Sequence record: NC_070990.1 | Direction: 5' to 3' (one strand) | From: Escherichia phage MN03 | Length of the DNA: 64,000 bases | Shown here: positions 1 to 64,000 of the stretch, piece by piece | How the letters are laid out: the number at the start of each line of letters is the position of its first letter | Numbering within the stretch: position 1 is the stretch's first letter | The notes under the pieces: generated by a model | What the model was told of the DNA's origin: nothing | What the model saw: only the letters and a program-made list of their open reading frames with translations | The model's database searches: none | Program-made: the position numbers and the translations under genes

Positions 1-1
1 A

Positions 2-823
2 GAAGATGAAGATGAATCCTCTGAAGCAGAAGAACAAGAGGAAGAAGATTCAAGCGATGCAGAGTATGAAGATGATTCTGCTGACGGTGAAGGTGAAGTC
101 TTTGATGTAGACTACGAGACCGTTATCACCCTTCCTGATGGACGTGAGATGACTATTGAAGAACTTTCTAATGGCTATCTTACTGGTGCTGATATGACAG
201 AACGAGAATCAACTCTTCAGCGTCATATGGAAGCATTCGAGGAACGTGTAGTAGGTTTGAAGGATGTATTAGAACTAGCGTCTTTAGAAGCAGACCGAGT
301 AATTGAAGATTATAACGGTTTTGATTGGGACAAGCTTGCAGTAGAAGATCCTCAAGCATATGTTGAAAACAAACGTTTCCTAGAGAAGTACACAGCTCGC
401 CGTCAACAGCTTGAACAGGCTCAGGTCCGTATTAAGCAGGAAGCAGCAGCTAAAGAGCAGGAAGCTTTCCAAGCCAAGAGTATTGAATGTGTTAATATTC
501 TGAAACGTGAGATTCCAAATTGGGATGAAAACTTATATCAAAACTTAATGCAATACGCAATTGACTTAGGTGCTACTGAAGAAGAAGTATTGAAGGAAAA
601 CCGTCCGTCTATTTTCCTAGCTCTCCACAAAGCATACCAATTTGATAAAGGTAAGCAACAGGTGATGGCTAAGATTAAACGTCCCGGTGCTCCACGCAAG
701 GTTGTGAAGTCTGATGCTGCAAAGTCTCGCACTTCCAATAAGCCCGACAACGCTAAGGTTGCCAAGGCATTCGCAGAGGGTCGCGTTAGTCACGAAGACG
801 CATTCAAATTCCTCGTAGATTAA
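2..823 (+). CDS. putative head scaffolding protein, 5' end outside window
   Basis: Frame is open from nt 2 with no stop before the ATG at 149; E/D-rich acidic N-part and charged helical body; lies immediately upstream of the capsid gene. Confidence 0.45.
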   Translation, partial: EDEDESSEAEEQEEEDSSDAEYEDDSADGEGEVFDVDYETVITLPDGREMTIEELSNGYLTGADMTERESTLQRHMEAFEERVVGLKDVLELASLEADRVIEDYNGFDWDKLAVEDPQAYVENKRFLEKYTARRQQLEQAQVRIKQEAAAKEQEAFQAKSIECVNILKREIPNWDENLYQNLMQYAIDLGATEEEVLKENRPSIFLALHKAYQFDKGKQQVMAKIKRPGAPRKVVKSDAAKSRTSNKPDNAKVAKAFAEGRVSHEDAFKFLVD

Positions 824-864
824 TCGACAAATTAAATTATTAATAGTATAGGAGCTAACATAAC

Positions 865-1923
865 ATGGCTAATCCAACTTTATTTGTATCGTATGACCAG
901 AATGGTAAAAAACTTTCTTTTGCTAACTGGATTTCTGTTCTGTCCCCTCAGGATACCCCGTTCGTATCTATGACCGGTAAAGAGTCTATCAACCAGACTA
1001 TCTTTAGCTGGCAGACCGATGCACTGGCAAGCGTTGACGGTAATAACGCACACGTCGAAGGCTCTCGTGCTGAAGACGGCGAAATGAAACCGACTGTTAT
1101 CAAATCTAACGTTACTCAGATTCTGCGTAAGGTTGTTCGTGTTTCTGATACTGCTAACACCACCGCTAACTACGGTCGTGGTCGTGAACTGATGTATCAG
1201 CTGGAGAAGAAAGGTAAAGAGATCAAGCGTGACCTCGAGAAAATCCTTCTGTCCGGTCAGGCTCGTACCGACGTTCTGGCTGATCAGTACCTGACTAACT
1301 CTGCAACTGATCCTGCAACTGTTGGTCTGAACGACACTCATGCAGCTCGTAAGACTGGTGCATTCCAGTTCCTGTGTGCTCACGGTGGTCTTGCTGGTGG
1401 CGTTGTTGACAAGACCAAGAATGGTCCTGCTGACCCGGATACTGGTGCAGTAACTGTTAAAGTTGCACAGAATGCTTCTAACCCGACCACTAACATTGGT
1501 TTTGACGAAGCTGATATCTTTGATATGACTCTGCAACTGTATACCGCTGGTTCTGAAGCAGATATCATCATGATTAACCCGGCTCATGCTAAGATCTTCG
1601 CTGGTCTGCAAGAAAATACTCAGGGTTCACGTAAGCGTATCTTTGAGAACACCAAGCAGTTCATCTACGAAGTTAACAGCATCACTGACCCGCTGGGCCA
1701 GAGCTACAAAATCATCGTTAACCGTTGGATGCCTACCGATGCAGTTTACTTCTTCCGTAGCGCTGACTGGACTCAGATGGTTCTGCGTGCTCCGAAACGC
1801 ACTGAACTGGCTAAAGACGGTTCTTACGAGAAGTGGATGATTGAAATGGAAGTTGGTCTGCGTCACCGCAACCCGTACGCTTCCGGCGTTCTGTTCACTG
1901 CCGCGGGAAAGGTGGTGGCGTAA
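865..1923 (+). CDS. major capsid protein
   Basis: AGGAG RBS; strongly biased high-expression codon usage; followed by an Ig-like -1 frame ORF and a strong intrinsic terminator; position after scaffold. Confidence 0.7.
   Translation: MANPTLFVSYDQNGKKLSFANWISVLSPQDTPFVSMTGKESINQTIFSWQTDALASVDGNNAHVEGSRAEDGEMKPTVIKSNVTQILRKVVRVSDTANTTANYGRGRELMYQLEKKGKEIKRDLEKILLSGQARTDVLADQYLTNSATDPATVGLNDTHAARKTGAFQFLCAHGGLAGGVVDKTKNGPADPDTGAVTVKVAQNASNPTTNIGFDEADIFDMTLQLYTAGSEADIIMINPAHAKIFAGLQENTQGSRKRIFENTKQFIYEVNSITDPLGQSYKIIVNRWMPTDAVYFFRSADWTQMVLRAPKRTELAKDGSYEKWMIEMEVGLRHRNPYASGVLFTAAGKVVA
1905..1911 (+). other. candidate -1 ribosomal frameshift slippery heptamer G_GGA_AAG
   Basis: X_XXY_YYZ heptamer in the capsid frame 4 codons before the capsid stop; the -1 frame is open from 1845 to 2447. 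Confidence 0.5.
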
Positions 1924-1934
1924 CAGTAGACAGT

Positions 1935-2447
1935 GTGACTGTTAGCCCTGCGTCTTTAGCAAGTCTAGAGACAGGGGCTACTCGGCAGTTCACTGCAAGC
2001 GCGGAGAAAAGTGATGGTTCTACCGAAACAACTGGCTTTACTTGGTCAGTGACAGGAGGTGGTTCTATCACTCAGTCTGGTTTGTATACTGCTCCGAGTG
2101 CGTCTCAATCCACTGATGTATCCATTACTGCAACTTTAGAAGGTGTTTCTGGTACAGCAACCATTTCTGAAATTGTTGCTCCTGCTCCTACTATTGTAGC
2201 TAAGGGTCCAATTACGGGTAAAACTGGTGGTTCTTCCACTAACTTCACTACCATGTTTACTGTAACTAGTTCTACTGCTGCGGATTACACGTTTGTTGTA
2301 ACCCCTACAGAAGCTGGTACAGTAAGCGCCGCTGGTGCGTTAACCTTAGATGCTGCTGCAAGTGGCGAAGTTACTGTTCAAGCAAGTTTGACAGCTGACC
2401 CATCCATCAATGCAACATGCACTTTTACTGGTGTAACACCTGCTTAA
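1935..2447 (+). CDS. Ig-like (Big_2-type) domain, probably a C-terminal extension of the capsid protein made by -1 frameshift
   Basis: T/S/A/G-rich Ig-like sequence (VTVSPASL...TGFTWSVTGGGSITQSGLYTAP); only a GTG start and no SD; in the -1 frame relative to the capsid gene. Confidence 0.5.
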   Translation: MTVSPASLASLETGATRQFTASAEKSDGSTETTGFTWSVTGGGSITQSGLYTAPSASQSTDVSITATLEGVSGTATISEIVAPAPTIVAKGPITGKTGGSSTNFTTMFTVTSSTAADYTFVVTPTEAGTVSAAGALTLDAAASGEVTVQASLTADPSINATCTFTGVTPA

Positions 2448-2454
2448 AATTAGA

Positions 2455-2480
2455 CCCTGCCTTCGGGCGGGGTTTTTTCG
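2455..2480 (+). terminator. rho-independent terminator after capsid/Ig ORF
   Basis: CCCTGCC-TTCG-GGCGGGG hairpin followed by a T-run. Confidence 0.8.
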
Positions 2481-2506
2481 TTTTAAGACCTATACAAGCC
2501 AGTGTG

Positions 2507-2515
2507 TAATGTATA
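2507..2515 (+). promoter_or_regulatory. TAATGTATA motif, candidate phage-sigma promoter
   Basis: Exact TAATGTATA 33 nt upstream of the ATG at 2549; the same motif recurs at similar spacing before other genes. Confidence 0.45.
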
Positions 2516-2548
2516 TTCTTTGTCTACATATAACAAGGAGGACAACCT

Positions 2549-3301
2549 ATGGCAATGCCAGATGTTCAATACCCCATCAATACCTATGGGTGGCTAAAGA
2601 AGGCCGTGGCCCTCTGGGCAGATAGGGACGATGACGAATTTGTTAATCAAATTCCAAACTTTATTAACTTTGCAGAGAAAGAGATTTATCGTAACTTACG
2701 TATTCCTCCTCTGGAAAAAGAAGTATATTTAGATATTAAAGATGGAGTAGCTTACATTCCTCCTGATTACTTAGAAGCTCAATGGATGATGAGAGCCAAA
2801 GATGGCACAATCTTCCAAGTAACCTCTCCTGAAGAGATTAGCTATCGTAGACAGCATGGAACAATTAACCCATCTCACTGGAATAACCAACCTGTCAACT
2901 TTGCTCGTTTCGGTAGTCGTTTCATTTTCTACCCTAGCATCGAAGCAGATACTCCGTACTACCCTGATGATGGAAGCCCTTTGATTCCAGCAGAAAACTC
3001 AGTGATTCTTAGCTATTATGCAGACCCACCGGAATTCCATGAAGATACAGATACTAGTACTATTCTTACTATAGCACCAGAACTTCTTCTGTATTTCACC
3101 CTACGTCATGCTTGTCTCTTTGTTCAAGATGATAATGGTGTTCAGAAATGGTCAGCATTAGGAAAAGCTATCCTTGATGAAATGGTAGAACAGAATAAGA
3201 AACAAGAGTACTCAGGTTCACCTATCGCAATTCCGAATAACATGACTCGACTTCAGAGCAGCTTGCCTGATATTTATGGTATTCGTACTTCTCGTGTATA
3301 A
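2549..3301 (+). CDS. hypothetical virion protein (possible head-tail adaptor or tail protein)
   Basis: AAGGAGG RBS; position between capsid and tail fibre genes. Confidence 0.45.
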   Translation: MAMPDVQYPINTYGWLKKAVALWADRDDDEFVNQIPNFINFAEKEIYRNLRIPPLEKEVYLDIKDGVAYIPPDYLEAQWMMRAKDGTIFQVTSPEEISYRRQHGTINPSHWNNQPVNFARFGSRFIFYPSIEADTPYYPDDGSPLIPAENSVILSYYADPPEFHEDTDTSTILTIAPELLLYFTLRHACLFVQDDNGVQKWSALGKAILDEMVEQNKKQEYSGSPIAIPNNMTRLQSSLPDIYGIRTSRV

Positions 3302-3310
3302 GGAGATAAT

Positions 3311-5869
3311 ATGATCGTTTATAATAACCAAGCACCTGATGCAGTGAATAACGTTGGGCAGTTTGGTGCTACTGAAGGCTCTATCGGAGCTTACAAGCAA
3401 GCAGCAGAATATGCAGCTGACTCCAAATATTGGGCACTGCTAGCAGAATCTAAGTTTGGTACAATTGATGATTTAATCGCTGAAGTAGAACGTCTATATC
3501 AACAGGGTGTTCTGATGAAGCAGGATATTGAAGATCTTAAGCAGGATTTTAAGGATCAAGATGCTCGTTTGATGACTCTGATTGCCCAAACCAACGCAGC
3601 AGTATCGGATGCTAATAATGCCGTTGCTCTCATTAACCAAAAACTTATTGAAGTCCAGAATCAGCTTGATGTTCTGTTAGGAATGTCTGTTGATGTAACA
3701 ACTCTCCCTCCGGGAACTCCGGCTACTGGCTCTTTTAATCCTAACACTGGTGTAATCTCTTTAGGTATTCCAGAAGGTGATCCCGGAAAAGATGGTTCTG
3801 TTAAGGATTTGGATACAGCACCTACAGGTGTTCCAGAGCTAGGTGATTTAGGTTTCTATGTTGACAAAGATGACAATACCGTCCACAAAACTACTCTAGA
3901 TAACATTGCTAATTTAATCCCATCTGTTCGTTCTGTCTCTATTAACGGCGGTCCAGCTCTTGATGGAGAGGTTGCTCTAACACTTAACAAAGAGACGGTA
4001 GGTTTAGGGAATGTTCTGAACGTTGCTCAGTACAGTCGTCAAGAGATTAATGACAAGTTTGATAAAACCACCAAGACATATCAATCTAAAGCAGAAGCTG
4101 ATGCTGACGCTCAGTATCGCCAAGTTGGTGAGAAGGTCTTAGTTTGGGAAGCTACTAAGTATGAATTTTATACTGTTGCTGCTAACAAAACATTAACTCC
4201 TGTTAAAACTGAAGGTAGAATTCTTACTGTTAATTCCCGTTCTCCAGACTCCAGTGGTAATATTGACATTACCATTCCAACAGGAAACCCTTCTCTATAT
4301 CTTGGTGAGATGGTAATGTTCCCTTATGACCCAACGAAGAATATCTCCTATCCGGGCGTTCTTCCAGCCGATGGTCGTCTAGTGTCTAAAGAGTCTGCTT
4401 CAGATTTAGGCCCATCCCTTGTCAGCGGACAGCTCCCTGTTGTTTCAGAAACTGAATGGCAATCGGGGGCTAAACAGTACTTCTCTTGGGGTAAATTGGC
4501 AGATGGTATTACCGATGCAGATTCTACTAATTTTATCAACATTCGACTTCCTGATTGGACTGGAGGGGAGGCAATAAGAGCACCAGATTCTGATAAAGAC
4601 TCTCAGTACAATGGGTCTGTACAGGCTCAGAAACCTTATGTTGTTACTGTAAATAACCAAGCTCCTGATGAGATTACTGGTAATGTGAACATCTCCAGAT
4701 CAATTTTAGGTGCTGCCGCTTCTGGTACAAACTCTGATATAACATCCCTCACGGGACTCACTACAGCACTGTCTGTCACACAAGGAGGCACTGGAGCTAA
4801 AGACGCTGCTAGTGCTCGTTCTAATCTAGGTCTAAGCTCCATAGCTACACTCAACACAATTCCTATAGCTAATGGTGGTACAGGGGCAACTACTGTTGAT
4901 GCTGCTCGTTCCAATTTATCTATAGATAGAGTTGATCAAGCCTCTGGGGAGAGTAGATTACTATCTCCTAACAAAGAAACCTACCTCTTTGTGGATAATA
5001 ATGGGTGGGGATGTTATAGTACCTCGCCTGGAAGAGTTGGCGATTTGGCTCTAGGTGTTGAAAGAGGAGGCACTGGAGCTAAAAATGCTGCTAGTGCTCG
5101 TTCTAATCTAGGGTTGGGAAGTGTTTCTACTCTGGATAATGTACCTATTGCTAATGGTGGGACAGGGGCTGGAGATGCTGCTGGTGCAAGGTTCAATATT
5201 GGAGCGCTAAGTAACACCCCAGCAAATTCAGGCGTAGGTGGTACTGGGGATCGTGTCCAACATGCCTCCGGGAACGGCCTGTTTACTTTAGACTTGTTTA
5301 ACTGCTACTGGTATATGCAGCCAGAGGATACTAACTTCTGGATTGCCCACGGTGTGTCATATGCAGGGTCTGGTGGCGAAGCCTCACAATACGGTCGCAT
5401 ATCTTACGCAATAAAGATTGCAGACGGAACAATAAAATATGTCCATTGTCTTACAAACAAAAACACCACTGTTGATGTAAACGGATTTATCAAAGCGGCA
5501 TCTCCGGTAGTTCATATTTACTCCGACGGTAGATATGAGACGAACGAGGAATCTGAGGGGGTTAATGTCATTCGGCAAGGTGTTGGTGAGTACTTGATTA
5601 CCGGTTGCCTTGGCTTAAACGCAGATGCAAAATGGGGAGGCATTGACGGCGGCTTTGAAATCCCTACTGACCGCAACAAACAACCTAGGGTTTGGCTGGA
5701 CTATGAGATTAAAGAAGATGGTTCTATTTTAGTTAAAACCTATCACAGAACCCATCCAACCTCTCCGGTTTTTGCTAGAAATGAGATAGAAGGTTTTTCT
5801 GACGGTGATCCTATTGATATCCCGAGTGATGCTTTTATTTCAGTTCGTGTTGAAATGCCTTCTGAGTAA
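3311..5869 (+). CDS. tail fibre protein
   Basis: Repeated GGTGA(K/T)xAAxARSNLG phage fibre-repeat motifs and an internal ~50-bp near-identical nucleotide repeat (about 4780 and 5057); 852 aa. Confidence 0.7.
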   Translation: MIVYNNQAPDAVNNVGQFGATEGSIGAYKQAAEYAADSKYWALLAESKFGTIDDLIAEVERLYQQGVLMKQDIEDLKQDFKDQDARLMTLIAQTNAAVSDANNAVALINQKLIEVQNQLDVLLGMSVDVTTLPPGTPATGSFNPNTGVISLGIPEGDPGKDGSVKDLDTAPTGVPELGDLGFYVDKDDNTVHKTTLDNIANLIPSVRSVSINGGPALDGEVALTLNKETVGLGNVLNVAQYSRQEINDKFDKTTKTYQSKAEADADAQYRQVGEKVLVWEATKYEFYTVAANKTLTPVKTEGRILTVNSRSPDSSGNIDITIPTGNPSLYLGEMVMFPYDPTKNISYPGVLPADGRLVSKESASDLGPSLVSGQLPVVSETEWQSGAKQYFSWGKLADGITDADSTNFINIRLPDWTGGEAIRAPDSDKDSQYNGSVQAQKPYVVTVNNQAPDEITGNVNISRSILGAAASGTNSDITSLTGLTTALSVTQGGTGAKDAASARSNLGLSSIATLNTIPIANGGTGATTVDAARSNLSIDRVDQASGESRLLSPNKETYLFVDNNGWGCYSTSPGRVGDLALGVERGGTGAKNAASARSNLGLGSVSTLDNVPIANGGTGAGDAAGARFNIGALSNTPANSGVGGTGDRVQHASGNGLFTLDLFNCYWYMQPEDTNFWIAHGVSYAGSGGEASQYGRISYAIKIADGTIKYVHCLTNKNTTVDVNGFIKAASPVVHIYSDGRYETNEESEGVNVIRQGVGEYLITGCLGLNADAKWGGIDGGFEIPTDRNKQPRVWLDYEIKEDGSILVKTYHRTHPTSPVFARNEIEGFSDGDPIDIPSDAFISVRVEMPSE

Positions 5870-5878
5870 TTTAACAAT

Positions 5879-5897
5879 GCTCCCTTCGGGGGGCTTT
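5879..5897 (+). terminator. hairpin (weak terminator or processing site)
   Basis: GCTCCC-TTCG-GGGGGC hairpin with a short T-run. Confidence 0.4.
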
Positions 5898-5909
5898 AAG
5901 GAGATTTAA

Positions 5910-8108
5910 ATGTCTAGAGAATTAATGCCCAAATCTGGTATAATGATGCCTCATGTGGTTGTAACCAGAGACGCGGCTGTTGTTGGGGTTTCTACTGTAG
6001 ATGGACAGGCTGGAGCTATTAACCTCACCGGAAAATATTTACAGAAAACCGACGCAGCTGCTACCTATCAAACTAAAACAGAGGGTGCATCTAAAGATTT
6101 TGTGCTGGATTCGATTCAACCTATTATGTCTGGTGCGCTGTTCCGAGAAGACCCTTGGGTTGTTAATGATACCCCATTCCGTTCTACTGGAGCTAATGGT
6201 GTAGAATCAGTTGATATGATGAAAGTTACTACTGATAACTCAATCAAGATTGGTAGTTATGCCTCTTCAGTTCAAGGTGTAGAGATTCATTCTGCTGGTC
6301 GTCTTCAGGTTGTTGACCAGAATGACTCTGGGGTAGAAACTAAGTATCCAGTTTATTCTAAACGTTACCGTCCTGAGATTGAGGATTTGCCTTTTGCTGC
6401 AATTGGTTCTTATGTTAAAGACTCTAAAGGTCGTACGGTAGGTGTTACTCGTACAGGGATTAACTCTGATATCAAACAGCTCACACAGAAAGTTACTTTC
6501 ACTCAACCAGTAACTGTCCCTGATGCAGTTGGTGATTATGATGCGGTGACTTTGAGACAGCTTCGAAACAGTGGTGGTGGCTCTGGTGGTCCTACGATGA
6601 GCGGTATCTCTAACTTTGGTATTGGTGATTTCCATTTACGTGACAGTCGAGCTTTTATTCCAGCTTTTGAGGTAACGTCAGACGGTCAGCTTCTTAATCG
6701 TTCAGAGTACCCAGATCTCTGGGCTTATGCACAGCTGTTATCCCCTATCTCAGATTCTGAATGGCTTAGTGATGCCCAAAAACGTGGACAGTACTCTACT
6801 GGTGATGGTTCTACTACTTTCCGCGTTCCAGACCGCAACGGGGTTCAGGTCGGTTCTATTAGGGAGCTATTTGGTCGCGGTGATGGTGGTACATCATCCA
6901 ACGATGGTGTTATCTATGATTCTGCTGCACCTAATATCAAAGGTAAGGTCGCTGGTGTATCAGCCGGGACTTATGCAGGGATATTCGGGACGTCTGTGCA
7001 AGATTCATTCTATACGGATAACAGTTTGTATCCGGCTGGTGGAGGGGACACTATACCTCCGGGGTCCGGTGCAGTTGATGGACGTAATAATACTCTAGTC
7101 TTCGACGCAAGCCAGTCCAACCCAGTTTATGGTCGTTATAGTATCTCTGACAACATTATACCGAGAAACTTTGTGGGGGTTTGGACTATTCGTGCTCATG
7201 GTGGATTTGTTGCTGCTAATACTTCTTGGTCTGTTATTAATAGTGACACCACACGACCTTCCAACGGAACGAAAGTTTCTAGTGGGTCAGTTGTCTCTGA
7301 GTATAAAATCGGTTCAGAAGTAGAAGCTTCTACTACTCTCAAAACTGATGCCTACATCAACGGAGCTTACTATGGAATCATTGACGTCTACAATAAAACT
7401 AAAGGAGTTACCAAGCAGTTAGCTTTCGACGATTCTGGTACACTGAATTCTGATAGGTATGTTTCTAGATTTGGCACTTTGATGTCTTGGAGTGAAACAG
7501 GAGCTAGGAAAGGAACATTCTCCATGGACAACCAAGGGCTAGGGTCTAACTTCTCCTTCAATTCCATACTAAGTGCTTCTCAATCATCTAGTGGGGGATA
7601 CAAGACCACCACTCATGTTGGCATGATTCACAACGACGCCGGAACTTTTGCCGATTCTTGCTGGCACGTTGCAGGTGATGAAGACAACAAATACGGTTGC
7701 CGTCTAACACTTCGACCAAACAGGAATGAGATTTTATATTATACTTGGCAACCCGGCTCTACTGGAACATACACTCTTGCTCTGAATCCCGTGTCAGATG
7801 AAAGATTAAAACATGATATCCAAGATATTTCCCCTGAGAAAGCTATCAAAGCTATTAAAGGTTTGGATTTCAAATCATTTGTGTATAACAATGATGAGCA
7901 AGGAAGAACTCGTCGTGGTATTATTGCACAGCAAGCAGAAAAGGTAGAACCTCTTTATGTTAAGACTCGTAGGTTCCACGACAATGATGGTGTAGAGCAA
8001 GAACAGAAAGAGCTAGACTCAGCTCCTATGCTCCTTGATACTATGCAGGTTGTTCAAGACCTTCTGAAGCGTATTGAAGTTCTAGAAGCAAAACTAGCAG
8101 AGAGGTAA
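5910..8108 (+). CDS. tail fibre/tailspike with C-terminal intramolecular chaperone (peptidase S74-like) domain
   Basis: C-terminal NPVSDERLKHDIQDI...GLDFKSFVY motif typical of self-cleaving endosialidase-type chaperone domains; 732 aa. Confidence 0.7.
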   Translation: MSRELMPKSGIMMPHVVVTRDAAVVGVSTVDGQAGAINLTGKYLQKTDAAATYQTKTEGASKDFVLDSIQPIMSGALFREDPWVVNDTPFRSTGANGVESVDMMKVTTDNSIKIGSYASSVQGVEIHSAGRLQVVDQNDSGVETKYPVYSKRYRPEIEDLPFAAIGSYVKDSKGRTVGVTRTGINSDIKQLTQKVTFTQPVTVPDAVGDYDAVTLRQLRNSGGGSGGPTMSGISNFGIGDFHLRDSRAFIPAFEVTSDGQLLNRSEYPDLWAYAQLLSPISDSEWLSDAQKRGQYSTGDGSTTFRVPDRNGVQVGSIRELFGRGDGGTSSNDGVIYDSAAPNIKGKVAGVSAGTYAGIFGTSVQDSFYTDNSLYPAGGGDTIPPGSGAVDGRNNTLVFDASQSNPVYGRYSISDNIIPRNFVGVWTIRAHGGFVAANTSWSVINSDTTRPSNGTKVSSGSVVSEYKIGSEVEASTTLKTDAYINGAYYGIIDVYNKTKGVTKQLAFDDSGTLNSDRYVSRFGTLMSWSETGARKGTFSMDNQGLGSNFSFNSILSASQSSSGGYKTTTHVGMIHNDAGTFADSCWHVAGDEDNKYGCRLTLRPNRNEILYYTWQPGSTGTYTLALNPVSDERLKHDIQDISPEKAIKAIKGLDFKSFVYNNDEQGRTRRGIIAQQAEKVEPLYVKTRRFHDNDGVEQEQKELDSAPMLLDTMQVVQDLLKRIEVLEAKLAER

Positions 8109-8111
8109 TAT

Positions 8112-8130
8112 AAGCCCCTTCGGGGGCTTT
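8112..8130 (+). terminator. rho-independent terminator-like hairpin
   Basis: AAGCCCC-TTCG-GGGGCTT hairpin with a short T-tract. Confidence 0.55.
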
Positions 8131-8200
8131 AGTAGTGAGTACCCTTAGTAAGTAATGAAACTAATATATCCCAAGAGGTTAATATATAGGAGACACTCAA

Positions 8201-8419
8201 ATGAAAATGATGAAACAAGCTGCATATGGTTTAATATGTTTAGGCGCAGGTGTTGTGGTATCCACCGCAGTTCCTGTAGGCGCAGTTCATCCATTAGTAA
8301 CTGTCCCTGCTCCAGTAGAGAAGCTTAGCTCTCAATGCAAGCAGAGAACAATTCAAAATAACTTAGTTGTTATTTGCCCTGATGCTGAATCTAACGCTCT
8401 GAGAAAGATACTACCTTAA
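8201..8419 (+). CDS. small signal-anchored or secreted protein (holin-like candidate)
   Basis: 72 aa with an N-terminal 23-aa hydrophobic segment; immediately upstream of the lysozyme gene. Confidence 0.4.
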   Translation: MKMMKQAAYGLICLGAGVVVSTAVPVGAVHPLVTVPAPVEKLSSQCKQRTIQNNLVVICPDAESNALRKILP

Positions 8420-8448
8420 TTTAAAGGGACTACAAAAGGAGGTTAGAA

Positions 8449-8940
8449 ATGGATAACGTCGCATTGCCACCTGTACAACTAAACTTAAGCCCAGCTGGAA
8501 TGGAATTCATCATGAAGCATGAGGGTATGAGAACAAAGGCTTATAAAGATTCCGCAGGTATCTGGACTATATGTGTAGGGGCTACGCGCGATATGAATGG
8601 TTATCCGGTTAGACAAGGATTAACGTATTCTATAGAGGATTGTCTAGCTCTGCTAGATAGAGACACACAAGACTCTGTTCGTGCTACTCAGAAGAACATA
8701 AAGGTTCCTTTACTAGTTCATGAGTTTGATGCACTCACTTCTTTCAACTTCAATGTTGGCAGTGGGGCTTTGAGCACATCTAAGTTAAGGAAGGTAATCA
8801 ATGGAGATGTTAAGGGGGATGTTTATTCCGAATTTCTTCGTTGGGATAAAATAACGGTCAAGGGAGAGAAGCAGAGAAGTCAGGGTCTTCATAATAGAAG
8901 AGTTGCAGAAGCTAATCTTTACACCGAAGGTAAATATTAA
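8449..8940 (+). CDS. lysozyme (GH24 phage lysozyme family)
   Basis: MKHEGMRTKAYKDSAGIWTICVG and FNFNVGSGAL motifs typical of T4 e / lambda R-type lysozymes. Confidence 0.75.
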   Translation: MDNVALPPVQLNLSPAGMEFIMKHEGMRTKAYKDSAGIWTICVGATRDMNGYPVRQGLTYSIEDCLALLDRDTQDSVRATQKNIKVPLLVHEFDALTSFNFNVGSGALSTSKLRKVINGDVKGDVYSEFLRWDKITVKGEKQRSQGLHNRRVAEANLYTEGKY

Positions 8941-8952
8941 TGGAGGTGCCTT

Positions 8953-9756
8953 TTGGCTATCGAAACTAATGCGGTAGTTATTACCGACTTAAACCCACTC
9001 TATCCTAGAGACAGGGATTACATCTACGAAGGGGCGGCTCAAATCCGCCTCATTAAACAAACGTTACAGAACACATTCCCCAATGTTACAGAACCGGTTG
9101 ATATAGATTCTGACACCTTTAAGATTATGTCAGAGAAGCTCAAGTTTACTGGTGATGCAATGGATGTTGGTGGTCTTATGATCAAGAACGTTACTCCGGG
9201 AACTGGTGACAAGGATGTTGTTACTAAAGGTCAGATGGAAGCGTTCATGAAGAACTGGATGGAGAATAAGCTCTATCGAATTGGTTCTTACTACATCACT
9301 GAAGAAGATATTAACCCCGGTGATTCTATCTCCTTAGGGTTTGGTTCTTGGGCTAAAGTGACTGGTGTCATTATGGGTACTGGTGTAGTAAACCCTGATG
9401 GTTCTGTCCCTAATGCTCAGAGAGTTGAGTTCCAAGCAGGTGGTACTGGTGGTCGTGTCTTCAATACCATTCGAACTGAGAACGTACCTCTGATGACAGT
9501 TAATGGCTCCAGCTTCTCTCTATCCAGTAACACTCACAGTCACAATATGGTGTTTGGTCGTGGAGATGCTAGTGGTCATAACAGCTCACCAAACTGGTAT
9601 AGTCCGGGTGGTGGTTACAGTCAGAGAACTGATAGCGACACTCACACTCATACAATCTCTGGTAGTGTAAGTCTTGGTCGTGATGATATCTCTCGTCAAC
9701 CTATTAACACTTTGCCACCATTCAGAGCAGCTCACATTTGGAGACGTATTAGCTAA
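8953..9756 (+). CDS. tail protein with HxH motifs (fibre-tip-like)
   Basis: TTG start with GGAGG RBS; His-rich THSHN / THTHT motifs like metal-binding fibre tips. Confidence 0.4.
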   Translation: MAIETNAVVITDLNPLYPRDRDYIYEGAAQIRLIKQTLQNTFPNVTEPVDIDSDTFKIMSEKLKFTGDAMDVGGLMIKNVTPGTGDKDVVTKGQMEAFMKNWMENKLYRIGSYYITEEDINPGDSISLGFGSWAKVTGVIMGTGVVNPDGSVPNAQRVEFQAGGTGGRVFNTIRTENVPLMTVNGSSFSLSSNTHSHNMVFGRGDASGHNSSPNWYSPGGGYSQRTDSDTHTHTISGSVSLGRDDISRQPINTLPPFRAAHIWRRIS

Positions 9757-9765
9757 GGAGGAATT

Positions 9766-12700
9766 ATGGCGCTGTATCCAATAAAGTCACTAGGTGCTGT
9801 AGGCGTTATCGCTGATCAGGCTCCGACAGACTTAGCTCCTAATGCTTTCACTAATGCTATAAATGCTCGATTTGTTGAGCAGAGAGTATTTAAGACGGGG
9901 GGCAATGCCCCTCTTTCTTATGTAGATGAAGATAAGGATTTAACCCCTCTGTCTTTCGTTTCTATGCCTTTCGATTATTATAGCGCAGGTAATAGCTTTC
10001 TTGTTGTAGGTACGGATAAGAAGTTATATAAACTGACAGATGAAAGCTTGACTGATATTAGCCGTAAGGTTGCTACAGTCACTAAGAAGGCTTCTGCCTC
10101 AATTAAGATTTATCCAGTTGTTTCTCAGATCGTTCCTAAAGAATCAACTATCTCAATGAACTTCAATCAGACCAAGAATCTAGAGGTTTCTCTTCTCCCT
10201 GCTGATGCTAACAATACTGATCTTATTTGGGAGGTTAGTAACTCATCCTATGGAAGTATTGCGGTAGACCCTAGTGACTCTAAACTTGCTACTCTAACAT
10301 CTTTTGAGAAAGAGGGTAATCTTGTAGTAACTATCTCTACTGCCAATGAATCCGTAGTGGCTCAGATTGCTGTTAATATTATCGACGGTGATTCAGGCAT
10401 CTTCTTGAGTCAAGACACTGTTACAATTCGTAAAGGGGGGACTACTACTCTCACGGCTGTTACTGGCAAAACTCCTGTAACTTGGTCCAGCAATAACGCT
10501 TCTATTGTATCCGTAACCCCTAACGCCAACTCTTTAACTGCTGTCATTACAGCGAATGGAGAAGGTAATGTAACAATCACTGCTGATAACGGAACGAAGA
10601 TTGCTTCTTGTGAGGTTGTTTCCATCCCTCAGATTGATAGTATCTCTTTAAGCCAGTCAGATGTTACTGTTAGTAGAGGTTCTCAGTATATCTTAACTGC
10701 TACCCTTTCTCCTGCTAACGCCCCTAATCAAAATATTACTTGGACCTCTTCTAATCCAAATATTGCAACAGTATCAGGGACTAGCACACAAGGGACGATC
10801 AACGCTCTACTTGCTGGTTTTACTGAGATTACAGCTACCACTGAAGAAGGTAACAGAGTTGCTGTCTGTACTGTACGTGTGGATTTAGCTGGAAGGACAA
10901 TGAGAACAAGTGCTATGGCATTTGCCGCTCCTGTGTCAGAGTCAGTAGAAACTCAAGAGGAAGAAGTAGTAACTCCTCCTGAAAGTGAAGAGACGGTTTA
11001 TTTTGCTGAGCCTACATCCGGTATTGATACGTCAGGGATGTACGAAGGTAATAACTTCTATGACTACTCTAACGTGAATGACATTGAAGGTTTTGCAAGA
11101 GCTTCTTTACTGGCAACCCCTTTGTCATCTGTAACCTTAGATATTGTCAGTGCTTCTCTTGATGTTGGTGAAGAGATTGTCATTACAGCCACAGCTTCTC
11201 CAGAAGGTGAGTACTCTTATCAGTGGTCTGTTGATAAAACTGGTTATGTTTCTACAACCTCAGTTACTGGTAAATCTATCAAACTGGTTGCTCTTCGTAA
11301 AGGGGAGATTAATGTAACATGTACTGTCAGTCAGATGACTCAGAAAGATTACGATGCTTTTGATGACTATCCTTGGTATCACGCTGTTATCTCTAACTGT
11401 GCAGTTGCTACAACTCACTATGAAACTCCTCAGGTAAAAGAATTCGAATCAGAATACTTTGTAGACCTTCCGGGATGGGGTGAGCAAACAGTTGTGGATA
11501 ATGATGGAAACCCTTCAGTCAAGAAGTTTAACTGGAAATGTGAGAGAGTAAGATCTTTTAACAACCGTCTTTTTGCTCTGAATATGAGAGAGGCTAATGC
11601 TTCTGGTGTTACCACTAACTATCCGCTTCGTCTTCGTTGGTCTAACTTTGCCAATGAGAACAAGGCTCCTACACTGTGGGATGACTTTGCCTATGATCGA
11701 GTTGTGTCTTCGGACTTAGCTTCTAACATCGTAGGGCAGACTCAGGCTCTAGAGAATGGGTATGCTGGTTACATTGACTTAGCTGACTCTAATGGTAGCT
11801 TGATTGATATCCTGCCTCTTAAAGATTACTTGTTTGTTTATACAGAGTTTGAAACGTATATTGGTTCTCCAACTAATAACACGTACCAACCTCTAATGTT
11901 CAAGAAGCTTTTTAACGACTCTGGTATCCTTGCTCCTGAGTGTGTGGTTGAAGTAGAAGGTAGTCACTTCGTAGTTACTCAGAACGATGTAATCTTACAC
12001 AACGGTGCAACTAAGAAATCAATTGCATCTAACCGTGTCAAGAACATGCTGATTAACGAGGTGTGTCTGGTTAATCCTTTAGCAACTCGAGTACACTTGC
12101 ATCAGGATAAGAAAGAGGTTTGGGTTCTGTATGTAGGTCCGGGGGAGCCAAAAGAAAGCTTCGCTTGTACTAAAGCTGCTGTATGGAACTACGAGTTTGA
12201 TACTTGGTCCTTCCGTACTATCCCATATGCTCAGTGTATTGGTCTGGTTGATCCTCCTGTTTTAGAAAGAGGTCCAATCTGGTCCGACTTCCAAGAAATC
12301 ACTTGGGATGATCCATCTATTAAAGAACTCGTTTGGAGAAAGGATGCAACAAACTTTAGACAGAGGGTTACGATAGTAGGTTCATTCTTGAAGGGATTCT
12401 ATCAAGTGGATGTGGGTGCTCTTGATTACTTCTATGACAGGCTAAATGATGTTGTTATAGAGAAGCCTCTGGAAATGAGGTTGGAGAGGACTGGTATAGA
12501 TTTTGATAATGTGACGAATGAGTGGAATCAGAAGCATATTAACAGGTTCCGACCTCAGACAACTGGTTCAGGTACTTACATATTTGAAGCTGGTGGTAGT
12601 CAATTCTCAAATGAATATGGACACCCACACACATCTAAGACATATACGATCGGTGTTGACAGGCATGTCTCGGTGAGACTGAACCATCCATACCTTTTCT

Positions 12701-12783
12701 ATAATGTTATAGATAATGATGTTAATAGTAATGCTGCTATCAATGGTTTAACGATAGAGTTTGCTGTTGGCGGGCGGAGATAA
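9766..12783 (+). CDS. large virion structural protein with tandem Ig-like (Big_2) domains
   Basis: AAGGAGG RBS; about 4 Big_2-like repeats in the N-terminal half; 1005 aa. Confidence 0.55.
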   Translation: MALYPIKSLGAVGVIADQAPTDLAPNAFTNAINARFVEQRVFKTGGNAPLSYVDEDKDLTPLSFVSMPFDYYSAGNSFLVVGTDKKLYKLTDESLTDISRKVATVTKKASASIKIYPVVSQIVPKESTISMNFNQTKNLEVSLLPADANNTDLIWEVSNSSYGSIAVDPSDSKLATLTSFEKEGNLVVTISTANESVVAQIAVNIIDGDSGIFLSQDTVTIRKGGTTTLTAVTGKTPVTWSSNNASIVSVTPNANSLTAVITANGEGNVTITADNGTKIASCEVVSIPQIDSISLSQSDVTVSRGSQYILTATLSPANAPNQNITWTSSNPNIATVSGTSTQGTINALLAGFTEITATTEEGNRVAVCTVRVDLAGRTMRTSAMAFAAPVSESVETQEEEVVTPPESEETVYFAEPTSGIDTSGMYEGNNFYDYSNVNDIEGFARASLLATPLSSVTLDIVSASLDVGEEIVITATASPEGEYSYQWSVDKTGYVSTTSVTGKSIKLVALRKGEINVTCTVSQMTQKDYDAFDDYPWYHAVISNCAVATTHYETPQVKEFESEYFVDLPGWGEQTVVDNDGNPSVKKFNWKCERVRSFNNRLFALNMREANASGVTTNYPLRLRWSNFANENKAPTLWDDFAYDRVVSSDLASNIVGQTQALENGYAGYIDLADSNGSLIDILPLKDYLFVYTEFETYIGSPTNNTYQPLMFKKLFNDSGILAPECVVEVEGSHFVVTQNDVILHNGATKKSIASNRVKNMLINEVCLVNPLATRVHLHQDKKEVWVLYVGPGEPKESFACTKAAVWNYEFDTWSFRTIPYAQCIGLVDPPVLERGPIWSDFQEITWDDPSIKELVWRKDATNFRQRVTIVGSFLKGFYQVDVGALDYFYDRLNDVVIEKPLEMRLERTGIDFDNVTNEWNQKHINRFRPQTTGSGTYIFEAGGSQFSNEYGHPHTSKTYTIGVDRHVSVRLNHPYLFYNVIDNDVNSNAAINGLTIEFAVGGRR

Positions 12784-12789
12784 CAACAA

Positions 12790-12816
12790 GGGGCTTCGTG
12801 CCCCTTTTATTGTTTT
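12790..12816 (+). terminator. rho-independent terminator
   Basis: GGGGC-TTCGT-GCCCC hairpin plus TTTTATTGTTTT. Confidence 0.65.
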
Positions 12817-12826
12817 GGAGGAACTT

Positions 12827-13795
12827 ATGGGTGCAGGTGGTTTTCGTAAGAATACTGGTCGCAACAACACCACACTCCCGTACAACGTTGGGTTTCTCAA
12901 TAATGTACAGGACACAGAAACATATAACGTAGCCGTGTATGATGAATTACAAAAAGTTAGCACAGCTACTAACCAAATGTTCCAAGCTATAGATGAAATT
13001 CACGAAGAGATTGATGTTCGTATTAAAGCTCTTAATGCAATGAATCTACAATTTGATGAGCTTGAGAATAGAATTACTACAGAGATAGAAACAGCTATTG
13101 CAGATATCCAAACCCAGATGGGGAACCTGTCCACTGAGGACATTTGGGATAATTCTGTTCAACCTCCTGTGAAGCTAGAAAGCACTGTATCTGGTTTTAA
13201 GACCAGCATCGAAGATAACACAACTAAAATTCAGACAGTAGAAGGTATTGTTAACGATCAAGGTCAAGAGATTGCTCTTGTTCAGACAGAACTGCAAAAT
13301 ATCAACGGAAGCCTTTCTCAGTATATGAAACTCTCTGAGTATGAAGCTACGTGGGGTGTTAACTCTACAGTCAACGGAAGATATGCTGGAGTCAAGTTAA
13401 CTAACAACGGAACAAACAGTCAATTCCAAGTAACAGCTAACAAATTTATTGTTGGTGATGGCAGCTCTGGGAATACCCCCTTCGTATTTGAGGGTGGGCG
13501 AGCTAGGATGGAATTCGCTGACATAAAGAACGTCAACATCACAACTGCTCAGATTGCCAACGCTAGGATCCAATGGGCACAGATTGATAACGTATCTATC
13601 TCCAATGCTCAGATTCAGAACTTATCAGCGGATAAAATCACTGCTGGTTCTATGTGGGGTTCTAACTGGAGACTTACTGTTGGTGGTGATTTTGTTATGG
13701 GTGGTACAGGTGGTTCTCAGTTGTGGATGAATGGTAATAGAATAGATTTTTATGATGGGAGTGGAACTCTTCGAATAAGAATAGGGAGTTGGTAA
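12827..13795 (+). CDS. tail fibre-like protein
   Basis: GGAGGA RBS at this ATG (the ORF-track start at 12761 overlaps the terminator hairpin); coiled-coil N-part and NVSISNAQIQNLSADKITAGS fibre-like motif. Confidence 0.5.
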   Translation: MGAGGFRKNTGRNNTTLPYNVGFLNNVQDTETYNVAVYDELQKVSTATNQMFQAIDEIHEEIDVRIKALNAMNLQFDELENRITTEIETAIADIQTQMGNLSTEDIWDNSVQPPVKLESTVSGFKTSIEDNTTKIQTVEGIVNDQGQEIALVQTELQNINGSLSQYMKLSEYEATWGVNSTVNGRYAGVKLTNNGTNSQFQVTANKFIVGDGSSGNTPFVFEGGRARMEFADIKNVNITTAQIANARIQWAQIDNVSISNAQIQNLSADKITAGSMWGSNWRLTVGGDFVMGGTGGSQLWMNGNRIDFYDGSGTLRIRIGSW

Positions 13796-13796
13796 C

Positions 13797-14831
13797 ATGG
13801 CATATGGAATATGGACACGCCCGGTTGGTCCGGGTCCAGCGGCACCTGCTGATATTTACATCGATAGTGGTAGCACATTCCCTCAACTCAGAAATAGAGT
13901 CAGTGGGAATTTCTCTTTTAGTGGAAATACCTGTGACTTGCCTATAAGTGGTTGGGATGGTAGTGGTCAGATAGTTGTAGTTCCAACAGGGTCTGTTGTT
14001 TGGGAGAGATACATACCTCCTAACGTAACGTCTGATGTGTATTGGATAACGGATATATCTGTTATTAATAACTCAACCTTCAGAGTTACTATGGACTATA
14101 ATGTAAACGGTTGGGTATTTGATATGGCTTTTAATGTGTATCAAATATGGCCTAGAGCTAACAGGAATTATGGAATCACATTCTCCAACTCTGCTGACTA
14201 TTTCTCAATATCCGATTCTGGGGTTGTTGGTCAATGTATTTGGGCTTGGGAGGGTGACATAAATGGTTCTCTTCAAATACCAGATATTGGTGGTTTTGAT
14301 ATGAGCCGAGCAACTGTCTACGCGAATTGGAGTAACGGTGGAGCAGGGCTGCTATACAATCCATCCAATAGGGTTGTTTATGTGTACCAGAACAGGTCTC
14401 ATGATAATGGTAACACAAACCAAACAGGATACATTGGTGGTGTTAGAATTGCCGTCTTCTGTGATGGTTCTGGAGTACCAACCCACAATGGTGGTTTAAA
14501 TATCTTCTCTCCAAATGGGTCTCAGTGTGTATTTTCTACATATAGAACCCCTTTTAGTGTTGAGGGATTTATGCCTATGAGTGGCGGTAACACATCTCTG
14601 GCCTATCCAATGATACCACTATCTTACGGAGCAGGAGCAATAAGAGGCAAGGCTAGTGGTTGGTATTTTCAACACACAAGATCTCACATGATGAATGGCT
14701 CTTCTTTCGGTACAGGTTTCGGAAGGATGATTTACTCTTGGAGTAGTCAATATGATTTAGGAGGGGGTGGTGCCCTCGGGTTAAGTATTCCAATATTAGA
14801 TGCTAGAAAGATATTCAGGAGTATACAATAA
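13797..14831 (+). CDS. hypothetical virion or tail protein
   Basis: Tightly coupled to the upstream gene; 344 aa. Confidence 0.4.
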   Translation: MAYGIWTRPVGPGPAAPADIYIDSGSTFPQLRNRVSGNFSFSGNTCDLPISGWDGSGQIVVVPTGSVVWERYIPPNVTSDVYWITDISVINNSTFRVTMDYNVNGWVFDMAFNVYQIWPRANRNYGITFSNSADYFSISDSGVVGQCIWAWEGDINGSLQIPDIGGFDMSRATVYANWSNGGAGLLYNPSNRVVYVYQNRSHDNGNTNQTGYIGGVRIAVFCDGSGVPTHNGGLNIFSPNGSQCVFSTYRTPFSVEGFMPMSGGNTSLAYPMIPLSYGAGAIRGKASGWYFQHTRSHMMNGSSFGTGFGRMIYSWSSQYDLGGGGALGLSIPILDARKIFRSIQ

Positions 14832-14840
14832 GGAGATATT

Positions 14841-15623
14841 ATGGCAATCAGAATGGGTATCGAAGAACTAGACCCAATGGTACAGCAAGCTTCAAAGAAG
14901 TATGGGATTCCTGCTGCTTTGATTCATGCTGTCATCCAAAGAGAGTCCAGTGGTCGTCCTACAGTGGCCTCTGGAACTGGTCCTGTAGGTTTAATGCAGA
15001 TCAGTAAAGGGTTGGCTAAAGATTACGGTTACAAACTAGAAGATAGACTTGACCCAGCAAAGAATATTGATATGGGCGCTCGTTACATAAGAGATAACTT
15101 AAAAGCTTTTAATGGTGATGTTAAGAAAGCAATGGTTGGTTATTCAGAAGGTATCGGTGGAGCTAAGCAAATGTTCGCTGGTAAAAAGGGGTTTACTCCA
15201 CAAGCTCTTGACTCCATGAACAATAAACACTTTCTTCCTTTCTATGGTGATGCAGCTTCTCAGATTGCTAACCCTGTTGGAGCTTTGCAAGCTGTTCAAC
15301 CAGTCAATCAGTTTAGTCCTGACTTGTTAGATAGAGAGAAGGCCGCACAAGCTCCAACTCAGGCAGAGATTGCTGCTTCTAAGACAGGTGCTTTAGGCGG
15401 AAATCCAGTAGAGTTTTACTCTGATGAAGTGCAGGAAGGCGAAAATCAGAAACCTCAACAGAACTTTGGTAATGCAGTATTAGGGGTAGCTGCTATGCTT
15501 GCTGGTAAACCTCCCACTTCTCAAACAGTTCAGAGGGCAAGTGCACCACATGCAGCAGGTTCTCAGTACAGTCCACAAACACAAGCAGTGCTCAGACGTC
15601 TGGCTAGCATTGGTGTAAAGTAA
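14841..15623 (+). CDS. virion-associated lytic transglycosylase (SLT domain)
   Basis: ALIHAVIQRESSGRP...GLMQIS motif of the SLT family. Confidence 0.65.
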   Translation: MAIRMGIEELDPMVQQASKKYGIPAALIHAVIQRESSGRPTVASGTGPVGLMQISKGLAKDYGYKLEDRLDPAKNIDMGARYIRDNLKAFNGDVKKAMVGYSEGIGGAKQMFAGKKGFTPQALDSMNNKHFLPFYGDAASQIANPVGALQAVQPVNQFSPDLLDREKAAQAPTQAEIAASKTGALGGNPVEFYSDEVQEGENQKPQQNFGNAVLGVAAMLAGKPPTSQTVQRASAPHAAGSQYSPQTQAVLRRLASIGVK

Positions 15624-15642
15624 TAATCTTTAAGGAGGACTT

Positions 15643-16695
15643 ATGTCTTTATTTGGAAAATCAGCTTCTAGCAAAACCACAGTGGCCCCTTCCTCTCAGG
15701 TTGATGCCCTGCTGAAGCAGATTGTTGCTAATGCTCAGAATATGCAGAACAACGATCCGGGATTCATCTCCCAACAACTGGCTGGGTTTAATGGCAACCA
15801 ACAGGGTGCTCTGAACAACTTAGCAGCTTCTACTACTCAGAAGCAATTGGCTGATATGTACACGCCTCGTACACAGCAAGGGTTGGACCAATTAAACTCT
15901 CTTGCACAGCAGTATCAGAATATTGTCAATGGTGGTGGTCTAACTGCTGATGGTGTTAATAACTTTAGTAAAGGATTGAATAACTCAGCTCTTGCTCAAG
16001 CGACTAGTAAGGCAGCTTCCAATGTATCCCTCGGAAATGGTTCTGATTCAGGCTCTCTCCGTAGAGCTGCTGCTCAAGGTGCTGCTCTGAACAGTGCTAA
16101 TACAAACTTAGCTCGTACTATCAGTGGCAAGAATATGGGAATCAGTGCTCTTCAACAAGACCAAAACTTCCAGAGGGGCTTACTTGGTGCTCAGTCAGGA
16201 TTGGCTGGACAGAATCTCAATCTTGGTGCTCAAGGTGTTCAGGCAACTCAACAAGCTATCCAGAATCAACTCATGGCTGGTAATCTACAACAGCAACAAG
16301 CCCAAGCTCAAGCTGATATTAATTGGCAGAACGCTATTGGCTCTCAACAGTATGGGTGGAATCAGCTTAACAACCAACTTAATGTATTAAATAGTGTAAG
16401 CCCAATGGCTGGGTACACGATTAAGAATGCTGCTCCGGGGGTTAATACTGGACAACAGCTCCTAGGTGCTGGTATCACTGGATTAGGTATTGCAGGTCGT
16501 ATGGGTGCTTTCTCTCCTAATCAACAGACTCAGAATGCTTGGAGTTCCTATAACAACTCAGGTGGGCAATCTGGAATGGCTGGTCCTATGATTGGTGGTT
16601 CTAATCTTTCTCAACAGAAAGGTCAGTCTAACTGGTTATCCACAGCAGGTAGTAATATCTTAGGTGGTGTCTTAGGGGCATTTGGAGCAAACTAA
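15643..16695 (+). CDS. Q/N/G-rich internal virion protein, paralog 1
   Basis: Starts MSLFGK; low-complexity Q/N-rich; Gly-rich hydrophobic C-terminus; paralogous to the next gene. Confidence 0.45.
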   Translation: MSLFGKSASSKTTVAPSSQVDALLKQIVANAQNMQNNDPGFISQQLAGFNGNQQGALNNLAASTTQKQLADMYTPRTQQGLDQLNSLAQQYQNIVNGGGLTADGVNNFSKGLNNSALAQATSKAASNVSLGNGSDSGSLRRAAAQGAALNSANTNLARTISGKNMGISALQQDQNFQRGLLGAQSGLAGQNLNLGAQGVQATQQAIQNQLMAGNLQQQQAQAQADINWQNAIGSQQYGWNQLNNQLNVLNSVSPMAGYTIKNAAPGVNTGQQLLGAGITGLGIAGRMGAFSPNQQTQNAWSSYNNSGGQSGMAGPMIGGSNLSQQKGQSNWLSTAGSNILGGVLGAFGAN

Positions 16696-16707
16696 AGGAG
16701 ATTTGAT

Positions 16708-17676
16708 ATGGGACTTTTCGGAGGCGGGGGTAGTAAAACTACTTCCCAAATGATTCGCCCTGAATACATTCAACAGTATATTGACCAGCTTAACCAACAG
16801 ATTGGTAATACTAGTTCAGGGGATTATGTTTATCGTGACAATGTAGGGTTTAATAACAATCAGACAGAGGCACTTAACAACCTAGCACAATCTGGCGCTC
16901 TAGGTACTCTCTCACAGCAGTATATGGATGCAGCAGGTCAAGGCTTGGGTTATCTAGATAATGCCTATAAAGGTTATCAGAGCCTCTCTGGACAAGGTGG
17001 GATTACTGGAGAGCAGATTGGTGCTCTCGCTGGTCAACTGTATGATGATGACGCTGTGCAAGCAGCCATTACAGCTAATAATGAACAGGTTCAACAGAAC
17101 TTGGCACGTAATGCTCTTCCTCAGTTAGCTCAACAGTTTGCTGGTCAACAAGGTTCAGGTGCTCGTATGGCTAAATCTTTTGCCCAAGGTGATGCTCTGA
17201 ATCAGATGCAAGGGCAAGCAACAGATATTACCAACAGTGCCTATAACTCAGCTATCAGCCAAGCTGAAAGCATCCTCTCTGGTAATAGACAGAATCAGGC
17301 AGCTGCTCTCTCTGGTCTTTCTAATATTGGTTCTAACCTTTCTAACCTAGGTCAGCAGGGTGCTAATTTGTCTCAACAGCAAATAATGAATCAATGGAAT
17401 GCAGGGTTGCAGCAACAACAGCAACAACAGAATGAATATGATAATGCCTACCAGAATGCTCAGAACGCAGCTAATTGGGGATGGCAAGATATCAATAACC
17501 AACTCGGTGCAGCAGGTGTACTTAACGGTGCTCTCGGACAAACTACAACTACTAAAACATCTGGTGGCAAAGGTGGTTTCCTTGGTGGAGCTATGAGTGG
17601 TGCAGCAGCTGGCTCTTCCTTTGGACCTTGGGGTGCATTAGCTGGGGGTGTAATCGGTGGGTTGGCTAGTACTTAA
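16708..17676 (+). CDS. Q/N/G-rich internal virion protein, paralog 2
   Basis: Starts MGLFGG; same architecture as 15643..16695. Confidence 0.45.
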   Translation: MGLFGGGGSKTTSQMIRPEYIQQYIDQLNQQIGNTSSGDYVYRDNVGFNNNQTEALNNLAQSGALGTLSQQYMDAAGQGLGYLDNAYKGYQSLSGQGGITGEQIGALAGQLYDDDAVQAAITANNEQVQQNLARNALPQLAQQFAGQQGSGARMAKSFAQGDALNQMQGQATDITNSAYNSAISQAESILSGNRQNQAAALSGLSNIGSNLSNLGQQGANLSQQQIMNQWNAGLQQQQQQQNEYDNAYQNAQNAANWGWQDINNQLGAAGVLNGALGQTTTTKTSGGKGGFLGGAMSGAAAGSSFGPWGALAGGVIGGLAST

Positions 17677-17689
17677 TTAGGAGATAAAT

Positions 17690-19339
17690 ATGCAACAGAC
17701 AACTTACGCTCAGGTCAGAAGTCGTGACCCGAGAAATACTTTCTATGGTGTTAATCCGGGAGCGGCTTCGGCCTCTCCTTATATGGCTAGACCAACTCAG
17801 ACAGCAGATATTTCTATGTATCAACGTCCTGCTATACCTGCTGGGCTTTCCTCTCTTGTAGGTCAAACTTCAGTAGATTATCAGAATATGTTGAATCCTG
17901 TTCAGAGTAATGGTCTTCCTTCTGATATCCCAAATGATGTACAACCTCAAGCACAACAGGCTGTAACTCTTCCTGAGTTTGAGAATCAAGAAACCATGCA
18001 AGCTGCTGGACTTTCCCCTTCTTCTATTCCTCCAGAATCAGAACCTCTTCCGGTAACACCTCCTACTAAACCGTTAGAAGCTGGTCCTATGGAGTTTACT
18101 CCTTCTCAGGTGGAACAGGCACAAGGTGTGATTAATACTCTTGCTCAAGGACAAGACGCTGGTGATGGAATGACTGCTGCTACTCGTGCTAAAGATCAGG
18201 AACGTGTTAACAACGATATCTTGCAAGTTGCGAAAGCTAAAGACCCTTCGGAAGCTTGGAACAAACTACAGAAAGAACCATTCTATCAGAACTCTAGTTT
18301 CTACACAGGTTTGATGGGTGTAGGTCTTTCCATTATGTCAGGTAAGTCTCCTATTGAAGCTTTCCAGATTGGTCAGGGAATGGCTAATCAAGATGAGACT
18401 AAGAAGCAACTGGAAGCTAACCGTGATGCTCTGATTGAACAAGGCTTCTCTCAAGACTCGATTGCAGCTGCTATTGCTAACGGAGACCCATCTCTACTGA
18501 AGATGAGATCTGTAGACCCTGCTCAGAAAGAAGCGTTGTATGCTGCTCGTGAAGAACGACAAAATGCTGAATGGGATAGACGTCAACAGATTCAAGAGCA
18601 AACTATGCGTGAGCGTGCTGATGAAACTCGTCGTGCCGCTGAAGAAAGAGCTAACATGAACTTTGAACGTCAGAAAGAGTTGATTGGTTATCGTGATAAG
18701 GTTAAGGCTGAACGTGCTGAACAAGCTGCTCAGAGTTTTAACTTTAACCCGAAAGAAGTTCGTCTTGCTCAGAATACAGCTGAAGGTACGGTTGCTAAGC
18801 AGTGGGCAGAGAAAGGTGGCCTGTTTAACCAGTCTAACAAAGACTTGGATTTGGCTGATAAGGCTGTTAAGGATAAAGACTATCAGACAGCTCGTTCTGC
18901 TTACATGCAGGCTATCATGAACTCCGCAAGGGCTGAAATCGGTGCTACTCGTTCTCTTACCGAAGAAGACTTGGGGCACTTTGCAGAAGACCCATCAATC
19001 TTCGTTCGTGTTGGCAACAAGTTTGCACTGAAGTCTGGATGGCGTCCTACTGATTCTGCTCTTGCTTATGCTCGTAAGCAAGCTAACGTTGGTCACACCT
19101 CTGCAATGAAAGGTGTTGCTGATGCTAAGAGAGCTACGATTGAAGCTTACATCGGTTCTGGTATGGATAAGAAGAGAGCTACTGCATTGGTTAACCGTGC
19201 AATCCCTTCTGGTGGTTTCTATGACCCTCTAGGTGTTTTCTCTGAACAAGCAGAAGAAGCAGTTGGTGGTGCAGCAACCAATCCTAAGCTTAATGGTGCT
19301 TTATCAGCTGTCGAAGACACTAGCTGGTTTACTCAATAA
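17690..19339 (+). CDS. internal virion protein
   Basis: 549 aa; Pro-rich N-part, hydrophobic segment, charged helical C-part; in the internal-protein block. Confidence 0.4.
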   Translation: MQQTTYAQVRSRDPRNTFYGVNPGAASASPYMARPTQTADISMYQRPAIPAGLSSLVGQTSVDYQNMLNPVQSNGLPSDIPNDVQPQAQQAVTLPEFENQETMQAAGLSPSSIPPESEPLPVTPPTKPLEAGPMEFTPSQVEQAQGVINTLAQGQDAGDGMTAATRAKDQERVNNDILQVAKAKDPSEAWNKLQKEPFYQNSSFYTGLMGVGLSIMSGKSPIEAFQIGQGMANQDETKKQLEANRDALIEQGFSQDSIAAAIANGDPSLLKMRSVDPAQKEALYAAREERQNAEWDRRQQIQEQTMRERADETRRAAEERANMNFERQKELIGYRDKVKAERAEQAAQSFNFNPKEVRLAQNTAEGTVAKQWAEKGGLFNQSNKDLDLADKAVKDKDYQTARSAYMQAIMNSARAEIGATRSLTEEDLGHFAEDPSIFVRVGNKFALKSGWRPTDSALAYARKQANVGHTSAMKGVADAKRATIEAYIGSGMDKKRATALVNRAIPSGGFYDPLGVFSEQAEEAVGGAATNPKLNGALSAVEDTSWFTQ

Positions 19340-19359
19340 GACCTAAGTCCTGCCTTCTA

Positions 19360-19368
19360 TAATGTATA
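19360..19368 (+). promoter_or_regulatory. TAATGTATA motif, candidate phage-sigma promoter
   Basis: TATAATGTATATA 38 nt upstream of the ATG at 19407. Confidence 0.45.
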
Positions 19369-19406
19369 TAGGGGGTAGGACATTTTTATTTATAAAAGGA
19401 GACGTT

Positions 19407-22400
19407 ATGGCTAACATTAAACCGTGGGAAGAAGCTTCCAAAGCTCCTGCGTATCTGAATGCCTCTCCGGAGCAACAAGCTCAAATGAGAGAACAATATA
19501 AGGCAGCAGGTGGCTCTATTCCTGAGGAACAACCAGTAGCACAACCACAACAAGAAGAACGTGGTGCTATAGGTGAGTTTGCTCAAGGTGTGTCAAATGC
19601 TCTTCAATCTGGTGGTGCAAATATTGCAGCTAGTGCTGCTAAAGGTATTGGTGGTTTAGTTGAGATTGGTGAGAATCTAGCTGGAGCACAAACTAGTTAT
19701 GGTAAGCGTATCCAAGAGAACTCTCAGAACCTTCTGAAAGAACGTATGGATAAGATTGAGGATGGGATTGGTAAAACTGTCGGTCAGTATGCTGGCGTTG
19801 CTGGTGATATCGGTTTGACAGTTGCTAACCCATTGGCTGCTGCTGCTATCATCGCAGGTCGTGAGACAGGTCGTGCATATGCAGACCAAACCCCTGAAGA
19901 GGGAGAGGATAAGTCTATTCTAGATGCAGCCTTAGTTGGTGGTGCTAACTATGCAGCTCAGAGAATCCTTCCGGGTGCTGTTGGTACAGCTGAGTCCACA
20001 CTTGGACGTATTGGTCAGAACGTTGCTAGTAACGCAGTGGCTGGTGCTAAAGGTGGTGCTCTTGTGGGTGCTGCTGAAGTTCAGAACAAGTATGGCGACG
20101 ACAACGATCTAGCTAAGACATTGGAAGGTGTTATCGAAGAAGGGGCTATGGGTGCTGCATTTGGTGGCGCAGTTGGTGGGGTTCATGGTTTGATTAGCCG
20201 TCCAGATTCTGCTGTCTTCAAGAACACTCCAGAGTATGCGAAGACTGATATTGCTGCTGATGATGAACTGATTCGTAGTGCTAAGAATATTGATGAACTG
20301 AAAGAAGCTTATTCTAAAGCTGAAACTGCTAATGCTGCTTCTGCTCTGAACCTTCTGGATGAGAATGGATTCCGTATTACAGATGCTGTTGCTGTAGACT
20401 TCCCTGCTGCTCAGCGTATTCTTAATACTGACCAAGCTCGTGCTGAGAAAGCTGCTTCCGTTCAGAAAGAACATTCCAACATTCCGGGCCTCAACCCTTT
20501 AGCTTCTCCTGCTAAGACTCGTGGTAAAGCATTCGCTGACAACGAGCACAACCAGAAGCAGGCTGTTGCTATGAAGGATGCAATGGCTGATTACACCAAA
20601 GACAATACGAAAGCTCTTACAGATGTTCTAGATAACCTAGACCGTGAATTAACTTCTCTCCGAGCTTCTGGTGATTTTACTGGTAGTCCGATTGATATTA
20701 AGAACCGTACACAAGCCGACCGTGATTTCATTGATGCTTACAAGACTTTCTACAATGAAGCAAATCGATTCAAAGCTCGTGATGGTGAAGACTTTAATAA
20801 CTTTGTAGAGAAAGCTGCTGAACTACAGAAGATGGCTGATAATGTTTCTCCAGAGATGAAGAAAGCTATCGGTGGGTTGAAGAAACTGAAAGGTATGCCT
20901 GAAGGTTTTAATCCTATCCAAGATGCTTACACTCTGAACAATACAGCTAAGTTCATGAGCAATCAAGATCGTGGTTGGACTTCCCTGACTGATGATGGAT
21001 TCCGTGAGACTTCTTCACCTAGTCTGGTAATGAACACTCTCGGTGCTGCTAAGTATGCTCTGAATCGCTTCTCTTCTCAGCGTGCTCGCTCTCAACGTGT
21101 TAAGCAACAAGAATCTAACAGTGAAGCTATCCGCTCTCTGGCTCGTGGTGATTTGGAAGTTGCTCGTGCTAAATCTACTGCTGATGAAGCTCGTGCTAAG
21201 ATGGAAGAAGAACCAGTTGTTGATGACATTAAATTTAAGACGCAAAATGACGTGGAAACCGAACCGGTTCTGGAGCCTTCTTCTAGTACTGTGACGGAAG
21301 AAAATCTTCCTTCTTCTACTCCTCAAGAAACCCCTCTCACAGCTCGTGATTTAGTTGCGCAAAGACGCGCTATCCGTCAGGCTGAACAGCGTCGCGCTGA
21401 AGAAGAGGCGGCGGCGGCTCAAGAAGCTCCGGTCGAACAAGCTCCACAGGCTGAACCTCTCCCTGCTCGTAACCCTCTAGAGGAGCGTCGTGCAATGGAA
21501 CAGCAACGTGCTCAAGAAGAGGCCGCACAGGCTCCAGAACCAACCGTAGAGGAACCAACAGTCAAAGCTGAGCCATTACCTGCTCGTGCTCCTAAAGCTC
21601 CTAAGGAAGCTGTACAGGACGTTAAACCGGCAAGTGGTGTAGAACGTTTAGCTGCTATGTCTAGTGCTGCTCGTCAGGCTACTAAAGATCGTGCAGAACG
21701 CTTTGCTCGTTCTCTGTACTCTAAGGCTGCTAAAGCTAAAGCTACTGCTGAAAACTTCTTGGCTTATAAAGGCGATCCTAAGGAACTGATGCGTCGTATT
21801 CGTCAGGAAGACAATGCTATCAACACTGAACGTCATGAAGAAATGGCTCGTAACCAGCTGGCTTCTCAGCAAGGTATTGCTACTGCTAAGAACAACACTG
21901 TACGAACTAATTTTGCTGAATGGGTTAAGGAACGTGGTCTGCCAGAAGACATTGCTACTAAGGCATTACGTGCTGAAGAGAAAGGTTTAGGTGGGAACGT
22001 AACTAACTTGGATAGTCTGAAACGTCGTGCTGAAAGGTTGTATCAGAAGCAGCGTGAGGATGAGTTTGATAGACTGTATCAACAAGCTCTAGAAGAGAAC
22101 AAAGCTTTCGATAAGAAAGATGCTCCTAAACTGGTTGACCAGAAGAAAGAGCTTCAGTCTGAGATTGATGCTTTGATTGATTCAGAACCTTTACGTCCTG
22201 CTCAGAAAGATGCTATGCGTAAGCTGATGAATGACTTTGTAGATGGGAAGTTTAAATCTTCAGAGAAGGCTGGTAGGGAAGAGGCTTTGGAAGTTGGTCA
22301 GATGAAGGATATTTGGGATGGGTTTATTAACACCTACAACAGAGAAGTGAATGCCTTCAACAAAGCTAACAAGAACTCTCAGTACGAAGCTGCTGCTAAG

Positions 22401-23828
22401 CACTTACAGGCTCGTGAAGAACGTCTTGCTACCCTCAGGAAAAAGGCTCAGGCTCGTTCAGATGCTAAGGCTGCTGTTGAGAATGAACGTAAAACTTTAG
22501 AGGCTATTGCAGCTCAGAAGAGTGAGATTGAGAAGATGATGGAAGGTTTACCTAAACCTGTTCGTGAGGCTCAGGAATCTCGTACATTGAAACAGTTGGC
22601 TGCTCACCATGACAAGAACTCTCCAGTTCCTCCAGAGAAGTTCCGTAGTTACATTGAACGTATCCACAACGCCGAGTCAGATTACCTTGATCGTCAGCGT
22701 CGTTTAACTGATGCAGAGGAAGATGCTCGTCAGGCCAAGTGGAACAAGATGTACGAGCAAGCGGAAGAGATGAACCGTAAGTTTGATGTGGACAAGAGAG
22801 TTAAGCGCAGTGAAGAGCTTAAAGCGGCCCAAGAGCGTGAGAATGATCTTATGGCAGTACAACGTCAACGTGATGACATTCATCGCCGCCTGATGCGTAC
22901 TATGGAAGATAAGGGCATATCTAGAGAGGATGCTGAAGCGTTTGCTGGTTCCTATATGGACAACCGTTATGCACTTCTTGAGAAACCTATGACTCCTACT
23001 GAACATCAGAATGCTCGTTCTCGTATCGAAGCTGATGTTGAGAAGTTTGCTAAGAAGTACGAATCAATGACTCCTATCGAGAAAGAGATTGTTAAGGTTA
23101 CTGGAGATACTGAAGGTAAGCTTGATAACTTGGATGCGGATACTAGGAAGGCTATTGAGGAGGCTCAGAAGGTTGACTCTGATATTAAGAAACTGCAAGA
23201 GGAAGAGTTGGAGATGGAGAAGATTCGTTCTGCTCTGCCTGATGATGAAAGATCTCAAGCAAATTCTGATATCTTGGAAAGCATTAAACAACAGGAAGAG
23301 GTCTTTGCTGATAAAGTAGAGAAAGCTTTCTTGAGTGGGAAGAGCTTGGATGAGTTGGCTAGTGTGGCTGAAGTTTTAGACAGGGTTCATGGTGCAGATA
23401 AGGCTGGTAACAACCGTCGCTTTGTACGTGCATTGCAGACTGCTGCTGAAAACAAGAAGAAGTATGGTGATAATCCAGTAGCTTGGTTTAGTGCTGATGA
23501 TTACTCTGCCATTGCTAAACTTGGTGCTTCTTCCGCAGGTGGTAACAAATCCAGAGCACTGGAGAAGATCTTTGGTTCTACAGCTGAACAGGCTAAGAGT
23601 AAGTTGCTTGGTAGGGATGATGTAGCGAAGATGAGACGTGTGATTGAAGAGAACCCTGATATCAAGATTCCTTCTTACAAGACAACAAATCGTACTGAGT
23701 ACTTGCAGTTCTTGGAGAAGTTTAATGACGAAGGGAAGCCTAAGATTAAACGTGGCTCATTGTCAGAGAAGCTTGAACGCAGTAAGCGTCAATCGAGACT
23801 CCGTGTAAGAGTTCGACCTAAGGAGTGA
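19407..23828 (+). CDS. large internal virion / ejection protein (1474 aa, highly charged, repeat-containing)
   Basis: AAAGGAGA RBS at this ATG (the ORF-track start at 19362 overlaps the promoter motif); EPLPAR repeats and long charged helices; last late gene. Confidence 0.5.
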   Translation: MANIKPWEEASKAPAYLNASPEQQAQMREQYKAAGGSIPEEQPVAQPQQEERGAIGEFAQGVSNALQSGGANIAASAAKGIGGLVEIGENLAGAQTSYGKRIQENSQNLLKERMDKIEDGIGKTVGQYAGVAGDIGLTVANPLAAAAIIAGRETGRAYADQTPEEGEDKSILDAALVGGANYAAQRILPGAVGTAESTLGRIGQNVASNAVAGAKGGALVGAAEVQNKYGDDNDLAKTLEGVIEEGAMGAAFGGAVGGVHGLISRPDSAVFKNTPEYAKTDIAADDELIRSAKNIDELKEAYSKAETANAASALNLLDENGFRITDAVAVDFPAAQRILNTDQARAEKAASVQKEHSNIPGLNPLASPAKTRGKAFADNEHNQKQAVAMKDAMADYTKDNTKALTDVLDNLDRELTSLRASGDFTGSPIDIKNRTQADRDFIDAYKTFYNEANRFKARDGEDFNNFVEKAAELQKMADNVSPEMKKAIGGLKKLKGMPEGFNPIQDAYTLNNTAKFMSNQDRGWTSLTDDGFRETSSPSLVMNTLGAAKYALNRFSSQRARSQRVKQQESNSEAIRSLARGDLEVARAKSTADEARAKMEEEPVVDDIKFKTQNDVETEPVLEPSSSTVTEENLPSSTPQETPLTARDLVAQRRAIRQAEQRRAEEEAAAAQEAPVEQAPQAEPLPARNPLEERRAMEQQRAQEEAAQAPEPTVEEPTVKAEPLPARAPKAPKEAVQDVKPASGVERLAAMSSAARQATKDRAERFARSLYSKAAKAKATAENFLAYKGDPKELMRRIRQEDNAINTERHEEMARNQLASQQGIATAKNNTVRTNFAEWVKERGLPEDIATKALRAEEKGLGGNVTNLDSLKRRAERLYQKQREDEFDRLYQQALEENKAFDKKDAPKLVDQKKELQSEIDALIDSEPLRPAQKDAMRKLMNDFVDGKFKSSEKAGREEALEVGQMKDIWDGFINTYNREVNAFNKANKNSQYEAAAKHLQAREERLATLRKKAQARSDAKAAVENERKTLEAIAAQKSEIEKMMEGLPKPVREAQESRTLKQLAAHHDKNSPVPPEKFRSYIERIHNAESDYLDRQRRLTDAEEDARQAKWNKMYEQAEEMNRKFDVDKRVKRSEELKAAQERENDLMAVQRQRDDIHRRLMRTMEDKGISREDAEAFAGSYMDNRYALLEKPMTPTEHQNARSRIEADVEKFAKKYESMTPIEKEIVKVTGDTEGKLDNLDADTRKAIEEAQKVDSDIKKLQEEELEMEKIRSALPDDERSQANSDILESIKQQEEVFADKVEKAFLSGKSLDELASVAEVLDRVHGADKAGNNRRFVRALQTAAENKKKYGDNPVAWFSADDYSAIAKLGASSAGGNKSRALEKIFGSTAEQAKSKLLGRDDVAKMRRVIEENPDIKIPSYKTTNRTEYLQFLEKFNDEGKPKIKRGSLSEKLERSKRQSRLRVRVRPKE

Positions 23829-23835
23829 TAAAAGA

Positions 23836-23870
23836 AAAGCCCCAACCGAAAGGAAGGGGCTTTATTTGTT
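23836..23870. terminator. bidirectional terminator at the convergence of the two arms
   Basis: AAAGCCCC-loop-GGGGCTTT hairpin flanked by A-rich sequence on the left and T-rich on the right. Confidence 0.65.
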
Positions 23871-24022
23871 TCTAAGTTTTAAAAACCATCAAATTCGTCA
23901 TACATCCCAATTCTCTTCAGAAGTCTGGATGTTCATCTTCAAAGCATCCTGAGATGCCTCCATAGAACCAATCCGATTTACTTCCAAGGATAACAACTTC
24001 TTCATTCATATACCCTCCTAGA

Positions 24023-24178
24023 TTGTGTTTATAAAATTAATAAGCTTCTCTTCGCTTTCATCAAAAGCTTTTCCAGCTGCTTCCATCTCCCAAGTATGGG
24101 CGTTGTTGATAAAGCTCTGAGCTTCTAATAGGTCGTGGATTAAGTCGAAGAGTTTATTTTTATCTGCTTGTGTGATCA
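24023..24178 (-). CDS. hypothetical small protein (51 aa)
   Basis: AGGAA RBS; below the ORF-track size cut-off. Confidence 0.25.
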
Positions 24179-24187
24179 TGTCAGTTC

Positions 24188-24445
24188 CTAGATTAAATCG
24201 TAATACTGAATAATGTCAGAGAGTTTGAACTCTCGAATCTCATCTTTCTCTACATCTATCGCTGTCATAATCCAACAAGGTTTGCCACCGTTATGAAAAC
24301 GGGAGCTAGCAACGGAGGTTCGGAGTGGAATAACGGACCGGTCAGCAACCTCGCCTCTCCAATTGCGATAGCGAAAGCGAAGCACTTGTTGCGTAGATTT
24401 TTGATCATCACTCATTTCCTTTTTTGAATTGTTTTCTTGCATCAT
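24188..24445 (-). CDS. hypothetical protein
   Basis: The longer ORF-track version overlaps the HNH gene; trimmed to an internal ATG. Confidence 0.3.
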   Translation of the reverse strand: MMQENNSKKEMSDDQKSTQQVLRFRYRNWRGEVADRSVIPLRTSVASSRFHNGGKPCWIMTAIDVEKDEIREFKLSDIIQYYDLI

Positions 24446-24809
24446 TCTCTTCTTTTGTTTTAATCTTATGACAAGGGTCTTTACACAGAACCTGAAAACC
24501 TTCTTTCTCACATAGAGCACGAGAGATGATTTCATCCCAAGTTGCTTCATGATCTAAGGGAACTATAGGCTCTATGTGGTCAATAGCCATATCCTTTACA
24601 GGGTGGTCAGAACCACACATGGCACACTTAAAGTGCATTGCCAGTCTTCCTGTCTTTGGATTAATCTTCTGCTCTGTCTTGGCGTCTGCTAGTGCATCGA
24701 ACATGGGCTTCCACTTTCTAGTCAGAGAACGAATCCCTGACTTGATGAAAGAGTTGTAACGAGCTTCAGTCCACATTCCACTACAGCGAGTCTTCTCAGA
24801 CTTCGCCAT
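24408..24809 (-). CDS. HNH endonuclease
   Basis: CxxC...DHIEPI...CH HNH motif. Confidence 0.7.
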   Translation of the reverse strand: MAKSEKTRCSGMWTEARYNSFIKSGIRSLTRKWKPMFDALADAKTEQKINPKTGRLAMHFKCAMCGSDHPVKDMAIDHIEPIVPLDHEATWDEIISRALCEKEGFQVLCKDPCHKIKTKEENDARKQFKKGNE

Positions 24810-24975
24810 AATCAGCTTCTTCCCAAACTCGTTTGTTTACACGATGACTCACCTTACCCTCACGAGGAATACGACCAGTTCTCTGATCAAACAGTTGATG
24901 TTTAATCTTTTGGTCTTTACGAGATTCACGGTTGGAGGAGTTTTCATCATATGAACGATAATCAAATTTACCCAT
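24796..24975 (-). CDS. hypothetical small basic protein (59 aa)
   Basis: AAGGA RBS; own translation. Confidence 0.25.
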   Translation of the reverse strand: MGKFDYRSYDENSSNRESRKDQKIKHQLFDQRTGRIPREGKVSHRVNKRVWEEADYGEV

Positions 24976-24988
24976 TATAATATCCTTA

Positions 24989-25807
24989 TTACCAAGATTT
25001 ATCTAACCATGTCCAGTCGAACAGGTCTTCCGGAGTCTGACCAACAAAGAGCAGCCGAGCATTCTCAAGCATCTTCTCTTCATCTTCAGTATCGAACTTC
25101 TTATAATATTCCATTCGTACTATATGATACATGGTCCACTTATCCGTAACACCAGCCAATAGTTTAGCTGCTGCTTTCTTCCCTATTCCTTGACGTCGAA
25201 GCTGGAGCTTACCACCCCACATAACTTCTTTACGTTCTCCACATCCGGGGATATTATCTGTACCATCTCCAACCAGCATCTGATAGAAGAAATTTTGCCA
25301 TGAAACTAAATCAGATACGTAGTGAGGAGGAACCTCTTTCTGTCTTTCTCCACAAGCCCAACGATAATGCCATCCGGGAGTTATCAACAAATCCTTGTCT
25401 CTAGTACAGATGATAGTATTCTTATCTCTACGTTGCCTTTCAGCTAGTGCATCATCAGCCTCTCTCCCAAATACATCTATGTATTCATACTTACCTTTAA
25501 TATAATCACCAACGTTTTGCCAGTGAAAAGGTCTTTCTCCGGGAGGTCTATTTGCTTTGTAATCTTGCTGCTTAGCAACATCGAAACGGAAATTACCACC
25601 TTCGCTGAAGTAGAACACAACCTTGCTGCAACCTGAGCGAGCAATGATTGTATCTATCTTGTACTGAAGTCGTTCAATCATGAAATTGTAATCAACTGGA
25701 ACACGTCCTGTGTCAAGAAAGGGATGCTCCTGAGTAAGAGCACCCACTTCATATCGAAGAACGTCAGCATCCACTATAGCAACTTCAGGGAGCTTAACTT
25801 CTTCCAT
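24989..25807 (-). CDS. 5'-3' exonuclease / flap endonuclease (FEN family)
   Basis: GREADDALA motif and H3TH-like VGDGTDNIPG. Confidence 0.65.
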   Translation of the reverse strand: MEEVKLPEVAIVDADVLRYEVGALTQEHPFLDTGRVPVDYNFMIERLQYKIDTIIARSGCSKVVFYFSEGGNFRFDVAKQQDYKANRPPGERPFHWQNVGDYIKGKYEYIDVFGREADDALAERQRRDKNTIICTRDKDLLITPGWHYRWACGERQKEVPPHYVSDLVSWQNFFYQMLVGDGTDNIPGCGERKEVMWGGKLQLRRQGIGKKAAAKLLAGVTDKWTMYHIVRMEYYKKFDTEDEEKMLENARLLFVGQTPEDLFDWTWLDKSW

Positions 25808-26683
25808 AAATATCATCCTGAGCTTGTGCAATAATCCAATCTAGATCTGATACTGCTGATTCAATAGTTGAGTCATTAAACAGTAGATATGTTTTTCTCT
25901 GTTCGCCTTCAATATATGAGCGAGAGTCTCCATCAAAAGAGCAACCATCTCTAAGAACTTGGACAACTTGGACATGGAAATTCTTTTCTAGTTCTCGTAC
26001 CTCTGCATCAAAACCTCCGTCAGTAAACACGACAATATCATCCTGACCTAGCCCTTCTTGTTTGATGCTTTTTACAGCAAGATCCCCCATATGATTGTTG
26101 CCAAACATAGGTTTTAAGAAGTCTTCACTTGTAGAAATCATCAAATCTCTTACAGACTTCCCTCCCCATTCTGGTCTAGGTTTTTCTTTCCATTCACGGT
26201 CTTCATAGCGTGCTAGAAAGTTTTCTAGAGGTATGCCTAGTGCAGCAGCAGCTACCTTGTACATTGGCTCCTTGAAGGATTTGGTTGAATAATTGTGATG
26301 GTATGAATGGGCATTAACCCAAGCATTGGCTATCGTATCTTTACCACAACCCGGAGGCCCATTAAGAATTACTACTAAAGGCTTATAGTGGGAATCTCCC
26401 ACCATATTGGTCAGTGCTGGATTGCCTTGAGATTCCATTTCTAATTGCTCCGTGTGGTCATGTGAGTAATCTACTGGAGAAGTTTTGTTACCAGTAACTT
26501 TAGGTAAAATCGCTCTAGTTGTTTCTACGTACCTACCGCCATCAACATTGATTTGAAACTCTACAAGTTCATTCTGTAATTCATACCCTGATAAGTTGGA
26601 TAGCTCCTCCAACTCATCTCTGACGAAATTTAAATGTTTGATTTTAATTGCAAGAGCTTTCTTTAAAGCTTTTACCTCTTCAT

Positions 26684-26693
<10 letters not shown>
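25794..26693 (-). CDS. P-loop nucleoside monophosphate kinase-like protein
   Basis: NGPPGCGKDT adenylate/NMP-kinase-type P-loop with an extra N-terminal domain. Confidence 0.5.
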
Positions 26694-28179
<1,486 letters not shown>

Positions 28180-28180
<1 letters not shown>

Positions 28181-28443
28181 TATTCTATTCCACGCTCTTT
28201 CAGAGCTTCTAACAATCCATTGTGATTGGCAGCACATTCTGTGTACTGGTCCTGATACCACTCCAACGTAGTGGCTAATGCTTTTCCTTGAGCACTTTCT
28301 AAAAGAGGCAGGTCAACCCTACATTCAGCTTTTAGGTTTGTTGGTAAGGGCATTGATTGCCTGCTGTTGTCGCTCGTTGAACAAGCTGACATACTCATCA
28401 CTAGCGCAGACATTATAAAAAACTGGTTTAGTTTTCTCATAAT
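28180..28443 (-). CDS. o-spanin (Rz1-like outer-membrane lipoprotein)
   Basis: Signal peptide with lipobox MSAC, Pro/Cys-containing periplasmic part; starts inside the i-spanin gene in another frame. Confidence 0.55.
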
Positions 28444-28675
28444 GCATCTCTTTATAAACGGTTTCCGTGTTCTTCTTCCAGTTAGATAAACCGGTAAGAA
28501 CCCTCTGAGCAACTTCATCAGCTGCTCTATTTCTTTCAATCTCTAACTCTTGTTGATGTTTCTCTTTGTCCAGATTACTGCTGTCTGTTTGATATTCGTT
28601 AAACTTCATACCACCAAAGAATACAAGAGCTGAGAAAACGATAAACCCTAAGTTATCACTTAATGTGTTTTGCAT
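28325..28675 (-). CDS. i-spanin (Rz-like)
   Basis: N-terminal TM then coiled-coil periplasmic domain; GGAG RBS at ATG 28675. Confidence 0.55.
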   Translation of the reverse strand: MQNTLSDNLGFIVFSALVFFGGMKFNEYQTDSSNLDKEKHQQELEIERNRAADEVAQRVLTGLSNWKKNTETVYKEMHYEKTKPVFYNVCASDEYVSLFNERQQQAINALTNKPKS

Positions 28676-28688
28676 GTTGTCTCCAACG

Positions 28689-28710
28689 AAAAAAGCCACC
28701 CGGAGGTGGC
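28689..28710 (-). terminator. rho-independent terminator (minus strand)
   Basis: GCCACC-TCCG-GGTGGC hairpin plus TTTTTT on the minus strand. Confidence 0.6.
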
Positions 28711-28732
28711 TAAGCTATAACAAGGAGAGTTA

Positions 28733-29479
28733 TTAGAATGGGCTATCGTTGTCGTCTTCGTAAGTAGAAGCAGGCTCTTTATCAATCGTAGGGATTGAAG
28801 GAGTAGCTTCTTTCTGCTCTGTTTCAGAAGCACGAGTAATTTCACGACCAGCCAGAGGCATATTCTTAGCGTCATTAGCTTGAGTAAGCAGGTTGCGCTG
28901 GAACGGGAACATCAGTTGATAGGATGCTACGTTCTCATCGGTTTCAGCATACGGTTCGAAGAATACCAGAGGACTACGAGCTTCACCAACTGCTGCACGA
29001 TATTTGGTTGGGATTGGAGAAATGGTCTTGATGGAGTTTTTAACTTCACCAGCTTTGTTAGTGTAAGAGTTAACCAGAATGTTAACAGGCTGACCTAACA
29101 GAACATCTTTGAACCAAGACAGATCACCTTTCAGTGCTTGAATACTTGGGTCAATCATCTTGCAAAGATCAAGAATACCAGAGTTCTTAGCTCGTGGGTT
29201 TACATCATAACTCTTGAACTGGCAAGCTGGACGTGGTTCTAATGCCTTACCATCGGAATCTTTACCAGTAGCATCAACACCAATCAGCTCGAAAGCTAAA
29301 TCCATACGGAAAGCCGGATTCTTAGGAGTTACTGCTTTGGTCTTCGGGTCAATCCAAGGGTCACGATTGTGAACACCCAAACCTACTACACGAACGATAC
29401 GTGCTTCGTATTCACCATCAGGGATTACATCGTAGTTGGATTTACGGGAAGAAGTTGCGATAGTTGGAATCATAGACAT
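28733..29479 (-). CDS. putative ssDNA-binding protein
   Basis: Acidic C-terminal tail ending DDNDSPF like SSB/gp2.5 tails; phage-sigma motif upstream. Confidence 0.4.
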   Translation of the reverse strand: MSMIPTIATSSRKSNYDVIPDGEYEARIVRVVGLGVHNRDPWIDPKTKAVTPKNPAFRMDLAFELIGVDATGKDSDGKALEPRPACQFKSYDVNPRAKNSGILDLCKMIDPSIQALKGDLSWFKDVLLGQPVNILVNSYTNKAGEVKNSIKTISPIPTKYRAAVGEARSPLVFFEPYAETDENVASYQLMFPFQRNLLTQANDAKNMPLAGREITRASETEQKEATPSIPTIDKEPASTYEDDNDSPF

Positions 29480-29538
29480 AGTGTAATTTCCTTATTTAAT
29501 TTGAAAGATTGTTGCTCTCTTTGAGCGGTTATGTATAG

Positions 29539-29547
29539 TATACATTA
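29539..29547 (-). promoter_or_regulatory. TAATGTATA motif on the minus strand, candidate phage-sigma promoter
   Basis: Reverse complement gives TAATGTATA 59 nt upstream of the ATG at 29479. Confidence 0.4.
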
Positions 29548-29610
29548 CGCTTATACCGATAAGAGTACTATATAATATAAGAACCTTTGGTAGTAGATAT
29601 AACACACTAG

Positions 29611-29619
29611 TAATGTATA
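29611..29619 (+). promoter_or_regulatory. TAATGTATA motif on the plus strand with no downstream plus-strand ORF
   Basis: Exact motif pointing into minus-strand genes; no ATG-initiated plus ORF for more than 600 nt. Confidence 0.3.
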
Positions 29620-29715
29620 TATTGTATAGCTGATAAAGTTATTGCAGGCTTGTATATTGGGCAATTCACAGAATCCCTTGCAAGTACCGAAGGGCAGGAG
29701 CCACCTGCGAGATAA

Positions 29716-29781
29716 AAATAGAGAATTAAGGAATCCTTGATTTAGGTTGTAGGGACTCCTAGGGACTTTGATTCTCTATTT
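29716..29781. promoter_or_regulatory. 11-bp perfect inverted repeat (AAATAGAGAAT/ATTCTCTATTT) flanking a duplicated AGGGACT core; candidate operator or origin-like element
   Basis: Arms at 29716..29726 and 29771..29781; AGGGACT at 29751 and 29761; inside a 416-bp AT-rich intergenic region. Confidence 0.4.
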
Positions 29782-30025
29782 AAAAGAATATTAATTACTT
29801 ATTACCTAAATAATTAACTAACTTACTTAAACCAAATTCAAGAATAATAGATAAAAAGATTATTCCTAAGAAAGCTAAAAAGTAAAGGATATAAGTTACC
29901 ATTCAAGTAAACCTTTAAAGTTAGACTGTTCTAATATCCTCTGATAACGGAGATTAGAATCAGCTTGTTTCTTTAACATCTCATTATATTGATCTCTGAT
30001 AGAGTCTTTATGTACTACAGGTTCT

Positions 30026-30529
30026 TTAAATAATGAGATCTTGTTCTTTTCTTCTTTCATCAAAAACCTTCCTAATCTCTTGCAGAGAAACAGCTTTATA
30101 ATCAATTTGCTCCATTGATGTACAGAAATATCTCCAATCATCAATTACATGATTATGTGTATGAGCATAAATATTAAACTTTCCTCTCATCTCATCAGTG
30201 TGAATAGGAATATGAGTTACCCAAAACTCTTTGTACTTATAATCACCAGAGATTCTACGGAAGACTTTCATCATATCAGGGAGAAGTTCTAACCTGTCAT
30301 GGTTTCCTAAGACTAGATGCTTCTCTCCTTTTACTTCAGCGATGATATCAAGGGCATACTTTTCAAACACCCAGTCACCAGTAAAGAAGATTTTATCTCG
30401 CTTAGTTACATGATCAAATGCAGCTAGAATTGCTTTGTCATGTTCTTCGATGGTTTTAAATTGCTTACGAAAACTACAGATGTTGCGATGACCTAAGTGA
30501 CCATCCCCTGCAAAATAAACTTCAGCCAT
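30026..30529 (-). CDS. calcineurin-like metallophosphoesterase
   Basis: GDGHLGH, GD and GNHD motifs. Confidence 0.6.
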   Translation of the reverse strand: MAEVYFAGDGHLGHRNICSFRKQFKTIEEHDKAILAAFDHVTKRDKIFFTGDWVFEKYALDIIAEVKGEKHLVLGNHDRLELLPDMMKVFRRISGDYKYKEFWVTHIPIHTDEMRGKFNIYAHTHNHVIDDWRYFCTSMEQIDYKAVSLQEIRKVFDERRKEQDLII

Positions 30530-30538
30530 AAAGACCTC

Positions 30539-30754
30539 TTAGATAGTGCACCCGTCGCAAGTTAAATCACCTAGAAGGGATAGAGAAAGTAATCTGGATT
30601 GCTCATCACTGTATAGTTGATCTATCTCTTCTTTAAGTTTTGCCAACTCAATGAAATTGATAAGTTGACCATGTTCAAGACAGTCAGCTTTTAGTATGAA
30701 CAAAACTTCAGCGTCTGTTGAATCTTCACTTGAGTATTTATCAATGTATTCCAT
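30539..30754 (-). CDS. hypothetical protein
   Basis: ORF with RBS. Confidence 0.3.
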   Translation of the reverse strand: MEYIDKYSSEDSTDAEVLFILKADCLEHGQLINFIELAKLKEEIDQLYSDEQSRLLSLSLLGDLTCDGCTI

Positions 30755-30756
30755 TT

Positions 30757-30978
30757 TTATGCCACATCTCCTTGTTTATTGTTAATAACATCCAGTGCTG
30801 TATAAGCTTTACCTGTTCCTAAGTATTCCAGAACAGGAGGACTCTTCTTTTCTTCAGCGACTATATAAGGTGTGATTTTTCCTTTCAGTACAGCCTGAGA
30901 TGCTTTAGCACTATCTTCAGATGTGTGAATAGTAGTAAGCCCTTTCTTCCCAATTCTATAAGTGTGAACCCAAATCAT
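30757..30978 (-). CDS. hypothetical protein
   Basis: ORF in a tightly packed array. Confidence 0.3.
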   Translation of the reverse strand: MIWVHTYRIGKKGLTTIHTSEDSAKASQAVLKGKITPYIVAEEKKSPPVLEYLGTGKAYTALDVINNKQGDVA

Positions 30979-30980
30979 TC

Positions 30981-31142
30981 TTATTCCTCATATTCCCAAT
31001 TTCTTTCATAATATCCAGAGTTATAGTTTAGGGCGCACTTCTCGGCCTCTTCTATATCGTCAGTGTTTAGGATATTTACCCATCCTCCAACTTCATCAAA
31101 ACCTTCTTCTACTTCGTTAAACCATACACTATACTTTTTCAT
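30981..31142 (-). CDS. hypothetical protein
   Basis: Internal ATG overlapping the upstream stop (ATGA). Confidence 0.3.
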   Translation of the reverse strand: MKKYSVWFNEVEEGFDEVGGWVNILNTDDIEEAEKCALNYNSGYYERNWEYEE

Positions 31143-31315
31143 CGAGAAGTTCTTCCCCAATCTTTTACATAGCATCGACCGTTAACCCACTTTGTCTCTG
31201 ACTTAAATTCCTGAGACAATCTCACTTCACAGTCTTCTCTACTAGCATCTCCTCCAATATCAATCAGATATAAGAATAGAGCTATACCTAAAGCCCAAAG
31301 AATTATCTTCTTCAT
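31139..31315 (-). CDS. small membrane protein (58 aa)
   Basis: N-terminal hydrophobic segment; start abuts the upstream stop. Confidence 0.25.
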   Translation of the reverse strand: MKKIILWALGIALFLYLIDIGGDASREDCEVRLSQEFKSETKWVNGRCYVKDWGRTSR

Positions 31316-31722
31316 CGAATCACCAAAGGCTCTTCAGAGTACACAGGAGCGGCTATTTCTACAGGAGGTGCTGCCCTAAGGTCATTAAGTCTTACGCCCT
31401 TCAGCATACCGTCTAGGTGGTCCTTTTTAGGGATTCCAACAGGGAAGTCATCAATCCAGATATCGACGAAGAAACCTAACTGTCGACACACCTCATCCTT
31501 CTGTACACCATTACAAAAGATGACAGGGATTTGCAGGGTCTCTGCATCATAGAGGATATCCACGTTATCATAACCGTTAGGCTCTGAGAAACGGAAAGTC
31601 ACGAATCTTACATCATGTCCATACCCTTTCATCAAGCCTATCACATCTCTCCACAGTCGTCTGTCTGCTGTGTAAGTGTCATCATAATCTAAACCAATAT
31701 TCATGTCAAATCCTTTAGACAA
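31312..31722 (-). CDS. HAD-superfamily phosphatase (nucleotidase-like)
   Basis: DxDxT motif (GLDYDDTYT) near the N-terminus and VDIWIDD. Confidence 0.45.
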   Translation of the reverse strand: MSKGFDMNIGLDYDDTYTADRRLWRDVIGLMKGYGHDVRFVTFRFSEPNGYDNVDILYDAETLQIPVIFCNGVQKDEVCRQLGFFVDIWIDDFPVGIPKKDHLDGMLKGVRLNDLRAAPPVEIAAPVYSEEPLVIR

Positions 31723-31744
31723 GAAAAGCCGCCCGAAGGCAGCT
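31721..31744 (-). terminator. rho-independent terminator (minus strand)
   Basis: AGCTGCC-TTCG-GGCGGCT hairpin plus a U-rich tract on the minus strand. Confidence 0.5.
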
Positions 31745-31750
31745 TCTTAT

Positions 31751-31927
31751 TTAACTGTTCACTTTAGCTTCAAGTGTTTCGTTTTCAATACTCAAGTCAA
31801 TCACTACACCAGTAAGCTCAACGACTGCTTGGCGAAGGGCATCTTTACCCATAGAGTGTACTTGAGATAAGAAGAAAGCTTTACCTTCTTCAGTGGATAG
31901 GGTTTCTTTTAATTCAGAAGCAGTCAT
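31751..31927 (-). CDS. hypothetical small protein (58 aa)
   Basis: AAGGA RBS; ends just before the terminator. Confidence 0.3.
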   Translation of the reverse strand: MTASELKETLSTEEGKAFFLSQVHSMGKDALRQAVVELTGVVIDLSIENETLEAKVNS

Positions 31928-31936
31928 TGATATTCC

Positions 31937-32131
31937 TTATGTTATGTTATAAATTCGCATGATTGTACCACCATTGGCTTCAATAGCAGCAACCATTTGG
32001 TTTCGTTCTTCATCCGTGTAAACTAACACACTTCTAAACTCACCTGTTGCATCAGTATAAAGGATGTTATATTTCGGAGGTGGCTTACGGTAAATACCTT
32101 CCATCACTCTTTCTCCTCTCGCTCTTTCCAC
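31937..32131 (-). CDS. hypothetical protein
   Basis: ORF; start uncertain. Confidence 0.25.
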   Translation of the reverse strand: MERARGERVMEGIYRKPPPKYNILYTDATGEFRSVLVYTDEERNQMVAAIEANGGTIMRIYNIT

Positions 32132-32287
32132 AGTTCGGCTAGCTCTAGATAGAACTCAGCCTCATCAGGACGACCTTGTTCATTACAGATGGCGCTCTGA
32201 CGATAACACCAATCCGATGGCATCTCTTCCACTTCAATCTCCTTGTTATGAACCAATCAATAAGAATAGTTCATTCGTCTTATTTAT

Positions 32288-32482
32288 TCACTCTACCAAT
32301 GCAGGTACTTCTATCCGTTTAACTGTGAATGTCTTGTTTGGAAACTTTCGAACTAGCTCTGCTGCTTTGGTTATTGCTAAGTTCTCTGTCTCAAAGATAC
32401 ACAGTTGACCATTTAATGCTACGAGAGTGGAGCCACCGCTGAAGACGGCCCAAGATTCATAATAACCACGAACACTCATCAC
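32288..32482 (-). CDS. hypothetical protein
   Basis: ORF. Confidence 0.3.
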   Translation of the reverse strand: MMSVRGYYESWAVFSGGSTLVALNGQLCIFETENLAITKAAELVRKFPNKTFTVKRIEVPALVE

Positions 32483-32847
32483 TCAACCTCAATATTATAT
32501 AGAGTTTTCAGTGTATCTTTAATCCAAGTAATTCGTTTTTGGTTCTTGTGGTGTGATCTGTTATCTCTATCTCTGAAATATTGGTCACAGCCAAAAGGGT
32601 ATGTATGGTCCGAGAATTTATCTTGGTTAAACATATTCTTCATGTCATCCACGTCTAGATGTTTTGTGAAATAATAATACTTCTTATAACAGCGGAAGTT
32701 GAAGCATAGTCCGTGATCTTCATTAAACCAAGGAGGACACTCTTCTGTTTGAGTTATATGATAATACTGGAGGAGGAAATCTTCCATCCCTCTCTCCTTG
32801 AATAAACACCTAAGTGTTCTATAGATTATATTAGTTTCTTTCATCAC
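32479..32847 (-). CDS. hypothetical Cys/His-rich protein
   Basis: ORF with overlapping stop/start coupling. Confidence 0.35.
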   Translation of the reverse strand: MMKETNIIYRTLRCLFKERGMEDFLLQYYHITQTEECPPWFNEDHGLCFNFRCYKKYYYFTKHLDVDDMKNMFNQDKFSDHTYPFGCDQYFRDRDNRSHHKNQKRITWIKDTLKTLYNIEVE

Positions 32848-32852
32848 TCACC

Positions 32853-34697
32853 TTAGTGTGTGTGCATCCAGTTAAGTCCAATCTGACAATCAGAAGCCAG
32901 AGGGCATTCCATGTTCAAATACTCACCAGCCTTCTTAACACAAAGCTCGGTGTGCTCTTTGAGTTTCTGTACATCATTACGGTTCACTGAGAATTGACCT
33001 TCATCGTGCATATCAATTACCTTAGCACAACGAACCTTATCTTTCTCAATCCACTTGTTAAGGAACATCATAGCATATTTCATAACAACAGCACCAGCAC
33101 ATTGCAGGAGTGTGTTAAGGGCTTTATGAACCATAACCTTACCAGTGGCATCCCGTCTCATTGTAATCTTACGACCATCAACTCCAATCAAGTATCCTTG
33201 AGCAGCTTTCTCTGTCATACGATCAATGAGGATTGCAATACATGGGTTCTCTGCTAAGAAACGTGCTCGCATCACTGAACCTTCGTCAGCCCCACCACCT
33301 ACAATTGAACCAAGCTTAGCGTCACCAGCACCATAGTTGAATGCGTAGATAAACGTCTTAGCGTTGTCACGAGTAGGAAGACCAGCAAGTTTCTGGTTGT
33401 GGGAGTGGATATCACCTTCAAGGAGAATATCACGATACATAATAGCAGAAGCTAAACCACGTTCTGCCAGAGCTTTCTTAGCTGGATTGTTCTCTTCGAT
33501 TGCCTCAGCAAGCATATCCCTACACTCTTTAATGAGGTAGTGAGCGAGCATACGAAGTTCAAGCCCAGAACCATCATACCCTAAGAATACTTCTTTACCA
33601 GCGGGTATGTAATATTTGTAAGCACCTACAGGTTTGTCTTTCTTCCCCGGTTTACCTTTCTCATAAATTACGTTAGTACCTTTTCGTATATAACAACCAT
33701 CAGGAACAACGTTAGTAATAACGAAAGGACGAGAATGATCACTGTCTGAGTTATAGTCAGACTCAAACAAACTGCGACACTCGTGACCAAACAAACCACG
33801 GGAGGGAATATTAACCACGATACGATGTTTGAATCGAAAAGTCGGCGTAGCGCAGCTGTTAGCTTCTGCCGAAAGTTTACCATCTTCTCGCTCCTTTGCT
33901 ATGAGTCCACTGATAAGACCTAGCCTGTGAGCCGCCACAACGCGTCTCTTAAGCAAACTTCCGACACTCCCTAGCTCACCCCCTAACCCTTCTTCAAGAG
34001 TCTCCTCGAGGTTTGTAGGAGCTGTAGGCCACTTGTTTGATGTGGCTAGTGCTTTCTTAATCTCATCAAACGTTACAGGATTACGGCGATTAGGGTTTAA
34101 TCCCAAACCAAACACGTAAGCCTTCATGTAATTCTTAGTCTTAAACCTGAAATGCTTTTCTAAGAACTTCTTAATATCAGCGTCAACCATCTCAGCTGTC
34201 TGCTTCTGCTTAGCATTGCCTCGCATCCAAGCAGTATACCATGCTTGGTATGTTCCATACTTTCTCATATCTTTCTTAATTTCGAAAGTATTCCAAGGCT
34301 TCTTAGATACGTTAAACTCTGGAGGAAGAAAGCCCTCATCCATAAGAGCTTCTTTAACTCGTGCATCTTTCGATGGGTCAAAGTCTACGTATTCGACACA
34401 GGTGAATGCTCCACCAATATCTTCTCTCTTCAGCCCAACCCTATCACAATAGGCTTGAGGCCACTTCTGTAAAGCTCCAGACTTCTTAAATGGCTTCATG
34501 TAAGTAGAGCCATCTAATCTCATCTTAGGTAAGAGAGGAATCAACTCTCTGTCAATATTAACAATAATCTCTTTAAGGAGGTGAACATACCACCGAGCAT
34601 TTCTTCGGTTGAAACTCACTCCGTGCTTTGCTTGCTTAGAGATTATATCAGCGACAGTCATCTCTGTCAAAAATGGAAGAGCGTCCGGGTTGCTCAC
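32853..34697 (-). CDS. DNA polymerase, family A, polymerase domain only
   Basis: Motif A LGYDGSGLELR, motif B RDNAKTFIYAFNYGAG, motif C MHDE. Confidence 0.85.
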   Translation of the reverse strand: MSNPDALPFLTEMTVADIISKQAKHGVSFNRRNARWYVHLLKEIIVNIDRELIPLLPKMRLDGSTYMKPFKKSGALQKWPQAYCDRVGLKREDIGGAFTCVEYVDFDPSKDARVKEALMDEGFLPPEFNVSKKPWNTFEIKKDMRKYGTYQAWYTAWMRGNAKQKQTAEMVDADIKKFLEKHFRFKTKNYMKAYVFGLGLNPNRRNPVTFDEIKKALATSNKWPTAPTNLEETLEEGLGGELGSVGSLLKRRVVAAHRLGLISGLIAKEREDGKLSAEANSCATPTFRFKHRIVVNIPSRGLFGHECRSLFESDYNSDSDHSRPFVITNVVPDGCYIRKGTNVIYEKGKPGKKDKPVGAYKYYIPAGKEVFLGYDGSGLELRMLAHYLIKECRDMLAEAIEENNPAKKALAERGLASAIMYRDILLEGDIHSHNQKLAGLPTRDNAKTFIYAFNYGAGDAKLGSIVGGGADEGSVMRARFLAENPCIAILIDRMTEKAAQGYLIGVDGRKITMRRDATGKVMVHKALNTLLQCAGAVVMKYAMMFLNKWIEKDKVRCAKVIDMHDEGQFSVNRNDVQKLKEHTELCVKKAGEYLNMECPLASDCQIGLNWMHTH

Positions 34698-34713
34698 TTT
34701 ATACTCCTTTAAA

Positions 34714-35136
34714 TTATTGGTAAAGTAAATCTGTAAATGCTTGGTTATCTTCTACTACATTCAACATGGTAGCTTCATCACTATAAGCCCTAACCGTCCC
34801 GTTGACAACTGTCCAAGGAGGAGGTGGAGGTGGTGCATGGTTAGCCCTAGCTTCACGAGGTTGCTCTCGTACTAAATGAGCCACAACCCTCTGATTAGCA
34901 ACTTCTTCTCTTTCTCTGATAGCTCTCTGAATGTAGGCCAGCTTCATGCCCCAAGCTTCTTCAAACTCTTGAGGGTGTTTATCACTGATAACCACATACT
35001 GACGTTCAGGAATACCAGAGCGAATTTCTGATAATAATTCATGGAACAAATCCAGTTCATGTTCAGTGAGATTCATTTCGATATCATCCCACTTGAGAAC
35101 TAAGAAACGGTTTGGATATCTAGCTGGTAATGGCAT
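34714..35136 (-). CDS. hypothetical protein
   Basis: ORF. Confidence 0.35.
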   Translation of the reverse strand: MPLPARYPNRFLVLKWDDIEMNLTEHELDLFHELLSEIRSGIPERQYVVISDKHPQEFEEAWGMKLAYIQRAIREREEVANQRVVAHLVREQPREARANHAPPPPPPWTVVNGTVRAYSDEATMLNVVEDNQAFTDLLYQ

Positions 35137-35299
35137 CCTACTCCACCTCTACTTCAATGTAAGTTCTCTCGCCAACATCGTCTTTTAAGACCCATGACTT
35201 GGCATCTTCTTCCGACTTAAAAGCTTTCACAACGCTGTATCCGCCTTCCCATTCATCGCCGAACCAGCGCTGTCCTACGTAAATGTATTCTTTCATCAC

Positions 35300-35584
35300 T
35301 CAACCTCTTGGGAATGGCATCAAAAATTCCATAGCAGATTTAATCTCATTATTGATTCGTGAATCACGATAAGAGATAAACTTACCTTTGCTATCACGTA
35401 ACATCACATGGGTTCTGGCTGTTTTGTGAGGGAGCAATGTGATACTAGTTGGAATAGCATCAATCCCTACAGCGTATTTGTCAATAGTCTTACTTTCAGC
35501 CAACAGATAAGACCAAGTACGCGGTTTCTGCTCCGGGCGGTTAGGGTATGTGTCCCGAATTTGAACCATAGCTAACTTATTCAT
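35300..35584 (-). CDS. hypothetical protein, paralog pair member
   Basis: Shares ART-V-LRD-GKFISY motif with 35586..35840. Confidence 0.4.
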   Translation of the reverse strand: MNKLAMVQIRDTYPNRPEQKPRTWSYLLAESKTIDKYAVGIDAIPTSITLLPHKTARTHVMLRDSKGKFISYRDSRINNEIKSAMEFLMPFPRG

Positions 35585-35585
35585 A

Positions 35586-35840
35586 TTAAACTCCTTTAGG
35601 GAATGGGATGAGATTTTCTACTGCAACACGGAAAGATTTTTCTACGTTCTTATTCTTATAAGAGATAAATTTTCCATCAGCTCCTCGAAGGAGTACGTTA
35701 GTGCGAGCTGTATTTGGGTTTTGTTGAATCATAGAACGAATGATGTTCTCTGAACCTCTATGCTTATTGGTGAATTTCCAACTGATAGTTTTACCGGTAC
35801 GAGTTACATCAATGATGTTTACGATTTTTACAATAGACAT
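35586..35840 (-). CDS. hypothetical protein, paralog pair member
   Basis: Shares the motif with 35300..35584. Confidence 0.4.
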   Translation of the reverse strand: MSIVKIVNIIDVTRTGKTISWKFTNKHRGSENIIRSMIQQNPNTARTNVLLRGADGKFISYKNKNVEKSFRVAVENLIPFPKGV

Positions 35841-35909
35841 ATTTATTACCTAAGAAGTTTAATTTGGTTTATATAAAAGAAAAGGCCACCTGATTAGGCA
35901 GCCTTTGTT

Positions 35910-36203
35910 CTAGAGACGAAGCCAAGTTTGATAGTCAGCTTCAGTGTAATGGTTGTTTCTAGAGTTATTTTTCATTTCCTTGAGAGTAGCTCTCAGGTCA
36001 ATGTTATGCTCTCTCCTTGTTCTATTCGGGTCTGTATCTTCTAATAGATGGGAGTGATCACTACAAGAGTAGTGCTTATAGTGGTCCCTGTATCCTCTAC
36101 TTGGAGAATACTTGGTCATTAAAGTTGCAACTCTTTTTACACCCTCTGCTTTACAGAATTTACAATAAGTGTGAATTGTACATCTTTTTGTTTCTGCTGA
36201 CAC
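35910..36203 (-). CDS. hypothetical Cys/His-rich protein
   Basis: ORF. Confidence 0.35.
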   Translation of the reverse strand: MSAETKRCTIHTYCKFCKAEGVKRVATLMTKYSPSRGYRDHYKHYSCSDHSHLLEDTDPNRTRREHNIDLRATLKEMKNNSRNNHYTEADYQTWLRL

Positions 36204-36213
36204 TATAACCTCT

Positions 36214-36528
36214 TTATGAGCTTAAAGCTCCTTTGCGTGCTCCAGCTGCTTTTCCAGCTCGATCACCACTTTTGCCGCCGTTTGAACGGTTTGAGCTGAC
36301 TGATTCAACACGTAAGTTGCTTGACGCATTAGAGCCTCCAGACTTGACAGCTCGTTTGTGTCCAACGTCTTTACCTCTGACAGCAGCTTTTCCATCGCGC
36401 TTTTCAACGATGCGACGTGCACGGTGGCGCTGAGCATCTCCGCTCTTGCTCCCAACGCCTGTTTCACCACGGGCAATTGCGGTACGTCTTTCTTGTGCAT
36501 AATCTCTCTTTCCTACATGATCTGCCAT
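36214..36528 (-). CDS. basic Gly/Ser-rich protein
   Basis: Strong AAGGAG RBS; GC-rich codons; phage-sigma motif 36 nt upstream. Confidence 0.45.
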   Translation of the reverse strand: MADHVGKRDYAQERRTAIARGETGVGSKSGDAQRHRARRIVEKRDGKAAVRGKDVGHKRAVKSGGSNASSNLRVESVSSNRSNGGKSGDRAGKAAGARKGALSS

Positions 36529-36564
36529 TTAGAACTCCTTAATATATCAGTGTACACTAAGGAG

Positions 36565-36573
36565 TATACATTA
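36565..36573 (-). promoter_or_regulatory. TAATGTATA motif on the minus strand, candidate phage-sigma promoter
   Basis: Reverse complement CTTATAATGTATACT; 36 nt upstream of the ATG at 36528. Confidence 0.45.
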
Positions 36574-36584
36574 TAAGTTACTGT

Positions 36585-37322
36585 TTAAGCTTTCTTTTCC
36601 ATTGCTTTAACAATCGCCTTACAGAAACCAGAACGAACAATATCATCTGATTCACCATCTACAATCTCAGCAAACTCATACAGATCGTGTTCATCAATAA
36701 AGTTAGTAGCCCAAGTTAGACCACTCTCGCGACCACGCATATCATGCTGGTTTGTATCACCCATACAGAACAATTGAGAGGTTTCTCCCAATCGAGTCAT
36801 GATGGAGAAGGCTTCATCCTTAGTTGTGTTCTGGAACTCATCAACAATAACAATAGCATCATTGAAAGAACGACCACGGAGATATTCCAGAGGTACAAAC
36901 TCAATGTTACCATTTCCGATTTGGCATTCATAGAATCCCTTACCATATCGCTGAGTAATAACATCAATGATAGGCATCAGGTATGGTTCAAACTTCTCAC
37001 GCATTCCTCCCGGAAGTAACCCAAGAGAGTTGCCCATGCCAACCGAAGGGCGACTCAGAATGATCTTCTGAATCTTACCGCTCTTCAGTGCATCAATAAC
37101 TGTGGAAGTGATTACAAAGGTCTTACCACAGCCCGCAGGAGCGTCTGTGAACACAACTTGTTTAGTCTTAATAGCATTGAGTAGCTCAGACTGAAACTGG
37201 TTCTGAGGGACTACAGGCTTTGCTAAAACCACCTCTTCATACTCTCGCTTACCCTTACGAGTAACAAGTGCTTCTCGACGAAGGTCTTTCCGTGATTCTT
37301 TCCGTGATTGACGACGACTCAT
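36585..37322 (-). CDS. phoH: PhoH-like ATPase
   Basis: Walker A GCGKTF and PhoH-like length and pattern. Confidence 0.7.
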   Translation of the reverse strand: MSRRQSRKESRKDLRREALVTRKGKREYEEVVLAKPVVPQNQFQSELLNAIKTKQVVFTDAPAGCGKTFVITSTVIDALKSGKIQKIILSRPSVGMGNSLGLLPGGMREKFEPYLMPIIDVITQRYGKGFYECQIGNGNIEFVPLEYLRGRSFNDAIVIVDEFQNTTKDEAFSIMTRLGETSQLFCMGDTNQHDMRGRESGLTWATNFIDEHDLYEFAEIVDGESDDIVRSGFCKAIVKAMEKKA

Positions 37323-37516
37323 TTACGCTCTCCAATTTCTTCGTAATGACATTCAGTAGTTAAGCAGTCTTTACAGATTGCTGTATAAACCCTGACGTTA
37401 GTAAATCGTTTGTTCTTCCCTTTGGTTGGAGAGCCTTTGGCAAGCTCTCTGATAACCTTGTTACTTAAGTGAAGGTTTGTTCCTTCACATTTAGAGCACT
37501 TCACCACAATGTCCAT
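37319..37516 (-). CDS. zinc-ribbon protein
   Basis: Two CxxC pairs. Confidence 0.35.
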   Translation of the reverse strand: MDIVVKCSKCEGTNLHLSNKVIRELAKGSPTKGKNKRFTNVRVYTAICKDCLTTECHYEEIGERK

Positions 37517-37701
37517 TCAGTAAGAGACCACAGAGAGTCACCTATGTGGGCATTGTCATTCCTGATGAGGTCTTTGATTTTATCAACATCAGTTAAGTGA
37601 GTCACATTCAAAATGTCCTCAACATCCGGGGCATATTTAAATATGGCAACAATACTGTTGTGATCTTCAGCGTATCTTTCTAGAACATAAACTACGCTCA
37701 T
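37501..37701 (-). CDS. hypothetical protein
   Basis: ORF. Confidence 0.3.
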   Translation of the reverse strand: MSVVYVLERYAEDHNSIVAIFKYAPDVEDILNVTHLTDVDKIKDLIRNDNAHIGDSLWSLTEWTLW

Positions 37702-38021
37702 GCGACGTTAACCTCTTTATGAAGTCTGTAAACAGCTGTCGCCATACAAGCAACAGCTTCGTTATGTGGGAGATGCATACCTGTAGAACCATCCCAATCT
37801 TTAAACTCGTTGTCAAAGACTCCAGTAGGTTCTGGATACAGAGCTTGCAGCTCCACTAGATCATTAGCAACTTGTTGCCATTTATCATCAGACCAGATAG
37901 GGTCATCCAACCAGTAATACAAATAGGAATGGATGATCAATTGCCTTCTATGCCGATTGATTACTTCAGCGGGACTTATTTCACTTCCATTTGAAGTCCT
38001 AAATGTATTACTGTCAATCAT
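37698..38021 (-). CDS. hypothetical protein
   Basis: ORF. Confidence 0.35.
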   Translation of the reverse strand: MIDSNTFRTSNGSEISPAEVINRHRRQLIIHSYLYYWLDDPIWSDDKWQQVANDLVELQALYPEPTGVFDNEFKDWDGSTGMHLPHNEAVACMATAVYRLHKEVNVA

Positions 38022-38203
38022 TTCACAACCTTAAATTTGAATGTTGTTGGGTGATAATAGTGCAACCTATTGATAGTATGCTTTGTTTCAAGATATATCC
38101 TGCAAGAGTGGCACATGACATGGGTCAGACCGGTTACAGGGTTAGGTTTGAAGTTGGCGACAGGCTTCTCTTTCTTACAGAAGCTACAGACTTTCTTTTC
38201 CAT
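38018..38203 (-). CDS. zinc-ribbon protein
   Basis: CSFC...CHSC motif; trimmed to an internal ATG. Confidence 0.3.
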   Translation of the reverse strand: MEKKVCSFCKKEKPVANFKPNPVTGLTHVMCHSCRIYLETKHTINRLHYYHPTTFKFKVVK

Positions 38204-38417
38204 CTTTTCTCCAGTGGTCAACGAATTGCTGAAACACCTTATGGTCGAATGTGAAACCACGAGCAATCCCACACTCTACGAAAGTAGAAGGCATATAGTC
38301 TACATCATCTTTAGATGTATGACCATAAACTTGAATAAGCTTTTTAATCTTATCCTTCTCTCTTCGAGGAAGCATCCTAAATGCCTCCTGAATATCTGTA
38401 ATATGTTTGATTTTCAT
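38184..38417 (-). CDS. hypothetical protein
   Basis: ORF. Confidence 0.3.
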   Translation of the reverse strand: MKIKHITDIQEAFRMLPRREKDKIKKLIQVYGHTSKDDVDYMPSTFVECGIARGFTFDHKVFQQFVDHWRKDGKESL

Positions 38418-38433
38418 CAGAAAGCCTCTGATA

Positions 38434-39090
38434 TTAACTCTCCAAAGTTTTCTTCAGAGCTGCCCATGAGATTGGGTAGAGCTTAGACATCTCTTCATCT
38501 ACGGATTTAGCAAACACTCGAACTTCATATTGAGCGTGAGATGAGAGTCGCTGACGACACAACTCAAACCAGCCATACAAAGAACCAGTCCACACCCACT
38601 CAGTGATCATCCCCTGAGGAAGAACAAATCGAGCTTGCTCTGGTGCAATAAATTCAATCAACTTGTCATATGTTGCTAGAGAAGCTTCATATGCATCGTT
38701 AATCAACATTAATGCTTCAGCTCGTTCTCCGTCGATGAGTTGAATCCCTGAACCTGCATGGAGGTCCGAAGGTCTCGCAAAAATCTCTTTAGGGATGAAG
38801 ACTTCAACTGCTCCATCTTTATACCGCCGGGACATTTCGTTCCACGAGAATCCAACCTGATGCTTGCCCAACTGTCTCGCAATTGCAATAGGTGCTTTGC
38901 ATCGGAAACTGACTTGCGGGTGTCGGAATGGGGTAACATGCTTCTCTCTTGCGAGGAAGTTGATGAGACGTTCATCACGTTCATTTAAATCACCTTCACG
39001 GGTTACGCCAAAGGAAACTCGAGCTGCGTTTACTACGCTACGATCACTTCCCATAGCTTCGATTAATGTTGCTTGTAGTTGTTCATTCAT
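38434..39090 (-). CDS. thyX: flavin-dependent thymidylate synthase ThyX
   Basis: TPFRHPQVSF ... HQVGFSWNEMSRRY matches the ThyX signature region. Confidence 0.75.
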   Translation of the reverse strand: MNEQLQATLIEAMGSDRSVVNAARVSFGVTREGDLNERDERLINFLAREKHVTPFRHPQVSFRCKAPIAIARQLGKHQVGFSWNEMSRRYKDGAVEVFIPKEIFARPSDLHAGSGIQLIDGERAEALMLINDAYEASLATYDKLIEFIAPEQARFVLPQGMITEWVWTGSLYGWFELCRQRLSSHAQYEVRVFAKSVDEEMSKLYPISWAALKKTLES

Positions 39091-39105
39091 CCGTGAATAT
39101 CCTTA

Positions 39106-39381
39106 TTACTTATTGCTCAGGGCTGTGTCCAAAAATGCTTTCAGGTTTGCTTCAGTCTGCATACCAGAGAGGCTATAGTGTGCACCACTGTTACGGTCAG
39201 GCACAACGAAAGCAGGGATACTTCGTACACCATACTTAACAGCTTGCTCACGACCATCACCTTCAAGGATGTTAATCTCTTCCACTTCTACATCAAACTC
39301 CTTAACAACCTTCTCAAAGGTAGGAGCCATTGCTTTACATGGAGCACACTGATCACTATAAAACTTAATTACTTTACTCAT
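39106..39381 (-). CDS. thioredoxin
   Basis: CAPC active site in a thioredoxin-like context; AAGGA RBS at the internal ATG. Confidence 0.7.
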   Translation of the reverse strand: MSKVIKFYSDQCAPCKAMAPTFEKVVKEFDVEVEEINILEGDGREQAVKYGVRSIPAFVVPDRNSGAHYSLSGMQTEANLKAFLDTALSNK

Positions 39382-39571
39382 TCTATTCCTTGTTAATAAA
39401 CAGGTTGATATGACGCTGGGTAGCAGGAACAACAATAAAAGATTTATACTGACCTTTTGCTAGGTCATGAGCAATCTTCTTTGTCTGACCAAGACCCATC
39501 ACACAGCCACTAACGATAATGGCATGTGCTTGTAATTCTTCAGGTAGGTTTAGTTTCACTCTTTGGATTCC

Positions 39572-39757
39572 TTATAGCATACAAAGAATAATAACAAGAG
39601 GTAGTGTTATAGCAAAATGTACCAGAACAACACTACCTAGCTTGATAGCTTTAACATCCTCTTCTGCTGGGTTTTCTTTAATTGCTAAATTTCGAGCTTT
39701 ATATATAACAGTACCAACTATTAACGACCACACGGCCCACACAATCAGTGAAATCAT
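39572..39757 (-). CDS. small 2-TM membrane protein, paralog A
   Basis: 61 aa; paralogous to 39768..39946. Confidence 0.4.
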   Translation of the reverse strand: MISLIVWAVWSLIVGTVIYKARNLAIKENPAEEDVKAIKLGSVVLVHFAITLPLVIILCML

Positions 39758-39767
39758 ATCAAATCCT

Positions 39768-39946
39768 TATGCAGTCAGGAGGTGAAGCAGGAATGGGATA
39801 ACAACAGCTACGATAACCATGATAGTTGATGCTGTTTGAATCTCACCTTTCTTATCAGGGGTTTCTTCAATAAGCTTACCAGAAGCCCAATAAATACCAC
39901 CACCAATAAAGATAGCCCAAATACCCCATACGATTGCTGATAACAT
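39768..39946 (-). CDS. small 2-TM membrane protein, paralog B
   Basis: Own translation (MLSAIVWGIWAIF...); AAGGA RBS. Confidence 0.35.
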
Positions 39947-40006
39947 ATATCTATATCCTTATAAATAAGTTCGCCCCACCTCGGGTTAGGAGACAGGGCG
40001 GAGGTT

Positions 40007-40570
40007 TTAGTAAGACACGTCACCACTTGAATGGGACATGTTGCTCTTGACGAAGTAGCAATACTTGCCAAGACCTTCATTAATCTCTTGAAGCATACTC
40101 TGATCAACAGGGTAGGTGGCTAAATCACCATCAAACTCATCCATCTTCTCAATAATACACATCAAGGTCATGCACATATCAGAGAGCATACCGTCCATAT
40201 CTAGGTCAGCATTACCCTCTGAGAACCAAGCATGAGAAAGATAGTTAGCTGCTGTAGCGTCCACTTTAACGCAGTGGTAACGCATACGTTCAGCAATACG
40301 ATCTCCTACCTGTCGTGCGTAATCTTCCAGCTCATCAAACATACCATGAACACCCTGAAATCCTGCACCAGAGACGTTCCAGTGGTAGTTTTTAGCTTTG
40401 ATATGCAAGAGTTCCATGTTAGCTTGTAAGCAGCTCAGGATGTGTTCTAGGCTGTTTGCACTAATCATGCCTTGCATTGTTTCAAGGCGAGAGATTGAAA
40501 GATCAGACCGGTCTAACATACTATAGCTGTCACGACCAATCTCAGGTAAATCAAAGACATTCTTATGCAT
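40007..40570 (-). CDS. Dps-like ferritin-fold protein
   Basis: HWNVSGAGFQGVHGMFDE ... DRIAERM matches the Dps signature. Confidence 0.6.
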   Translation of the reverse strand: MHKNVFDLPEIGRDSYSMLDRSDLSISRLETMQGMISANSLEHILSCLQANMELLHIKAKNYHWNVSGAGFQGVHGMFDELEDYARQVGDRIAERMRYHCVKVDATAANYLSHAWFSEGNADLDMDGMLSDMCMTLMCIIEKMDEFDGDLATYPVDQSMLQEINEGLGKYCYFVKSNMSHSSGDVSY

Positions 40571-40892
40571 TTGGGTTTTCTCCATCAAGTTCAACTGAGT
40601 TAGCAACGTTACGTGCAATATTATCCATTACCTGCTGGGTAATTACGATGCAGTTCTGTGGGTCTACTGACTTAGAACGCCCCATTTCAGGGTCATACAC
40701 CTTAACTCGCTTAGCAGTTGAACCTGTAACCTGAAGAACCTTCAACAGATATCCCTGATTACCAATAGACCAAGCAACAACATCACGATTCTTGATAAAG
40801 CGACCAAGCATATCACGATGATAAAACTGTTGCATCACCTTGGATTTTGTAATCTCTTCAGTGGGCGGGGCCACTTTACTCAAATCTAACAT
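40563..40892 (-). CDS. hypothetical protein
   Basis: ORF; AATGTATA-type motif 39 nt upstream. Confidence 0.4.
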   Translation of the reverse strand: MLDLSKVAPPTEEITKSKVMQQFYHRDMLGRFIKNRDVVAWSIGNQGYLLKVLQVTGSTAKRVKVYDPEMGRSKSVDPQNCIVITQQVMDNIARNVANSVELDGENPNA

Positions 40893-40931
40893 AACTCTCT
40901 CCTGTAAAATACAAATTCTTATTGTACTCTA

Positions 40932-40940
40932 TATACATTT
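40932..40940 (-). promoter_or_regulatory. AAATGTATA motif on the minus strand, variant phage-sigma promoter
   Basis: One mismatch from TAATGTATA; 39 nt upstream of the ATG at 40892. Confidence 0.35.
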
Positions 40941-40964
40941 GAGAGTTACCATATCTACTACCAA

Positions 40965-50675: not shown

Positions 50676-51779
50676 TTACAGCGCTTGCTCTAACTGATTT
50701 TCCAGATGGTCTGGAATGTACCCTGTGATATTGCTATCACTGTGACCAGACTCACGTAGTAAGTCAAAAATAGCACGGATACGTTGTTCTGGAGCGTGTC
50801 TTACTTGAGATAGATCTGCTGTACGAAGCATAACCAAAATCTCTTGATACAAGTTGTTAGCGTTCCCTCGGACATACCCAAGGAAGCCATAGAAGTCTGA
50901 CATAAGACGTAAGTCAACAAGAGCCTCTCCGTTGGAGTTGGTTCGACGTAAACGAATACGACCAGACTGTTCTACTTCATGAGAACGGCAATACAAAACA
51001 TCACGGGCCATACAATATCCTGAATGCAAATCAGATTCATCCAGATTGTAATCCAGAGGAAGGTAAGGAAGCATTGGGGCAAATCGTACAGTATTTAAGT
51101 GCTCAATAAACTGATCATTGCTCATATCTGCGTTATCTAAAGCCAGCTTCTTCAACATCAAGAAGCGGTTAACCAGATTGAGAAGTTGACCACGTTTCCA
51201 CTTAGGCTCACTGATACGGAACTCAATTGAACCGTATTGGGCAAGTGGCAGAAGGTTCAGAGATGTATATTTATCCCATGAACGAACCAGACGGTTGAAG
51301 AATTCTTCACCATCGTAGTTAAATGCGTCAGAGGCATTCATTACCTGTGCTTGTACCACTGCAAACGCAGGACAGAAATTGCTACGGTAACGATGGTAGC
51401 CTGAACACTTGAACAACATCTTTTCATAGAAGGTCCAAGCAAGGATGGTCTTCTTGAGGATATTACTATCAGCATCCCTCATATCCATATGAACGTGAGT
51501 AGAGCAACGCCAAGTCCCCTCGGCGTGCGATTCAGCTACTGCTTCACTCAGGTTGTTGATAGCGTCTAACAACTCCTGTCCGTTGTAAGGTCGTGAACAT
51601 ACCATTTCACAACCGTTACGCAGGGAACCATCCTCTGTGCAATCCCACATATCTGCTTCGATATGTTCAGAACCTTCGAGTTCAAGTTCAATACCGACAC
51701 CGCACTGAAGTGCAATTGAACTATGCGCCTCAGTTAAACGACCTTCTCGATATCCAAAAGTTTGCGCTACAGTTGTCAT
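50676..51779 (-). CDS. amidoligase-like (glutamine-synthetase-fold COOH-NH2 ligase) protein
   Basis: GVGIELELEG, DGSL, GCEMVS and THVHMD motifs. Confidence 0.5.
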   Translation of the reverse strand: MTTVAQTFGYREGRLTEAHSSIALQCGVGIELELEGSEHIEADMWDCTEDGSLRNGCEMVCSRPYNGQELLDAINNLSEAVAESHAEGTWRCSTHVHMDMRDADSNILKKTILAWTFYEKMLFKCSGYHRYRSNFCPAFAVVQAQVMNASDAFNYDGEEFFNRLVRSWDKYTSLNLLPLAQYGSIEFRISEPKWKRGQLLNLVNRFLMLKKLALDNADMSNDQFIEHLNTVRFAPMLPYLPLDYNLDESDLHSGYCMARDVLYCRSHEVEQSGRIRLRRTNSNGEALVDLRLMSDFYGFLGYVRGNANNLYQEILVMLRTADLSQVRHAPEQRIRAIFDLLRESGHSDSNITGYIPDHLENQLEQAL

Positions 51780-52393
51780 AACGAATCCACCAACGTAATA
51801 TTATAATTGCTAAGGTTTTCAGAGATGTGATGAAAATGTTCCAGAAGTCGCATCGGTTGTTGACCGTAAGAGTCACGAGGCGCTTCCAGATCTACCTGAC
51901 CTACCAGTGCACCTTTATAATGCACTTTACCATCTGTAGGATTGATGTAAATATAACGAGTAACCAATCCATCAAATTCAGGATTGAACAGACTGTAAAC
52001 CATTTCACCAGAGATCGAACGACCAATCCCCGGAGCGTTTCGAATCTTGTTACCCATCAAACCCTTCGCTCTCTGACGAACAGGATTGATATGAGTCCAG
52101 CTTACAGTGTTACCGTTATGGAACAGATAACCAACATCAGGTGATTCGAGAATCAAGGTTGGGTCGAACACTGGAATATTCATCGTAGTGTTTCGGAGAT
52201 TCCCATGCTCGTTCTTGTACCACTGCTCTACAACAAAATACAGAGCCTGTTCTGCTTCATGCGAGAAGTCATCGCTGCGGAAGTTACCGCTCTGCTCAAC
52301 ACCAATCACAAAACACGGAAGGTTGATATTGCCTGCTCGTTTAGCAATCCATGTACCATTATAGTAATGAGAAAAATCAGCTACTAAGCTCAC
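51776..52393 (-). CDS. hypothetical protein in the amidoligase cluster
   Basis: Translationally coupled to neighbours. Confidence 0.35.
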   Translation of the reverse strand: MSLVADFSHYYNGTWIAKRAGNINLPCFVIGVEQSGNFRSDDFSHEAEQALYFVVEQWYKNEHGNLRNTTMNIPVFDPTLILESPDVGYLFHNGNTVSWTHINPVRQRAKGLMGNKIRNAPGIGRSISGEMVYSLFNPEFDGLVTRYIYINPTDGKVHYKGALVGQVDLEAPRDSYGQQPMRLLEHFHHISENLSNYNITLVDSL

Positions 52394-52402
52394 GATAACC
52401 TC

Positions 52403-53209
52403 TTATGCTACCTGAAGGAGTTTGATCTGCTGGTCAGCTTCTTTAACGTTGTTCCCGTTAATGATTTCATGAAGCTTCTCAATCGGAAGGCGAGAGTGCA
52501 ATGCCATCAGAGTGGACATATCACACTGCTGAACAACCTTGTCAACCTGATCGTAAACAAACTTACGGTTTTCACGATCACTAATCCAGAAGTTAGACAG
52601 AGAGCGGTATTCAATACCATAGTCTTTATAACGGATTGCAGATGCTTTACCGTAGAGTTCTTTACGGCGAGTATCTTTGTCCATAATTACTGCTGGGAGA
52701 GACAGGAAGTAGTCACACAACACACCCAGCATCATCTGAGTTTGCAGAGTGATATCCAAAGCACCAACTACGCCAAGATGTACGTGACCACCGGCAGTAC
52801 GAAGTCCCTTATTCTGAGAAGTCGGGGATGGGTTTTTCTGACCAGTGAAGGCGTTGAAATCAGGAGTGCACCCGAAGATGAACGCTGATTCGTTAAAGGT
52901 CTTCATCTCTTCTTCAGTGAAGATGTGAGAGCTAACACCCGGAGCTGTTTCCATGTCCAGTTTGTTCAGGACATTATTGGTGAGATCAATACCACGTTGC
53001 ATGTTATCGTTAAACGCTTCAAAACCGCTCTGTGGGTCAATATCAAACTCAGCCAGTACGTTGTCCTCTTGGAGACGAACATCCTTAGCCAGAGCGATCT
53101 TATCGTCCTTAGAGCAGCCTAATAAACCGGCTACAGAAGTGATGATACCATTACTAGTACGAACGAACATTTCAGGGTCAGAGCCGATGAGGAATTTGCG
53201 CTTAGTCAT
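52403..53209 (-). CDS. hypothetical protein, possibly a second amidoligase-like enzyme
   Basis: IGSDPEMF and GGHVHLG motifs. Confidence 0.3.
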   Translation of the reverse strand: MTKRKFLIGSDPEMFVRTSNGIITSVAGLLGCSKDDKIALAKDVRLQEDNVLAEFDIDPQSGFEAFNDNMQRGIDLTNNVLNKLDMETAPGVSSHIFTEEEMKTFNESAFIFGCTPDFNAFTGQKNPSPTSQNKGLRTAGGHVHLGVVGALDITLQTQMMLGVLCDYFLSLPAVIMDKDTRRKELYGKASAIRYKDYGIEYRSLSNFWISDRENRKFVYDQVDKVVQQCDMSTLMALHSRLPIEKLHEIINGNNVKEADQQIKLLQVA

Positions 53210-54173
53210 TGTAATACTCCACTAGTTCAGAAAAGAGAGATGAGATTGTGTTACCAACTTCTTCAAGAGTAAGACCGGAATCTGCTCCAGTTCTTTGAAT
53301 CAGTCGGGATGTAAAGTTTTGTACCGTAATGTTTCCCAACTTGTCGTCTATTGCTTCACGTTTGTGACCATAACAGTTGGACCAGAGTCTTAACCACTCT
53401 GACATTGTTTCATACTCGTCTGGGTCTTGATCTTTAGCACGAGCAAATCTTCGTAAGGCATCTTGGTTGTGGTTACGAACATAACCATTCTCATTGTCGC
53501 CAACACCGAAGGGGTTTTGAACCCATACTTGCTTCGTATATTCATCAGAGTCTACAACCAAAGGAAGGAAAGCTGCTGCTGACATATTGTTGTTAATAAC
53601 AATAGAGGTGCTCTCGCTACTCCCATTGGCTCTTCCTCGTTGAGACCACCCACCGAAGAAGTCACGACCCAACCCAGCTAACACTAGAGCGATGCCGATG
53701 CGTTTACGCTTCAGCCACTCTTCCCTGTCTTCAATTCCTTCTGCTAGGAAATCCATTCCACGATATTGCCCTTCCAGAATACTACGGAAGAGCATAAGTC
53801 CTGTGAAGATCTGATCTGCTGGATGCTCACGAAGATTGACAGCAACACTGTTCGCTGAAGTGATAGTAAATACATCACGATAGCAAGACATAGAATTCAT
53901 AATGTCTGCTGTTTCAATCAAGTTCTTTTCAATATCAGATGGAACATGACCATGAAAAGAGTGGGTCCAGTAATTCAACATCTCCAATTGCAAGTTAATG
54001 TCACGGTTGAAGCGTTTATGGCGCCCATCTTCCATTACACATTCGTCATTAACATCATATACGACTTGACCTTGCATGTAGTTGTGGATACCGAAGCACC
54101 CACGACCTAAGAACTTCTGTTCCCCTAAATCCTGTTGAAGATTAAGAGGTACGATCGTTGTGGAGATTGACAT
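53202..54173 (-). CDS. hypothetical protein in the amidoligase cluster
   Basis: ORF; coupled. Confidence 0.35.
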   Translation of the reverse strand: MSISTTIVPLNLQQDLGEQKFLGRGCFGIHNYMQGQVVYDVNDECVMEDGRHKRFNRDINLQLEMLNYWTHSFHGHVPSDIEKNLIETADIMNSMSCYRDVFTITSANSVAVNLREHPADQIFTGLMLFRSILEGQYRGMDFLAEGIEDREEWLKRKRIGIALVLAGLGRDFFGGWSQRGRANGSSESTSIVINNNMSAAAFLPLVVDSDEYTKQVWVQNPFGVGDNENGYVRNHNQDALRRFARAKDQDPDEYETMSEWLRLWSNCYGHKREAIDDKLGNITVQNFTSRLIQRTGADSGLTLEEVGNTISSLFSELVEYYND

Positions 54174-54183
54174 AACTAACCTT

Positions 54184-55383
54184 TTATTTTCCTAAAAATA
54201 ATCCGCTCATAATACCATCCCACTCAGAGGATGGAATCACTGAATACTCCGAACTTTGGTCCAGAGTTCCACTACTAAATCGCTGAATAATGTTGTAGAT
54301 GTTGAACAGGTCTTTAGCCTCGGCACGAATGCCGTAGATTAGCCTGTTAGCTGTTCTCTCATTTTTAGACACGCGACGGGTAAAGTTAACCAAAAGATTA
54401 TCGCCTTTAAGTATCTCTGACCCATCTTTTACTAGATCGGGGTGCATCACTGGCAAGAACATTGAGTTGTTAACTCGCAATTCTGCTGTTTCGTCGTTCT
54501 CATAATGAATCCACTTAAAGTCTTCATCACGGAAGTGACCGCATCCATCTCTGTATGACTGTTGACGCCAAGGAACTTGAAATGCTTCAGCGTATTTATC
54601 AGCCATGCCGACTGTAAACAGCGACGCTGGGAAGATACAAGCATCCCAATCATTACCAACCAGAGTTGCTTTCGTTTCCCCTAAGAGGTTAGTGTAAGTG
54701 CTAACCATTCGTGAGTAAACATAAGCCTGAAGGATTGTCCAGCCCTCAACCAACCATTTATGAAGGAAGGTTTCAACTTGACTCTCTTCATCTTCACAAT
54801 AGAAGGTTCGGTCTAACATCAAATAGAACAGACAACGATCAGCAGGAACATTCTCAGTTGCTACACCCATAAAACCTTTTTCGTGCCAGCGTAAACAGGA
54901 GGGACGATCTTTGTCCACAAATGCTTCCATAGCTTCCAGTACAGCACGAGGTGTGGTTTGATGTTCAGGGTTTTTGTCGTTCCAACGTTCGATGTTGTTC
55001 TTAGGGGGCGTGTCTTCATCTTCATACGAACACCAACTTAAAGCTTCAGCTACATGCTTTTCATCACGCCAACGTCTAAAACCTAACATCTTCATATGAG
55101 TTCCAGAGTTCCAGATATGCTTGATTTTACACATATCCATCTCTCGGCTTAACAGGAACTCTTCCCCATCAGCACTACGAACGTTAGCTTCTTCATGCCA
55201 CACTCGAACGTGCATATTCCATCCATGAGTTGCCTCATACATGTTAGGGTCGAAGTAGTCATCATACTCTTCATCGTCTTCATCAACGCCACCGTTATAG
55301 TTGCGAAGCTGAAGGAACCCATAACAAGGAGGGTTGACTGTTAAAACATTACCTTCAGTATCTTCTAATGTTACTGGAAACAT
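54184..55383 (-). CDS. hypothetical protein in the amidoligase cluster
   Basis: ORF; acidic DEDDEEYDDYFD segment. Confidence 0.35.
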   Translation of the reverse strand: MFPVTLEDTEGNVLTVNPPCYGFLQLRNYNGGVDEDDEEYDDYFDPNMYEATHGWNMHVRVWHEEANVRSADGEEFLLSREMDMCKIKHIWNSGTHMKMLGFRRWRDEKHVAEALSWCSYEDEDTPPKNNIERWNDKNPEHQTTPRAVLEAMEAFVDKDRPSCLRWHEKGFMGVATENVPADRCLFYLMLDRTFYCEDEESQVETFLHKWLVEGWTILQAYVYSRMVSTYTNLLGETKATLVGNDWDACIFPASLFTVGMADKYAEAFQVPWRQQSYRDGCGHFRDEDFKWIHYENDETAELRVNNSMFLPVMHPDLVKDGSEILKGDNLLVNFTRRVSKNERTANRLIYGIRAEAKDLFNIYNIIQRFSSGTLDQSSEYSVIPSSEWDGIMSGLFLGK

Positions 55384-55394
55384 TATACCAACCT

Positions 55395-55757
55395 CTATTG
55401 GTTTTTAATCAACTCAATCGACTTACGAATATAAAGAATATCTCGGAAGTTTCGATAGTTGTTCATAAATTGATGCTTCTGGAACTCAGCTTCTTCCAGA
55501 GCTTTCTTTGCTTCTGCGTAGTTTTTACGGGCAAGATGTACAACCCGCTCCGGTAACACGTTTGCACGATGGATTAGATACTTATGAGCTTTCATGTTAC
55601 TTTGCTCACGAGCAATCTTACCTTTAGCAACCTTGATACCATTTGCAATCCAAGCAAGTTCTTGATCAAGCTCTTCGTTGGACATACCACCGAGGTTTGA
55701 TGCAACCTTGTTCAGAGTTTCAATATTAACGTTGCCCTTGATGGGACGTGTATTCAT
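55395..55757 (-). CDS. hypothetical protein
   Basis: ORF. Confidence 0.35.
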   Translation of the reverse strand: MNTRPIKGNVNIETLNKVASNLGGMSNEELDQELAWIANGIKVAKGKIAREQSNMKAHKYLIHRANVLPERVVHLARKNYAEAKKALEEAEFQKHQFMNNYRNFRDILYIRKSIELIKNQ

Positions 55758-55759
55758 AC

Positions 55760-55912
55760 TTACTCCTGTTGTTTACACTCGTCAATAACCCACTGATAAG
55801 TGGATTGCCCAGAAAAGAAACACTGAATAAATCCAGATGTTCTCTGCGTTACCAGTGCTAGTGCACAAATCACTACCGCTGCTGCTAGCAGTTTTAAATC
55901 TAATTTAGACAT
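55760..55912 (-). CDS. small membrane protein (50 aa)
   Basis: GAGGAA RBS; one TM segment. Confidence 0.25.
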   Translation of the reverse strand: MSKLDLKLLAAAVVICALALVTQRTSGFIQCFFSGQSTYQWVIDECKQQE

Positions 55913-55929
55913 ATTTCCTCTCGTTGAAT

Positions 55930-55956
55930 TTAAAAAAGGACTCTCCGAAAAGAGTC
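55930..55956 (-). terminator. rho-independent terminator (minus strand)
   Basis: GACTCT-TTTCGG-AGAGTC hairpin plus TTTTTT on the minus strand. Confidence 0.55.
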
Positions 55957-56020
55957 AAGCTTTAAATACAAAAAGATATTACCCAATATCTGTGGATAAC
56001 CTGCTCTTAAAATATCTATC

Positions 56021-56140
56021 CGACGGATGTTCGAGGAATGTTCCTCTCCCTAGCATCGGCCCCATACGGGAAATATATTAAGATTAGGTTAGTTGAGTCA
56101 GAATAACTCACATAGCCCTCCGAAGAAGGCTATAGGCGTT
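56021..56140. repeat. conserved noncoding element, copy A
   Basis: CGGATGTTCGAG, CTCTCCCTAGC and CTCACATAGCCCTC plus hairpin; shared with copy B. Confidence 0.5.
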
Positions 56141-56147
56141 ACTACAA

Positions 56148-56363
56148 CTAAAAATCACTTGATTTTACAAAATCATCACTAAGGATTTCGTCAATTTCTT
56201 TGTTAGTCAAGTCTTTCCTGAACCAACAACAAGGTACATCCACCCATTGACCAGAGTTGTTTTCTACAGAGCATCTATTGCCTGTCTTACTCTTGCACTT
56301 ATAGGTCTTACCTTTGTCTAGACGGTAGTGTATTCTGTAAACGATCGACACAAGTGTTATCAT
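56148..56363 (-). CDS. hypothetical Cys-containing protein
   Basis: ORF. Confidence 0.3.
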   Translation of the reverse strand: MITLVSIVYRIHYRLDKGKTYKCKSKTGNRCSVENNSGQWVDVPCCWFRKDLTNKEIDEILSDDFVKSSDF

Positions 56364-56596
56364 TACTCGCCTTTCTTAGCACGATCTTTGGCAGTTTTGC
56401 CAGTGCGGATGCGATGAGAAACGTTAACCAGAGTGCCACCATCAACTACGGTAACGCTCTTGTTTTTAGCCAGATCGAACACAGTTTTCTCTGTGCCACC
56501 CAAGCGAATTTGCTTAGGTTCGCTGAAGGTTTGGGTTGATTTGGATTGGAACTGGAACGGTTGACGGATTGCATCAATTGCACTTACTTTAGACAT
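56363..56596 (-). CDS. hypothetical basic protein
   Basis: ORF. Confidence 0.35.
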   Translation of the reverse strand: MSKVSAIDAIRQPFQFQSKSTQTFSEPKQIRLGGTEKTVFDLAKNKSVTVVDGGTLVNVSHRIRTGKTAKDRAKKGE

Positions 56597-56827
56597 AGGG
56601 GAAATTCCTTAAAAAGTCATGGCTGCGTAGAGGGAATTCCCTACGCAAATTGGGCCGCCCACAGAGAGGCGTCATAGTACTAAAAGGAGGAGAGAAGAGA
56701 GCCTATTTAGCTACTTTTTTCTGTCCGTTTACGAACCAGATAATTGAACCGTCAGGCTGTCGTTGACCGAAGCCTTTCTGGTTAATCATATCGTCATAAG
56801 AATATGCTTTACGTCTCATTTGTTTTC

Positions 56828-57082
56828 CTACGAAGTTAAGATGATTTCAGCCTTAATAAACTTCTCACCAACAACCATATCACCAGAGATGACACGTAGT
56901 TCTCCAGTGCCTATGTTAACAGCTCCAGCAGGTTGACAACCCCTGCTTTTAGCTGTCATCATATAAACCTTTTGATTTTGGCACTCTTGGAGAGTGAACA
57001 CATCTGACATATTTAGATCTCTGACGCGGAGGATTTTTTCCTCTTTGTCTTTAACTTTAATGTTAATAATGCTCATATGCAC
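56828..57082 (-). CDS. small paralog family protein (GxVF family), member 11
   Basis: LNMSDVFT motif. Confidence 0.4.
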   Translation of the reverse strand: MHMSIINIKVKDKEEKILRVRDLNMSDVFTLQECQNQKVYMMTAKSRGCQPAGAVNIGTGELRVISGDMVVGEKFIKAEIILTS

Positions 57083-57327
57083 TACTCCTGAACCACTGAC
57101 ATACGAATCATTTCTACCTGATCATCAAGACCTTTAACAGATAACACACCTGTGGAAAGGTTTACCACAGGAACCCAACCACTGGCTATACGGATGTTAC
57201 CAGAAGCATTTTCAACCCTCATATAATACTGAGGAGAGGCACTTCCGTGCTGAATCACGAAAGGGTTTCCGGGAATGATTGTTTCCAATCGAACCGTATT
57301 ATCCTTTTTCTTTGGGATGATTTTCAT
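57082..57327 (-). CDS. small paralog family protein (GxVF family), member 10
   Basis: MKIIPKK start; IIPGNPFV motif. Confidence 0.4.
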   Translation of the reverse strand: MKIIPKKKDNTVRLETIIPGNPFVIQHGSASPQYYMRVENASGNIRIASGWVPVVNLSTGVLSVKGLDDQVEMIRMSVVQE

Positions 57328-57575
57328 TATGTATTATCCACCAAAAGTTCTGCCGACACAGGAATAACTCGACAATAAATAGAAGGTGCTGTTACATTGC
57401 CATCAGACAGACGAAGAGTGATTGATCTGTCAGAGTTGATAGTAACGTTTGGACTTGCAGACACAGACCCTTTGACATACAGGGTTGCATTGTCAGGAAA
57501 CTTAAACACAGCTCCGCTGGGAAGTGAGTTGAGGTCAACTGTAGTCACTTCTTCTTTCTTGTGAGTAATCTTCAT
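57327..57575 (-). CDS. small paralog family protein (GxVF family), member 9
   Basis: Trimmed to MKITHKK; LNSLPSGAVFKF motif. Confidence 0.4.
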   Translation of the reverse strand: MKITHKKEEVTTVDLNSLPSGAVFKFPDNATLYVKGSVSASPNVTINSDRSITLRLSDGNVTAPSIYCRVIPVSAELLVDNT

Positions 57576-57576
57576 A

Positions 57577-57807
57577 TTATTTACCCTGAATAATAAGTTT
57601 AGATTCGAACAGATCAACAGTATTGGACAAAGGGACAGGAAAGAAAATATCTTTAGGGTTCCGAACACACATTGCAGAATGCTCCCCTGTTTTTATCCAG
57701 AATTTAGGGACTACATCGTCACCAGTAAAACGAAAAACATCTCCATTCTCCAAGTCAGAGAAAGTCTTGGAGGGTGTTTTGCTTTTTGGTACTAGCTCAA
57801 AATTCAT
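57577..57807 (-). CDS. small paralog family protein (GxVF family), member 8
   Basis: LENGDVFRF ... KFWIKTG. Confidence 0.4.
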   Translation of the reverse strand: MNFELVPKSKTPSKTFSDLENGDVFRFTGDDVVPKFWIKTGEHSAMCVRNPKDIFFPVPLSNTVDLFESKLIIQGK

Positions 57808-57815
57808 CTTGATTC

Positions 57816-58127
57816 CTATTTAAGTTTGAGGCTAATGTTAAGGTGCATACATGCCCTGTTCTGTACAGCAGCATAACTTCTACCAAGCATGTCAGCCATT
57901 CTCTGAATAGACATAAACCCGGCATTACGGATAAGGAACTGATCTTCTTCTTTAGACCACTTGACTCGGATTGAAGCTCTTGATATTCCGAATTTAGTGC
58001 AAGCTGTGTTAACAGCATTCTCCGTTACATTCATAATCTGAGCAACTTCTTGAACCGAGTACTCTTTGATCAGTCTCCGAAGATTTTCAATCTGCATCGG
58101 AGTCCATATAGTTCTTCGTGCTTTCAT
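57816..58127 (-). CDS. DNA-binding protein with two tandem HTH-like repeats
   Basis: Two repeats of W(T/S)xEE...L...VQExAQxMN... type. Confidence 0.4.
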   Translation of the reverse strand: MKARRTIWTPMQIENLRRLIKEYSVQEVAQIMNVTENAVNTACTKFGISRASIRVKWSKEEDQFLIRNAGFMSIQRMADMLGRSYAAVQNRACMHLNISLKLK

Positions 58128-58417
58128 ACATCCTCCAATTAAACGTTTATATAAGACTTGCTTAGATAAAGATTCAATAAAATAGGGGGAGGGGACGAAT
58201 CCTCCCTTATCCTATTAGTTAATATTGCATGTAAGATCTAACAATCGGTTGCCTTTGTAGGAATAAGCGTTATGCTAATCCAGCACTAAACTCCCGCCCC
58301 CTTAGTGGGCTGGGTTATTAAAGGGTAACGCCCTTATGGGCTAGTTACATGAATGTTAGTTTGATAGGAGATCTGAAGTCCTATCTCAAAGGACTCTCGT
58401 AAGAATCCTTCACGATA
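58128..58417. other. 290-bp structured noncoding region
   Basis: No ORF with RBS; hairpins GGGAGG...CCTCCC and AGTCCT...AGGACT. Confidence 0.3.
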
Positions 58418-58675
58418 TTACTTAAAGATAAAATGCATAACTGCATCATATGCTTTAAACAGAAGCCAACCTATTGGATAAAAAACTCCTGACAGTATTG
58501 AGATAGGCCACAACACAATTAAGAGAACAACCATCATCTCATCAGGTTCAGAGCTGGTAGACCCTGTTGTAATGACCCCTTTTAGTAGACCTTTCTTGTA
58601 TAGCAGTTTCATCACTAAGACAGAAAGGAATACTCCAATAAAGTAAACTGAGATAAAAATATCAAGTAAACCCAT
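58418..58675 (-). CDS. small multi-TM membrane protein (holin-like candidate)
   Basis: 85 aa, 2-3 predicted TM segments. Confidence 0.4.
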   Translation of the reverse strand: MGLLDIFISVYFIGVFLSVLVMKLLYKKGLLKGVITTGSTSSEPDEMMVVLLIVLWPISILSGVFYPIGWLLFKAYDAVMHFIFK

Positions 58676-58824
58676 TTAATCGTCTCTTACTTGTTCAACT
58701 TTCGTCGGCTATCTCTCCAAGCCAACCAAGTGTAGGTTTTCAGTTCTTCAAAGTCTTCTGGAGAGAATAGATAATCTTTGAAGGTGTTCCCAAACCACTC
58801 TAAAAATTCTTCAGTCATAAGATT

Positions 58825-59001
58825 CTCTTAACAAGATTGGTCACACGGCTGATCACCACATGTTTTACAGATCACTGGTGAGTAACTACAGGCAGGATAA
58901 ACAGACACCCCATCAAACGTCTCACATCCACAATCAGGACATGTACCGTTGGATTCCATGTCATCATCGTCATCTACTTCACCGCCACCAAAACAACTCA
59001 T
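58825..59001 (-). CDS. Cys-rich small protein (58 aa)
   Basis: Strong AAGGAG RBS; 10 Cys including CPDCGC and CKTCGD. Confidence 0.35.
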
Positions 59002-59010
59002 ACAGGCTCC

Positions 59011-59232
59011 TTAGTAAACTAAACCTGTAGCCTTTGCATCAGGCTGAGGGACTACTTTTGCACTAGGGCGATAGCCATCCACTGAGCCGTTCCAAAGATT
59101 GACACAGGTGATATATCCATCGTCTATGATGTCTGTTTTAATCCAGAAGTGTTTATCATGACCAAAAATACTTCCGTTTGGCAGCGTGGACAGCTCAACG
59201 GTTTTAAGTGACTGCTTAGAGTCTAGTTTCAT
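59011..59232 (-). CDS. small paralog family protein (GxVF family), member 7
   Basis: LSTLPNGSIFGHDKHFWIKTD. Confidence 0.4.
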   Translation of the reverse strand: MKLDSKQSLKTVELSTLPNGSIFGHDKHFWIKTDIIDDGYITCVNLWNGSVDGYRPSAKVVPQPDAKATGLVY

Positions 59233-59241
59233 ATAAGTTCC

Positions 59242-59439
59242 TTAATATACCAAACCATGTAAAAGAAACACCCTCTTTGTAAGCTCTGCTTTAGCTCTGT
59301 AATAAGCCTTAGAACCTAACAGGCGGCTCTTAACAAAGAACTTAATGTCATTGCTAACATCTTGTATTAAACGCTCCTGTACAGTTTCTGAGGAGTTATT
59401 AATCGAATCAATTAACACCTTTGTAGATGTGTAATTCAT
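59242..59439 (-). CDS. hypothetical protein
   Basis: Trimmed to an internal ATG next to the lipoprotein stop. Confidence 0.3.
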   Translation of the reverse strand: MNYTSTKVLIDSINNSSETVQERLIQDVSNDIKFFVKSRLLGSKAYYRAKAELTKRVFLLHGLVY

Positions 59440-59440
59440 A

Positions 59441-59740
59441 TCACCACTCCTTACCAGTGGTAACTGTAGAGCCACCACACCACAACGCTGTATCAATCAC
59501 AACATTATCCGGTGTAGATTTCTCTTCGTTGACAGAGGGGTTAGCATTAGAGCAGGTTGCTCCGTTCCAGCGCATATCAATTTCACCAGAAGGAACCTTC
59601 TCACCTTTATGCCAGCGAGAAACACAAACACCTTCCACTGCTACTGCACACCATCCATCAGGACGGCTCTGTACGCAGCCTGTAAGGGCTATGCAGACAA
59701 GGAAGATACAGATTAGGGATATTACACCACCCCAACTCAT
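59441..59740 (-). CDS. predicted lipoprotein
   Basis: Signal peptide with lipobox ALTGC; Cys-rich mature part. Confidence 0.5.
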   Translation of the reverse strand: MSWGGVISLICIFLVCIALTGCVQSRPDGWCAVAVEGVCVSRWHKGEKVPSGEIDMRWNGATCSNANPSVNEEKSTPDNVVIDTALWCGGSTVTTGKEW

Positions 59741-59759
59741 AACTGCCTCCTATTAGATT

Positions 59760-59835
59760 TGGTGCGCCCTACAGGACTCGAACCTGTAACCAATAGCTTA
59801 GAAGGCTACTGCTCTATCCATTGAGCTAAGAGCGC
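59760..59835 (-). tRNA. tRNA-Arg(UCU): tRNA-Arg (anticodon UCU)
   Basis: Manual fold: acceptor GCGCTCT/AGGGCGC, D-arm GCTC/GAGC, anticodon stem GTAGC/GCTAT with loop CTTCTAA, T-arm ACAGG-TTCGAGT-CCTGT, discriminator A, encoded CCA. Confidence 0.85.
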
Positions 59836-59843
59836 AGAATTAT

Positions 59844-60008
59844 TTAGATCATATCTCGCTTGGTGATATGACCACATGTTTTACATCGAAGTATATAACG
59901 AGTACCTGTGTCTTCTATTTGACCGATCTCATTGTATATGTGTAAACGAATTTCTTTTATTGTCTCCCAATCATGGAGATGGAAGAAACGTTTAAACCAC
60001 TTGAACAT
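59844..60008 (-). CDS. zinc-ribbon protein
   Basis: CKTCGH motif. Confidence 0.3.
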   Translation of the reverse strand: MFKWFKRFFHLHDWETIKEIRLHIYNEIGQIEDTGTRYILRCKTCGHITKRDMI

Positions 60009-60015
60009 ATTAACC

Positions 60016-60267
60016 TCAAGCACAAGCAGGGAGTGTGATGATTTTATGCTTACCATCAAACTCTCCAAATAAACCTAAGAATGTGGGACTGTAAGTACCA
60101 GTACAAACAAACTCATCAAACAATGCGTTATAACTAGGCTTAATCTTCCAAGCCCATACATAACCCATCTTGTCAATTGCAATATAACGAGTGTTCAGAG
60201 GAACAGCCATCATCACATCATTAACTGCAATCACTTTAGTTATTGGTGCAGCTTGGAAGTTTTTCAT
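60016..60267 (-). CDS. hypothetical protein
   Basis: ORF. Confidence 0.3.
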   Translation of the reverse strand: MKNFQAAPITKVIAVNDVMMAVPLNTRYIAIDKMGYVWAWKIKPSYNALFDEFVCTGTYSPTFLGLFGEFDGKHKIITLPACA

Positions 60268-60488
60268 CCTACTCTCCTAACGTTTAGGGTAGCTTGATAA
60301 AATTTGACAGGACAACTTCTGTCAAACGTAAATCTTGTTTCAGGATTATTTATACAGATAGCATGTCTGTGCATAACCTTCATATATAAAGGAGGTTTTG
60401 TATCCCCATCTATCTCTAGAGAGAACACATCACCATTACGGAGGCTACCAAAAGTGTTATCTTTAGGCTCAGAGCGAACGATAATCAT
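60264..60488 (-). CDS. small paralog family protein (GxVF family), member 6
   Basis: LRNGDVFSL. Confidence 0.4.
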   Translation of the reverse strand: MIIVRSEPKDNTFGSLRNGDVFSLEIDGDTKPPLYMKVMHRHAICINNPETRFTFDRSCPVKFYQATLNVRRVG

Positions 60489-60661
60489 ACTTTACCTTTG
60501 ATAAAAATATCATTACCACAGACACAGCATGAACGAACAACAGTAGCGCCACGCTGAACGATACGAACCTCTTCCTTAACCAGATTAATACGAGCACCGC
60601 AGCAAGGAGAGTTGACATAAGAGTAACCAGCTTGCGTATGTTTGATTGTTTGCTTAGACAT
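60488..60661 (-). CDS. Cys-rich zinc-ribbon protein (57 aa)
   Basis: Own translation; CCGAR ... CCVCGN. Confidence 0.3.
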
Positions 60662-60699
60662 TTTAGCTTCCTCTTGTTAGTTTAAGTAAGAGTTGTCCC

Positions 60700-60734
60700 T
60701 TAATTAAAACAACAAAGGCCGCCCGAAGGCAGCC
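60700..60734 (-). terminator. rho-independent terminator (minus strand)
   Basis: GGCTGCC-TTCG-GGCGGCC hairpin plus TTTGTTGTTTT on the minus strand. Confidence 0.55.
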
Positions 60735-61131
60735 TCTCTTTATTTGTTAACTGTTATACGTCCAATTACCTTGCTTGTTACGGATGGCTGACATTGCATG
60801 AATCCAAAAGCCTTCCAGTTTCAGAGCACCATTAGCTACTGCATCCATACGTTCAGGGCGGTTCATACGTTTGGTTGATACTTTCATACATATCTCTCTT
60901 TGTTAGTGGAGGCATTATTGCCAGTTGATATAAGGGATAGCCCTAGTCAGGAGGCTAATTCTGACCGCGTACTCATTGCCGACCTTCTCTGCCTAAGAGT
61001 TCAGGTTCTAGAGCTATCTCTTATTCCAACTGGTGAAGACTTCCTACCCCTAGGAAGTCTCCTGAATCCCAAACCAATACGTACCCCTACATATTGGAAA
61101 GTCTTTCGAAAATTAACAGGTTTTAGTCTAG

Positions 61132-61245
61132 CACCGGATGTTCGAGCAAGCTCTCCCTAGCGGTGTGGCATATGCCTGAATTAATAAGTTAATGAGGAAC
61201 ACCCTCACATAGCCCTCTGATAAACACAAGGGCTATAAGTCGGTG
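61132..61245. repeat. conserved noncoding element, copy B, inside a 355-bp gene-free gap
   Basis: Same three blocks and hairpin as copy A; begins right after a minus-strand stop codon. Confidence 0.5.
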
Positions 61246-61464
61246 TTACTTTTGGGATAAACACAGATCGGGACGTGGCATAACAGTGGTTGATAGACCG
61301 AAGACTTCAACAGAACCACTGCTCAAGTTAGCAGCCTTACACAAACCATCAGGGGTTTTATCTTCTAGCATCAGCCAGAAACGTTTATCATAAGAGAAAA
61401 CATCACCACCTTTAACGTCCTCTGCATTTGCATATTTAGGATAATCAACTACTTTAATTTCCAT
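61246..61464 (-). CDS. small paralog family protein (GxVF family), member 5
   Basis: VKGGDVFSYDKRFWLM. Confidence 0.4.
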   Translation of the reverse strand: MEIKVVDYPKYANAEDVKGGDVFSYDKRFWLMLEDKTPDGLCKAANLSSGSVEVFGLSTTVMPRPDLCLSQK

Positions 61465-61474
61465 CTAATTGCCC

Positions 61475-61693
61475 TTATTGATATATAGAAAGGTGGATAA
61501 GTTTATTAACATGAGCGAAGTTAGGAAGGATTTGCATCTCATTGTTGAAGATATTAAAACAACGAACCCCGCCCTCTACAGCATAAGCAGATTTCTGAAA
61601 CAGACTGCCTCCCCACACAAATACATCATGTGTTTCAAGAGATCGTAACTGAACAGCCTCGTCAACAACCTTCTTTTCAATGTTCATATTCAC
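61475..61693 (-). CDS. small paralog family protein (GxVF family), member 4
   Basis: LRSLETHDVFVW. Confidence 0.4.
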   Translation of the reverse strand: MNMNIEKKVVDEAVQLRSLETHDVFVWGGSLFQKSAYAVEGGVRCFNIFNNEMQILPNFAHVNKLIHLSIYQ

Positions 61694-61941
61694 TTCCGAT
61701 TGGTAATTACTGCATCATGGATAACTGAAACAGGTAAGTTTGAATCTAGCTTCATTACTTGATTGGTGCTTAAACTGAGCACTACACAACCATTCCGAAG
61801 ATCAGTCTCTGACACATGTGGTGTATATAACTGAACGATCATGTAATAATCAATACATGTTGCCTTAACTTGGAATACATCACCAAGTTTCAAATCACCC
61901 ACACACAATTCTTTAGCTTTCATCTTAAGATCAATCTTCAT
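61690..61941 (-). CDS. small paralog family protein (GxVF family), member 3
   Basis: LKLGDVFQV. Confidence 0.4.
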   Translation of the reverse strand: MKIDLKMKAKELCVGDLKLGDVFQVKATCIDYYMIVQLYTPHVSETDLRNGCVVLSLSTNQVMKLDSNLPVSVIHDAVITNRK

Positions 61942-62167
61942 CTTTAGCCTCTATGTTGGTTATGTGAAGATCACTACGTACTTGGCAGACTTCATCCCGT
62001 TTAAAAGGCATGAGCTTTCCAGTTACCACATCAACACAGTTGACATAATTGTCTGCGTACAATGTGTCGGTTCTGATGTAAAGGGATTCTTTACGCTCAA
62101 ACAGAACCCCCGGCTTCATGTTATTTAAGCGAAGCATTGTACGATCGGATTTAATATTAACTTTCAT
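61931..62167 (-). CDS. small paralog family protein (GxVF family), member 2
   Basis: MKPGVLFER. Confidence 0.4.
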   Translation of the reverse strand: MKVNIKSDRTMLRLNNMKPGVLFERKESLYIRTDTLYADNYVNCVDVVTGKLMPFKRDEVCQVRSDLHITNIEAKDED

Positions 62168-62169
62168 CT

Positions 62170-62427
62170 TTAATCCACCTTATTGGTAAGTCGAGCATTA
62201 TCAACTACCTGAACAACAGTATCTTTTCTCAACATTGTTATTCTATCCGAAGTGAGATCTACTACTACTCTTTCGTCAGGCTTCCAACTAGCTGAATAAA
62301 CGGTTGAGGAATCTAGCTTTACTGTAAGATATATTTTATTTTTAGGTGGAACAGTTTCAAAAACACTCCCCACCTTCAGGTCTTTCAGTTGCTTGACTAC
62401 AGGGGCTGTATTAATATCATGCTTCAT
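62170..62427 (-). CDS. small paralog family protein (GxVF family), member 1
   Basis: Trimmed to MKHDINT with AGGAG RBS; LKVGSVFE. Confidence 0.4.
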   Translation of the reverse strand: MKHDINTAPVVKQLKDLKVGSVFETVPPKNKIYLTVKLDSSTVYSASWKPDERVVVDLTSDRITMLRKDTVVQVVDNARLTNKVD

Positions 62428-62713
62428 TGTTAATCTCCTGCTGTTTAGCAATAGCCACTCGCAAGTCTTCATTAGCACGAGCAAGGCGTAACACTTCGTG
62501 GTTGAGGTTCTGAAGACGCTTGTTTCTGTCCTCTACTTGCATAATAAGATCGTTAAGTGTTACTTTAACTTTCTCATTATACATCTCATCCACTCGAACT
62601 AGGGATTTATACATTCTCTCCCAGCTTGCTGCTTTGTTTCTGAGAATAATAAATCCTAGAACGCTGATAGTTAAACAGCTTACAAAAAGGAATTTATATA
62701 CTTCTAAAGTCAT
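62417..62713 (-). CDS. small membrane / coiled-coil protein
   Basis: N-terminal TM then a heptad-rich helix; first gene after an AT-rich intergenic region. Confidence 0.4.
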   Translation of the reverse strand: MTLEVYKFLFVSCLTISVLGFIILRNKAASWERMYKSLVRVDEMYNEKVKVTLNDLIMQVEDRNKRLQNLNHEVLRLARANEDLRVAIAKQQEINNEA

Positions 62714-62913
62714 ATCATTTTACCCTTTATCAGAGATTAAAAGTAATATTATTTAAGTAAGTTATATTTAGTAAACTTATTTTCTAAGAAATTTTCAAAG
62801 GGTCTATATACAGAGCATTACCCATAGTCCCAGAATACTACCATCTTTTTCAATAAATTTACTAAGTGGTTGGTTTATAAAGGAATTTAGTTTGTCAAAT
62901 CTGGCACTAGTGA

Positions 62914-63303
62914 TTATTCCCTAGAGCTATTATCGAACACTAAATCACCACAATACATAGGATTGGCATACCATTTTGGCACCCCTTCGCTCTTACTCTG
63001 AAAGTAAGTCCCACTGTACAGCGGAACATAATTCTTCTTAAGGGCACGTTTAGCAAGTCGCTCGCTTTCTCCAATGGCTTGCTTAGTCATCGGATTTTTA
63101 TCACGAATCAGCTTTACATAACGTTTATAAGGTTTCTCCTGTTTTAATAGTACCGGAATCCACTCAAACTGGTTCTTCTGTCTTATCACCTGTTCAGCGG
63201 TCAGTTTTCGTTGGGCCATTCTATTTATCACGGTATCCGCAACTAAAGCCTTACATGCGGTTGGCTGATTCCCTGCCTCATAATAAATAGTCAATGTCAA
63301 CAT
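62914..63303 (-). CDS. cell-wall hydrolase, SleB/CwlJ-like
   Basis: IYYEAGNQP ... VINRM ... QVIRQKNQF ... YSGTYF ... GDLVF pattern; weak RBS. Confidence 0.5.
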   Translation of the reverse strand: MLTLTIYYEAGNQPTACKALVADTVINRMAQRKLTAEQVIRQKNQFEWIPVLLKQEKPYKRYVKLIRDKNPMTKQAIGESERLAKRALKKNYVPLYSGTYFQSKSEGVPKWYANPMYCGDLVFDNSSRE

Positions 63304-63379
63304 TAGCTGTGCCGTTGTTATCAGAACTTGCTACCTCCTGTTTTGTTGTTTCAATAAACACCCTCGAAAAGATGCTTAT

Positions 63380-63408
63380 AGAAACACCCCTCCCTTTCGG
63401 GAGAGGCA
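63380..63408 (-). terminator. rho-independent terminator (minus strand)
   Basis: CCTCTCCC-GAAA-GGGAGGGG hairpin right after the stop at 63414. Confidence 0.5.
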
Positions 63409-63413
63409 CTATC

Positions 63414-64000
63414 TTACCACTCGTAACTTACACCAGCGCCCAGAACAGCGTCACTCTCTGAAGTCATTGCCACTGATGCTTTAGTTACTAAGTTTTCATT
63501 GAAACGAGCACTAACACCAATAGCAAGAGCAGATTCACCATCGTAAGCACCTACCCCAGCACCAACAGAGAAAGCAGATCCTTGACTTACTTGCGGGATG
63601 TTAGCCATTGCAGCCACGCCAGAAATACCAGCAGAGGCATGATCACGGTTACGGTCTACTTGTTTTTGCAAAGAAGCAAAACGTTTATTGGTGGATTGTT
63701 CCAGAGCTTTGATGGATTTGGCGTTAGCATTAACGGCAGACATATCTGCATCTTTACCGTTTTTGCCATTTAATCCGTCAACGCCATTCAAACCTGCTGC
63801 ACCAGTTAGGCCAGTTTCGCCTTTCTTACCATCTGCACCAGAATCACCTTTTTCACCTTGAGCGCCTTGTTCTCCATCAATGCCATCTTTACCATCAATG
63901 CCATCTTTACCATCAATGCCATCTTTACCATCAATGCCATCTTTACCATCAATGCCATCTTTACCATCAATGCCATCTTTACCATCAATGCCATCAATGC
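63414..64000 (-). CDS. collagen-like repeat protein with YadA-type C-terminal anchor domain (5' end outside window)
   Basis: Frame is open to the window edge and reads (GIDGKD)n GEQGAQGEKGDSGADGKK...; C-terminus ...AAMANIPQ...FSVGAGVGAYDGESALAIGVSARFNENL...GAGVSYEW resembles YadA. Confidence 0.55.
   Translation of the reverse strand, partial: IDGIDGKDGIDGKDGIDGKDGIDGKDGIDGKDGIDGKDGIDGEQGAQGEKGDSGADGKKGETGLTGAAGLNGVDGLNGKNGKDADMSAVNANAKSIKALEQSTNKRFASLQKQVDRNRDHASAGISGVAAMANIPQVSQGSAFSVGAGVGAYDGESALAIGVSARFNENLVTKASVAMTSESDAVLGAGVSYEW
63880..64000. repeat. 18-bp tandem repeat (ACCATCAATGCCATCTTT), about 7 copies, coding collagen-like G-X-Y repeats
   Basis: Perfect tandem units; in frame with the minus-strand CDS. 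Confidence 0.8.

Follow-up and report, generated by a model that had tools for sequence, protein, structure and literature searches.

Directly behind the major capsid protein gene of Escherichia phage MN03 lies an open reading frame for Ig-like domains, in the -1 frame relative to the capsid gene, which raises the question of whether it is translated as an extension of the capsid protein, as a separate gene, or not at all. This question was addressed in a window of 64,000 nucleotides (the whole stretch of sequence record NC_070990.1 analyzed here, to which all coordinates refer), which is a Kuravirus (phiEco32-like) genome with 98–99.8% identity to deposited phages (over the region, 98.4% to phiEco32 and 99.8% to KM01 and TH06). 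A first-pass annotation had proposed a programmed -1 frameshift that fuses an Ig-like domain to the capsid protein. We conclude that the site at 1905..1911 is very probably the known Kuravirus -1 programmed ribosomal frameshift, producing a minority capsid protein with two Ig-like domains. The proposed fusion is supported by conservation of the slippery heptamer, codon periodicity in the -1 frame, absence of the alternative GTG start from several relatives, the Ig extensions that divergent relatives reach through other slip sites or in frame, and published work on related phages. The features are listed in Table 1.

Table 1 Features of the capsid locus, in order of position in the window.
Feature	Position	Strand	Description
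Major capsid protein gene	865..1923	+	352 aa, 38.7 kDa; HK97 fold; SU10_MCP family
Slippery heptamer G_GGA_AAG	1905..1911	+	In X_XXY_YYZ phase; tandem -1 slippage of tRNAs is proposed here
Coding continuation in the -1 frame	1911..2447	+	178 codons and TAA; would be translated following the slip
Gly-Gly-Gly linker in the -1 frame	1911..1919	+	Overlaps the zero-frame Val-Val-Ala codons
Hairpin 1 (AACAGU...ACUGUU)	1923..1942	+	3' of the slip site; consensus fold, with every cell paired across 9 sequences
Ig-like domain 1 (Big_2 type)	1926..2165	+	Extension residues 8–87; AlphaFold2 pLDDT about 97
GTG codon	1935..1937	+	Earliest start codon past the capsid stop; most GenBank records begin a separate "Ig domain protein" here
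Hairpin 2	1943..1980	+	Adjoins hairpin 1; compensatory changes in relatives
Ig-like domain 2	2190..2438	+	Extension residues 96–178; AlphaFold2 beta-sandwich, pLDDT 95–98
Intrinsic terminator	2452..2485	+	10-pair stem (2452..2475) with 6 G-C pairs, TTCG loop, then a T run

A slippery heptamer in phase at the end of the capsid gene

The capsid ORF matched the Pfam family SU10_MCP with an E value of 6e-77 (259 bits, cutoff 24.1), and its product matched the solved SU10 capsid protein (7z45_A) with an E value of 9e-235. Both boundaries read in the first-pass annotation agreed with the ORF list, which ends the capsid gene at 1923 and shows the -1 frame free of stops between 1845 and its final codon at 2445..2447. 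The zero-frame codons at the capsid end are GCG (1903), GGA (1906), AAG (1909), GTG, GTG, GCG and TAA (1921); the GGGAAAG at 1905..1911 therefore lies in X_XXY_YYZ phase, and the G_GGA_AAG claimed just before the capsid stop is indeed present, followed by three sense codons and the TAA.

The frequency of the motif was considered as evidence and rejected, as the window contains 4 copies of GGGAAAG against 7.4 expected and the motif alone is not beyond chance; what counts is the phase, together with how far the -1 frame runs. None of the other three copies lies within a long ORF in X_XXY_YYZ phase. Window ORFs of 100 aa or more contain 42 in-phase X_XXY_YYZ heptamers; the one at 1905..1911 opens a -1 frame of 180 codons, against 24 codons for the best of the other 41. 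The combination of an in-phase heptamer with a long -1 frame is far beyond chance. The heptamer is also unchanged and in phase in all of the 18 Kuravirus/Suseptimavirus sequences that made up the close-relative set, with variation at the flanking synonymous sites.

Joining capsid residues 1–349 to the extension gives a predicted long isoform of 527 aa and 55.6 kDa, compared with 38.7 kDa for the plain capsid protein. The junction expected in the first-pass annotation (...TAAGK-GGGVTVDSVTVSPASL) was reproduced, and its length of about 528 aa is corrected to the computed 527 aa. The predicted sequence across the junction is ...TAAGKGGGVTVD..., and trypsin cleavage after K349 would release the predicted peptide GGGVTVDSVTVSPASLASLETGATR, which includes residues whose codons precede GTG 1935.

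Selection on the -1 frame begins at the heptamer

The closest homologue of the extension is an "Ig domain containing protein" of phage MN05 (95% identity). Of the 18 close relatives, 17 keep an uninterrupted -1 frame, the exception being SU10, and comparison of the extension with its relatives gave dN/dS values of 0.10–0.25, a pattern which indicates that it is under purifying selection. Its divergence is mosaic: against the relative L006, dS was 1.09 in the extension and 0.17 in the capsid part. These observations bear on the reading that the Ig-like ORF is a relic without expression, its heptamer a coincidence, and the 352-aa capsid protein the only product. Against it stand the low dN/dS over 180 codons, the intact frame in nearly all close relatives, and a heptamer that is invariant at synonymous positions.

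Changes at positions 1913 and 1916 in relatives are synonymous in the -1 frame, where Gly is kept, and alter the zero-frame residues, which read VVA, VAA, AAA, AGA or VEA opposite the Gly linker. Insertions in the linker are AGT or AGC, always 3 nt long. From the heptamer to 1937, variable sites are mainly third positions of the -1 frame, and indels are of 3 nt. This pattern of substitutions indicates that selection on the -1 frame starts right at the heptamer.

GTG 1935 as an alternative start

The alternative that the Ig-like ORF is a separate gene, initiated at GTG 1935 either directly or by reinitiation after the TAA at 1921..1923, follows the annotation of a separate CDS in phiEco32, ShigP1, KM01, SU7, MN05, ES17 and others. 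The GTG is only 11 nt past the capsid stop, near enough for translational coupling, and the authors of the SU10 cryo-EM study considered that gp10 might be a minor capsid protein in its own right. Translation from the GTG would yield a free decoration protein of 170 aa (16.6 kDa), bound non-covalently to the capsid. As the first-pass annotation had noted, however, GTG 1935 is the first available start and lacks a Shine-Dalgarno sequence, none being found upstream of it, unlike the four neighboring late genes checked, which carry AGGAG, AAGGAGG or AAGGAG 6–11 nt upstream of an ATG. A search of positions 700..2700 found no + strand promoter between the capsid gene and the Ig-like ORF.

Comparison with relatives argues further against a separate gene. 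Seven of the 17 relatives whose extension is intact have GTA or ATA at the position of GTG 1935, and the next start codons in those seven, at extension residue 18, 19, 36 or 49, would cost 18–49 residues of the first Ig domain. In the structure model GTG 1935 falls within strand A of domain 1 (residues 8–14), which begins three residues upstream of the GTG. The codon periodicity and 3-nt indels of the -1 frame run from the GTG back to the heptamer, and distant relatives with other Ig modules keep either a slip site with an open -1 frame or an in-frame fusion. In phage O18-011 the matching codon is ATG, so that some separate initiation may occur. We judge that GTG 1935 is not the main route of expression; a separate gene is very unlikely, and a free decoration protein, as part of the same reading, equally so.

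The extension is predicted to contain two Ig-like domains

The AlphaFold2 model of the extension (pLDDT 95.9) consists of two all-beta Ig-like sandwiches. Pfam matched Big_2 over extension residues 8–85 at 24.5 bits against a gathering cutoff of 22.8, a marginal hit covering domain 1 only, and gave no significant match for domain 2. Among solved structures, the best match to the two-domain model was 8gyr, which holds the tandem Big_2 domains of LigA from Leptospira (E 1e-10), with invasin and other adhesins further down. The extension is thus confidently predicted to comprise two tandem Ig-like domains; the marginal Pfam match and the modeled sandwiches together bear out the original reading of the ORF as Ig-like and Big_2-type. 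The confident fold prediction is a further point against an unexpressed relic.

Downstream hairpins and terminator

Two conserved hairpins follow the heptamer. In the consensus fold hairpin 1 starts 11 nt after the heptamer; it can also adopt an extended form that begins at 1917, at a distance of 5 nt, and competes with hairpin 2, leaving the spacing to the heptamer ambiguous. Folding of 1912..1956 as a single sequence gave -15.5 kcal/mol (z -2.0), and z-scores for these structures reached only about -2. The two hairpins together contain 3 co-varying pairs, those of hairpin 2 being 60/74 (UA, AU, GC) and 61/73 (GC, UG). The covariation score was 0.190 versus 0.090 in shuffles, and 0 of 500 shuffles reached 0.190; in slid controls, 28–47% of cells were paired. 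Because there are few independent lineages, the covariation of hairpin 2 is to be read as suggestive. The hairpins are a putative frameshift stimulator.

An Rfam scan of the window matched tRNA only and no known frameshift element family, and no Shine-Dalgarno-like element was seen in the sequence upstream of the slip site. Another stimulator considered was the stem-loop of Mirzaei 2014, whose loop contains the heptamer. It forms here only with G-U pairs, and was not adopted because a ribosome positioned for slippage would have melted the stem beforehand. Downstream of the Ig-like ORF, the strong terminator noted in the first pass was recovered (10-pair stem and T run, 2452..2485), and the SU10 record has a terminator annotated at the same site.

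Extensions in related phages

Distant relatives with 42–66% capsid identity were compared. In loci L010–L013 the slip site is G_GUA_AAG, and the -1 frame behind it encodes Big_2 or I-set domains. Pfam Big_2 scores of relatives are far above the 24.5 bits of this phage, for instance 118.9 bits for the L010 extension. In the Privateer-like loci L016 and L017, G_GGA_AAG lies directly against the stop, and in PJNS034 an Ig_3/I-set domain comes after C_CCA_AAA. In SE131 and the 7-11-type contigs L019 and L023, SU10_MCP and Big_2 occur within a single in-frame ORF of 585–586 aa. No extension at all was found in the first copy of L014/GAP52, in L020, in L021 or in Vp_R1.

These sites also bear on the possibility that RNA polymerase slips on GGGAAAG, so that some mRNAs lack one base and the same protein product results. 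Transcriptional slippage requires long homopolymer runs, typically 6–9 or more A or T, and the runs here are only three bases long. The relatives' G_GUA_AAG and C_CCA_AAA are ribosomal-slippage motifs with no homopolymers. We consider slippage at the RNA level to have a negligible probability.

The length of the extension differs between members of the group, with 180 aa here, 457 aa for Bas87 and 545 aa for YF01. Such exchanged and enlarged extensions argue for ongoing use, against the relic reading. That reading finds its support in the phages without any extension and in SU10, which propagates with the frame closed and whose capsid shows no extra density. The deposited SU10 sequence has a 1-nt insertion that closes the -1 frame after 13 codons; this explains both the missing cryo-EM density and the absence, pointed out in the YF01 paper, of a longer capsid band on SDS-PAGE in the SU10 study. 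The only solved Kuravirus capsid, that of SU10, is from the one phage with a disrupted extension.

Published evidence for a longer capsid protein

A capsid frameshift in kuraviruses is already known, from SU10 (2014), Privateer (2021) and the joined CDS of YF01 (2023). Mirzaei 2014 proposed a slip on GGGAAAG fusing SU10 gp9 and gp10 "as in phiEco32". For the Proteus phage Privateer, Corban 2021 described two capsid bands and detected the minor capsid protein by mass spectrometry, and the 2023 YF01 paper described two capsid isoforms for the whole group. The GenBank capsid CDS of YF01 is a two-piece join, and among the records inspected only YF01 is so annotated.

Longer capsid species are reported in virions of Privateer, SU10 and phiEco32 (the phiEco32 result at second hand), which likewise speaks against a relic; overall, we regard an unexpressed relic as extremely unlikely. 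The SU10 mass-spectrometry table, which lists 78.1% coverage and 23 peptides for gp9 and 50.29% and 22 peptides for gp9+10, was rejected as proof of fusion, its coverages and peptide counts being compatible with peptides from the capsid part only.

Proposed mechanism

In the frameshift model, most ribosomes would decode GGA-AAG-GTG-GTG-GCG-TAA to the end, yielding the 352-aa capsid protein. On a minority of ribosomes, tRNA-Gly in the P site and tRNA-Lys in the A site would slip back one base on the heptamer, and these ribosomes would continue in the -1 frame through the Gly-Gly-Gly linker and both Ig-like domains, terminating at 2445..2447 to give the 527-aa isoform. Slippage efficiency may be a few percent, judging from lambda G-T, which uses this heptamer too. 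The long isoform would be expected to co-assemble into the prolate HK97-fold shell, with the Ig domains probably displayed on the surface, where their likely role would be weak adhesion to carbohydrate or cell surfaces.

The reported mucin adherence of the Kuravirus ES17 was attributed to the tail fiber alone, and the capsid extension was not considered, in the passages of that work searched here. The hairpins at 1917/1923..1980 may be an uncharacterized stimulator, and Ig-bearing subunits may contribute to ES17 mucin adherence; that both hold together seems to us rather unlikely. As a stimulator, the hairpin pair would set how many of the roughly 715 capsid subunits bear Ig domains.

The frameshift itself opens no new question. 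Its value is partly one of annotation, as most deposited Kuravirus genomes still show the extension as a protein of its own, with arbitrarily placed starts. The usual labels in these deposits are "Ig domain containing protein" or "hypothetical protein". The locus also provides a clean further example of phages hanging exchangeable Ig-like modules on a fraction of their capsid subunits.

Comparison with known systems

The closest counterparts are the long isoforms of Kuravirus-like phages (phiEco32 gp11-gp12, SU10 gp9+gp10, the YF01 gp8 join, and Privateer), which share the SU10_MCP family, the heptamer GGGAAAG at the same place, the same -1 frame and a homologous Big_2-type extension. There is no difference of substance; extension length varies, and the SU10 extension is lost. 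The analogies drawn in the first-pass annotation, to T7 10A/10B and to frameshift-added Ig-like domains, are the same ones used in the phage literature. Gene 10A/10B of T3/T7 likewise uses a -1 frameshift near the end of the capsid gene to make a minor, longer, co-assembling subunit, and the T3 extension is described as Ig-like, whereas that of T7 is not. The slip sequence differs, and the capsid-protein families are at best distantly related, since a tblastn search showed no T7-like phage among the matches listed or the organisms named.

The slippery heptamer of lambda G/G-T, read by E. coli ribosomes, is the identical G_GGA_AAG, and to our knowledge it needs no stimulatory structure there. 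Gene and purpose differ: lambda sets a ratio of tail assembly chaperones, and the Kuravirus site would add a surface domain to the capsid. The lambda G-T frameshift rate is about 3.5%, as cited in the YF01 paper.

Frameshift-added Ig-like domains have been described for phage structural proteins (Fraser et al. 2006), and further examples are Lactobacillus phage A2 and Listeria phages A118, A500 and PSA. Such domains are C-terminal, on capsid or tail proteins; they are joined in frame or through a frameshift of -1 or +1, and are swapped between phages. The Kuravirus relatives show this pattern too; hosts and capsid families differ, and nothing in principle.

The Ig-like domains of T4 Hoc, in the "bacteriophage adherence to mucus" model, are on the capsid surface with proposed glycan binding. 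Hoc is a separate decoration protein, whereas the extension here is predicted to be fused, and glycan binding by the Kuravirus extension is putative. The 7-11-like Salmonella phage SE131 has a plain SU10_MCP subunit of 312 aa and a Big_2-bearing subunit of 586 aa, and so arrives at the same outcome, having used gene duplication and in-frame fusion instead of recoding, so that its subunit ratio is not set by ribosome slippage. The relatives within this one capsid family show three routes: frameshifting, at four different slip sites; a duplicated gene with the module fused in frame; and absence of any module.

Proposed slip site and the -1 reading frame

Direct reading of the 3' end of the capsid gene gives the codons GCC GCG GGA AAG GTG GTG GCG TAA, with the stop at 1921..1923, and the heptamer GGGAAAG (1905..1911) is therefore phased G_GGA_AAG. 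The -1 frame is open throughout from 1845 to its stop at 2445..2447. The first-pass annotation had placed the capsid end, the heptamer, this frame and a strong terminator after the Ig ORF exactly as they are found here. Slippage at the heptamer would yield a predicted product of 527 aa and 55.6 kDa (...TAAGK-GGGVTVDSVTVSPASL...), in line with the fusion of about 528 aa proposed earlier; the plain capsid protein has 352 aa and 38.7 kDa.

The occurrence of the heptamer alone is not beyond chance, with four copies of GGGAAAG observed in the window versus 7.4 expected, and none of the other three is in X_XXY_YYZ phase inside a real gene. Among the 42 in-phase X_XXY_YYZ heptamers in window ORFs of at least 100 aa, the one in the capsid gene opens a -1 frame of 180 codons, and the runner-up one of 24. 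Tandem -1 slippage on G_GGA_AAG is the best explanation for the Ig extension. Elsewhere, the ORF at 40563-40892 (- strand) carries overlapping in-phase heptamers, A_AAC_CCA and C_CCA_AAU, 1-2 codons before its stop, past which the -1 frame extends for about 17 residues; this pair is probably due to chance.

A sequence search with region 800..2560 matched 124 phage records, the closest being Escherichia phages TH06, KM01 and phiEc_1 (99.8% identity), with phiEco32 at 98.4%. This group is the genus Kuravirus, prolate podoviruses of E. coli. The capsid gene also contains an antisense 243-aa ORF (880-1611, - strand), which probably just reflects the codon bias of a gene expressed at high level.

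Features of the capsid region of phage MN03 and of related phage loci (L-handles)
Phage or locus	Feature	Position	Details
MN03	Scaffolding protein counterpart		ORF preceding the capsid gene
MN03	Major capsid protein ORF	865..1923	Pfam SU10_MCP, E 6e-77; solved SU10 capsid protein 7z45_A, E 9e-235
MN03	Hairpin 1	1923..1942	Consensus fold of nine sequences
MN03	Hairpin 2, adjoining hairpin 1	1943..1980	Consensus fold of nine sequences
MN03	Strong intrinsic terminator	2452..2475 plus T run	3' of the Ig extension
MN03	SU10-type adaptor counterpart	2549..3301	Next ORF after the Ig extension
L010-L012	G_GUA_AAG, one codon before stop	near 4412-4418	-1 frame: two strong Big_2 domains, E 9e-35
L013	G_GUA_AAG, one codon before stop	near 4412-4418	Then I-set/Ig_3 domain
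L016, L017	G_GGA_AAG abutting stop		Then I-set plus Big_2 domains
E. coli phage PJNS034 (L032)	C_CCA_AAA, one codon before stop	near 2385-2391	Then Ig_3/I-set domain
L015	A_AAA_AAG	4421-4427	44-aa proline-rich extension
Salmonella phage SE131 (L030)	Tandem capsid genes	485-1423 and 1501-3261	Plain, 312 aa; 586 aa with in-frame Big_2
GAP52 (L031)	Tandem capsid copies	1492-2448 and 2529-3629	318 and 366 aa
L019, L023	In-frame capsid-Big_2 fusion		Single 585-aa ORF; Pfam check on L019

Conservation of the -1 frame among close relatives

In 18 Kuravirus and Suseptimavirus sequences, GCG GGA AAG is invariant (18/18) while the adjacent Ala, Thr and Val codons differ at third positions, and the phase of the heptamer is likewise kept throughout the set. 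Seventeen of the sequences have an intact extension, SU10 being the exception; it measures 180-182 aa in 13 of these, with longer forms in Bas87 (457 aa) and YF01 (545 aa), and in TH43 and Bas89 it is open to the end of the sequence stretch compared. Nine sites vary from the heptamer to 1937, and six of them (1913, 1916, 1928, 1931, 1934 and 1937) fall on third positions of -1-frame codons. Across the 9 nt overlapping the end of the capsid frame, Gly-Gly-Gly is preserved in the -1 frame despite changes, and the zero-frame tail varies (VVA, VAA, AAA, AGA, VEA). Linker insertions, AGT or AGC, are always of 3 nt.

Past the capsid stop, the -1 frame has its first start codon at GTG 1935, upstream of which no Shine-Dalgarno sequence was found, bearing out the earlier description of the Ig ORF; the capsid and adaptor genes and the two next genes have AGGAG, AAGGAGG or AAGGAG, properly spaced. 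Of the 17 intact sequences, nine have GTG at codon 1935, O18-011 has ATG, and seven have GTA or ATA; in these seven the next possible starts fall at extension residue 18, 19, 36 or 49. Because this codon is not conserved as a start, database entries carry inconsistent, domain-truncating starts. The -1-frame periodicity, the retention of Gly-Gly-Gly, the 3-nt insertions and the variable codon 1935 together show that selection acts on the -1 frame starting at the heptamer, and that the Ig ORF has no conserved independent start among the relatives compared.

RNA structure downstream of the heptamer

Every cell of hairpins 1 and 2 is paired in 9/9 sequences, compared with only 28-47% of cells in slid controls, and three pairs are changed on both sides. 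None of 500 shuffles reached the covariation score, in a test that covers few lineages and a structure derived from those same sequences, so that a stimulatory role of the two hairpins in frameshifting is plausible but unproven. In single-sequence folds, an extended hairpin 1 starts 5 nt past the heptamer (-15.5 kcal/mol, z -2.0); at L010-L012 and L016/L017 a hairpin begins 6 nt past each slip site. The sole RNA family match in the window is a tRNA-Arg (anticodon TCT; 59760-59835, - strand), called by ARAGORN and Rfam.

Fold and evolution of the extension

In a large protein collection, nearly every homologue of the extension comes from phages of the same group. An AlphaFold2 run with their alignment predicted two all-beta domains (extension residues 8-87 and 96-178) at a mean pLDDT of 95.9; in this model, strand A begins at residue 8, three residues ahead of the GTG codon. 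Among solved structures, the model best matches the tandem Big_2 pair of Leptospira LigA (E 1e-10), with invasin, SraP, FdeC, S-layer and other Ig-type modules ranking next.

Against relatives, the extension has a dN/dS of 0.10-0.25 and the capsid part one of 0.08-0.10. Relative to the related locus L006 (1905-2447 versus L006:4541-5086), synonymous divergence rises from 0.17 in the capsid part to 1.09 in the extension, which indicates that the Ig module has been exchanged by recombination with a boundary at the slip site or close to it.

The SU10 exception

SU10 retains the heptamer but has a single additional base a short way past the capsid stop. Its -1 frame closes after 13 codons at TAG, and the remaining Ig ORF is in the capsid zero frame, behind two stop codons (TAA, TAG). 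The closure of the -1 frame by this base accounts for the lack of extra capsid density in the SU10 cryo-EM study and of a long capsid band on the gel of that study; the missing band was noted in the YF01 paper, whose authors had also drawn attention to the stop codon before. SU10 also demonstrates that the phage can do without the extension in the laboratory. The extra base (L003:1622-1650, KM044272.1 about 8406-8434) may be either a mutation acquired in the laboratory or an error of sequencing; with it, the first downstream hairpin becomes a perfect 9-bp stem, AACAGUAGA/UCUACUGUU.

Mirzaei et al. 2014 placed a 'ribosomal slippage' at GGGAAAG in CDS9 of SU10, joining its product to that of the Ig-like CDS10 'as in phage phiEco32', and listed two capsid forms of 38.5 and 55.4 kDa. 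The SU10 proteomics invoked in favour of the fusion (PMC4281155 Table 2) gives 78.1% coverage with 23 peptides for gp9 and 50.29% with 22 for gp9+10, figures that can be explained by capsid-part peptides alone, with no extension peptide required.

Distant relatives

Capsid homologues at 42-66% identity follow this layout with varying components, most with Ig modules behind a slip site or in frame (Table), and several relatives have no extension, with a hairpin or terminator directly after the capsid stop. The L015 extension had no family match in a domain search. The 7-11-like phages have two tandem capsid copies, SE131 representing a gene-duplication alternative to frameshifting. The in-frame fusion in one branch and the several unrelated slip sites in others are strong evidence for a physical link between the Ig modules and the capsid protein.

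Comparison with known systems

The same heptamer in lambda G-T gives about 3.5% slippage, and T3/T7 capsid frameshifting is about 10%, as cited in the YF01 paper; the SU10 shell has 715 capsid subunits. By analogy, about 25-70 subunits per head would bear Ig domains if the long form is incorporated proportionally. Weak carbohydrate binding is their likely function, judging from Hoc and other phage Ig domains. Kuravirus ES17, which retains the heptamer and a 180-aa extension, binds mucin, a property that its authors credit to the tail fibre. In MN03, an 852-aa tail-fibre-like ORF (3311-5869, +) has repeats of a type characteristic of phage tail fibres, GGTGAK(D/N)AASARSNLGL...IANGGTGA.

The features observed are all confirmed, and the frameshift fusion proposed in the first-pass annotation is supported by the frame, the relatives and the selection pattern; the feature is already published. 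The main value of the analysis is annotation correction: the YF01 GenBank record has a joined CDS, and most other records inspected have two separate genes. For phage Privateer, Corban et al. 2021 reported a frameshift signal, two gel bands and a minor capsid protein by mass spectrometry, and wrote that phiEco32 and SU10 had been seen to make the frameshifted product. The YF01 paper (2023) described both capsid isoforms for the whole Kuravirus-like group, and Ig-like extensions accessed by frameshifting are a general pattern in the review by Atkins et al. 2016.

Follow-up and report, generated by a model that had tools for sequence, protein, structure and literature searches.

Rz/Rz1 of phage lambda and PseT.3/PseT.2 of T4 are the models for the mechanism of spanins. 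Lambda Rz1 is wholly embedded in Rz and comes immediately behind S and R in a single late cassette, an arrangement unlike that of the pair described here. PseT.3 and PseT.2, proteins of 117 and 83 aa, have a separated architecture, and T4 is a precedent for spanins unlinked from the holin and endolysin (Fig. 8 legend). In the census of Kongari et al. (2018), PhiEco32 is entered under the overlapped class with its i-spanin in family JH2, together with Felix O1, and with its o-spanin grouped with those of NJ01, ECBP2 and KBNP1711. The GenBank record of phage Paul annotates an i-spanin, an o-spanin and an upstream terminator at positions homologous to those analyzed here. Spanins are also mentioned in two recent Kuravirus papers, and the coordinates in one of them show the same gap of ~19 kb to the holin and endolysin; the genome announcement of Paul makes no mention of lysis genes. 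The genes, architecture and location of the phiEco32 spanin pair are already known from the literature and database annotation. No experimental test of phiEco32- or Felix O1-type spanins was found in the literature searched.

Region 27500-29600 of the window, the whole stretch of 64,000 nucleotides that was analyzed, has 99.1% identity with Shigella phage ShigP1 and 98.6% with Escherichia phage phiEco32. Another 95 phage records also match this region, nearly all of them from Escherichia or Shigella phages, and those inspected belong to the Gordonclarkvirinae, mostly to Kuravirus. The minus-strand genes match phiEco32 genes 40, 39, 38, 37, 36 and 35 one to one and in the same order. Judged by its sequence, the window is that of a phiEco32-like Kuravirus. 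The gene preceding the terminator upstream of the pair (28733..29479, minus strand) encodes a homologue of gp40 of 248 aa (PHROG 6599, E=5e-119) with an acidic C-terminal tail ending in DDNDSPF. Sequence searches with this protein returned no Pfam or PDB match, and a weak match below the cutoff to an NCBIfam phage replication initiation protein family. Downstream of the spanin genes, in the same minus-strand string, is the gene encoding the phage sigma factor (27073..27720, minus strand; PHROG 1740, E=6e-46), a homologue of phiEco32 gp36 annotated as a sigma factor in both phiEco32 and Paul. We place the probability that genes 39 and 38 of this phiEco32-like Kuravirus constitute a two-component spanin of the overlapped class at roughly 0.9.

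The i-spanin gene was located at 28325..28675 on the minus strand, with the ATG at 28675 and the TGA ending at 28325, as proposed in the initial annotation, and a GGAG sequence is positioned 7-10 nt 5' of the ATG. The deduced protein of 116 aa is 100% identical to phiEco32 gp39 and 99% identical to the i-spanin of Paul, and matched PHROG 1152 'Rz-like spanin' with E=1.8e-37. No pairwise similarity to lambda Rz was detectable by BLASTP (E=35). Such dissimilarity between spanin families is usual. Searches of Pfam and NCBIfam returned no family match for either the i-spanin or the o-spanin; matches were obtained with PHROGs only. The i-spanin sequence contains a single hydrophobic segment at residues 9-23 with a Kyte-Doolittle value of 2.23 over 15 residues and 1.55 over 19 residues. 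The anchor is short (~15 residues), the 19-residue value being slightly below the classical cutoff of 1.6, and there is no net positive charge on its flanks, so that the positive-inside rule does not predict an N-in/C-out topology. The record of Paul reports a transmembrane domain at 8-23 of its i-spanin, obtained with TMpred. Single-sequence AlphaFold2 modeling yielded helices at residues 36-76, 79-91 and 93-111 with low confidence (mean pLDDT 57.7); this model and that of the o-spanin were run without an alignment and are usable for secondary structure only. Hydrophobic periodicity at 3.5 residues was no stronger than at 4.5, giving no distinctive heptad pattern. These low-confidence helices did not substantiate the coiled coil that had been ascribed to the i-spanin. 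The predicted periplasmic region contains one cysteine, C90, which is kept in diverged relatives.

The o-spanin gene, encoding a homologue of phiEco32 gp38 with a corrected start, occupies 28180..28440 on the minus strand. It had been placed at 28180..28443 in the initial annotation; the stop ending at 28180 was upheld, but the codon at 28443-28441 is ATT and the ATG is one codon later, at 28440-28438. The resulting protein of 86 aa corresponds to the 261-nt CDS annotated in phage Paul, to the product of which it is 100% identical. The N-terminus, MRKLNQFFIMSALVMSMSA followed by CST, has basic residues at its beginning and a lipobox consisting of MSA and a cysteine, Cys20, which is followed by serine. 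Evaluated with a PROSITE PS51257-type pattern, MRKLNQFFIMSALVMSMSA with the succeeding cysteine fits, and the record of Paul reports a LipoP SpII score of 18.0 for the identical protein with the cleavage site between residues 19 and 20, results confirming the lipobox reported earlier. The protein matched PHROG 2425, labeled 'unknown function', with E=3.7e-27 and PHROG 456 'Rz-like spanin' weakly (E=1e-3). Prolines are few (3/67), and the single-sequence AlphaFold2 model, of low confidence overall, contains a C-terminal helix at residues 50-82 with a pLDDT of 70-84. Two cysteines predicted to be periplasmic, Cys40 and Cys69, are kept in diverged relatives. The anchor, the lipobox, the serine following its cysteine and the cysteines of both proteins are likewise conserved in relatives at 71-83% identity.

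The location of the o-spanin start inside the i-spanin gene in another frame was also borne out. The two genes share a dual-coding overlap of 116 nt (28325..28440, minus strand) in which the o-spanin frame is +1 with respect to that of the i-spanin, and the o-spanin extends 145 nt past the i-spanin stop, which defines the overlapped architecture. One reading of this arrangement is that only the i-spanin is real and that the lipobox ORF overlapping it is open by chance, and several GenBank records of the group seem to favor it, the o-spanin being truncated or absent in them. In the records of the original phiEco32 and of ShigP1 the o-spanin is begun 29 codons late at an internal methionine, giving an ORF of 57 aa with no signal peptide. 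Mis-called o-spanin starts are, however, an annotation artefact documented and quantified by Kongari et al. (2018), and the pattern of substitution is decisive. In a comparison of the window with two relatives encoding o-spanins 77-83% identical, dN/dS in the non-overlapped part of the o-spanin was 0.065-0.10 in its own frame, versus at least 0.6, with stops, in the other two frames. The dS of the o-spanin frame fell from >2 in the non-overlapped part to 0.04-0.07 within the 116-nt overlap, a collapse that is expected under simultaneous constraint on two frames. Thus, the o-spanin frame is under purifying selection, which accounts for the data better than chance does.

The relatives SU7 and E20-1 provide further evidence. 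In both, a homing endonuclease gene (HNH_3+AP2) is located between the genes for the i-spanin and the o-spanin, the end of the i-spanin differs and the N-terminus of the o-spanin is an unrelated sequence. Basic residues and a hydrophobic core are again present in the replacement, as is a lipobox, LMAC or LSAC, the new lipobox being joined to the conserved mature sequence CSTSDNSRQ... Since the lipobox has been retained although the signal was replaced, selection is on the lipoprotein signal itself. Additionally, tblastn with the o-spanin identified a homologue in 252 phage records from Escherichia, Salmonella, Erwinia, Klebsiella, Proteus and other phages and, among the matches listed, the homologues were mostly under features annotated as i-/o-spanin pairs. 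A chance frame is refuted by the substitution pattern, and with the regenerated lipobox and the breadth of homologues it retains a vanishingly small probability. It follows that annotation of the o-spanin should begin at 28440 and include the signal peptide.

The closest described pairs are those of Kuravirus (phiEco32 gp39/gp38, Paul CPT_Paul_036/035, ShigP1_00077/76 and EK5), which are the same genes: their proteins are 99-100% identical, and overlap, upstream terminator and downstream macro gene are all shared, with no difference of substance. More distant are the annotated Felix O1-like i-spanin, which is 33% identical to the i-spanin described here (E=1e-15), and the Felix O1-like o-spanin, which is 28% identical to the o-spanin (E=2e-12). 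The JH2/Felix O1 family shares the overlapped architecture, an MS[AG]C lipobox and a conserved YNVC motif with the pair in the window. It differs in that the genes belong to myoviruses, the neighbors are other genes and the o-spanins are placed in separate families (Kongari et al. 2018). Neighbors of the Felix O1-like pair are rIIB and kinase/phosphatase genes; the 12 features lying within 2.5 kb on each side include no annotated lysis gene.

With lambda Rz/Rz1 the pair has in common its predicted components, an N-terminally anchored protein of the inner membrane and a small lipoprotein of the outer membrane whose gene uses the +1 frame of the same DNA, as well as periplasmic cysteines, and the mechanism is presumed by analogy to be that of lambda. 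The o-spanin is longer than lambda Rz1; its low proline content and the helix predicted at its C-terminus bring it closer to T4 PseT.2 than to Rz1. T4 PseT.3/PseT.2 is also comparable in having a large o-spanin with a predicted C-terminal helix and in protein sizes, which are 116 and 86 aa here; the difference is the separated architecture of the T4 genes versus the overlapped one. The rearrangement in SU7 and E20-1, which makes the pair a separated one, has a counterpart in the comparison of T5 with Shivani and phiR201, where an overlapped pair was split by a homing endonuclease and the lipoylation signal regenerated. The endonuclease of Shivani is of the GIY-YIG type as opposed to HNH_3+AP2 in SU7 and E20-1, and the spanin family differs as well. 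Unlike SU7 and E20-1, the window carries the intact overlapped form. The description of the locus as an overlapped pair of the Rz/Rz1 type is therefore supported by the match to PHROG 1152, the curated annotation of identical or nearly identical proteins in Paul, ShigP1 and EK5, the census of Kongari et al. (2018) and the features of the sequences.

The lysis partners of the proposed spanin were found at 8201-8940; they had been placed ~20 kb away on the late strand, and this was upheld. The annotated holin (8201..8419, plus strand; PHROG 11161 'holin', E=2.8e-50), homologous to phiEco32 gp16, is a protein of 72 aa with one hydrophobic segment and no Pfam family. The adjoining gene (8449..8940, plus strand) encodes a homologue of phiEco32 gp17 that is a GH24 endolysin (Pfam PF00959, E=3.7e-32; PHROG 7 endolysin) without a hydrophobic N-terminus, the maximum Kyte-Doolittle hydropathy over 19 residues being 0.95. 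The holin and endolysin genes are situated between tail genes on the strand opposite to that of the spanins and 19.2-20 kb from them. This layout is not the contiguous lambda-type cassette in which holin, endolysin and spanin share one late transcript. The window nonetheless holds a complete predicted lysis set comprised of holin, endolysin and two-component spanin, and the detached spanins are another example of the pattern described for T4-like phages.

The distance of the pair from the holin and endolysin raises the question of whether it is an envelope system with another role, such as superinfection exclusion or receptor masking, that has been labeled a spanin by architecture only. Llp of T5 is an early-made phage lipoprotein with such a role. 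A function of this kind would be compatible with the location of the genes in the early/middle cluster, with the lack of similarity to lambda Rz and of an assigned function for the best o-spanin PHROG, and with the absence of an experimental test of the family from the literature searched. Against it, an obligate pairing of an anchored helical protein with a small lipoprotein, overlapped in the +1 frame, is the signature of spanins; the paired arrangement is kept in kuraviruses as well as in Felix O1-like, Erwinia and other phages; and the periplasmic cysteines are conserved in both partners. Furthermore, there is no spanin candidate behind the endolysin, the next gene there encoding a tail protein, and detached spanin genes are normal as judged from T4. 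An envelope function other than lysis is consequently regarded as very improbable, and the genes are interpreted below as encoding a spanin.

By analogy with lambda Rz/Rz1 and T4 PseT.3/PseT.2, gp39 would be anchored in the inner membrane by a short N-terminal segment, with a helical domain in the periplasm, and gp38 would be a small lipoprotein that receives its lipid at Cys20 and is targeted to the outer membrane. The outer membrane is the expected destination of gp38 because the residue following the cysteine is serine and not aspartate. The two proteins would be joined through their C-terminal periplasmic parts in a complex spanning the periplasm, and the conserved cysteines may form disulfide-linked homodimers that stabilize it. 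The peptidoglycan mesh would keep the complex caged and inactive until the wall is destroyed by the holin and GH24 endolysin from the late module, after which the freed complex would bring about fusion of the inner and outer membranes and release of virions. An early accumulation of spanins would be harmless since spanins act only after degradation of the wall.

Published work on phiEco32 provides the framework for transcription of the locus. Six gp36-dependent promoters with the consensus tAATGTAtA are located upstream of genes 6, 13, 26, 40, 58 and 68, and the one before gene 40 was identified experimentally (PMC8948821). In the same study, the minus-strand cluster with the genes for DNA polymerase, nucleotide metabolism and the sigma factor was classed as middle and the structural cluster on the plus strand as late (PMC8948821), and a later review places the holin and endolysin in the late module. 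In the window, the motif of this middle promoter, P40 (TAATGTATA, 29539..29547, minus strand), is an exact match to the consensus located 68 nt 5' of the gene-40 ATG, a distance kept in diverged relatives. The published middle class and the P40 motif at 29547-29539 agree with the earlier placement of the pair on the early/middle strand and, with the late plus-strand module on one side and the minus-strand middle cluster on the other, support the proposal that lysis functions are divided between two transcription units.

The terminator scan identified an intrinsic terminator, AGCCACC-UCCG-GGUGGCU followed by U6, at 28688..28711 on the minus strand, the position also annotated in Paul. The stem-loop (28711-28694) has 7 bp, of which 5 are G-C, and a UCCG loop succeeded by T6, the T-run ending 13 nt before the i-spanin ATG. 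The fold of the 57-nt sequence between gene 40 and the i-spanin gene was calculated at -19.5 kcal/mol (z=-3.0). The stem is identical, with a loop of UCCG or UUCG, in SU7, HC-25922, 101114BS3, E20-1 and SU10 (~75-80% identity); in SU10 an HNH gene is inserted 5' of the terminator, which is intact. A search of Rfam over 28100-29900 returned no RNA family. The terminator is the sole intergenic element between gene 40 and the i-spanin gene and leaves no space for a promoter after it; therefore, the spanin, macro and sigma genes would be reached by read-through. The early genes reportedly have no terminator, so that early transcription can also run into the spanin region. Transcription of the spanin genes is most likely from P40 together with upstream early transcription, both by read-through of the terminator, in which case the spanins would be on one message with the macro gene and the sigma-factor gene. 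The pair had been credited with a minus-strand terminator of its own. A terminator is present as claimed, but the better description is that it closes the gene-40 unit and would have to be read through by the spanin message, rather than being a device of the spanins.

Internal gp36 promoters were considered on the basis of motif copies with one mismatch at the o-spanin/macro junction (28182-28174) and within the macro gene (27792-27784), and were rejected. One-mismatch copies were found at the level of chance (21 versus 19.4 expected), and the mismatch in the junction copy falls within the conserved core.

Two readings of this layout concern the time of spanin production. It is conceivable, if doubtful, that kuraviruses deliberately uncouple spanin production from the late lysis genes, the spanins being middle-class products made only through P40 read-through of the conserved gene-40 terminator on the same message as the sigma gene, with translation of the i-spanin limited by a conserved UCUCC/GGAGA stem, which encloses the terminator hairpin and in which the ribosome-binding site is paired. 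Were that the case, spanin complexes would be pre-assembled long before lysis and its timing set entirely by the holin. A somewhat better chance, still well short of even, is given to a split in layout only, the spanin message arising mainly from P40 through the late period or as processed read-through RNA and the products accumulating together with the holin and endolysin, in which event the layout would have no regulatory meaning. P40 and the late promoters are both gp36-dependent with a common motif, consistent with such a shared timing, and the terminator together with a possible stem sequestering the ribosome-binding site before the i-spanin would hold early output low. Shared timing is at odds with publication of the sigma-gene cluster as middle class (PMC8948821) and with the reported lack of a terminator after early genes, which makes early read-in possible, neither of these reports directly addressing genes 38 and 39. 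The layout and the corrected annotation are useful for engineering lysis in kuraviruses for phage therapy or biocontrol; beyond correct annotation the significance of the locus is small, and no new question is opened by it.

The gene following the o-spanin (27740..28180, minus strand) encodes a macro-domain (Appr-1-p processing) protein homologous to phiEco32 gp37 (Pfam PF01661, E=8e-11). The sequence at the junction is TAATG, in which base 28180 belongs both to the o-spanin stop and to the macro ATG, confirming the overlap described in the initial annotation. The accompanying suggestion that the pair is coupled to the macro gene holds as far as this one-base overlap is concerned, but not as a conserved coupling, other genes being found at that position in relatives. 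The slot after the o-spanin is occupied by the macro gene in the phiEco32 group, by a DUF4326 gene in E20-1 and by an ORF of 74 aa in SU7, ECBP2-like and 101114BS3 phages. A functional link between the spanins and the macro protein was rejected given that the downstream slot holds unrelated genes in relatives. Each gene in the slot abuts or overlaps the o-spanin stop, and adjacency of the macro gene is lineage-specific compact packing at an accessory-gene slot rather than functional coupling with lysis.

The o-spanin gene (28180-28440, minus strand) is begun at an internal methionine, or is left unannotated, in the public records of phiEco32, ShigP1, SU10 and other phages. The product from the internal methionine, as annotated for phi32_38 of phiEco32 (L003:3681-3854, numbered within the locus of that relative) and ShigP1_00076 (L001:3681-3854), is 57 residues long and lacks the signal peptide. 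The right start in these records is the equivalent of position 28440 of the window.

The spanin neighbourhood is also a target of homing endonuclease genes in SU7, E20-1 and SU10. Genes encoding HNH_3 and AP2 domains lie between the i- and o-spanin genes of SU7 (L005:2164-2550) and E20-1 (L009:1553-2011), where the insertion has separated the overlapped pair and the lipoprotein signal has been regenerated. In SU10 an HNH gene (L008:1535-1948) is located between gene 40 and the terminator.

Gene content immediately 3' of the o-spanin differs between phages. The slot holds a macro domain gene in the window (27740-28180, minus strand), a DUF4326 gene in E20-1 (L009:2225-2563; Pfam E = 1.9e-17) and a 74-residue open reading frame in SU7/ECBP2-like phages (L005:2761-2985 in SU7). 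The second gene beyond the macro gene, in the downstream direction, is gp35 of the SLOG/YAcAr family (26684-27076, minus strand). Since Iyer et al. 2022 (PMC9503650) tied Macro, DUF4326 and SLOG domains to the processing of ADP-ribose in conflicts between viruses and their hosts, the slot may be an exchangeable one for counter-defence.

Upstream of the i-spanin gene, the minimum-free-energy fold of the minus strand at 28676-28732 contains a 5-bp outer stem bracketing the terminator hairpin, formed by UCUCC directly past the gene 40 stop codon and GGAGA, the i-spanin Shine-Dalgarno sequence. The fold with this stem has a free energy of −19.5 kcal/mol (z = −3.0), and diverged relatives have the stem in a 4-bp version. 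Covariation lends the UCUCC/GGAGA stem no support because the paired bases do not vary. The stem might limit translation of the i-spanin on read-through RNA.

The annotated holin (8201-8419, plus strand) has one hydrophobic segment (residues ~8-30) and matched no Pfam family. The N-terminus of the endolysin (8449-8940, plus strand) is not hydrophobic, with a 19-residue KD maximum of 0.95, and by hydropathy the protein does not look like a SAR endolysin. The endolysin of a related Kuravirus was described as a SAR endolysin and its 'holin' was reported to be without a TMD (2026, PMC13417854).

The 248-residue gp40 homologue (28733-29479, minus strand) has its own middle promoter upstream and a terminator downstream. 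It had no match in Pfam or the PDB, and its sole NCBIfam match, with a family of phage replication initiation proteins, fell below the cutoff. The C-terminus is an acidic tail, ...YEDDNDSPF, which we take to be reminiscent of SSB C-termini.

At its 3' end the macro gene carries a strong sigma-70-like promoter match on the minus strand (27768-27739; TGGACA, 18-nt spacer, TATAAT; 11 of 12 positions), which precedes the start codon of the phage sigma gene (ATG at 27720) by ~20-30 nt. Across the whole region, promoter-like matches did not exceed the frequency seen after shuffling the sequence. Host RNA polymerase could drive gp36 expression from the site at 27768-27739.

The gp36-type promoter motif, TAATGTATA, recurs without mismatch as a second copy on the plus strand at 29611-29619, within the intergenic region 29480-29795 and ~140 nt upstream of the gene 40 ATG. 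This copy faces away from P40, the gp36-dependent promoter of gene 40, and is antisense to the early/middle genes. Rfam returned no match around the motif or the plus-strand hairpin (GCAGG-AGCCA-CCTGC) ~85 nt downstream of it. The motif could act as a divergent or antisense promoter or could drive a small RNA, and its position is the same in the diverged relatives SU7, HC-25922, 101114BS3 and E20-1.

Follow-up and report, generated by a model that had tools for sequence, protein, structure and literature searches.

The window (the whole 64-kb stretch of DNA that was analyzed) is a Kuravirus (phiEco32-like) genome and shares 98% identity with Kuravirus genomes. The gap studied here is a control region between an upstream middle-gene operon, which ends in phi32_42 and phi32_41, and gene 40. 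Its setting is a replication module. A DNA polymerase gene lies 3 kb upstream, and the gene 40 product has the C-terminal tail ...DDNDSPF and is called a single-stranded DNA-binding protein (SSB) in one GenBank annotation. The SSB label rests on this single annotation together with the tail, and Pfam and PDB sequence searches for a function of gp40 gave no match. A search for tRNA and tmRNA found none in the region.

With 69.5% A+T compared with 57.7% for the whole window, the region is AT-rich, as had been claimed in an earlier reading made from the letters of the window (the sequence-only reading). The same reading had called it the largest intergenic region of the minus arm. This does not hold: the true gap is 315 bp (29480–29794) once phi32_41 is counted, and the gap at 60662–61245 (584 bp) exceeds it even when small ORFs are ignored.

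The gene phi32_41 (29795–29902, minus strand) encodes a hydrophobic peptide of 35 amino acids (MVTYILYFLAFLGIIFLSIILEFGLSKLVNYLGNK) with one predicted membrane helix and a match to phrog_24970 (E = 2.7e-24). It is annotated in phiEco32, WFI101126, SU7, EP335, and MN05, and the length of the ORF is retained in EP335 despite amino acid changes. In ATGGTAA, the phi32_41 start and the stop of the preceding ORF overlap, suggesting translational coupling. Seven of the 17 phages compared (LAMP, XT32, TH34, Bas86, NC-B, EK010, and ECBP2) are missing the gene, and in two more relatives it is truncated or frameshifted. The most A+T-rich 100 bp of the 64-kb window (29765–29864, 83%) reach into this gene and lie, in plus-strand direction, directly downstream of the long hairpin P3 described below. 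The "TTAC-type iteron-like repeats" that had been seen at about 29800–29840 are the 3' half of the phi32_41 coding sequence; Tandem Repeats Finder returned nothing in 29400–30000, and the repeat search showed no such family. An array of at least three direct repeats was likewise not found: there are two 8-bp repeats and no tandem array, with the A+T-rich element present. Because the repeats number only two, an iteron-type origin is not supported.

A published gp36 promoter and a divergent predicted one

The phage sigma factor gp36 recognizes promoters whose published consensus is tAATGTAtA and whose transcripts start 6–8 nt downstream; in phiEco32 such promoters were found upstream of genes 6, 13, 26, 40, 58, and 68 (PMC4331800). 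The motif TAATGTATA is the −10 element of these promoters. It occurs five times in the window as an exact copy compared with 0.67 expected, and none of 100 shuffles reached five. When up to one mismatch was allowed, 21 matches (the five exact ones included) were obtained versus 19.4 expected, so the one-mismatch class is not enriched. On their own, one-mismatch copies are therefore no evidence; this applies to the "partner" at 29529 and to the copy at 29620.

The minus-strand motif at 29539 is present (29539–29547; the top strand reads TATACATTA) and serves as the −10 element of P40, a middle promoter already published for gene 40 and dependent on gp36 (PMC4331800, PMC4281155). The motif is listed upstream of phiEco32 gene 40 in PMC4331800, and Table S2 of the SU10 paper gives [quoted passage not shown] an exact match to the minus strand of the window and the only site listed there for this gap (PMC4281155). 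With positions numbered as in the cryo-EM structure of P68 (PMC12276001), the P40 start was placed 7 nt past the −10 element, at 29532. The predicted leader of gene 40 thus comprises 53 nt (29480–29532, minus strand) up to the ATG at 29479. About 45 nt of it are invariant among the 17 phages; a hairpin, GCUC-AAAGA-GAGC, and a Shine-Dalgarno sequence, AAGGAAA, lie within the leader.

The −10 element and start site of P40 are overlapped by a 19-bp near-palindrome, TTATGTATA-g-TATACATTA (29529–29547). Its arms TGTATA/TATACA are retained in all 17 phages with a spacer of 1 nt (Kuravirus type) or 3 nt (SU7 type), and the other gp36 promoters of the window lack it. Thus, position (29529–29537) and palindromic nature of the partner were described correctly, but a promoter role for it was rejected: at the essential −14A position TTATGTATA carries a T, no −35 box accompanies it, and SU7-type phages have not preserved it as a motif. 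The adjacent TATTGTATA was also rejected as a promoter; it belongs to the unenriched one-mismatch class, is not conserved as a motif, and has no −35 box.

The plus-strand copy of the motif was located at 29611–29619, where the sequence-only reading had placed it, and only spurious ORFs follow it. We refer to this site as Pplus. The match to TAATGTATA is exact and includes −14A, −13A, −12T, and −11G; of these, −14A, −13A, and −11G fall outside P40 and outside every ORF. The −35 box is formed by TGGTAGTAGATA (29588–29599, plus strand), which has GGTAGT at −37 to −32. Exactly two copies of this 12-mer exist in 64 kb, the second (40952–40963, minus strand) being that of the P68 homologue. Each copy is situated 11 nt upstream of (T/A)AATGTATA, which places Pplus and the P68 homologue in the same register. 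P68 is a middle-class promoter and served as the template of the 2025 cryo-EM open complex, in which the gp36 holoenzyme contacts −37G, −34A, and −14A to −11G, all required for activity (PMC12276001). Pplus matches every one of these contacted bases. Both GGTAGT and TAATGTATATA are invariant in 17 of 17 phages, while the 11-nt spacer that leads to the −10 region from the −35 box varies. The −35 region of P40 is far less conserved than that of Pplus.

Pplus thus shares the tAATGTAtA −10 element with P68 and P40 and, in register, the TGGTAGTAGATA of P68 with its −37G and −34A, and it is conserved across the phiEco32 subgroup. It differs from P68 and P40 in that it points against the flanking genes, has no downstream ORF, and is not one of the six published promoters. 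It is missing from the published gp36 promoter lists that were compared (PMC4331800; SU10 Table S2). In ES17-type phages an insertion of ~140 bp separates the two promoters, showing that the block on the plus strand does not belong to P40. When metagenomes were scanned for promoters of the P68 type, P68 itself made up most of the hits; just two additional loci of the downstream RNA came up, with little gain in diversity.

From its sequence, the plus-strand copy looks like a real, unannotated gp36 promoter that faces opposite P40. Its predicted +1 is A29626 (near 36719 in phiEco32 coordinates), exactly the position at which the covarying hairpin P1 (see below) begins. The best explanation for the gap is a pair of promoters, set back to back, that are used by E. 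coli RNA polymerase with gp36 as its sigma factor. Both of the divergent promoter-like motifs noted by the sequence-only reading are supported as promoters of the phage-specific type, one of them being the published P40. P40 is known; Pplus and its candidate RNA are new. As the promoter has no ORF behind it, a noncoding RNA is the favored reading of its product.

A structured RNA candidate downstream of Pplus

The candidate noncoding RNA spans 29626–29783 on the plus strand (~158 nt), with a predicted 5' end and an uncertain 3' end. Its core of 95 nt (29689–29783) includes the inverted repeat discussed below and has 93–100% identity among phages in which the identity of the gene 40 DNA drops to ~81–83%. 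The element is single-copy and was found in 28 of 28 related loci. No plus-strand U-tract or terminator was detected in 28500–31500. Coding potential is limited to TTG-start ORFs of 32 and 21 amino acids, broken by indels in relatives; since 1- and 2-nt indels and the replacement of a whole domain break every frame, the RNA is not protein-coding.

Several comparisons favor the plus strand. The minimum free energy of 29626–29783 was −45.8 kcal/mol for the plus strand (z = −2.4) compared with −35.3 kcal/mol for the minus strand (z = −1.6), and the plus strand folded better in 17 of 17 phages. The consensus fold gave −31.1 versus −25.2 kcal/mol, with 99.6% pairing cells on the plus strand versus 92.4% on the minus strand, in a family that is shallow (effective sequence number 1.09). 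The G>C skew is +0.20 within the RNA and −0.16 in the flanking DNA, its sign being of the sense-strand type, and the RNA has four GGG runs and one CCC run.

P1 (29626–29642, plus strand) is a 5'-terminal hairpin of 6 bp. Compensatory changes were observed in its stem (UA/GC and CG/UA/AU, two pairs), together with a GC/GU alternation, and its loop is freely variable. The covariation score was reached by 0 of 500 shuffles, with a warning from the tool about related sequences and with P2 and P3 never varying. The invariance of P2 and P3 makes them uninformative for or against pairing, and covariation is thus limited to P1. The P1 sequence of the window folds on the plus strand only (−3.0 versus 0 kcal/mol).

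P1 is followed by a variable domain (29643–29688, plus strand), which is of class A in the window and is swapped for class B in MN05, ES17, ECBP2, and others. Class B is different in sequence, 26 nt longer, and forms two hairpins, one of which shows a compensatory change from CUG/CAG to CCG/CGG. Class B was found in 12 of ~97 GenBank relatives, also in loci whose gp40 is 100% identical to that of the window. Neither class is present in E. coli genomes, and matches of class B in ICP1 phages were dismissed as chance (E = 0.7). The next hairpin, P2 (GCAGG-AGCCA-CCUGC, 29694–29708, plus strand), has a free energy of −7.9 kcal/mol and an invariant stem, variation (C/A) being confined to the loop.

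P3 (29716–29781) is a long hairpin that can fold on both strands. It is built on the perfect 11-bp inverted repeat (29716–29726 and 29771–29781) pointed out by the sequence-only reading, which is indeed present and extends to 14 nt with 93% complementarity. An inverted repeat of at least 11 bp occurs in 3% of dinucleotide shuffles of the region and is marginal alone, yet this one is invariant in 28 related loci. The plus-strand hairpin has 15+3+4 bp including U-G and G-U pairs (−23.5 kcal/mol, z = −3.2). Three of the pairs are possible on the plus strand only, and an A-to-G change in XT32 preserves a G-U pair. The duplication of AGGGACT within the inverted repeat was also borne out: TAGGGACT occurs at 29750–29757 and 29760–29767 (plus strand), 10 bp apart, in the apical part of P3. 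Both copies become AGGACT together in XT32, TH34, NC-B, EK010, and ECBP2. The motif is not a genome-wide one (three copies in the window versus 1.8 expected). The plus-strand 3' flank of P3 is variable and not U-rich, reading UAAAAGAA, or AAAAUCAA in the variant lineage. Sequence conservation ends at P3, short of the phi32_41 ORF.

On the minus strand, P3 consists of an 11-bp stem and an 8-bp inner helix followed by UUUUUAUCUC (−18.2 kcal/mol, z = −4.3). The A5 tract at 29714–29718, which is U5 on the minus strand, is invariant, as is UUUUUAUCUC. Of the 11 bp of the stem only 2 are G-C, and the interior measures 44 nt; with a stem so rich in A+U and so long a loop, P3 was not called by the consensus terminator scanner on the plus or the minus strand. 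Judged by the hairpin and its conserved U5, P3 on the minus strand is probably the terminator of the upstream operon. Beyond this hairpin and U-tract lie P2, the linker, and P1, whose conservation is hard to explain from the minus strand.

Searches for relatives of the RNA outside the phiEco32 subgroup were negative. With Rfam 15, the only match in the whole window at the gathering threshold was a tRNA (59763–59835), and at E ≤ 10 the best hits in 29400–30000 had E values of 3.2 and 5.3, far below threshold; Phage_pRNA, sRNAs, and CRISPR repeats were included. There are no paralogous copies in the window. A scan of viral contigs with the exact core returned Kuravirus-like genomes only, and in the 7-11-like relatives (L007–L009) the gap is unrelated and the covariance model finds no match. 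No complementarity of 13 nt or more to trans targets was found across the window, and counts of 11- to 12-mers were at chance. RNAduplex against 164 translation-initiation regions gave no outlier (best z = −2.8; gene 40, z = +0.4). A role as CsrA sponge was rejected, as four GGA motifs were counted versus ~3 expected.

Function of the region

The reading we prefer combines two divergent gp36 promoters, a structured noncoding RNA of ~160 nt made from Pplus, and termination of the upstream operon by P3 on the minus strand; we put its probability at roughly 60%. P40 would drive gene 40 through the 53-nt leader. Pplus would start at A29626 and yield an RNA composed of P1, the exchangeable variable domain, P2, an A-rich linker, and P3, with the terminal hairpins perhaps stabilizing it. 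Because Pplus is P68-like and P68 is activated by gp79, the RNA would be made at middle times. What sequence and comparison contribute are the promoter boxes and their conservation, the covariation of P1, the G-U pairs specific to the plus strand, the conservation of the core, and the lack of coding potential, which together point to such an RNA. Of the sequence-only reading, the divergent promoters, the plus-strand promoter lacking an ORF, and the conserved inverted repeat are retained, and the iterons and the iteron-type origin are given up.

Two ideas lead for the function of this RNA: antisense insulation and the priming of a replication origin. If minus-strand P3 ends the upstream operon, the plus-strand RNA is antisense to the 3' end of that operon. 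We tentatively propose that it might act at this boundary by pairing with convergent or read-through operon transcripts, enforcing their termination or processing, and insulating gene 40, which has its own promoter and terminator. A purely antisense role would not account for the invariance of loops and linker. The arrangement recalls lambda OOP, a 77-nt antisense RNA that is transcribed from pO, opposes the 3' end of cII, and lies near the replication genes. Both layouts pair a short noncoding RNA with a promoter directed toward the 3' end of the gene upstream, in or near a replication module. OOP, however, has a sigma-70 promoter and a canonical intrinsic terminator and overlaps coding sequence, whereas the conserved part of the Kuravirus RNA stops before the upstream ORF and no plus-strand U-tract follows. 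The two have no similarity in sequence or structure, the Rfam scan being negative.

Priming of an origin by transcription would be a different use of the same promoter. The Pplus transcript would enter the A+T-rich 100 bp, and an R-loop or short primer would start the leading strand. In the T7 primary origin and in T4 oriF and oriG, one or more phage promoters are followed by an A+T-rich unwinding element and the transcript is the primer; the plan of ColE1 RNA II is similar. The window has a comparable layout, with a phage-specific promoter of the middle type (29588–29619), the A+T maximum of the 64 kb directly past P3, and a cluster of replication genes. Pplus lacks an ORF and faces against the flanking genes, GGG runs outnumber CCC runs in the RNA, A+T-rich DNA is kept at that position in phages without phi32_41, and the searchable literature describes no origin for these phages. 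However, the T7 and T4 unwinding elements closely follow the promoter, whereas here the spacing is ~140 nt, longer than in those models, and ~160 nt of conserved, structured sequence intervene. A covarying, stabilizing hairpin at the 5' terminus suggests a persistent RNA rather than a transient primer. Moreover, the A+T-rich tract is mostly phi32_41 coding sequence and its sequence is not conserved, and the GC-skew profile tracks gene orientation alone, with no origin signal. An origin of this type is unlikely, although it stays a serious minority rival.

Equally doubtful is the absence of any functional plus-strand RNA. The block would then work as DNA or through its minus strand, as a terminator or RNase III-type hairpin plus upstream sequences of P40, and the plus-strand motif would be silent or incidental. 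This would agree with the more significant minus-strand fold of P3 (z = −4.3) and its conserved U5, with P2 and P3 lacking covariation, and with published promoter lists that have P40 alone at this place. Recombination is also frequent in this gap, so that identity may partly reflect exchange between phages and not selection. It leaves unexplained, however, the P68-identical −35 box, in register and invariant in 17 of 17 phages next to a drifting spacer, as well as the compensatory changes in a hairpin at the predicted +1 that cannot form on the minus strand of the window. The conservation of P2 and the linker beyond the minus-strand terminator is not accounted for either. In addition, P40 has a −35 region much less conserved than that of Pplus, and the ES17-type insertion of ~140 bp shows the plus-strand block to be separate from P40.

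Less probable again, within the preferred scheme of an RNA made by gp36 at middle times, is a trans-acting RNA that binds protein or nucleic acid through the invariant P2-linker-P3 end and carries an exchangeable specificity domain. The swapping of domain classes between phages with 100% identical gp40 is the pattern expected of an arms-race locus. Were this so, the RNA could be, e.g., a decoy or counter-defense RNA or a sponge for a host factor. Among structured phage RNAs of similar size is the phi29 pRNA (Rfam Phage_pRNA), ~170 nt in length, from a prolate-headed podovirus; the Kuravirus RNA, too, is encoded by a podovirus with an elongated head. The two differ in genome position and promoter class, there is no Rfam match at E ≤ 10, and nothing ties the Kuravirus RNA to packaging. 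Kuravirus genomes have terminal repeats and are packaged by terminase (SU10 paper, PMC4281155).

The sequence-only reading had pointed to a regulatory hub or iteron-type origin; on that view, DNA-binding proteins of the phage would recognize the palindromes, the TAGGGACT repeats, and the "TTAC repeats." Palindromes do cluster here (GCAGG..CCTGC, AAGGAATCCTT, CCTAGG, and the 11-bp inverted repeat), alongside an A+T-rich tract, and the two 8-bp direct repeats lie one helical turn apart and change together in one lineage. But there are only two short repeats, Tandem Repeats Finder gives no array, the "TTAC" stretch is coding, and other parts of the genome do not reuse the motifs. In the variant lineage the repeat period shrinks from 10 to 9 bp, and a 1-nt insertion occurs at the center of AAGGAATCCTT; both are tolerable in hairpin loops and awkward for dimeric DNA-binding sites. 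We consider such a hub very improbable.

Most improbable of all is a locus of the type I toxin-antitoxin kind, with phi32_41 as toxin, the convergent plus-strand RNA as antitoxin, and P3 as shared bidirectional terminator, as in the convergent loci Fst/RNA II (pAD1) and TxpA/RatA: the small hydrophobic peptide gene with its predicted membrane helix and a convergent RNA that would overlap its transcript at P3 resemble these systems, but RNA and promoter are fully conserved in the 7 of 17 phages without phi32_41 (and in two more the gene is broken), the gene is embedded in an operon with its start overlapping the upstream stop and no promoter of its own, conservation stops before its ORF, and complementary 5' repeats are lacking.

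Implications for the Kuraviruses

phiEco32 serves as the model system in which a phage-encoded sigma factor is studied together with gp79, its partner, and phage-therapy collections commonly include Kuraviruses, ES17 and SU10 among them. If Pplus is a seventh gp36 promoter, the model of these promoters would be refined by the site that matches both elements best, and GGTAGT at −37 to −32 may be a class-specific −35 box as opposed to the AAGACCTA common to late promoters. For genome engineering, the seemingly empty gap would be unsuitable as a neutral insertion site. The RNA, better conserved than the adjacent gene, would be the first noncoding gene proposed for the subfamily and would also be a candidate for the replication origin or a new regulatory layer.

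Gene neighbourhood and the published promoter P40

The 1.9 kb around the region at 29480-29895 is 96-98% identical to many Kuravirus Escherichia phages (phiEco32-like; TH38, SU10, WFI101126, NJ01). The homologue of phiEco32 gene 40 (28733..29479, minus strand) lies to the left, and small minus-strand genes and a phosphoesterase gene lie to the right. The genes for the phage sigma factor gp36 and the DNA polymerase are located at 27073-27720 and 32853-34697. A sequence-only reading had described the region as the largest intergenic region of the minus arm, with TTAC iteron-like repeats. No tandem or iteron-like repeats were found, and what had been read as TTAC repeats is coding sequence, namely the 3' half of phi32_41 (29795..29902, minus strand). 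Annotations of this gene for a 35-aa hydrophobic peptide exist in several relatives; it has a PHROG of its own, and its length stays the same where amino acids differ. Because the stretch belongs to phi32_41, the true gap is 315 bp, and 60662-61245 is longer. The latter (584 bp) is the largest gap of the minus arm lacking a minus-strand ORF of at least 50 aa and is probably the early promoter region, by analogy with SU10. A tRNA-Arg gene (anticodon TCT) was observed at 59760-59835 on the minus strand.

Comparison of gp40 with Pfam and PDB sequences gave no match. The protein is annotated as an ssDNA-binding protein in one GenBank record, and its C-terminus (...STYEDDNDSPF), an acidic tail with terminal Pro-Phe, resembles that of E. 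coli SSB. The gene 40 leader (29480-29532, minus strand) contains about 45 nt that do not vary among 17 phages. In it, a small 5' hairpin (GCUC-AAAGA-GAGC) precedes A+U-rich sequence that is unstructured as far as the Shine-Dalgarno sequence. This layout may recall leaders, such as that of T4 gene 32, through which ssDNA-binding proteins autoregulate their translation. The gene 40 stop codon is followed after 22 nt by a canonical intrinsic terminator (AGCCACC-TCCG-GGTGGCT and T6; 28711..28694, minus strand). With its own promoter in front and its own terminator behind, gene 40 therefore looks like an insulated unit. An HNH homing-endonuclease gene closely follows gene 40 in some relatives, WFI101126 (1535-1948), SU10, Ptacy1532 and FH3; the window lacks it.

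Promoters for E. coli RNA polymerase with gp36 have a single conserved element, tAATGTAtA, and transcription starts 6-8 nt downstream (PMC8948821). Six have been published, upstream of phiEco32 genes 6, 13, 26, 40, 58 and 68 (PMC4331800). The minus-strand TAATGTATA at 29539-29547 and its partner TTATGTATA at 29529-29537 were both located where the sequence-only reading had placed them. Table S2 of the SU10 paper (PMC4281155) gives the minus-strand site of this gap, identical in sequence to the window's, as the gene 40 promoter, which identifies the minus-strand motif as the already known P40. Exact TAATGTATA occurs in 5 copies in 64 kb, compared with 0.67 expected, and copies with one mismatch are at chance level in the window.

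A candidate gp36 promoter on the plus strand

A plus-strand TAATGTATA was likewise confirmed at 29611-29619, where it forms the -10 element of a putative promoter with a -35 box at 29588..29599. All motif copies were aligned by the numbering of the cryo-EM structure of the gp36 holoenzyme on P68, the gene 68 promoter. There, the N-terminal domain of gp36 recognises -14A to -11G, and the C-terminal domain recognises the essential -35 region with its -37G and -34A (PMC12276001). The plus-strand site carries ttGGTAGTAGATAt at -39 to -26, in the same sequence and register as the P68 homologue (40932-40940, minus strand), and the 12-mer TGGTAGTAGATA has exactly two copies in the window, one in each of these promoters. 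Across 17 phages representing three genera, GGTAGT at -37 to -32 and TAATGTATATA never vary, and the 11 nt that separate them are free to change. P40's own -35 hexamer is far more variable in the same phages. ES17 carries an insertion of about 140 bp that parts the two promoters and gives P40 its own GGTAGT -35 box in exact register. The variable P40 hexamer and this insertion therefore indicate two independent back-to-back modules. Such an insertion, which encodes a 47-aa basic ORF (ES17_37), is found in some Kuraviruses (ES17, L020, 801-1066; also loci L051, L053, L054 and L056).

The plus-strand site is missing from the published promoter lists examined (the six of phiEco32 and SU10 Table S2). 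Judged by its sequence, it is probably functional. The SU10 authors regarded the P68 sequence TTGGTA...TGTATAT, listed in their Table S2, as a good sigma-70 promoter. Since the same TTGGTA is found in the plus-strand promoter (29587-29625) and the P68 homologue (40926-40964, minus strand), host RNA polymerase might also use the former early in infection. The homologues of P13 and P26, both of the late class (2470-2515 and 19325-19368, plus strand), share AAGACCTA at about -36 to -29, whereas P68 (40932-40963, minus strand) and the plus-strand promoter (29588-29619) share TGGTAGTAGATA; these upstream boxes may underlie the late and middle promoter classes.

Structure and strand of the candidate RNA

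P68 numbering places the start at A29626, and the 6-bp hairpin P1 (29626..29642) begins at exactly that base. Its stem shows double changes (UA with GC; CG, UA and AU) and GC/GU alternation with a freely varying loop, and the window's version folds on the plus strand only. The variable domain downstream (29643..29688) is of class A in the window. MN05, ES17, ECBP2 and several metagenomic genomes have class B in its place; this sequence is unrelated, 26 nt longer and forms two hairpins of its own, one with a compensatory CUG/CAG to CCG/CGG change. Class B occurs in genomes with gp40 identical to the window's; the domain was therefore swapped by recombination. Hairpin P2 (29694..29708; GCAGG-AGCCA-CCUGC) varies in its loop only, and an A-rich, single-stranded linker connects it to P3 (29716..29781). 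P3 is the perfect 11-bp inverted repeat of the sequence-only reading (29716-26 and 29771-81), which was found as described together with two TAGGGACT copies 10 bp apart. U-G and G-U pairing lengthens P3 to 15+3+4 pairs on the plus strand. An inverted repeat of at least 11 bp arises in 3% of shuffles of the region. The near-identical plus-strand direct repeats CCTTGATT (29735-42) and CTTTGATT (29766-73) can each pair with AATTAAGG (29724-31), giving two alternative P3 folds and the possibility of a conformational switch.

The core at 29689-29783 is 93-100% identical where gene 40 DNA is 81-83% identical to the window's, and conservation ends at the end of P3. Each of the 28 related loci examined has the element, in a single copy per genome, and it is absent from 7-11-like relatives and E. 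coli genomes. The region has no coding potential and matches no Rfam family. Covariation is limited to P1 in this shallow family (effective sequence number 1.09).

On the minus strand, P3 (-18.2 kcal/mol, z -4.3) is followed by UUUUUAUCUC from an invariant A5 tract; on the plus strand, the sequence 3' of P3 varies among lineages and is not U-rich. This suggests that P3 probably ends transcription of the upstream operon on the minus strand. P1, the variable domain, P2 and the linker lie past this hairpin and U-tract, where a minus-strand role would be hard to imagine. The plus strand folds better in 17 of 17 phages (in the window -45.8 kcal/mol, z -2.4, versus -35.3, z -1.6), and in the consensus fold (-31.1 versus -25.2 kcal/mol) the minus strand loses P1. 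Three P3 pairs and one P1 pair can form only on the plus strand, the lone P3 substitution (XT32) retains a G-U pair, and the G-C skew turns to the sense-strand sign. Folding, consensus fold, strand-only pairs, skew and position past the minus-strand hairpin favour a plus-strand RNA (predicted to span 29626 to about 29783). What the sequence-only reading observed was largely right, apart from the iterons and the largest gap, and of its options a noncoding RNA is best favoured by the evidence; half of the hub is P40.

Possible functions

We put the probability of a package of plus-strand promoter and discrete structured non-coding RNA at about 0.6. For the function of the RNA, the favoured though tentative proposal, held at less than even odds, is that it acts as an antisense RNA or insulator where the operons meet, since it would be complementary to the convergent operon's 3' end and presumed terminator hairpin. 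The main rival is a transcription-primed replication origin. The locus sits in the replication module, the RNA carries G clusters, and the 100-bp A+T maximum of the window (29765-29864) starts inside the P3 3' arm and runs downstream; however, a long segment of conserved structure and a stabilising hairpin at the 5' end are more in keeping with an RNA that persists. The reading as a type I toxin-antitoxin pair with phi32_41 fails, since phages without the peptide gene retain the RNA.

No trans target was found for the RNA, and CsrA-type motifs are not enriched in it. The invariant loops and linker suggest an additional partner. What appears to be new, on sequence comparison, is an unannotated P68-type gp36 promoter together with a lineage-specific, ultra-conserved candidate RNA gene.

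Follow-up and report, generated by a model that had tools for sequence, protein, structure and literature searches.

The window analysed here, a 64,000-nucleotide stretch of a phiEco32-like (Kuravirus) phage genome, contains two copies (A and B) that are paralogues of a folded RNA domain of about 135 nt outside any described family. The domain folds on the minus (gene-sense) strand, on which it is predicted to be transcribed within the long early transcript. With its sigma factor gp36 and the RNA polymerase inhibitor gp79, phiEco32 serves as a model of how phages take over host transcription, and its published transcription map reportedly gives promoters and a few terminators only. We found no paper describing the domain, nor any description of RNA elements in the literature on phiEco32 transcription. 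None of the Rfam 15 covariance models (ribozymes, riboswitches, sRNAs, and tRNA-like RNAs among them) reached its gathering score on the element, with only noise at E <= 10, and ARAGORN returned a tRNA-Arg only.

An earlier note on this DNA had reported three motifs in two copies of a conserved noncoding element. Each motif does occur exactly twice, at the places given (CGGATGTTCGAG at positions 56024 and 61135, CTCACATAGCCCTC at 56107 and 61204), and the core CTAGGG-N(5-24)-AACATCC has two minus-strand occurrences against 0.05 expected by chance. The strand had not been recognized; the functional strand is minus, so the motif order is to be read reversed. The element was put at about 110 nt, but the conserved unit is about 135 nt, and its 40-50 nt AT-rich stretch holds two more covarying hairpins that were overlooked. 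The hairpin ATAGCC...GGCTAT (HP1) is real and, as had been argued, not a simple terminator: GUGAG rather than a U-tract follows it, and an intrinsic terminator (GC-rich hairpin plus U-tract) is rejected. Both copies had been said to begin shortly after a minus-strand stop codon. Each copy does start at the stop codon of what lies upstream: copy A 5 nt past the stop at 56148-56150, copy B with the stop (61246-61248) falling within the conserved AGUAAC. No ORF is conserved inside the element or in the gap that includes copy B (60888-61245), where an 86-aa plus-strand ORF is found in this phage alone and indel lengths are not multiples of three, so we concur that the gap is noncoding. Nothing tested here supports the connection proposed to the HTH protein (57816-58127). 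Beyond each copy lies a conserved downstream RNA ending at an intrinsic terminator, which had gone unnoticed, as had the full architecture and an antisense match to host nrdD.

About 100 kuraviruses and the 7-11-like Salmonella phages share the element, in keeping with the anticipated conservation in related phages. Kuraviruses carry two copies per genome, even in the reduced 68.5-kb LAMP genome, and Salmonella phage 7-11 carries one, in the syntenic place. A divergent copy on an unrelated contig (60.6 bits) differs in its stems and has the same loop. Copies A and B flank a variable block of small genes.

The reading as a conserved noncoding element is borne out at the RNA level by covariation in four helices. 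Standard pairs fill 97.9% of pair cells, against 31-47% in a control with slid partners, and both sides have changed in 14 of the 24 pairs, through few independent events (A, B, the 7-11 group and L138). The alignment includes 91 G.U cells, and reading the opposite strand lowers pairing to 88.1%, an asymmetry that places the structure on the sense strand. The whole A and B RNAs fold with z = -4.0 and z = -4.5, respectively. The lower stem and HP2 are mutually exclusive and both conserved, HP2 reaching 6 bp in phage 7-11. The AU-rich linker of copy A is one strand of an 18-bp helix, P0; in copy B the linker is single-stranded and P0 is not convincingly conserved. Features of both copies and their tails are listed in Table 1.

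Table 1. Features of copies A and B and of the RNA downstream of each (window coordinates)
Feature	Position	Strand	Sequence or description	Basis
Copy A of shared domain	56009..56145	minus		Covariance model R1, 134.4 bits; alignments
A HP1 upper hairpin	56111..56134	minus	UAUAGCCUUC-UUCG-GAGGGCUAUG	Folding, covariation
A lower stem extending HP1	56143-56138 / 56107-56102	minus	AGUAAC / GUUAUU	Folding, covariation
A HP2, exclusive with lower stem	56095..56109	minus	GAGU/ACUC	U-A <-> C-G double change in Bas88/EK010
A AU-rich linker, 5' strand of P0	56071..56091	minus	UAACCU, UCUUAA, AUAUUU	
A HP3	56061..56070	minus	CCC-GUAU-GGG	G-C <-> C-G covariation
A P1/loop/P2 region	56020..56059	minus	P1 = 56059-56054 / 56025-56020	
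A 7x7 internal loop	56053-56047 / 56032-56026	minus	CUAGGGA / GAACAUC	
A P2 hairpin	56046-56033	minus		
A P0, 3' strand	56017-55997	minus		
nrdD-antisense segment	55982..56015	minus	34 nt against E. coli nrdD mRNA -10..-45	Sequence match
DnaA box	55999-55991	minus	GTTATCCACAG, perfect; consensus 9-mer TTATCCACA	Invariant in all A-type tails
Small hairpin	55975..55990	minus	GAUAUU-GGGU-AAUAUC	Kuraviruses only
AU-rich stretch, then intrinsic terminator	55932..55965	minus	UUUAAAG; 7 bp, UUCG loop, U6	
Copy B of shared domain	61120..61252	minus		Covariance model R1, 122.9 bits; alignments
B HP1 upper hairpin	61208..61237	minus		Folding
B lower stem	61247-61242 / 61203-61198	minus	AACACC / GGUGUU	C-G <-> U.G <-> U-A covariation among B copies
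B HP2	61206-61194	minus	GAGG/CCUC	
B HP3	61167..61176	minus	GGC-AUAU-GCC	Covariation
B P1, loop, P2	61132..61165	minus	P1 CACCG/CGGUG	Covariation
B 7x7 loop	61160-61154 / 61143-61137	minus		
B P2	61153-61144	minus		
B tail, conserved structured leader	60888..61131	minus	About 240 nt	Alignments, folding
B leader, two long hairpins	61097-61074 and 61062-61035	minus	UA-GGGG-UA loops	
B leader, multibranch region and variable insert	about 61009-60950 (insert)	minus	Insert of about 59 nt	
46-aa ORF (gp112), putative coding payload of B	60747..60887	minus	phi32_112 homologue, basic N-terminus	
Intrinsic terminator closing B unit	60714..60737	minus		Stem covaries, conserved in phiEco32 and EK010

The 7x7 internal loop has 12 invariant bases among 38 distinct sequences; the P2 loops vary freely. 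The loop pair beside P2 is A.G in 22 sequences, C.A in 14, A.A in 2, and C.G in none, and the A.G <-> C.A switch, which is non-Watson-Crick and isosteric, is seen between sequences that are 96-98% identical. The loop thus conserved appears to be a specific tertiary or recognition motif and, switch included, gives structural biologists a new and clearly defined RNA motif to study. It might be no more than an operator, at which a phage-encoded (or host) RNA-binding protein would control translation or decay of neighboring early genes with no role in punctuation or antitermination. An invariant purine-rich loop with tandem G.A-type pairs and an isosteric switch is typical of protein recognition, and UAGGG occurs four times in about 215 nt of B RNA. 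However, 70 nt or more separate the loop from the nearest following ribosome-binding site, the loop is invariant though phage proteins diverge strongly (gp112 and gp135 of 7-11 share 47% identity over 32 aa), and family searches identified no candidate protein, so that we regard an operator as improbable. Since the C.A variant no longer contains GGA, recognition of that triplet in the CsrA manner is excluded.

Copy A is predicted to form a three-way junction in which a short hairpin, its RUAU loop conserved, adjoins the helix bearing the invariant internal loop. The intrinsic terminator (55956-55939) lies 65 nt downstream of A in every A-type sequence out to phage 7-11, in which it is annotated as a terminator. 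This junction and terminator, together with two exclusive yet conserved stems, could be modeled as a new self-cleaving ribozyme that makes the payload 5' end, or as a riboswitch-like, ligand-sensing attenuator acting on the terminator downstream. Either is very unlikely in our estimation: Rfam ribozymes and riboswitches gave no match even at E <= 10, copy B lacks an adjacent terminator, and we found no convincing antiterminator fold that could compete with the terminator.

The tail of copy A, of about 85 nt, looks sRNA-like: its terminator carries a U-tail and follows an AU-rich stretch, and it has a conserved region complementary to the neighborhood of a target translation start. That target is nrdD, the host anaerobic ribonucleotide reductase gene. 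The 34-nt duplex has one bulge, one U.U, and one G.U, and the pairing region on the nrdD leader directly adjoins the Shine-Dalgarno sequence. A single match per genome was found, in 5423 of the 5426 E. coli genomes, in the nrdD-treC intergenic region, where it is antisense and downstream of the NrdR-box promoter. The tail sequence is invariant in all kuraviruses examined and, among the matches listed from 50,697 phage records, all phages are kuravirus relatives. Its flank AUUGGG agrees with the E. coli version of the leader and not with that of Salmonella; the tails of Salmonella phages match the Salmonella leader over 13-19 nt only. P0 draws its 3' strand from the 5' half of the antisense segment, and about half of the segment is sequestered in that helix.

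Part of the conservation of the nrdD match could reside in the DNA, since the match contains a consensus DnaA box. An element acting wholly as DNA (a T4-type promoter/stem-loop cassette, a DnaA-dependent replication or roadblock site, or a recombination hotspot) could invoke this perfect, invariant box of the high-affinity type, a weak sigma-70-like CTGACT-18-TATATT at 56101-56072 in copy A, and the placement of both elements around the variable gene block. We nevertheless find it very improbable. The box is single and stands beside copy A only, not in the cluster with an AT-rich unwinding element expected of a replication origin; conservation of the promoter-like hexamers does not extend to Suseptimavirus, 7-11, L138, or copy B, and the predicted start would destroy the covarying HP3; and compensatory changes, strand-specific G.U pairs, and the non-Watson-Crick switch point to RNA. 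No sigma-70 promoter is conserved inside the element, and the sigma-70/T4-type cassette, a 9/12 match in kuravirus copy A only, was rejected.

Downstream of copy B, after the structured leader, comes gp112, alone or together with gp111, ahead of a terminator whose stem covaries. The tail of B has no detectable host complement, and gp112 matched no recognizable or known family.

Tentatively, and with less than even confidence, we read the domain from its sequence as a punctuation or handle module that would delimit and stabilize payload RNAs, setting the upstream mRNA apart from a payload RNA extending to the next intrinsic terminator. On this view, the upstream mRNA would have a 3' cap in HP1, right behind the stop codon. 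Cleavage would fall in the AU-rich linker, with RNase E or RNase III as candidate enzymes, and the compact junction made up of HP3, P1, P2, and the invariant 7x7 loop would shield the 5' end of the payload and serve as a factor-binding site. Payload A might then be a phage riboregulator of host anaerobic dNTP synthesis, acting through pairing with the nrdD leader, and payload B would comprise the 240-nt structured leader, the 46-aa ORF, and the terminator. What the analysis establishes is the fold with its strand, its conservation and copy number, the arrangement of the units, and the complementarity to nrdD; cleavage, release of discrete RNAs, a factor that binds the loop, and an effect on nrdD are steps that we infer. 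A protective 5' structure alone needs no 12 invariant loop bases, so some specific partner must be assumed. Certain features fit the module poorly: about half of the A antisense segment is buried in P0, P0 is unconvincing in B and the B tail lacks a host complement, and the nrdD match includes a DnaA box and shrinks to 13-19 nt between Salmonella-phage tails and the Salmonella leader.

A broader joint claim, that this is a new phage RNA class engaging a conserved host machine through the 7x7 loop and that copy A carries a riboregulator of host nrdD, we judge somewhat unlikely. Either RNA polymerase would be that machine, by antitermination that is factor-independent or gp112-assisted, or else the RNA decay apparatus would be, with the domain as a nuclease-resistant fold. 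If true, this would be the first known virulent-coliphage riboregulator to pair directly with a host dNTP-synthesis mRNA, and the anaerobic nucleotide supply of the host would be reprogrammed via the nrdD leader. The antisense tail leads to a testable hypothesis, that a strictly lytic gut phage steers host anaerobic ribonucleotide reduction by RNA pairing. Conserved structured RNA placed ahead of terminators inside the operon would supply a level of control missing from the current picture of phiEco32-type takeover, and the element could explain how the early transcript of about 25 kb passes, or gets cut at, these points. Given the wide use of kuraviruses in phage-therapy cocktails, any host-directed RNAs that they encode would be of practical interest.

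The main rival to the module is processive antitermination like that of HK022 put or lambda nut, which we consider unlikely. The 7x7 loop of the nascent junction would bind the transcribing host RNA polymerase, unaided or helped by a small phage protein, for which the basic 46-aa gp112, encoded just downstream of B, is a candidate, and the modified polymerase would read through terminators within the operon. Both early-transcript copies have a conserved intrinsic terminator downstream. From the terminator behind copy A to the ribosome-binding site that follows it, no promoter is recognizable, and genes 90 to 69 therefore depend on read-through. Invariance of the loop in E. coli and Salmonella phages fits a conserved host target, e.g., RNA polymerase. 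Phage 7-11 has the element together with a gp112 homologue, and the GAP52 stretch examined has neither. Antitermination would, however, leave HP1, the nrdD-antisense tail, and the 240-nt B leader unexplained, and the candidate protein gp112 belongs to no recognizable family.

The putL and putR RNAs of HK022, which span about 70 nt in two stem-loops and closely follow PL and PR, are likewise a pair of similar cis-acting RNAs (PMC9378689). Like them, the element forms two similar structured RNAs in early transcripts, upstream of terminators that require read-through, and non-canonical pairs matter in both. Unlike them, it runs to about 135 nt, has at least four helices besides the 7x7 loop, and lies kilobases from the early promoters; R1 scored at best 7 bits (E = 1.3) against HK022 22-32 kb, and the element resembles put in neither sequence nor structure. 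Put RNA works in cis through the zinc-binding domain of the RNA polymerase beta' subunit and needs no protein factor. Lambda nutL/nutR with N are alike in gene order: copy B, a small ORF (gp112, well placed and with a basic N-terminus), and a terminator parallel nutL-N-tL1, and an ORF, copy A, and a terminator parallel cro-nutR-tR1. The element nonetheless has no boxB-type GNRA-like hairpin, no convincing upstream boxA (CGCUCUUUA), and no N homology, the 7-11 linker (UCUUUUUAAACAAUU) alone loosely resembling rrn boxA. Pairs of boxB and N evolve fast, whereas the loop of the element is invariant across distant phages.

The RNase III signals of T7 early mRNA are repeated, similar intergenic hairpins with an internal loop, just after stop codons, which leave a 3' hairpin on the upstream mRNA. 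Here too, such hairpins recur in a virulent podovirus, within its polycistronic early mRNA. The element differs in that P1 and P2 appear shorter than the usual two helical turns (P1, loop, and P2 give about 18 stacked positions, to which copy A adds the 18-bp P0), in its extra hairpins, and in its symmetric and invariant loop; any cleavage of it would be putative. Hfq-type 3'-UTR sRNAs such as CpxQ and SroC resemble the A tail in having a conserved seed, an AU-rich stretch, and a six-U terminator, and the tail is, like them, apparently co-transcribed with upstream ORFs with no promoter of its own. Its complementarity of 34 nt, partly buried in P0, goes far beyond a typical seed, and the RNA comes from a virulent phage and is putatively aimed at a host gene. 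Flavivirus xrRNAs are compact junction folds with invariant bases, often duplicated, that set the 5' end of a stable noncoding RNA. The element differs from them in fold and sequence, and the resemblance is one of analogy only; to our knowledge a 5'-3' exonuclease like Xrn1 is absent from E. coli, and in its place scanning by RNase E would be what such a fold obstructs.

The interval from 55.9 to 61.5 kb of the window is 95-97% identical to the phiEco32-like coliphages (Kuravirus, Gordonclarkvirinae). All genes of this region lie on the minus strand, and they are early, host-takeover genes corresponding to phiEco32 genes 90-113; the temporal classes of phiEco32 genes are summarised in PMC8948821. 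The two 12-14-nt motifs reported in an earlier note occur exactly twice each, at the coordinates it gave, and the combined core CTAGGG-N(5-24)-AACATCC has two minus-strand occurrences against 0.05 expected. They belong to two copies, A and B, of a folded RNA domain of about 135 nt, here called the element, whose parts and surroundings are listed in the table.

The earlier note had also placed the start of each copy near a stop codon and regarded the gap around copy B as noncoding. Both points hold: the 5' AGUAAC of each copy overlaps a stop codon or comes right after it, and relatives keep no ORF from either gap. An 86-aa plus-strand ORF in gap B was found in this phage alone, and indels in the gaps have lengths that are not multiples of three. 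A coding function was ruled out on these grounds. Small ORFs drawn across the elements in GenBank (Bas88_0102, Bas88_0103, and SeKF_80 CDS0124 on the opposite strand; L127 6839-7107 and L003 1479-1619 in our sequence set) are probably over-annotations, since none is conserved. Duplication together with flanking genes was likewise ruled out; the duplication is confined to the noncoding part, since copies A and B have unrelated proteins at their flanks.

Features of the two copies of the element and their surroundings
Feature	Coordinates	Strand	Remarks
Copy A	56009-56145	minus	Bounded by phi32_91 homologue stop codon (56148-56150) and 50-aa gene starting 55912
Copy B	61120-61252	minus	Bounded by phi32_113 homologue stop codon (61246-61248) and 46-aa gene starting 60887
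Domain part 1		minus	AGUAAC, 5' end
Domain part 2		minus	HP1, 9-10-bp hairpin; copy A loop C(UUCG)G
Domain part 3		minus	Lower-stem extension of HP1 or small hairpin HP2, mutually exclusive
Domain part 4		minus	AU-rich linker
Domain part 5		minus	HP3, 3-4 bp, RUAU loop
Domain part 6		minus	P1, 7x7 internal loop, P2
nrdD-complementary segment	56015-55982		In RNA downstream of copy A
DnaA box	55991-55999		Within nrdD-complementary segment
Copy A terminator	55956-55939		
Third long noncoding early-region gap	58128-58417	minus	Between phi32_101 and phi32_100/99 homologues
Terminator-like hairpin in third gap	58206-58187		
tRNA-Arg (anticodon UCU)	59760-59835	minus	Between copies A and B, same early operon
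46-aa ORF (gp112)	60747-60887	minus	Terminator downstream, at 60737-60714
Insert of ~59 nt in B leader	~60950-61009	minus	

The fold was assessed on 38 distinct sequences, in which standard pairs occupy 97.9% of pair cells, compared with 31-47% when the partners are slid, and 14 of the 24 pairs show changes on both sides. Copy A forms the lower stem from AGUAAC/GUUAUU, copy B from AACACC/GGUGUU, and among B copies this stem covaries through C-G, U.G and U-A; in HP2, which has 6 bp in phage 7-11 and in a divergent homologue on contig L138, GAGU/ACUC covaries with GAGC/GCUC. On the opposite strand pairing falls to 88.1%, owing to 91 G.U cells, and the folded strand is therefore the gene-sense one. 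Among the readings of its function, an element acting at the DNA level is one of the less likely, as is a ribozyme or riboswitch; by eye, a hammerhead core was rejected for want of stem III and a kink-turn because its 3-nt bulge geometry is impossible.

The internal loop reads CUAGGG[A/C] / [G/A]AACAUC, with 12 invariant bases. The pair beside P2 is A.G in 22, C.A in 14 and A.A in two of the 38 sequences, and never C.G; it switches between sequences of 96-98% identity, and does so in each of the lineages A, B, 7-11 and L138. By isostericity, the alternation of A.G and C.A suggests a putative sheared (trans Hoogsteen/sugar-edge) pair, which together with the neighbouring G.A would make a tandem G.A motif. 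Such constraints speak for an RNA fold that presents a specific surface for tertiary contacts or recognition. A protein operator, at which the element would serve as a binding site, is among the less likely readings; a CsrA site was rejected by eye, as the GGA is lost in the C.A variant.

Conservation in related phages, on which the earlier note had made its proposal depend, was borne out by R1, a covariance model of the element, which detects two copies, no more and no fewer, in each of the kuravirus stretches examined, the reduced 68.5-kb LAMP genome included, one copy at the syntenic position in phage 7-11 (stretch 40-90 kb) and none in GAP52 (stretch 30-76.6 kb). By BLAST, some 100 phage records match each copy, and the matches of copy A extend, at 72-75% identity, to the Salmonella phage 7-11 with its relatives. 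A strict core pattern, searched in IMG/VR, GTDB (one genome per species) and JGI/ENA metagenomes, matches only contigs of the kuravirus and 7-11-like groups and two more that had been binned as bacterial MAGs; a looser one (GCTAGGG-N(5-30)-AACATCC) gave 120 chance matches in IMG/VR, none of which folds like the element or fits the model. The two binned contigs, L138 (JBOFGJ010000684.1) and L139 (CALKAR010000070.1), come from Flavobacterium and Peptococcaceae bins and are probably mis-binned phage contigs. L138 also carries a series of small ORFs, as is typical of a phage early region, and its homologue (60.6 bits) differs in stem sequences while sharing the architecture and an identical loop. 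Rfam 15 gave no match at the elements, either at gathering score or at E <= 10, ARAGORN no tRNA there, and the accessible phiEco32, 7-11 and SU10 literature, a scope outside which two primary phiEco32 papers fall, does not mention the element. It is secure that the element, carried as two paralogues on the sense strand of the early transcript, is an RNA domain that is new, structured and conserved.

All A-type sequences compared (kuravirus, Suseptimavirus and 7-11-like) continue downstream of copy A with CAGGUUAUCCACAG, which does not vary, then the AU-rich UUUAAAG, and then a terminator (7 bp, UUCG loop, six U). The 7-11 record also annotates it as a terminator, and the next gene's ribosome-binding site comes directly after it. 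The complete A RNA has a folding z of -4.0. Here an 18-bp interrupted helix, P0, joins the linker to the stretch that follows P1 and forms a three-way junction with HP3 and P1-P2; one P0 pair covaries, in the 7-11 group, and in copy B the helix is not supported. No conserved sigma-70 promoter was recognised inside the elements, where a promoter was rejected because the hexamers are not conserved, or between the A terminator and the next gene.

When the A RNA was compared with 5,426 complete E. coli genomes, 5,423 gave a single match, in the nrdD-treC intergenic region. The phage RNA segment, AUAUUUUAAGAGCAGGUUAUCCACAGAUAUUGGG, runs in the sense of the strand opposite to nrdD and is therefore complementary to nrdD mRNA, from -10, directly beside the GGAG Shine-Dalgarno sequence, to -45. 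Because RNAduplex returned uninformative whole-length pairings for long sequences, the duplex was taken directly from the alignment; it has a bulged A, a U.U and a G.U, one of each. The published NrdR-box promoter probe of nrdDG is separated from the ATG by 150 nt or more on the upstream side (PMC12176259), which would place the site within the nrdD 5' leader. Among the matches listed for the host segment in 50,697 phage records, the phages are kuravirus relatives only. The Salmonella nrdD leader has the core CUGUGGAUAACCUGUUCUUA in common and differs in its flanks; the kuravirus flank AUUGGG agrees with the E. coli version, and in the 7-11-like tails the continuous complementarity amounts to 13-19 nt. 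No E. coli counterpart of the B tail was detected, short sub-queries included, and nothing homologous to the shared domain lies near nrdD in the host.

Within the complementary segment lies a perfect DnaA box, TTATCCACA, which is of the high-affinity GTTATCCACAG type, invariant in all kuravirus and 7-11-like phages and 35-45 bp upstream of the intrinsic terminator. A DNA-level role for this segment is conceivable; its flank identity far exceeds the requirement of a DnaA box. In the E. coli nrdD-treC sequence (L161, ~1529-1556), read antisense to the nrdD leader, the DnaA-box segment is succeeded by GGGAAAGACGUUUUCC and then seven U. This terminator-like signal, which the Salmonella sequence does not conserve, might be the sign of an antisense RNA in the host.

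After copy B come 240 nt whose structure is conserved and covaries, then the 46-aa ORF, and finally a strong terminator; phiEco32 and EK010 conserve this terminator, and its stem covaries. This leader forms two long hairpins with identical loops (UA-GGGG-UA), UAGGG occurs four times in ~215 nt of B RNA against about once per 1900 nt window-wide, and the complete B RNA has a folding z of -4.5. The insert in this leader is present here and in phiEco32 and absent from LAMP, NJ01, EK010 and Bas88; since it sits within a covarying hairpin, the helix tolerates a variable apical extension. From the two downstream layouts, each copy heads a unit of element, payload and terminator. The third noncoding gap is also strongly structured (z = -3.05), with an HP1-like bipartite hairpin, GUAAC-UAGCCC..GGGCG-UUAC, and gives no R1 match.

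The best mechanistic reading, which we advance tentatively, is a punctuation or handle module, in which the upstream mRNA would be capped by HP1, cleavage would fall in the linker or P0, the junction domain would form a protected, factor-binding 5' end of the payload, and payload A may regulate host nrdD in antisense, in the manner of an sRNA. The product of the 46-aa ORF, gp112, has a basic N-terminus (MKVSTKRMNRPER); its homologue in 7-11, gp135, lies beside a gene annotated 'antitermination protein Q-like', and none was found in the examined stretch of GAP52, likewise without the element. Set against the module, the main rival is processive antitermination of a put- or nut-like kind, which we hold to be somewhat less probable. 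The element falls outside the put and nut families in both structure and sequence (PMC9378689); in favour of this reading, it stands upstream of promoter-less terminators, its loop is invariant across hosts, and the gene order around gp112 is lambda-like.

Follow-up and report, generated by a model that had tools for sequence, protein, structure and literature searches.

The window, the whole stretch of 64,000 nucleotides from Escherichia phage MN03 (sequence record NC_070990.1) that was analysed, is a Kuravirus (phiEco32-like) genome. In a preliminary description eleven small ORFs on its minus strand had been proposed to encode paralogous early proteins. All eleven were found on that strand, each at the low coordinate by which it had been designated. 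They are as follows:

62170-62427, minus strand: m1, 85 aa family member, MKHDINT...GSVF... (profile match)
61931-62167, minus strand: m2, 78 aa family member, equivalent to phi32_115 (profile match)
61690-61941, minus strand: m3, 83 aa family member (profile match)
61475-61693, minus strand: m4, family member, 72 aa from a GTG start (profile match)
61246-61464, minus strand: m5, 72 aa family member, equivalent to phi32_113 (profile match)
60264-60488, minus strand: m6, 74 aa family member, equivalent to phi32_109 (profile match)
59011-59232, minus strand: m7, 73 aa family member, equivalent to phi32_104 (profile match, AlphaFold)
57577-57807, minus strand: m8, 76 aa family member, equivalent to phi32_98 (profile match, AlphaFold)
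57327-57575, minus strand: m9, 82 aa family member, equivalent to phi32_97 (profile match)
57082-57327, minus strand: m10, 81 aa family member, equivalent to phi32_96 (profile match)
56828-57082, minus strand: m11, family member, equivalent to phi32_95, 84 aa from GTG (profile match)

For m4 and m11 the ATG codons at 61687 and 57076, yielding proteins of 70 aa and 82 aa, respectively, are the more likely starts, because they match the annotation of Bas90 and phiEco32 and have the better Shine-Dalgarno sequence. Shine-Dalgarno-like sequences and overlapping stop and start codons occur among the eleven genes and were counted as coding evidence. The 3′ end of m2 overlaps the start of m3, the stop codon of m9 overlaps the start of m10, and that of m10 the start of m11; translationally coupled runs are formed by m2-m3-m4 and by m9-m10-m11. 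The array is located in the region that has been called early for phiEco32-like phages (PMC4281155, PMC9965538), in agreement with the early location proposed before. In the sequence records the genes are annotated as hypothetical proteins everywhere, with some contradictory guesses (“endonuclease”, “endolysin”, “DNA helicase”, “glycosyltransferase”).

Profile comparisons confirmed that the eleven ORFs are true homologues and constitute one family. In a leave-one-out HMM analysis each member scored 13.8-33.9 bits, whereas 1000 shuffled versions of its own sequence reached at most 4.5-10.5 bits. The family HMM retrieved the eleven members at E<=1e-17 among the 639 six-frame ORFs of the window, and the next best ORF had E=0.24. 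An HMM built solely from 13 distant metagenomic representatives also retrieved 11/11 members at E<=2e-5 (next 0.17), and a broad HMM of 144 sequences did so at E<=1.7e-11. Pairwise phmmer links between members reach 1e-10, the value found for m5 and its closest paralogue m7, while the closest paralogue of m6 is m8. At the protein level the paralogues are 15-40% identical, and blastn with a word size of 7 revealed no DNA similarity between any two of them, so that the set is indeed large and diversified, as had been described. A twelfth member was not found within the window by family profile searches. Two candidates on the minus strand were rejected, namely 46492-46704, where the match comprised the C-terminal 29 residues alone (9.6 bits), and 60747-60887, where it was too weak.

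The G-x-V-F motif that had been regarded as common to all members stood in a relaxed form. Its Phe is invariant in the window (11/11) and in the wider alignment (144/144), and the Gly that precedes this Phe in the motif is present in nine of the eleven members (H in m4, S in m11), but the strict pattern was found in about 7/11. The aromatic-(I/M)-K element said to follow it often is present in most members, as aromatic-(M/I/L)-(K/R). The full family motif was recovered as an N-terminal M-K-I, L..L..G-[DE]-V-F, aromatic-[MIL]-[KR], V-N-L-x-x-G and a C-terminal V-x-P...L-x-[IV]; over the 144 sequences the column frequencies were 100% for the F, 96% for the G, 92% for V60 and 84% for G49. It is hardly credible that the motif is due to compositional chance and that the ORFs are not genes. 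Such an explanation would be in line with the shortness of the ORFs and their low pairwise identities (13-28% in the multiple alignment). However, the leave-one-out scores were above all 1000 shuffles for each of the eleven members, the profile of distant homologues retrieved these members and nothing else, and the purifying selection, the confident structure models and the 680 homologous clusters reported below argue against it as well. The similarity was thus far above that of shuffled sequences, and the motif withstood the alignment check for significance beyond composition that had been suggested for it.

The family extends far beyond the kuraviruses. A profile search (E<=1e-3) yielded 680 cluster representatives at 50% identity. 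The family profile matched N4 gp21 (3e-16), LUZ24 gp7 (1.9e-11), PaP3 ORF65 (8e-9) and gp112, gp131, gp133 and gp110 of Salmonella phage 7-11, with E values for all of these proteins from 3e-16 to 1.6e-5. They resemble the MN03 members in size, in the motif MKI...L..G[DE]VF...YMK...VNL.tG...V.P and in predicted fold, and they are also encoded among early or middle genes. N4, LUZ24 and PaP3 have a single clear copy each, in contrast to the eleven of MN03; phage 7-11 has at least four, and an unrelated metagenomic contig with 32% GC contains 16 member ORFs within 6 kb. The set in MN03 is therefore large, as had been noted, but less unusual than had been assumed. Natural fusions were also found: some proteins, 125-186 aa long, consist of two domains, and one of 515 aa contains about six repeats. 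The PHROGs database divides the family into about ten unrelated-looking groups (including phrog_6570, 7832, 16423, 7431, 9955, 10911, 12612 and 33163, all of unknown function), and cross-matches of the members to PHROGs were as strong as 8e-55. LUZ24 gp7 is the sole family member with experimental data; in a published screen of 13 early proteins its expression in P. aeruginosa did not inhibit growth (PMC4635203).

The sources searched gave no name for the family. Pfam yielded nothing for the eleven members, for ten long or multi-domain relatives or for the 144 aligned sequences, apart from scattered chance-level matches (DUF7399, PinA), each in at most two sequences, and no NCBIfam or PADLOC model matched the family. 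A full-text literature search on paralogy in phiEco32 or Kuravirus returned nothing relevant; the genome paper (PMC2587145) was outside its reach. Searches of cultured phages with tblastn, using distant representatives and the family consensus, revealed few relatives, and two contig scans of representative bacterial genomes revealed no family loci. A viral contig scan with P0163 found no related loci, and one with m7 found four loci, all from kuraviruses, besides a weak partial match without family members. Among the neighbouring genes in other phages no consistent partner of family members was observed. The 470-aa protein P0095, retrieved by an exhaustive search, was rejected as a false positive, as it is an RCC1-repeat protein picked up via a short repeated motif. 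The family is ancient, widespread and so far uncharacterised, and N4 gp21 / LUZ24 gp7-like is used as its working name.

The AlphaFold models of m7 and m8 (pLDDT 82.8 and 83.6, respectively) both show a five-stranded barrel, and they agree with an SH3-like domain, in which about 60 residues form five antiparallel strands of a barrel that is closed or partly open. The members are thus predicted to be stand-alone SH3/Tudor/KOW-like five-stranded beta-barrels of about 70 residues. Of the 20 well-occupied alignment columns above 2 bits, 14 are hydrophobic, two are Gly and four are polar (K2, D21, K32, T33). In the predicted fold, the hydrophobic core and the turn glycines are conserved, while exposed strands and loops have diverged; the pI of the members spans 4.9 to 9.3, and their net charge differs. 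The same predicted barrel for m7 and m8 and the conservation at core and turn positions are in accord with the earlier suggestion of a single small fold that is re-used. A profile search against PDB sequences gave nothing below E=0.4, a Foldseek search of the PDB with the m8 model nothing below E=0.5, and the KOW, Tudor and CarD_TRCF Pfam models matched 0/11 members and 0/144 family sequences, even at E<=1.

A comparison of 12 kuraviruses revealed 3-11 family copies per genome, and m7 alone was common to all 12. Neither phiEco32 nor phiEc_1 nor LAMP has m1, for which the other kuraviruses have 28-64% identical alleles, and m4 is missing from phiEco32, ES17, EcoN5 and LAMP. The m3 slot contains 58-69% identical alleles in phiEco32, ES17, EcoN5 and Ptacy1532, the m8 slot of Bas90 and Ptacy1532 is occupied by a different family member, and 52-55% identical alleles of m11 are found in NJ01, ES17, Ptacy1532 and phiEc_1. 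The slots with divergent alleles (28-69% identity) are flanked by genes that are 93-100% identical. Even phiEc_1, the closest relative with 99.9% identical replication genes, lacks m1, m6 and m8, and its m11 is the 52% identical allele; it differs from MN03 by exact single-gene indels at start codons, with junctions on the ATGAA start sequence. The array region was covered to >=80% in 12/143 related records, versus 59/98 for a replication region of equal length. Non-family early genes vary too, e.g., 59441-59740 and 59844-60008. The family members are accessory (non-core, variable) genes with presence/absence and allele polymorphism between conserved flanks, and among the accessory genes of the kuravirus early region that were compared they vary most.

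The dN/dS analysis in related phages, which had been proposed as a check, revealed purifying selection. Pooled over close orthologues, the value was 0.13 for the family genes, the same as for the non-family early neighbours. A non-synonymous excess was not observed, and thus, apart from the turnover of alleles and copies, nothing points directly to an arms race. Ten of the eleven members resemble a representative from elsewhere more closely than any paralogue in the same genome, which indicates that their divergence is ancient. A recent burst of tandem duplication was rejected, because the nearest paralogues are not adjacent and lack DNA similarity, and because of these ten members. It is also very improbable that the array is a programmed hypervariable cassette, in which a diversity-generating retroelement (DGR) or another targeted mutagenesis or recombination system diversifies one gene. 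The very different alleles in the same slots of otherwise near-identical phages would fit, but the lack of DNA similarity between paralogues means that there is no template/variable repeat pair, the low dN/dS among close orthologues and the ancient divergence speak against it, and the phages differ by whole-gene indels and swaps rather than by clustered point changes. A DGR or hypermutation mechanism was rejected on account of the missing paralogue DNA repeats and the dN/dS value. From the earlier idea of a hypervariable cassette, the whole-gene presence/absence and the swaps of deeply diverged alleles remain, without any sign of a hypermutation mechanism.

What might the proteins do? Their gain, loss and exchange between near-identical phages make the family members good candidates for host-interaction or anti-defence factors. 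The tentatively preferred reading, possible rather than probable, is that they are small binding modules for host or defence targets, with a repertoire that is turned over gene by gene. On this reading the eleven ORFs are real, co-transcribed early genes of one phage protein family, the products of which would act as small stoichiometric binding modules soon after infection. The target of each paralogue might be a different component of the host or of a competing genetic element, and a function in accessory counter-defence or in adaptation to host strains would be more likely than one in general shut-off. The repertoire is remodelled at gene boundaries, by whole-gene gain, loss and allele replacement. 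Translation, binding function and target identity of the members are what we infer here. Counter-defence genes have been reported to be enriched in variable accessory regions (bioRxiv 10.1101/2023.04.06.535777), and the Gordonclarkvirinae resist restriction-modification (RM) systems and the other defences tested to an unusual degree, although no inhibitor is known (PMC11990801). Known anti-defence proteins represented in Pfam (e.g., Ocr, ArdA, DUF2829/Tad2) had no profile match to the family, and nothing in Pfam, NCBIfam, PADLOC or PDB sequence searches, and no structural match either, pointed to a known anti-defence or defence-system protein. Crude virion proteomics of phage SU10 detected no family protein.

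Two other functions were considered. The barrels could bind nucleic acids or associate with RNA polymerase or the ribosome as regulators that tune early transcription or translation, like KOW, Tudor, CarD or UvrD-CTD domains. This is unlikely, since none of the 144 scanned members matches the respective Pfam models, since the wide pI range indicates that there is no uniform basic surface across the members, since LUZ24 gp7 is non-toxic, and since eleven variable, dispensable copies poorly suit one conserved machine as the target. Alternatively, the members could assemble as homo- or hetero-oligomers into an early scaffold, chaperone or multivalent adaptor, with the copies as subunits of one function. 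The natural fusions and the translational coupling in both runs would be compatible with this, but related phages manage with 3 to 10 copies and different subsets, and the single copies in N4, LUZ24 and PaP3 also make it quite unlikely. A bolder version of the preferred binding-module reading, conceivable but rather doubtful, is a modular “binder library”, in which one minimal SH3-like barrel would have given rise to arrays time and again (11 copies in MN03, 16 in the unrelated metagenomic contig), each copy would neutralise a different determinant of bacterial immunity or host range, and phages would exchange whole genes at the conserved ATGAA start sequence. If true, it could account for the resistance of the Gordonclarkvirinae to nearly all tested defence systems.

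Taken together, one predicted fold family brings about ten PHROGs into a single superfamily, which comprises at least 680 clusters (50% identity), and orphan genes of N4, LUZ24, PaP3 and phiEco32, all of them model phages, are thereby connected. Kuraviruses are candidates for therapy and are affected unusually little by known defence systems, and a defined set of eleven small genes, for which nature supplies knock-outs and variant alleles, would thus offer a tractable entry to new mechanisms of host interaction or counter-defence. Should the members turn out to be simple regulators or subunits of a scaffold, the outcome would still be a new domain family of some use, albeit a less surprising one.

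The family is new and uncharacterised, though of a familiar kind. The comparison set of SH3-like small beta-barrels comprised Tudor, KOW, EF-P domain I, the uL2 C-terminal domain, DtxR SH3, FeoA, the VapX antitoxin and the RNAP-binding Tudor domains of CarD and UvrD/PcrA. Sequence identity to known barrels of this class is 5-20%, and the conserved columns of the family contain no evident Tudor aromatic cage or KOW glycine-lysine signature. LUZ24 gp4 (Mip), phiEco32 gp79 and T7 Gp2 share the size class, the early expression and the presumed stoichiometric binding, but they have no homology to the family; in LUZ24 the characterised protein Mip is gp4, whereas the family member is gp7. Like the accessory or hyperplastic early regions of phages (bioRxiv 10.1101/2023.04.06.535777), the MN03 set consists of small, non-core, early-expressed genes that differ between near-identical genomes by presence/absence and divergent alleles. 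In those regions, however, the genes are unrelated, while in MN03 one fold family fills many slots. Family arrays have expanded independently in different lineages, which invites comparison with accessory regions and with poxvirus multigene families, and a binder library, if it exists, would be the phage counterpart of the multigene families by which poxviruses evade immunity.

The region 56500–62800 was compared by megablast, and 143 phage records were matched. SkaterBoy_Bas90 and DE5, both Escherichia phages, matched best (97.4% identity at 88% coverage); phiEco32 was among the records as well. By sequence, these matches place the window among the Kuravirus (Gordonclarkvirinae) genomes. The preliminary description had proposed eleven paralogous small ORFs, and all of them were indeed present, with low coordinates as reported. 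They are situated in a right-arm block of small minus-strand genes, which has been described as the early region that is transcribed by the host RNA polymerase (SU10, PMC4281155; YF01, PMC9965538). Numbered from high to low coordinates, and with their phiEco32 equivalents by position, they are:

62170–62427, minus strand: m1, without phiEco32 counterpart
61931–62167, minus strand: m2, phi32_115
61690–61941, minus strand: m3, slot of phi32_114, 69%-identical allele
61475–61693, minus strand: m4, without phiEco32 counterpart
61246–61464, minus strand: m5, phi32_113
60264–60488, minus strand: m6, phi32_109
59011–59232, minus strand: m7, phi32_104
57577–57807, minus strand: m8, phi32_98
57327–57575, minus strand: m9, phi32_97
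57082–57327, minus strand: m10, phi32_96
56828–57082, minus strand: m11, phi32_95

For two members, a corrected start is suggested by the Bas90 and phiEco32 annotations and by the Shine-Dalgarno context: m4 probably starts with ATG 61687 (70 aa), m11 probably with ATG 57076 (82 aa). A purine-rich ribosome-binding site precedes most of the eleven ORFs, and overlapping stop and start codons result in translational coupling of m9/m10/m11 and of m2/m3/m4.

Several additional features were observed in the same region:

57816–58127, minus strand: 103-aa HTH/sigma-70 region-4-like protein, annotated as 'D5-like transcriptional regulator', in the middle of the array and immediately upstream of m8–m11
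58206–58187: terminator-like hairpin upstream of the HTH gene
58418–58675, minus strand: 85-aa hydrophobic membrane-like ORF, another accessory insertion of the early region, shared only with phiEc_1 among nine relatives compared
59760–59835, minus strand: tRNA-Arg(TCT) within the early operon, between a lipoprotein gene and the small ORF 59844–60008; its position is kept in related phages
60737–60714, minus strand: strong intrinsic-terminator-like hairpin with a 10-bp GC-rich stem and a T-run
60888–61245: non-coding gap of 358 bp
62914–63303, minus strand: protein of 129 aa that contains a cell-wall hydrolase domain of the SleB type (Hydrolase_2, E=1.7e-7), encoded in the early region apart from the late genes and 98–100% conserved in all compared kuraviruses
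63414–64000, minus strand, ORF continuing past the window end: collagen-like G-x-x repeats and, behind them, a YadA-like outer-membrane anchor domain (PF03895, E=2.9e-20), a domain layout as in trimeric autotransporter adhesins, here in a phage; named 'tail protein' in Bas90 and phiEco32 (gp119)

Because of the hairpin at 60737–60714 and the gap at 60888–61245, the paralogue array comprises at least two transcription units. Neither site matched any Rfam family.

The paralogy that had been noticed by eye was correct, and it exceeded composition in shuffle and profile tests. Pairwise phmmer comparisons linked m5 with m7 (1e-10), m6 with m8 (1e-9), m2 with m7 (2e-6), m1 with m3 (1e-5) and m7 with m9 (1e-4). 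Each of the eleven members scored 13.8–33.9 bits against a leave-one-out HMM, compared with best scores of 4.5–10.5 bits for 1000 shuffles per member. When the family HMM was run over all 639 six-frame window ORFs of at least 40 aa, the eleven members were found with E<=1e-17, and the next ORF had E=0.24; candidates for a twelfth member were too weak and were rejected. An HMM built from 13 distant metagenomic representatives, none of which has a BLASTP match (E<1e-3) to any window member, retrieved all eleven (E<=2e-5) and no further ORF (next 0.17). These sequence comparisons indicate that the similarity is not compositional. In a multiple alignment of the eleven proteins (consensus MKI...L..L..GDVF...Y...V.L..G...V) the Phe of the G-x-V-F motif was the single invariant residue.

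The family is by no means confined to this phage. A word-indexed search with the eleven-sequence profile yielded 94 clusters, every one of 54–86 aa and many on contigs of 57–80 kb, and none of the 94 had been named by function or contained a Pfam domain. The family consensus is MKIKDKKKNKTVEFKDIKVGDVFRFDEEDLYMKVS...INAVNLSSGVLTHFEDDTKVEPIDAELVVK. When 1.84 billion representatives were searched exhaustively with HMMER, 680 clusters were obtained at E<=1e-3. Most are single-domain proteins of 68–87 aa, some have two domains (125–186 aa), and one protein of 515 aa contains about six repeats; one match, P0095, is an RCC1-repeat protein and was discarded as a false positive. With a 144-sequence profile, members were also found in cultured phages, namely N4 gp21 (E=3e-16), LUZ24 gp7 (E=1.9e-11), PaP3 ORF65 (E=8e-9) and gp112, gp131, gp133 and gp110 of Salmonella phage 7-11 (2.6e-13 to 1.6e-5). 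Searches of Pfam, NCBIfam and PADLOC revealed no curated family model, and a PDB sequence search was negative. In PHROGs the family is divided over about ten groups of unknown function, with cross-matches among the window members. The GenBank names of orthologues conflict ('endonuclease', 'endolysin' and 'DNA helicase' in EcoN5, 'two-domain glycosyltransferase' in NJ01) and should be disregarded. The paralogy was not noted in the literature searched, which did not include the original phiEco32 genome paper.

The suggestion that a single fold is re-used was borne out by AlphaFold2 predictions from family alignments. Five beta-strands were predicted both for m7 (pLDDT 82.8, core >90) and for m8 (pLDDT 83.6); the fold, left unnamed in the preliminary description, is a predicted SH3-like small beta-barrel. 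Among 144 sequences, 20 well-occupied columns exceeded 2 bits, comprising 14 hydrophobic, two glycine and four polar positions (K2, D21, K32 and T33 in m7 numbering), and positions outside of these columns were highly variable. The pI values of the eleven members range from 4.9 to 9.3. The column statistics and the pI range have the pattern of a conserved scaffold with diversified surfaces. Neither DNA mimicry common to all members nor nucleic-acid binding by uniformly basic proteins fits this pattern.

At most other loci examined the family occurs once or twice, e.g., on a 157-kb phage contig, on two further contigs, and on an element with DUF932, DUF4313 and reverse-transcriptase genes. Two metagenomic contigs of 24 kb (L013) and 12 kb (L014) carry a member surrounded by genes for DUF932, DUF4313, DUF6927 and cREC_REC proteins and for reverse transcriptase. 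Such a gene set is typical of accessory regions of conjugative elements or plasmids, not of virulent phages. A pattern scan of representative bacterial genomes found no relative at its sensitivity. The metagenomic contig L019 (ERZ16268292, 61 kb, 32% GC), presumably a phage and unrelated to the window phage, contains 16 member ORFs in a 6-kb array (8838–14819) with mutual identities of 26–47%, one of them a two-domain fusion. Phage 7-11 carries four copies or more, and array expansion is therefore a recurrent property of the family. A cluster of amidoligase, glutamine amidotransferase and COOH-NH2 ligase genes adjoins the early region in kuraviruses (LAMP), phage 7-11 and Pseudomonas Bruynogheviruses (PaP3, LUZ24). 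In the latter, both the cluster and the barrel family are present, a hint that the early-middle modules of these phages descend from a common ancestor.

A profile scan of the homologous regions in kuraviruses revealed three copies in LAMP (68-kb clade), eight each in phiEc_1, EcoN5 and SDYTW1, nine each in phiEco32, ES17, KBNP1711 and one IMG/VR genome, ten each in Bas90, NJ01 and Ptacy1532, and eleven in this window. Only m7 was found in every compared genome. Other slots harbor diverged alleles (m11 52–55%, m3 58–69%, m1 28–64% identity), and the m8 slot of Bas90 and Ptacy1532 is occupied by another family member, whose best window match, m9, is only 29% identical. The non-family neighbours are mostly 93–100% identical. 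The comparison with phiEc_1 was especially informative: over 6.3 kb of replication genes it matches the window at 99.9% identity, and its non-family genes between family slots are 94–100% identical, yet it lacks m1, m6 and m8, and its m11 and m9 alleles are 52% and 88% identical. Alignments showed that the three indels (57575/57807, 60264/60488, 62167/62427) comprise exactly one gene each. The junctions coincide with start codons (ATGAA in coding orientation, ...TTCAT on the plus strand), and therefore the conserved M-K N-terminus lies at the recombination joints. It may promote them via microhomology, or only in-frame joints may survive selection. The region 56500–62800 was at least 80% covered in 12 of 143 related records (maximum 89%), an equal-length replication region in 59 of 98.

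Pooled Nei-Gojobori analysis of orthologues at least 75% identical gave a dN/dS of 0.13 for family genes and also for non-family early genes. This value points to purifying selection, which is indirect evidence of translation, and shows that the genes are not hypermutating. No DNA similarity was detectable between co-resident paralogues, and for ten of the eleven members an outside representative (<60% identity) is a closer relative than every paralogue in the window. The set is either old or built by exchange, not the product of a recent tandem burst. The dN/dS value and the missing paralogue DNA similarity also effectively exclude a DGR-type cassette. Likewise, the shuffle tests, the distant-representative profile and purifying selection leave practically no room for an origin by chance or for non-coding ORFs.

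Direct data on the family exist for one homologue, LUZ24 Gp7 (YP_001671880, 77 aa). When thirteen early proteins, Gp7 included, were expressed in P. aeruginosa, only gp4, gp6, gp9 and gp11 inhibited growth (PMC4635203 and supplement). Because Gp7 was non-inhibitory, a general shut-off role is unlikely for the family. Of the 34 proteins that were identified by proteomics of crude SU10 particles, none belonged to the family set, which argues weakly against a virion role. Counter-defence genes have been reported to be enriched in variable accessory regions (bioRxiv 10.1101/2023.04.06.535777). Based on this literature, the early position, the constant scaffold with variable surface, the charge diversity and the accessory dynamics, it is tempting to speculate that each barrel would be a small stoichiometric binder of a distinct component of the host or of a rival element, and that the array would be a strain-adaptive repertoire, probably for counter-defence. 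This is the most likely mechanism, though it is proposed tentatively. The main rival, KOW/Tudor-like regulators acting on RNA polymerase, ribosomes or nucleic acids, appears unlikely, as the neighbours of the predicted fold are its sole hint and the sequence models do not back it. Still less probable is a self-assembling scaffold: tandem fusions occur naturally and the genes are translationally coupled, which would speak for it, but the variable subsets in related phages speak against it.

If true, distinct-target binding by a library of barrels, or a counter-defence role, would make the family of considerably higher interest. Taken together, the family is large and undescribed, and by its fold and genomic behaviour it is of a familiar kind, the small accessory early proteins of phages.
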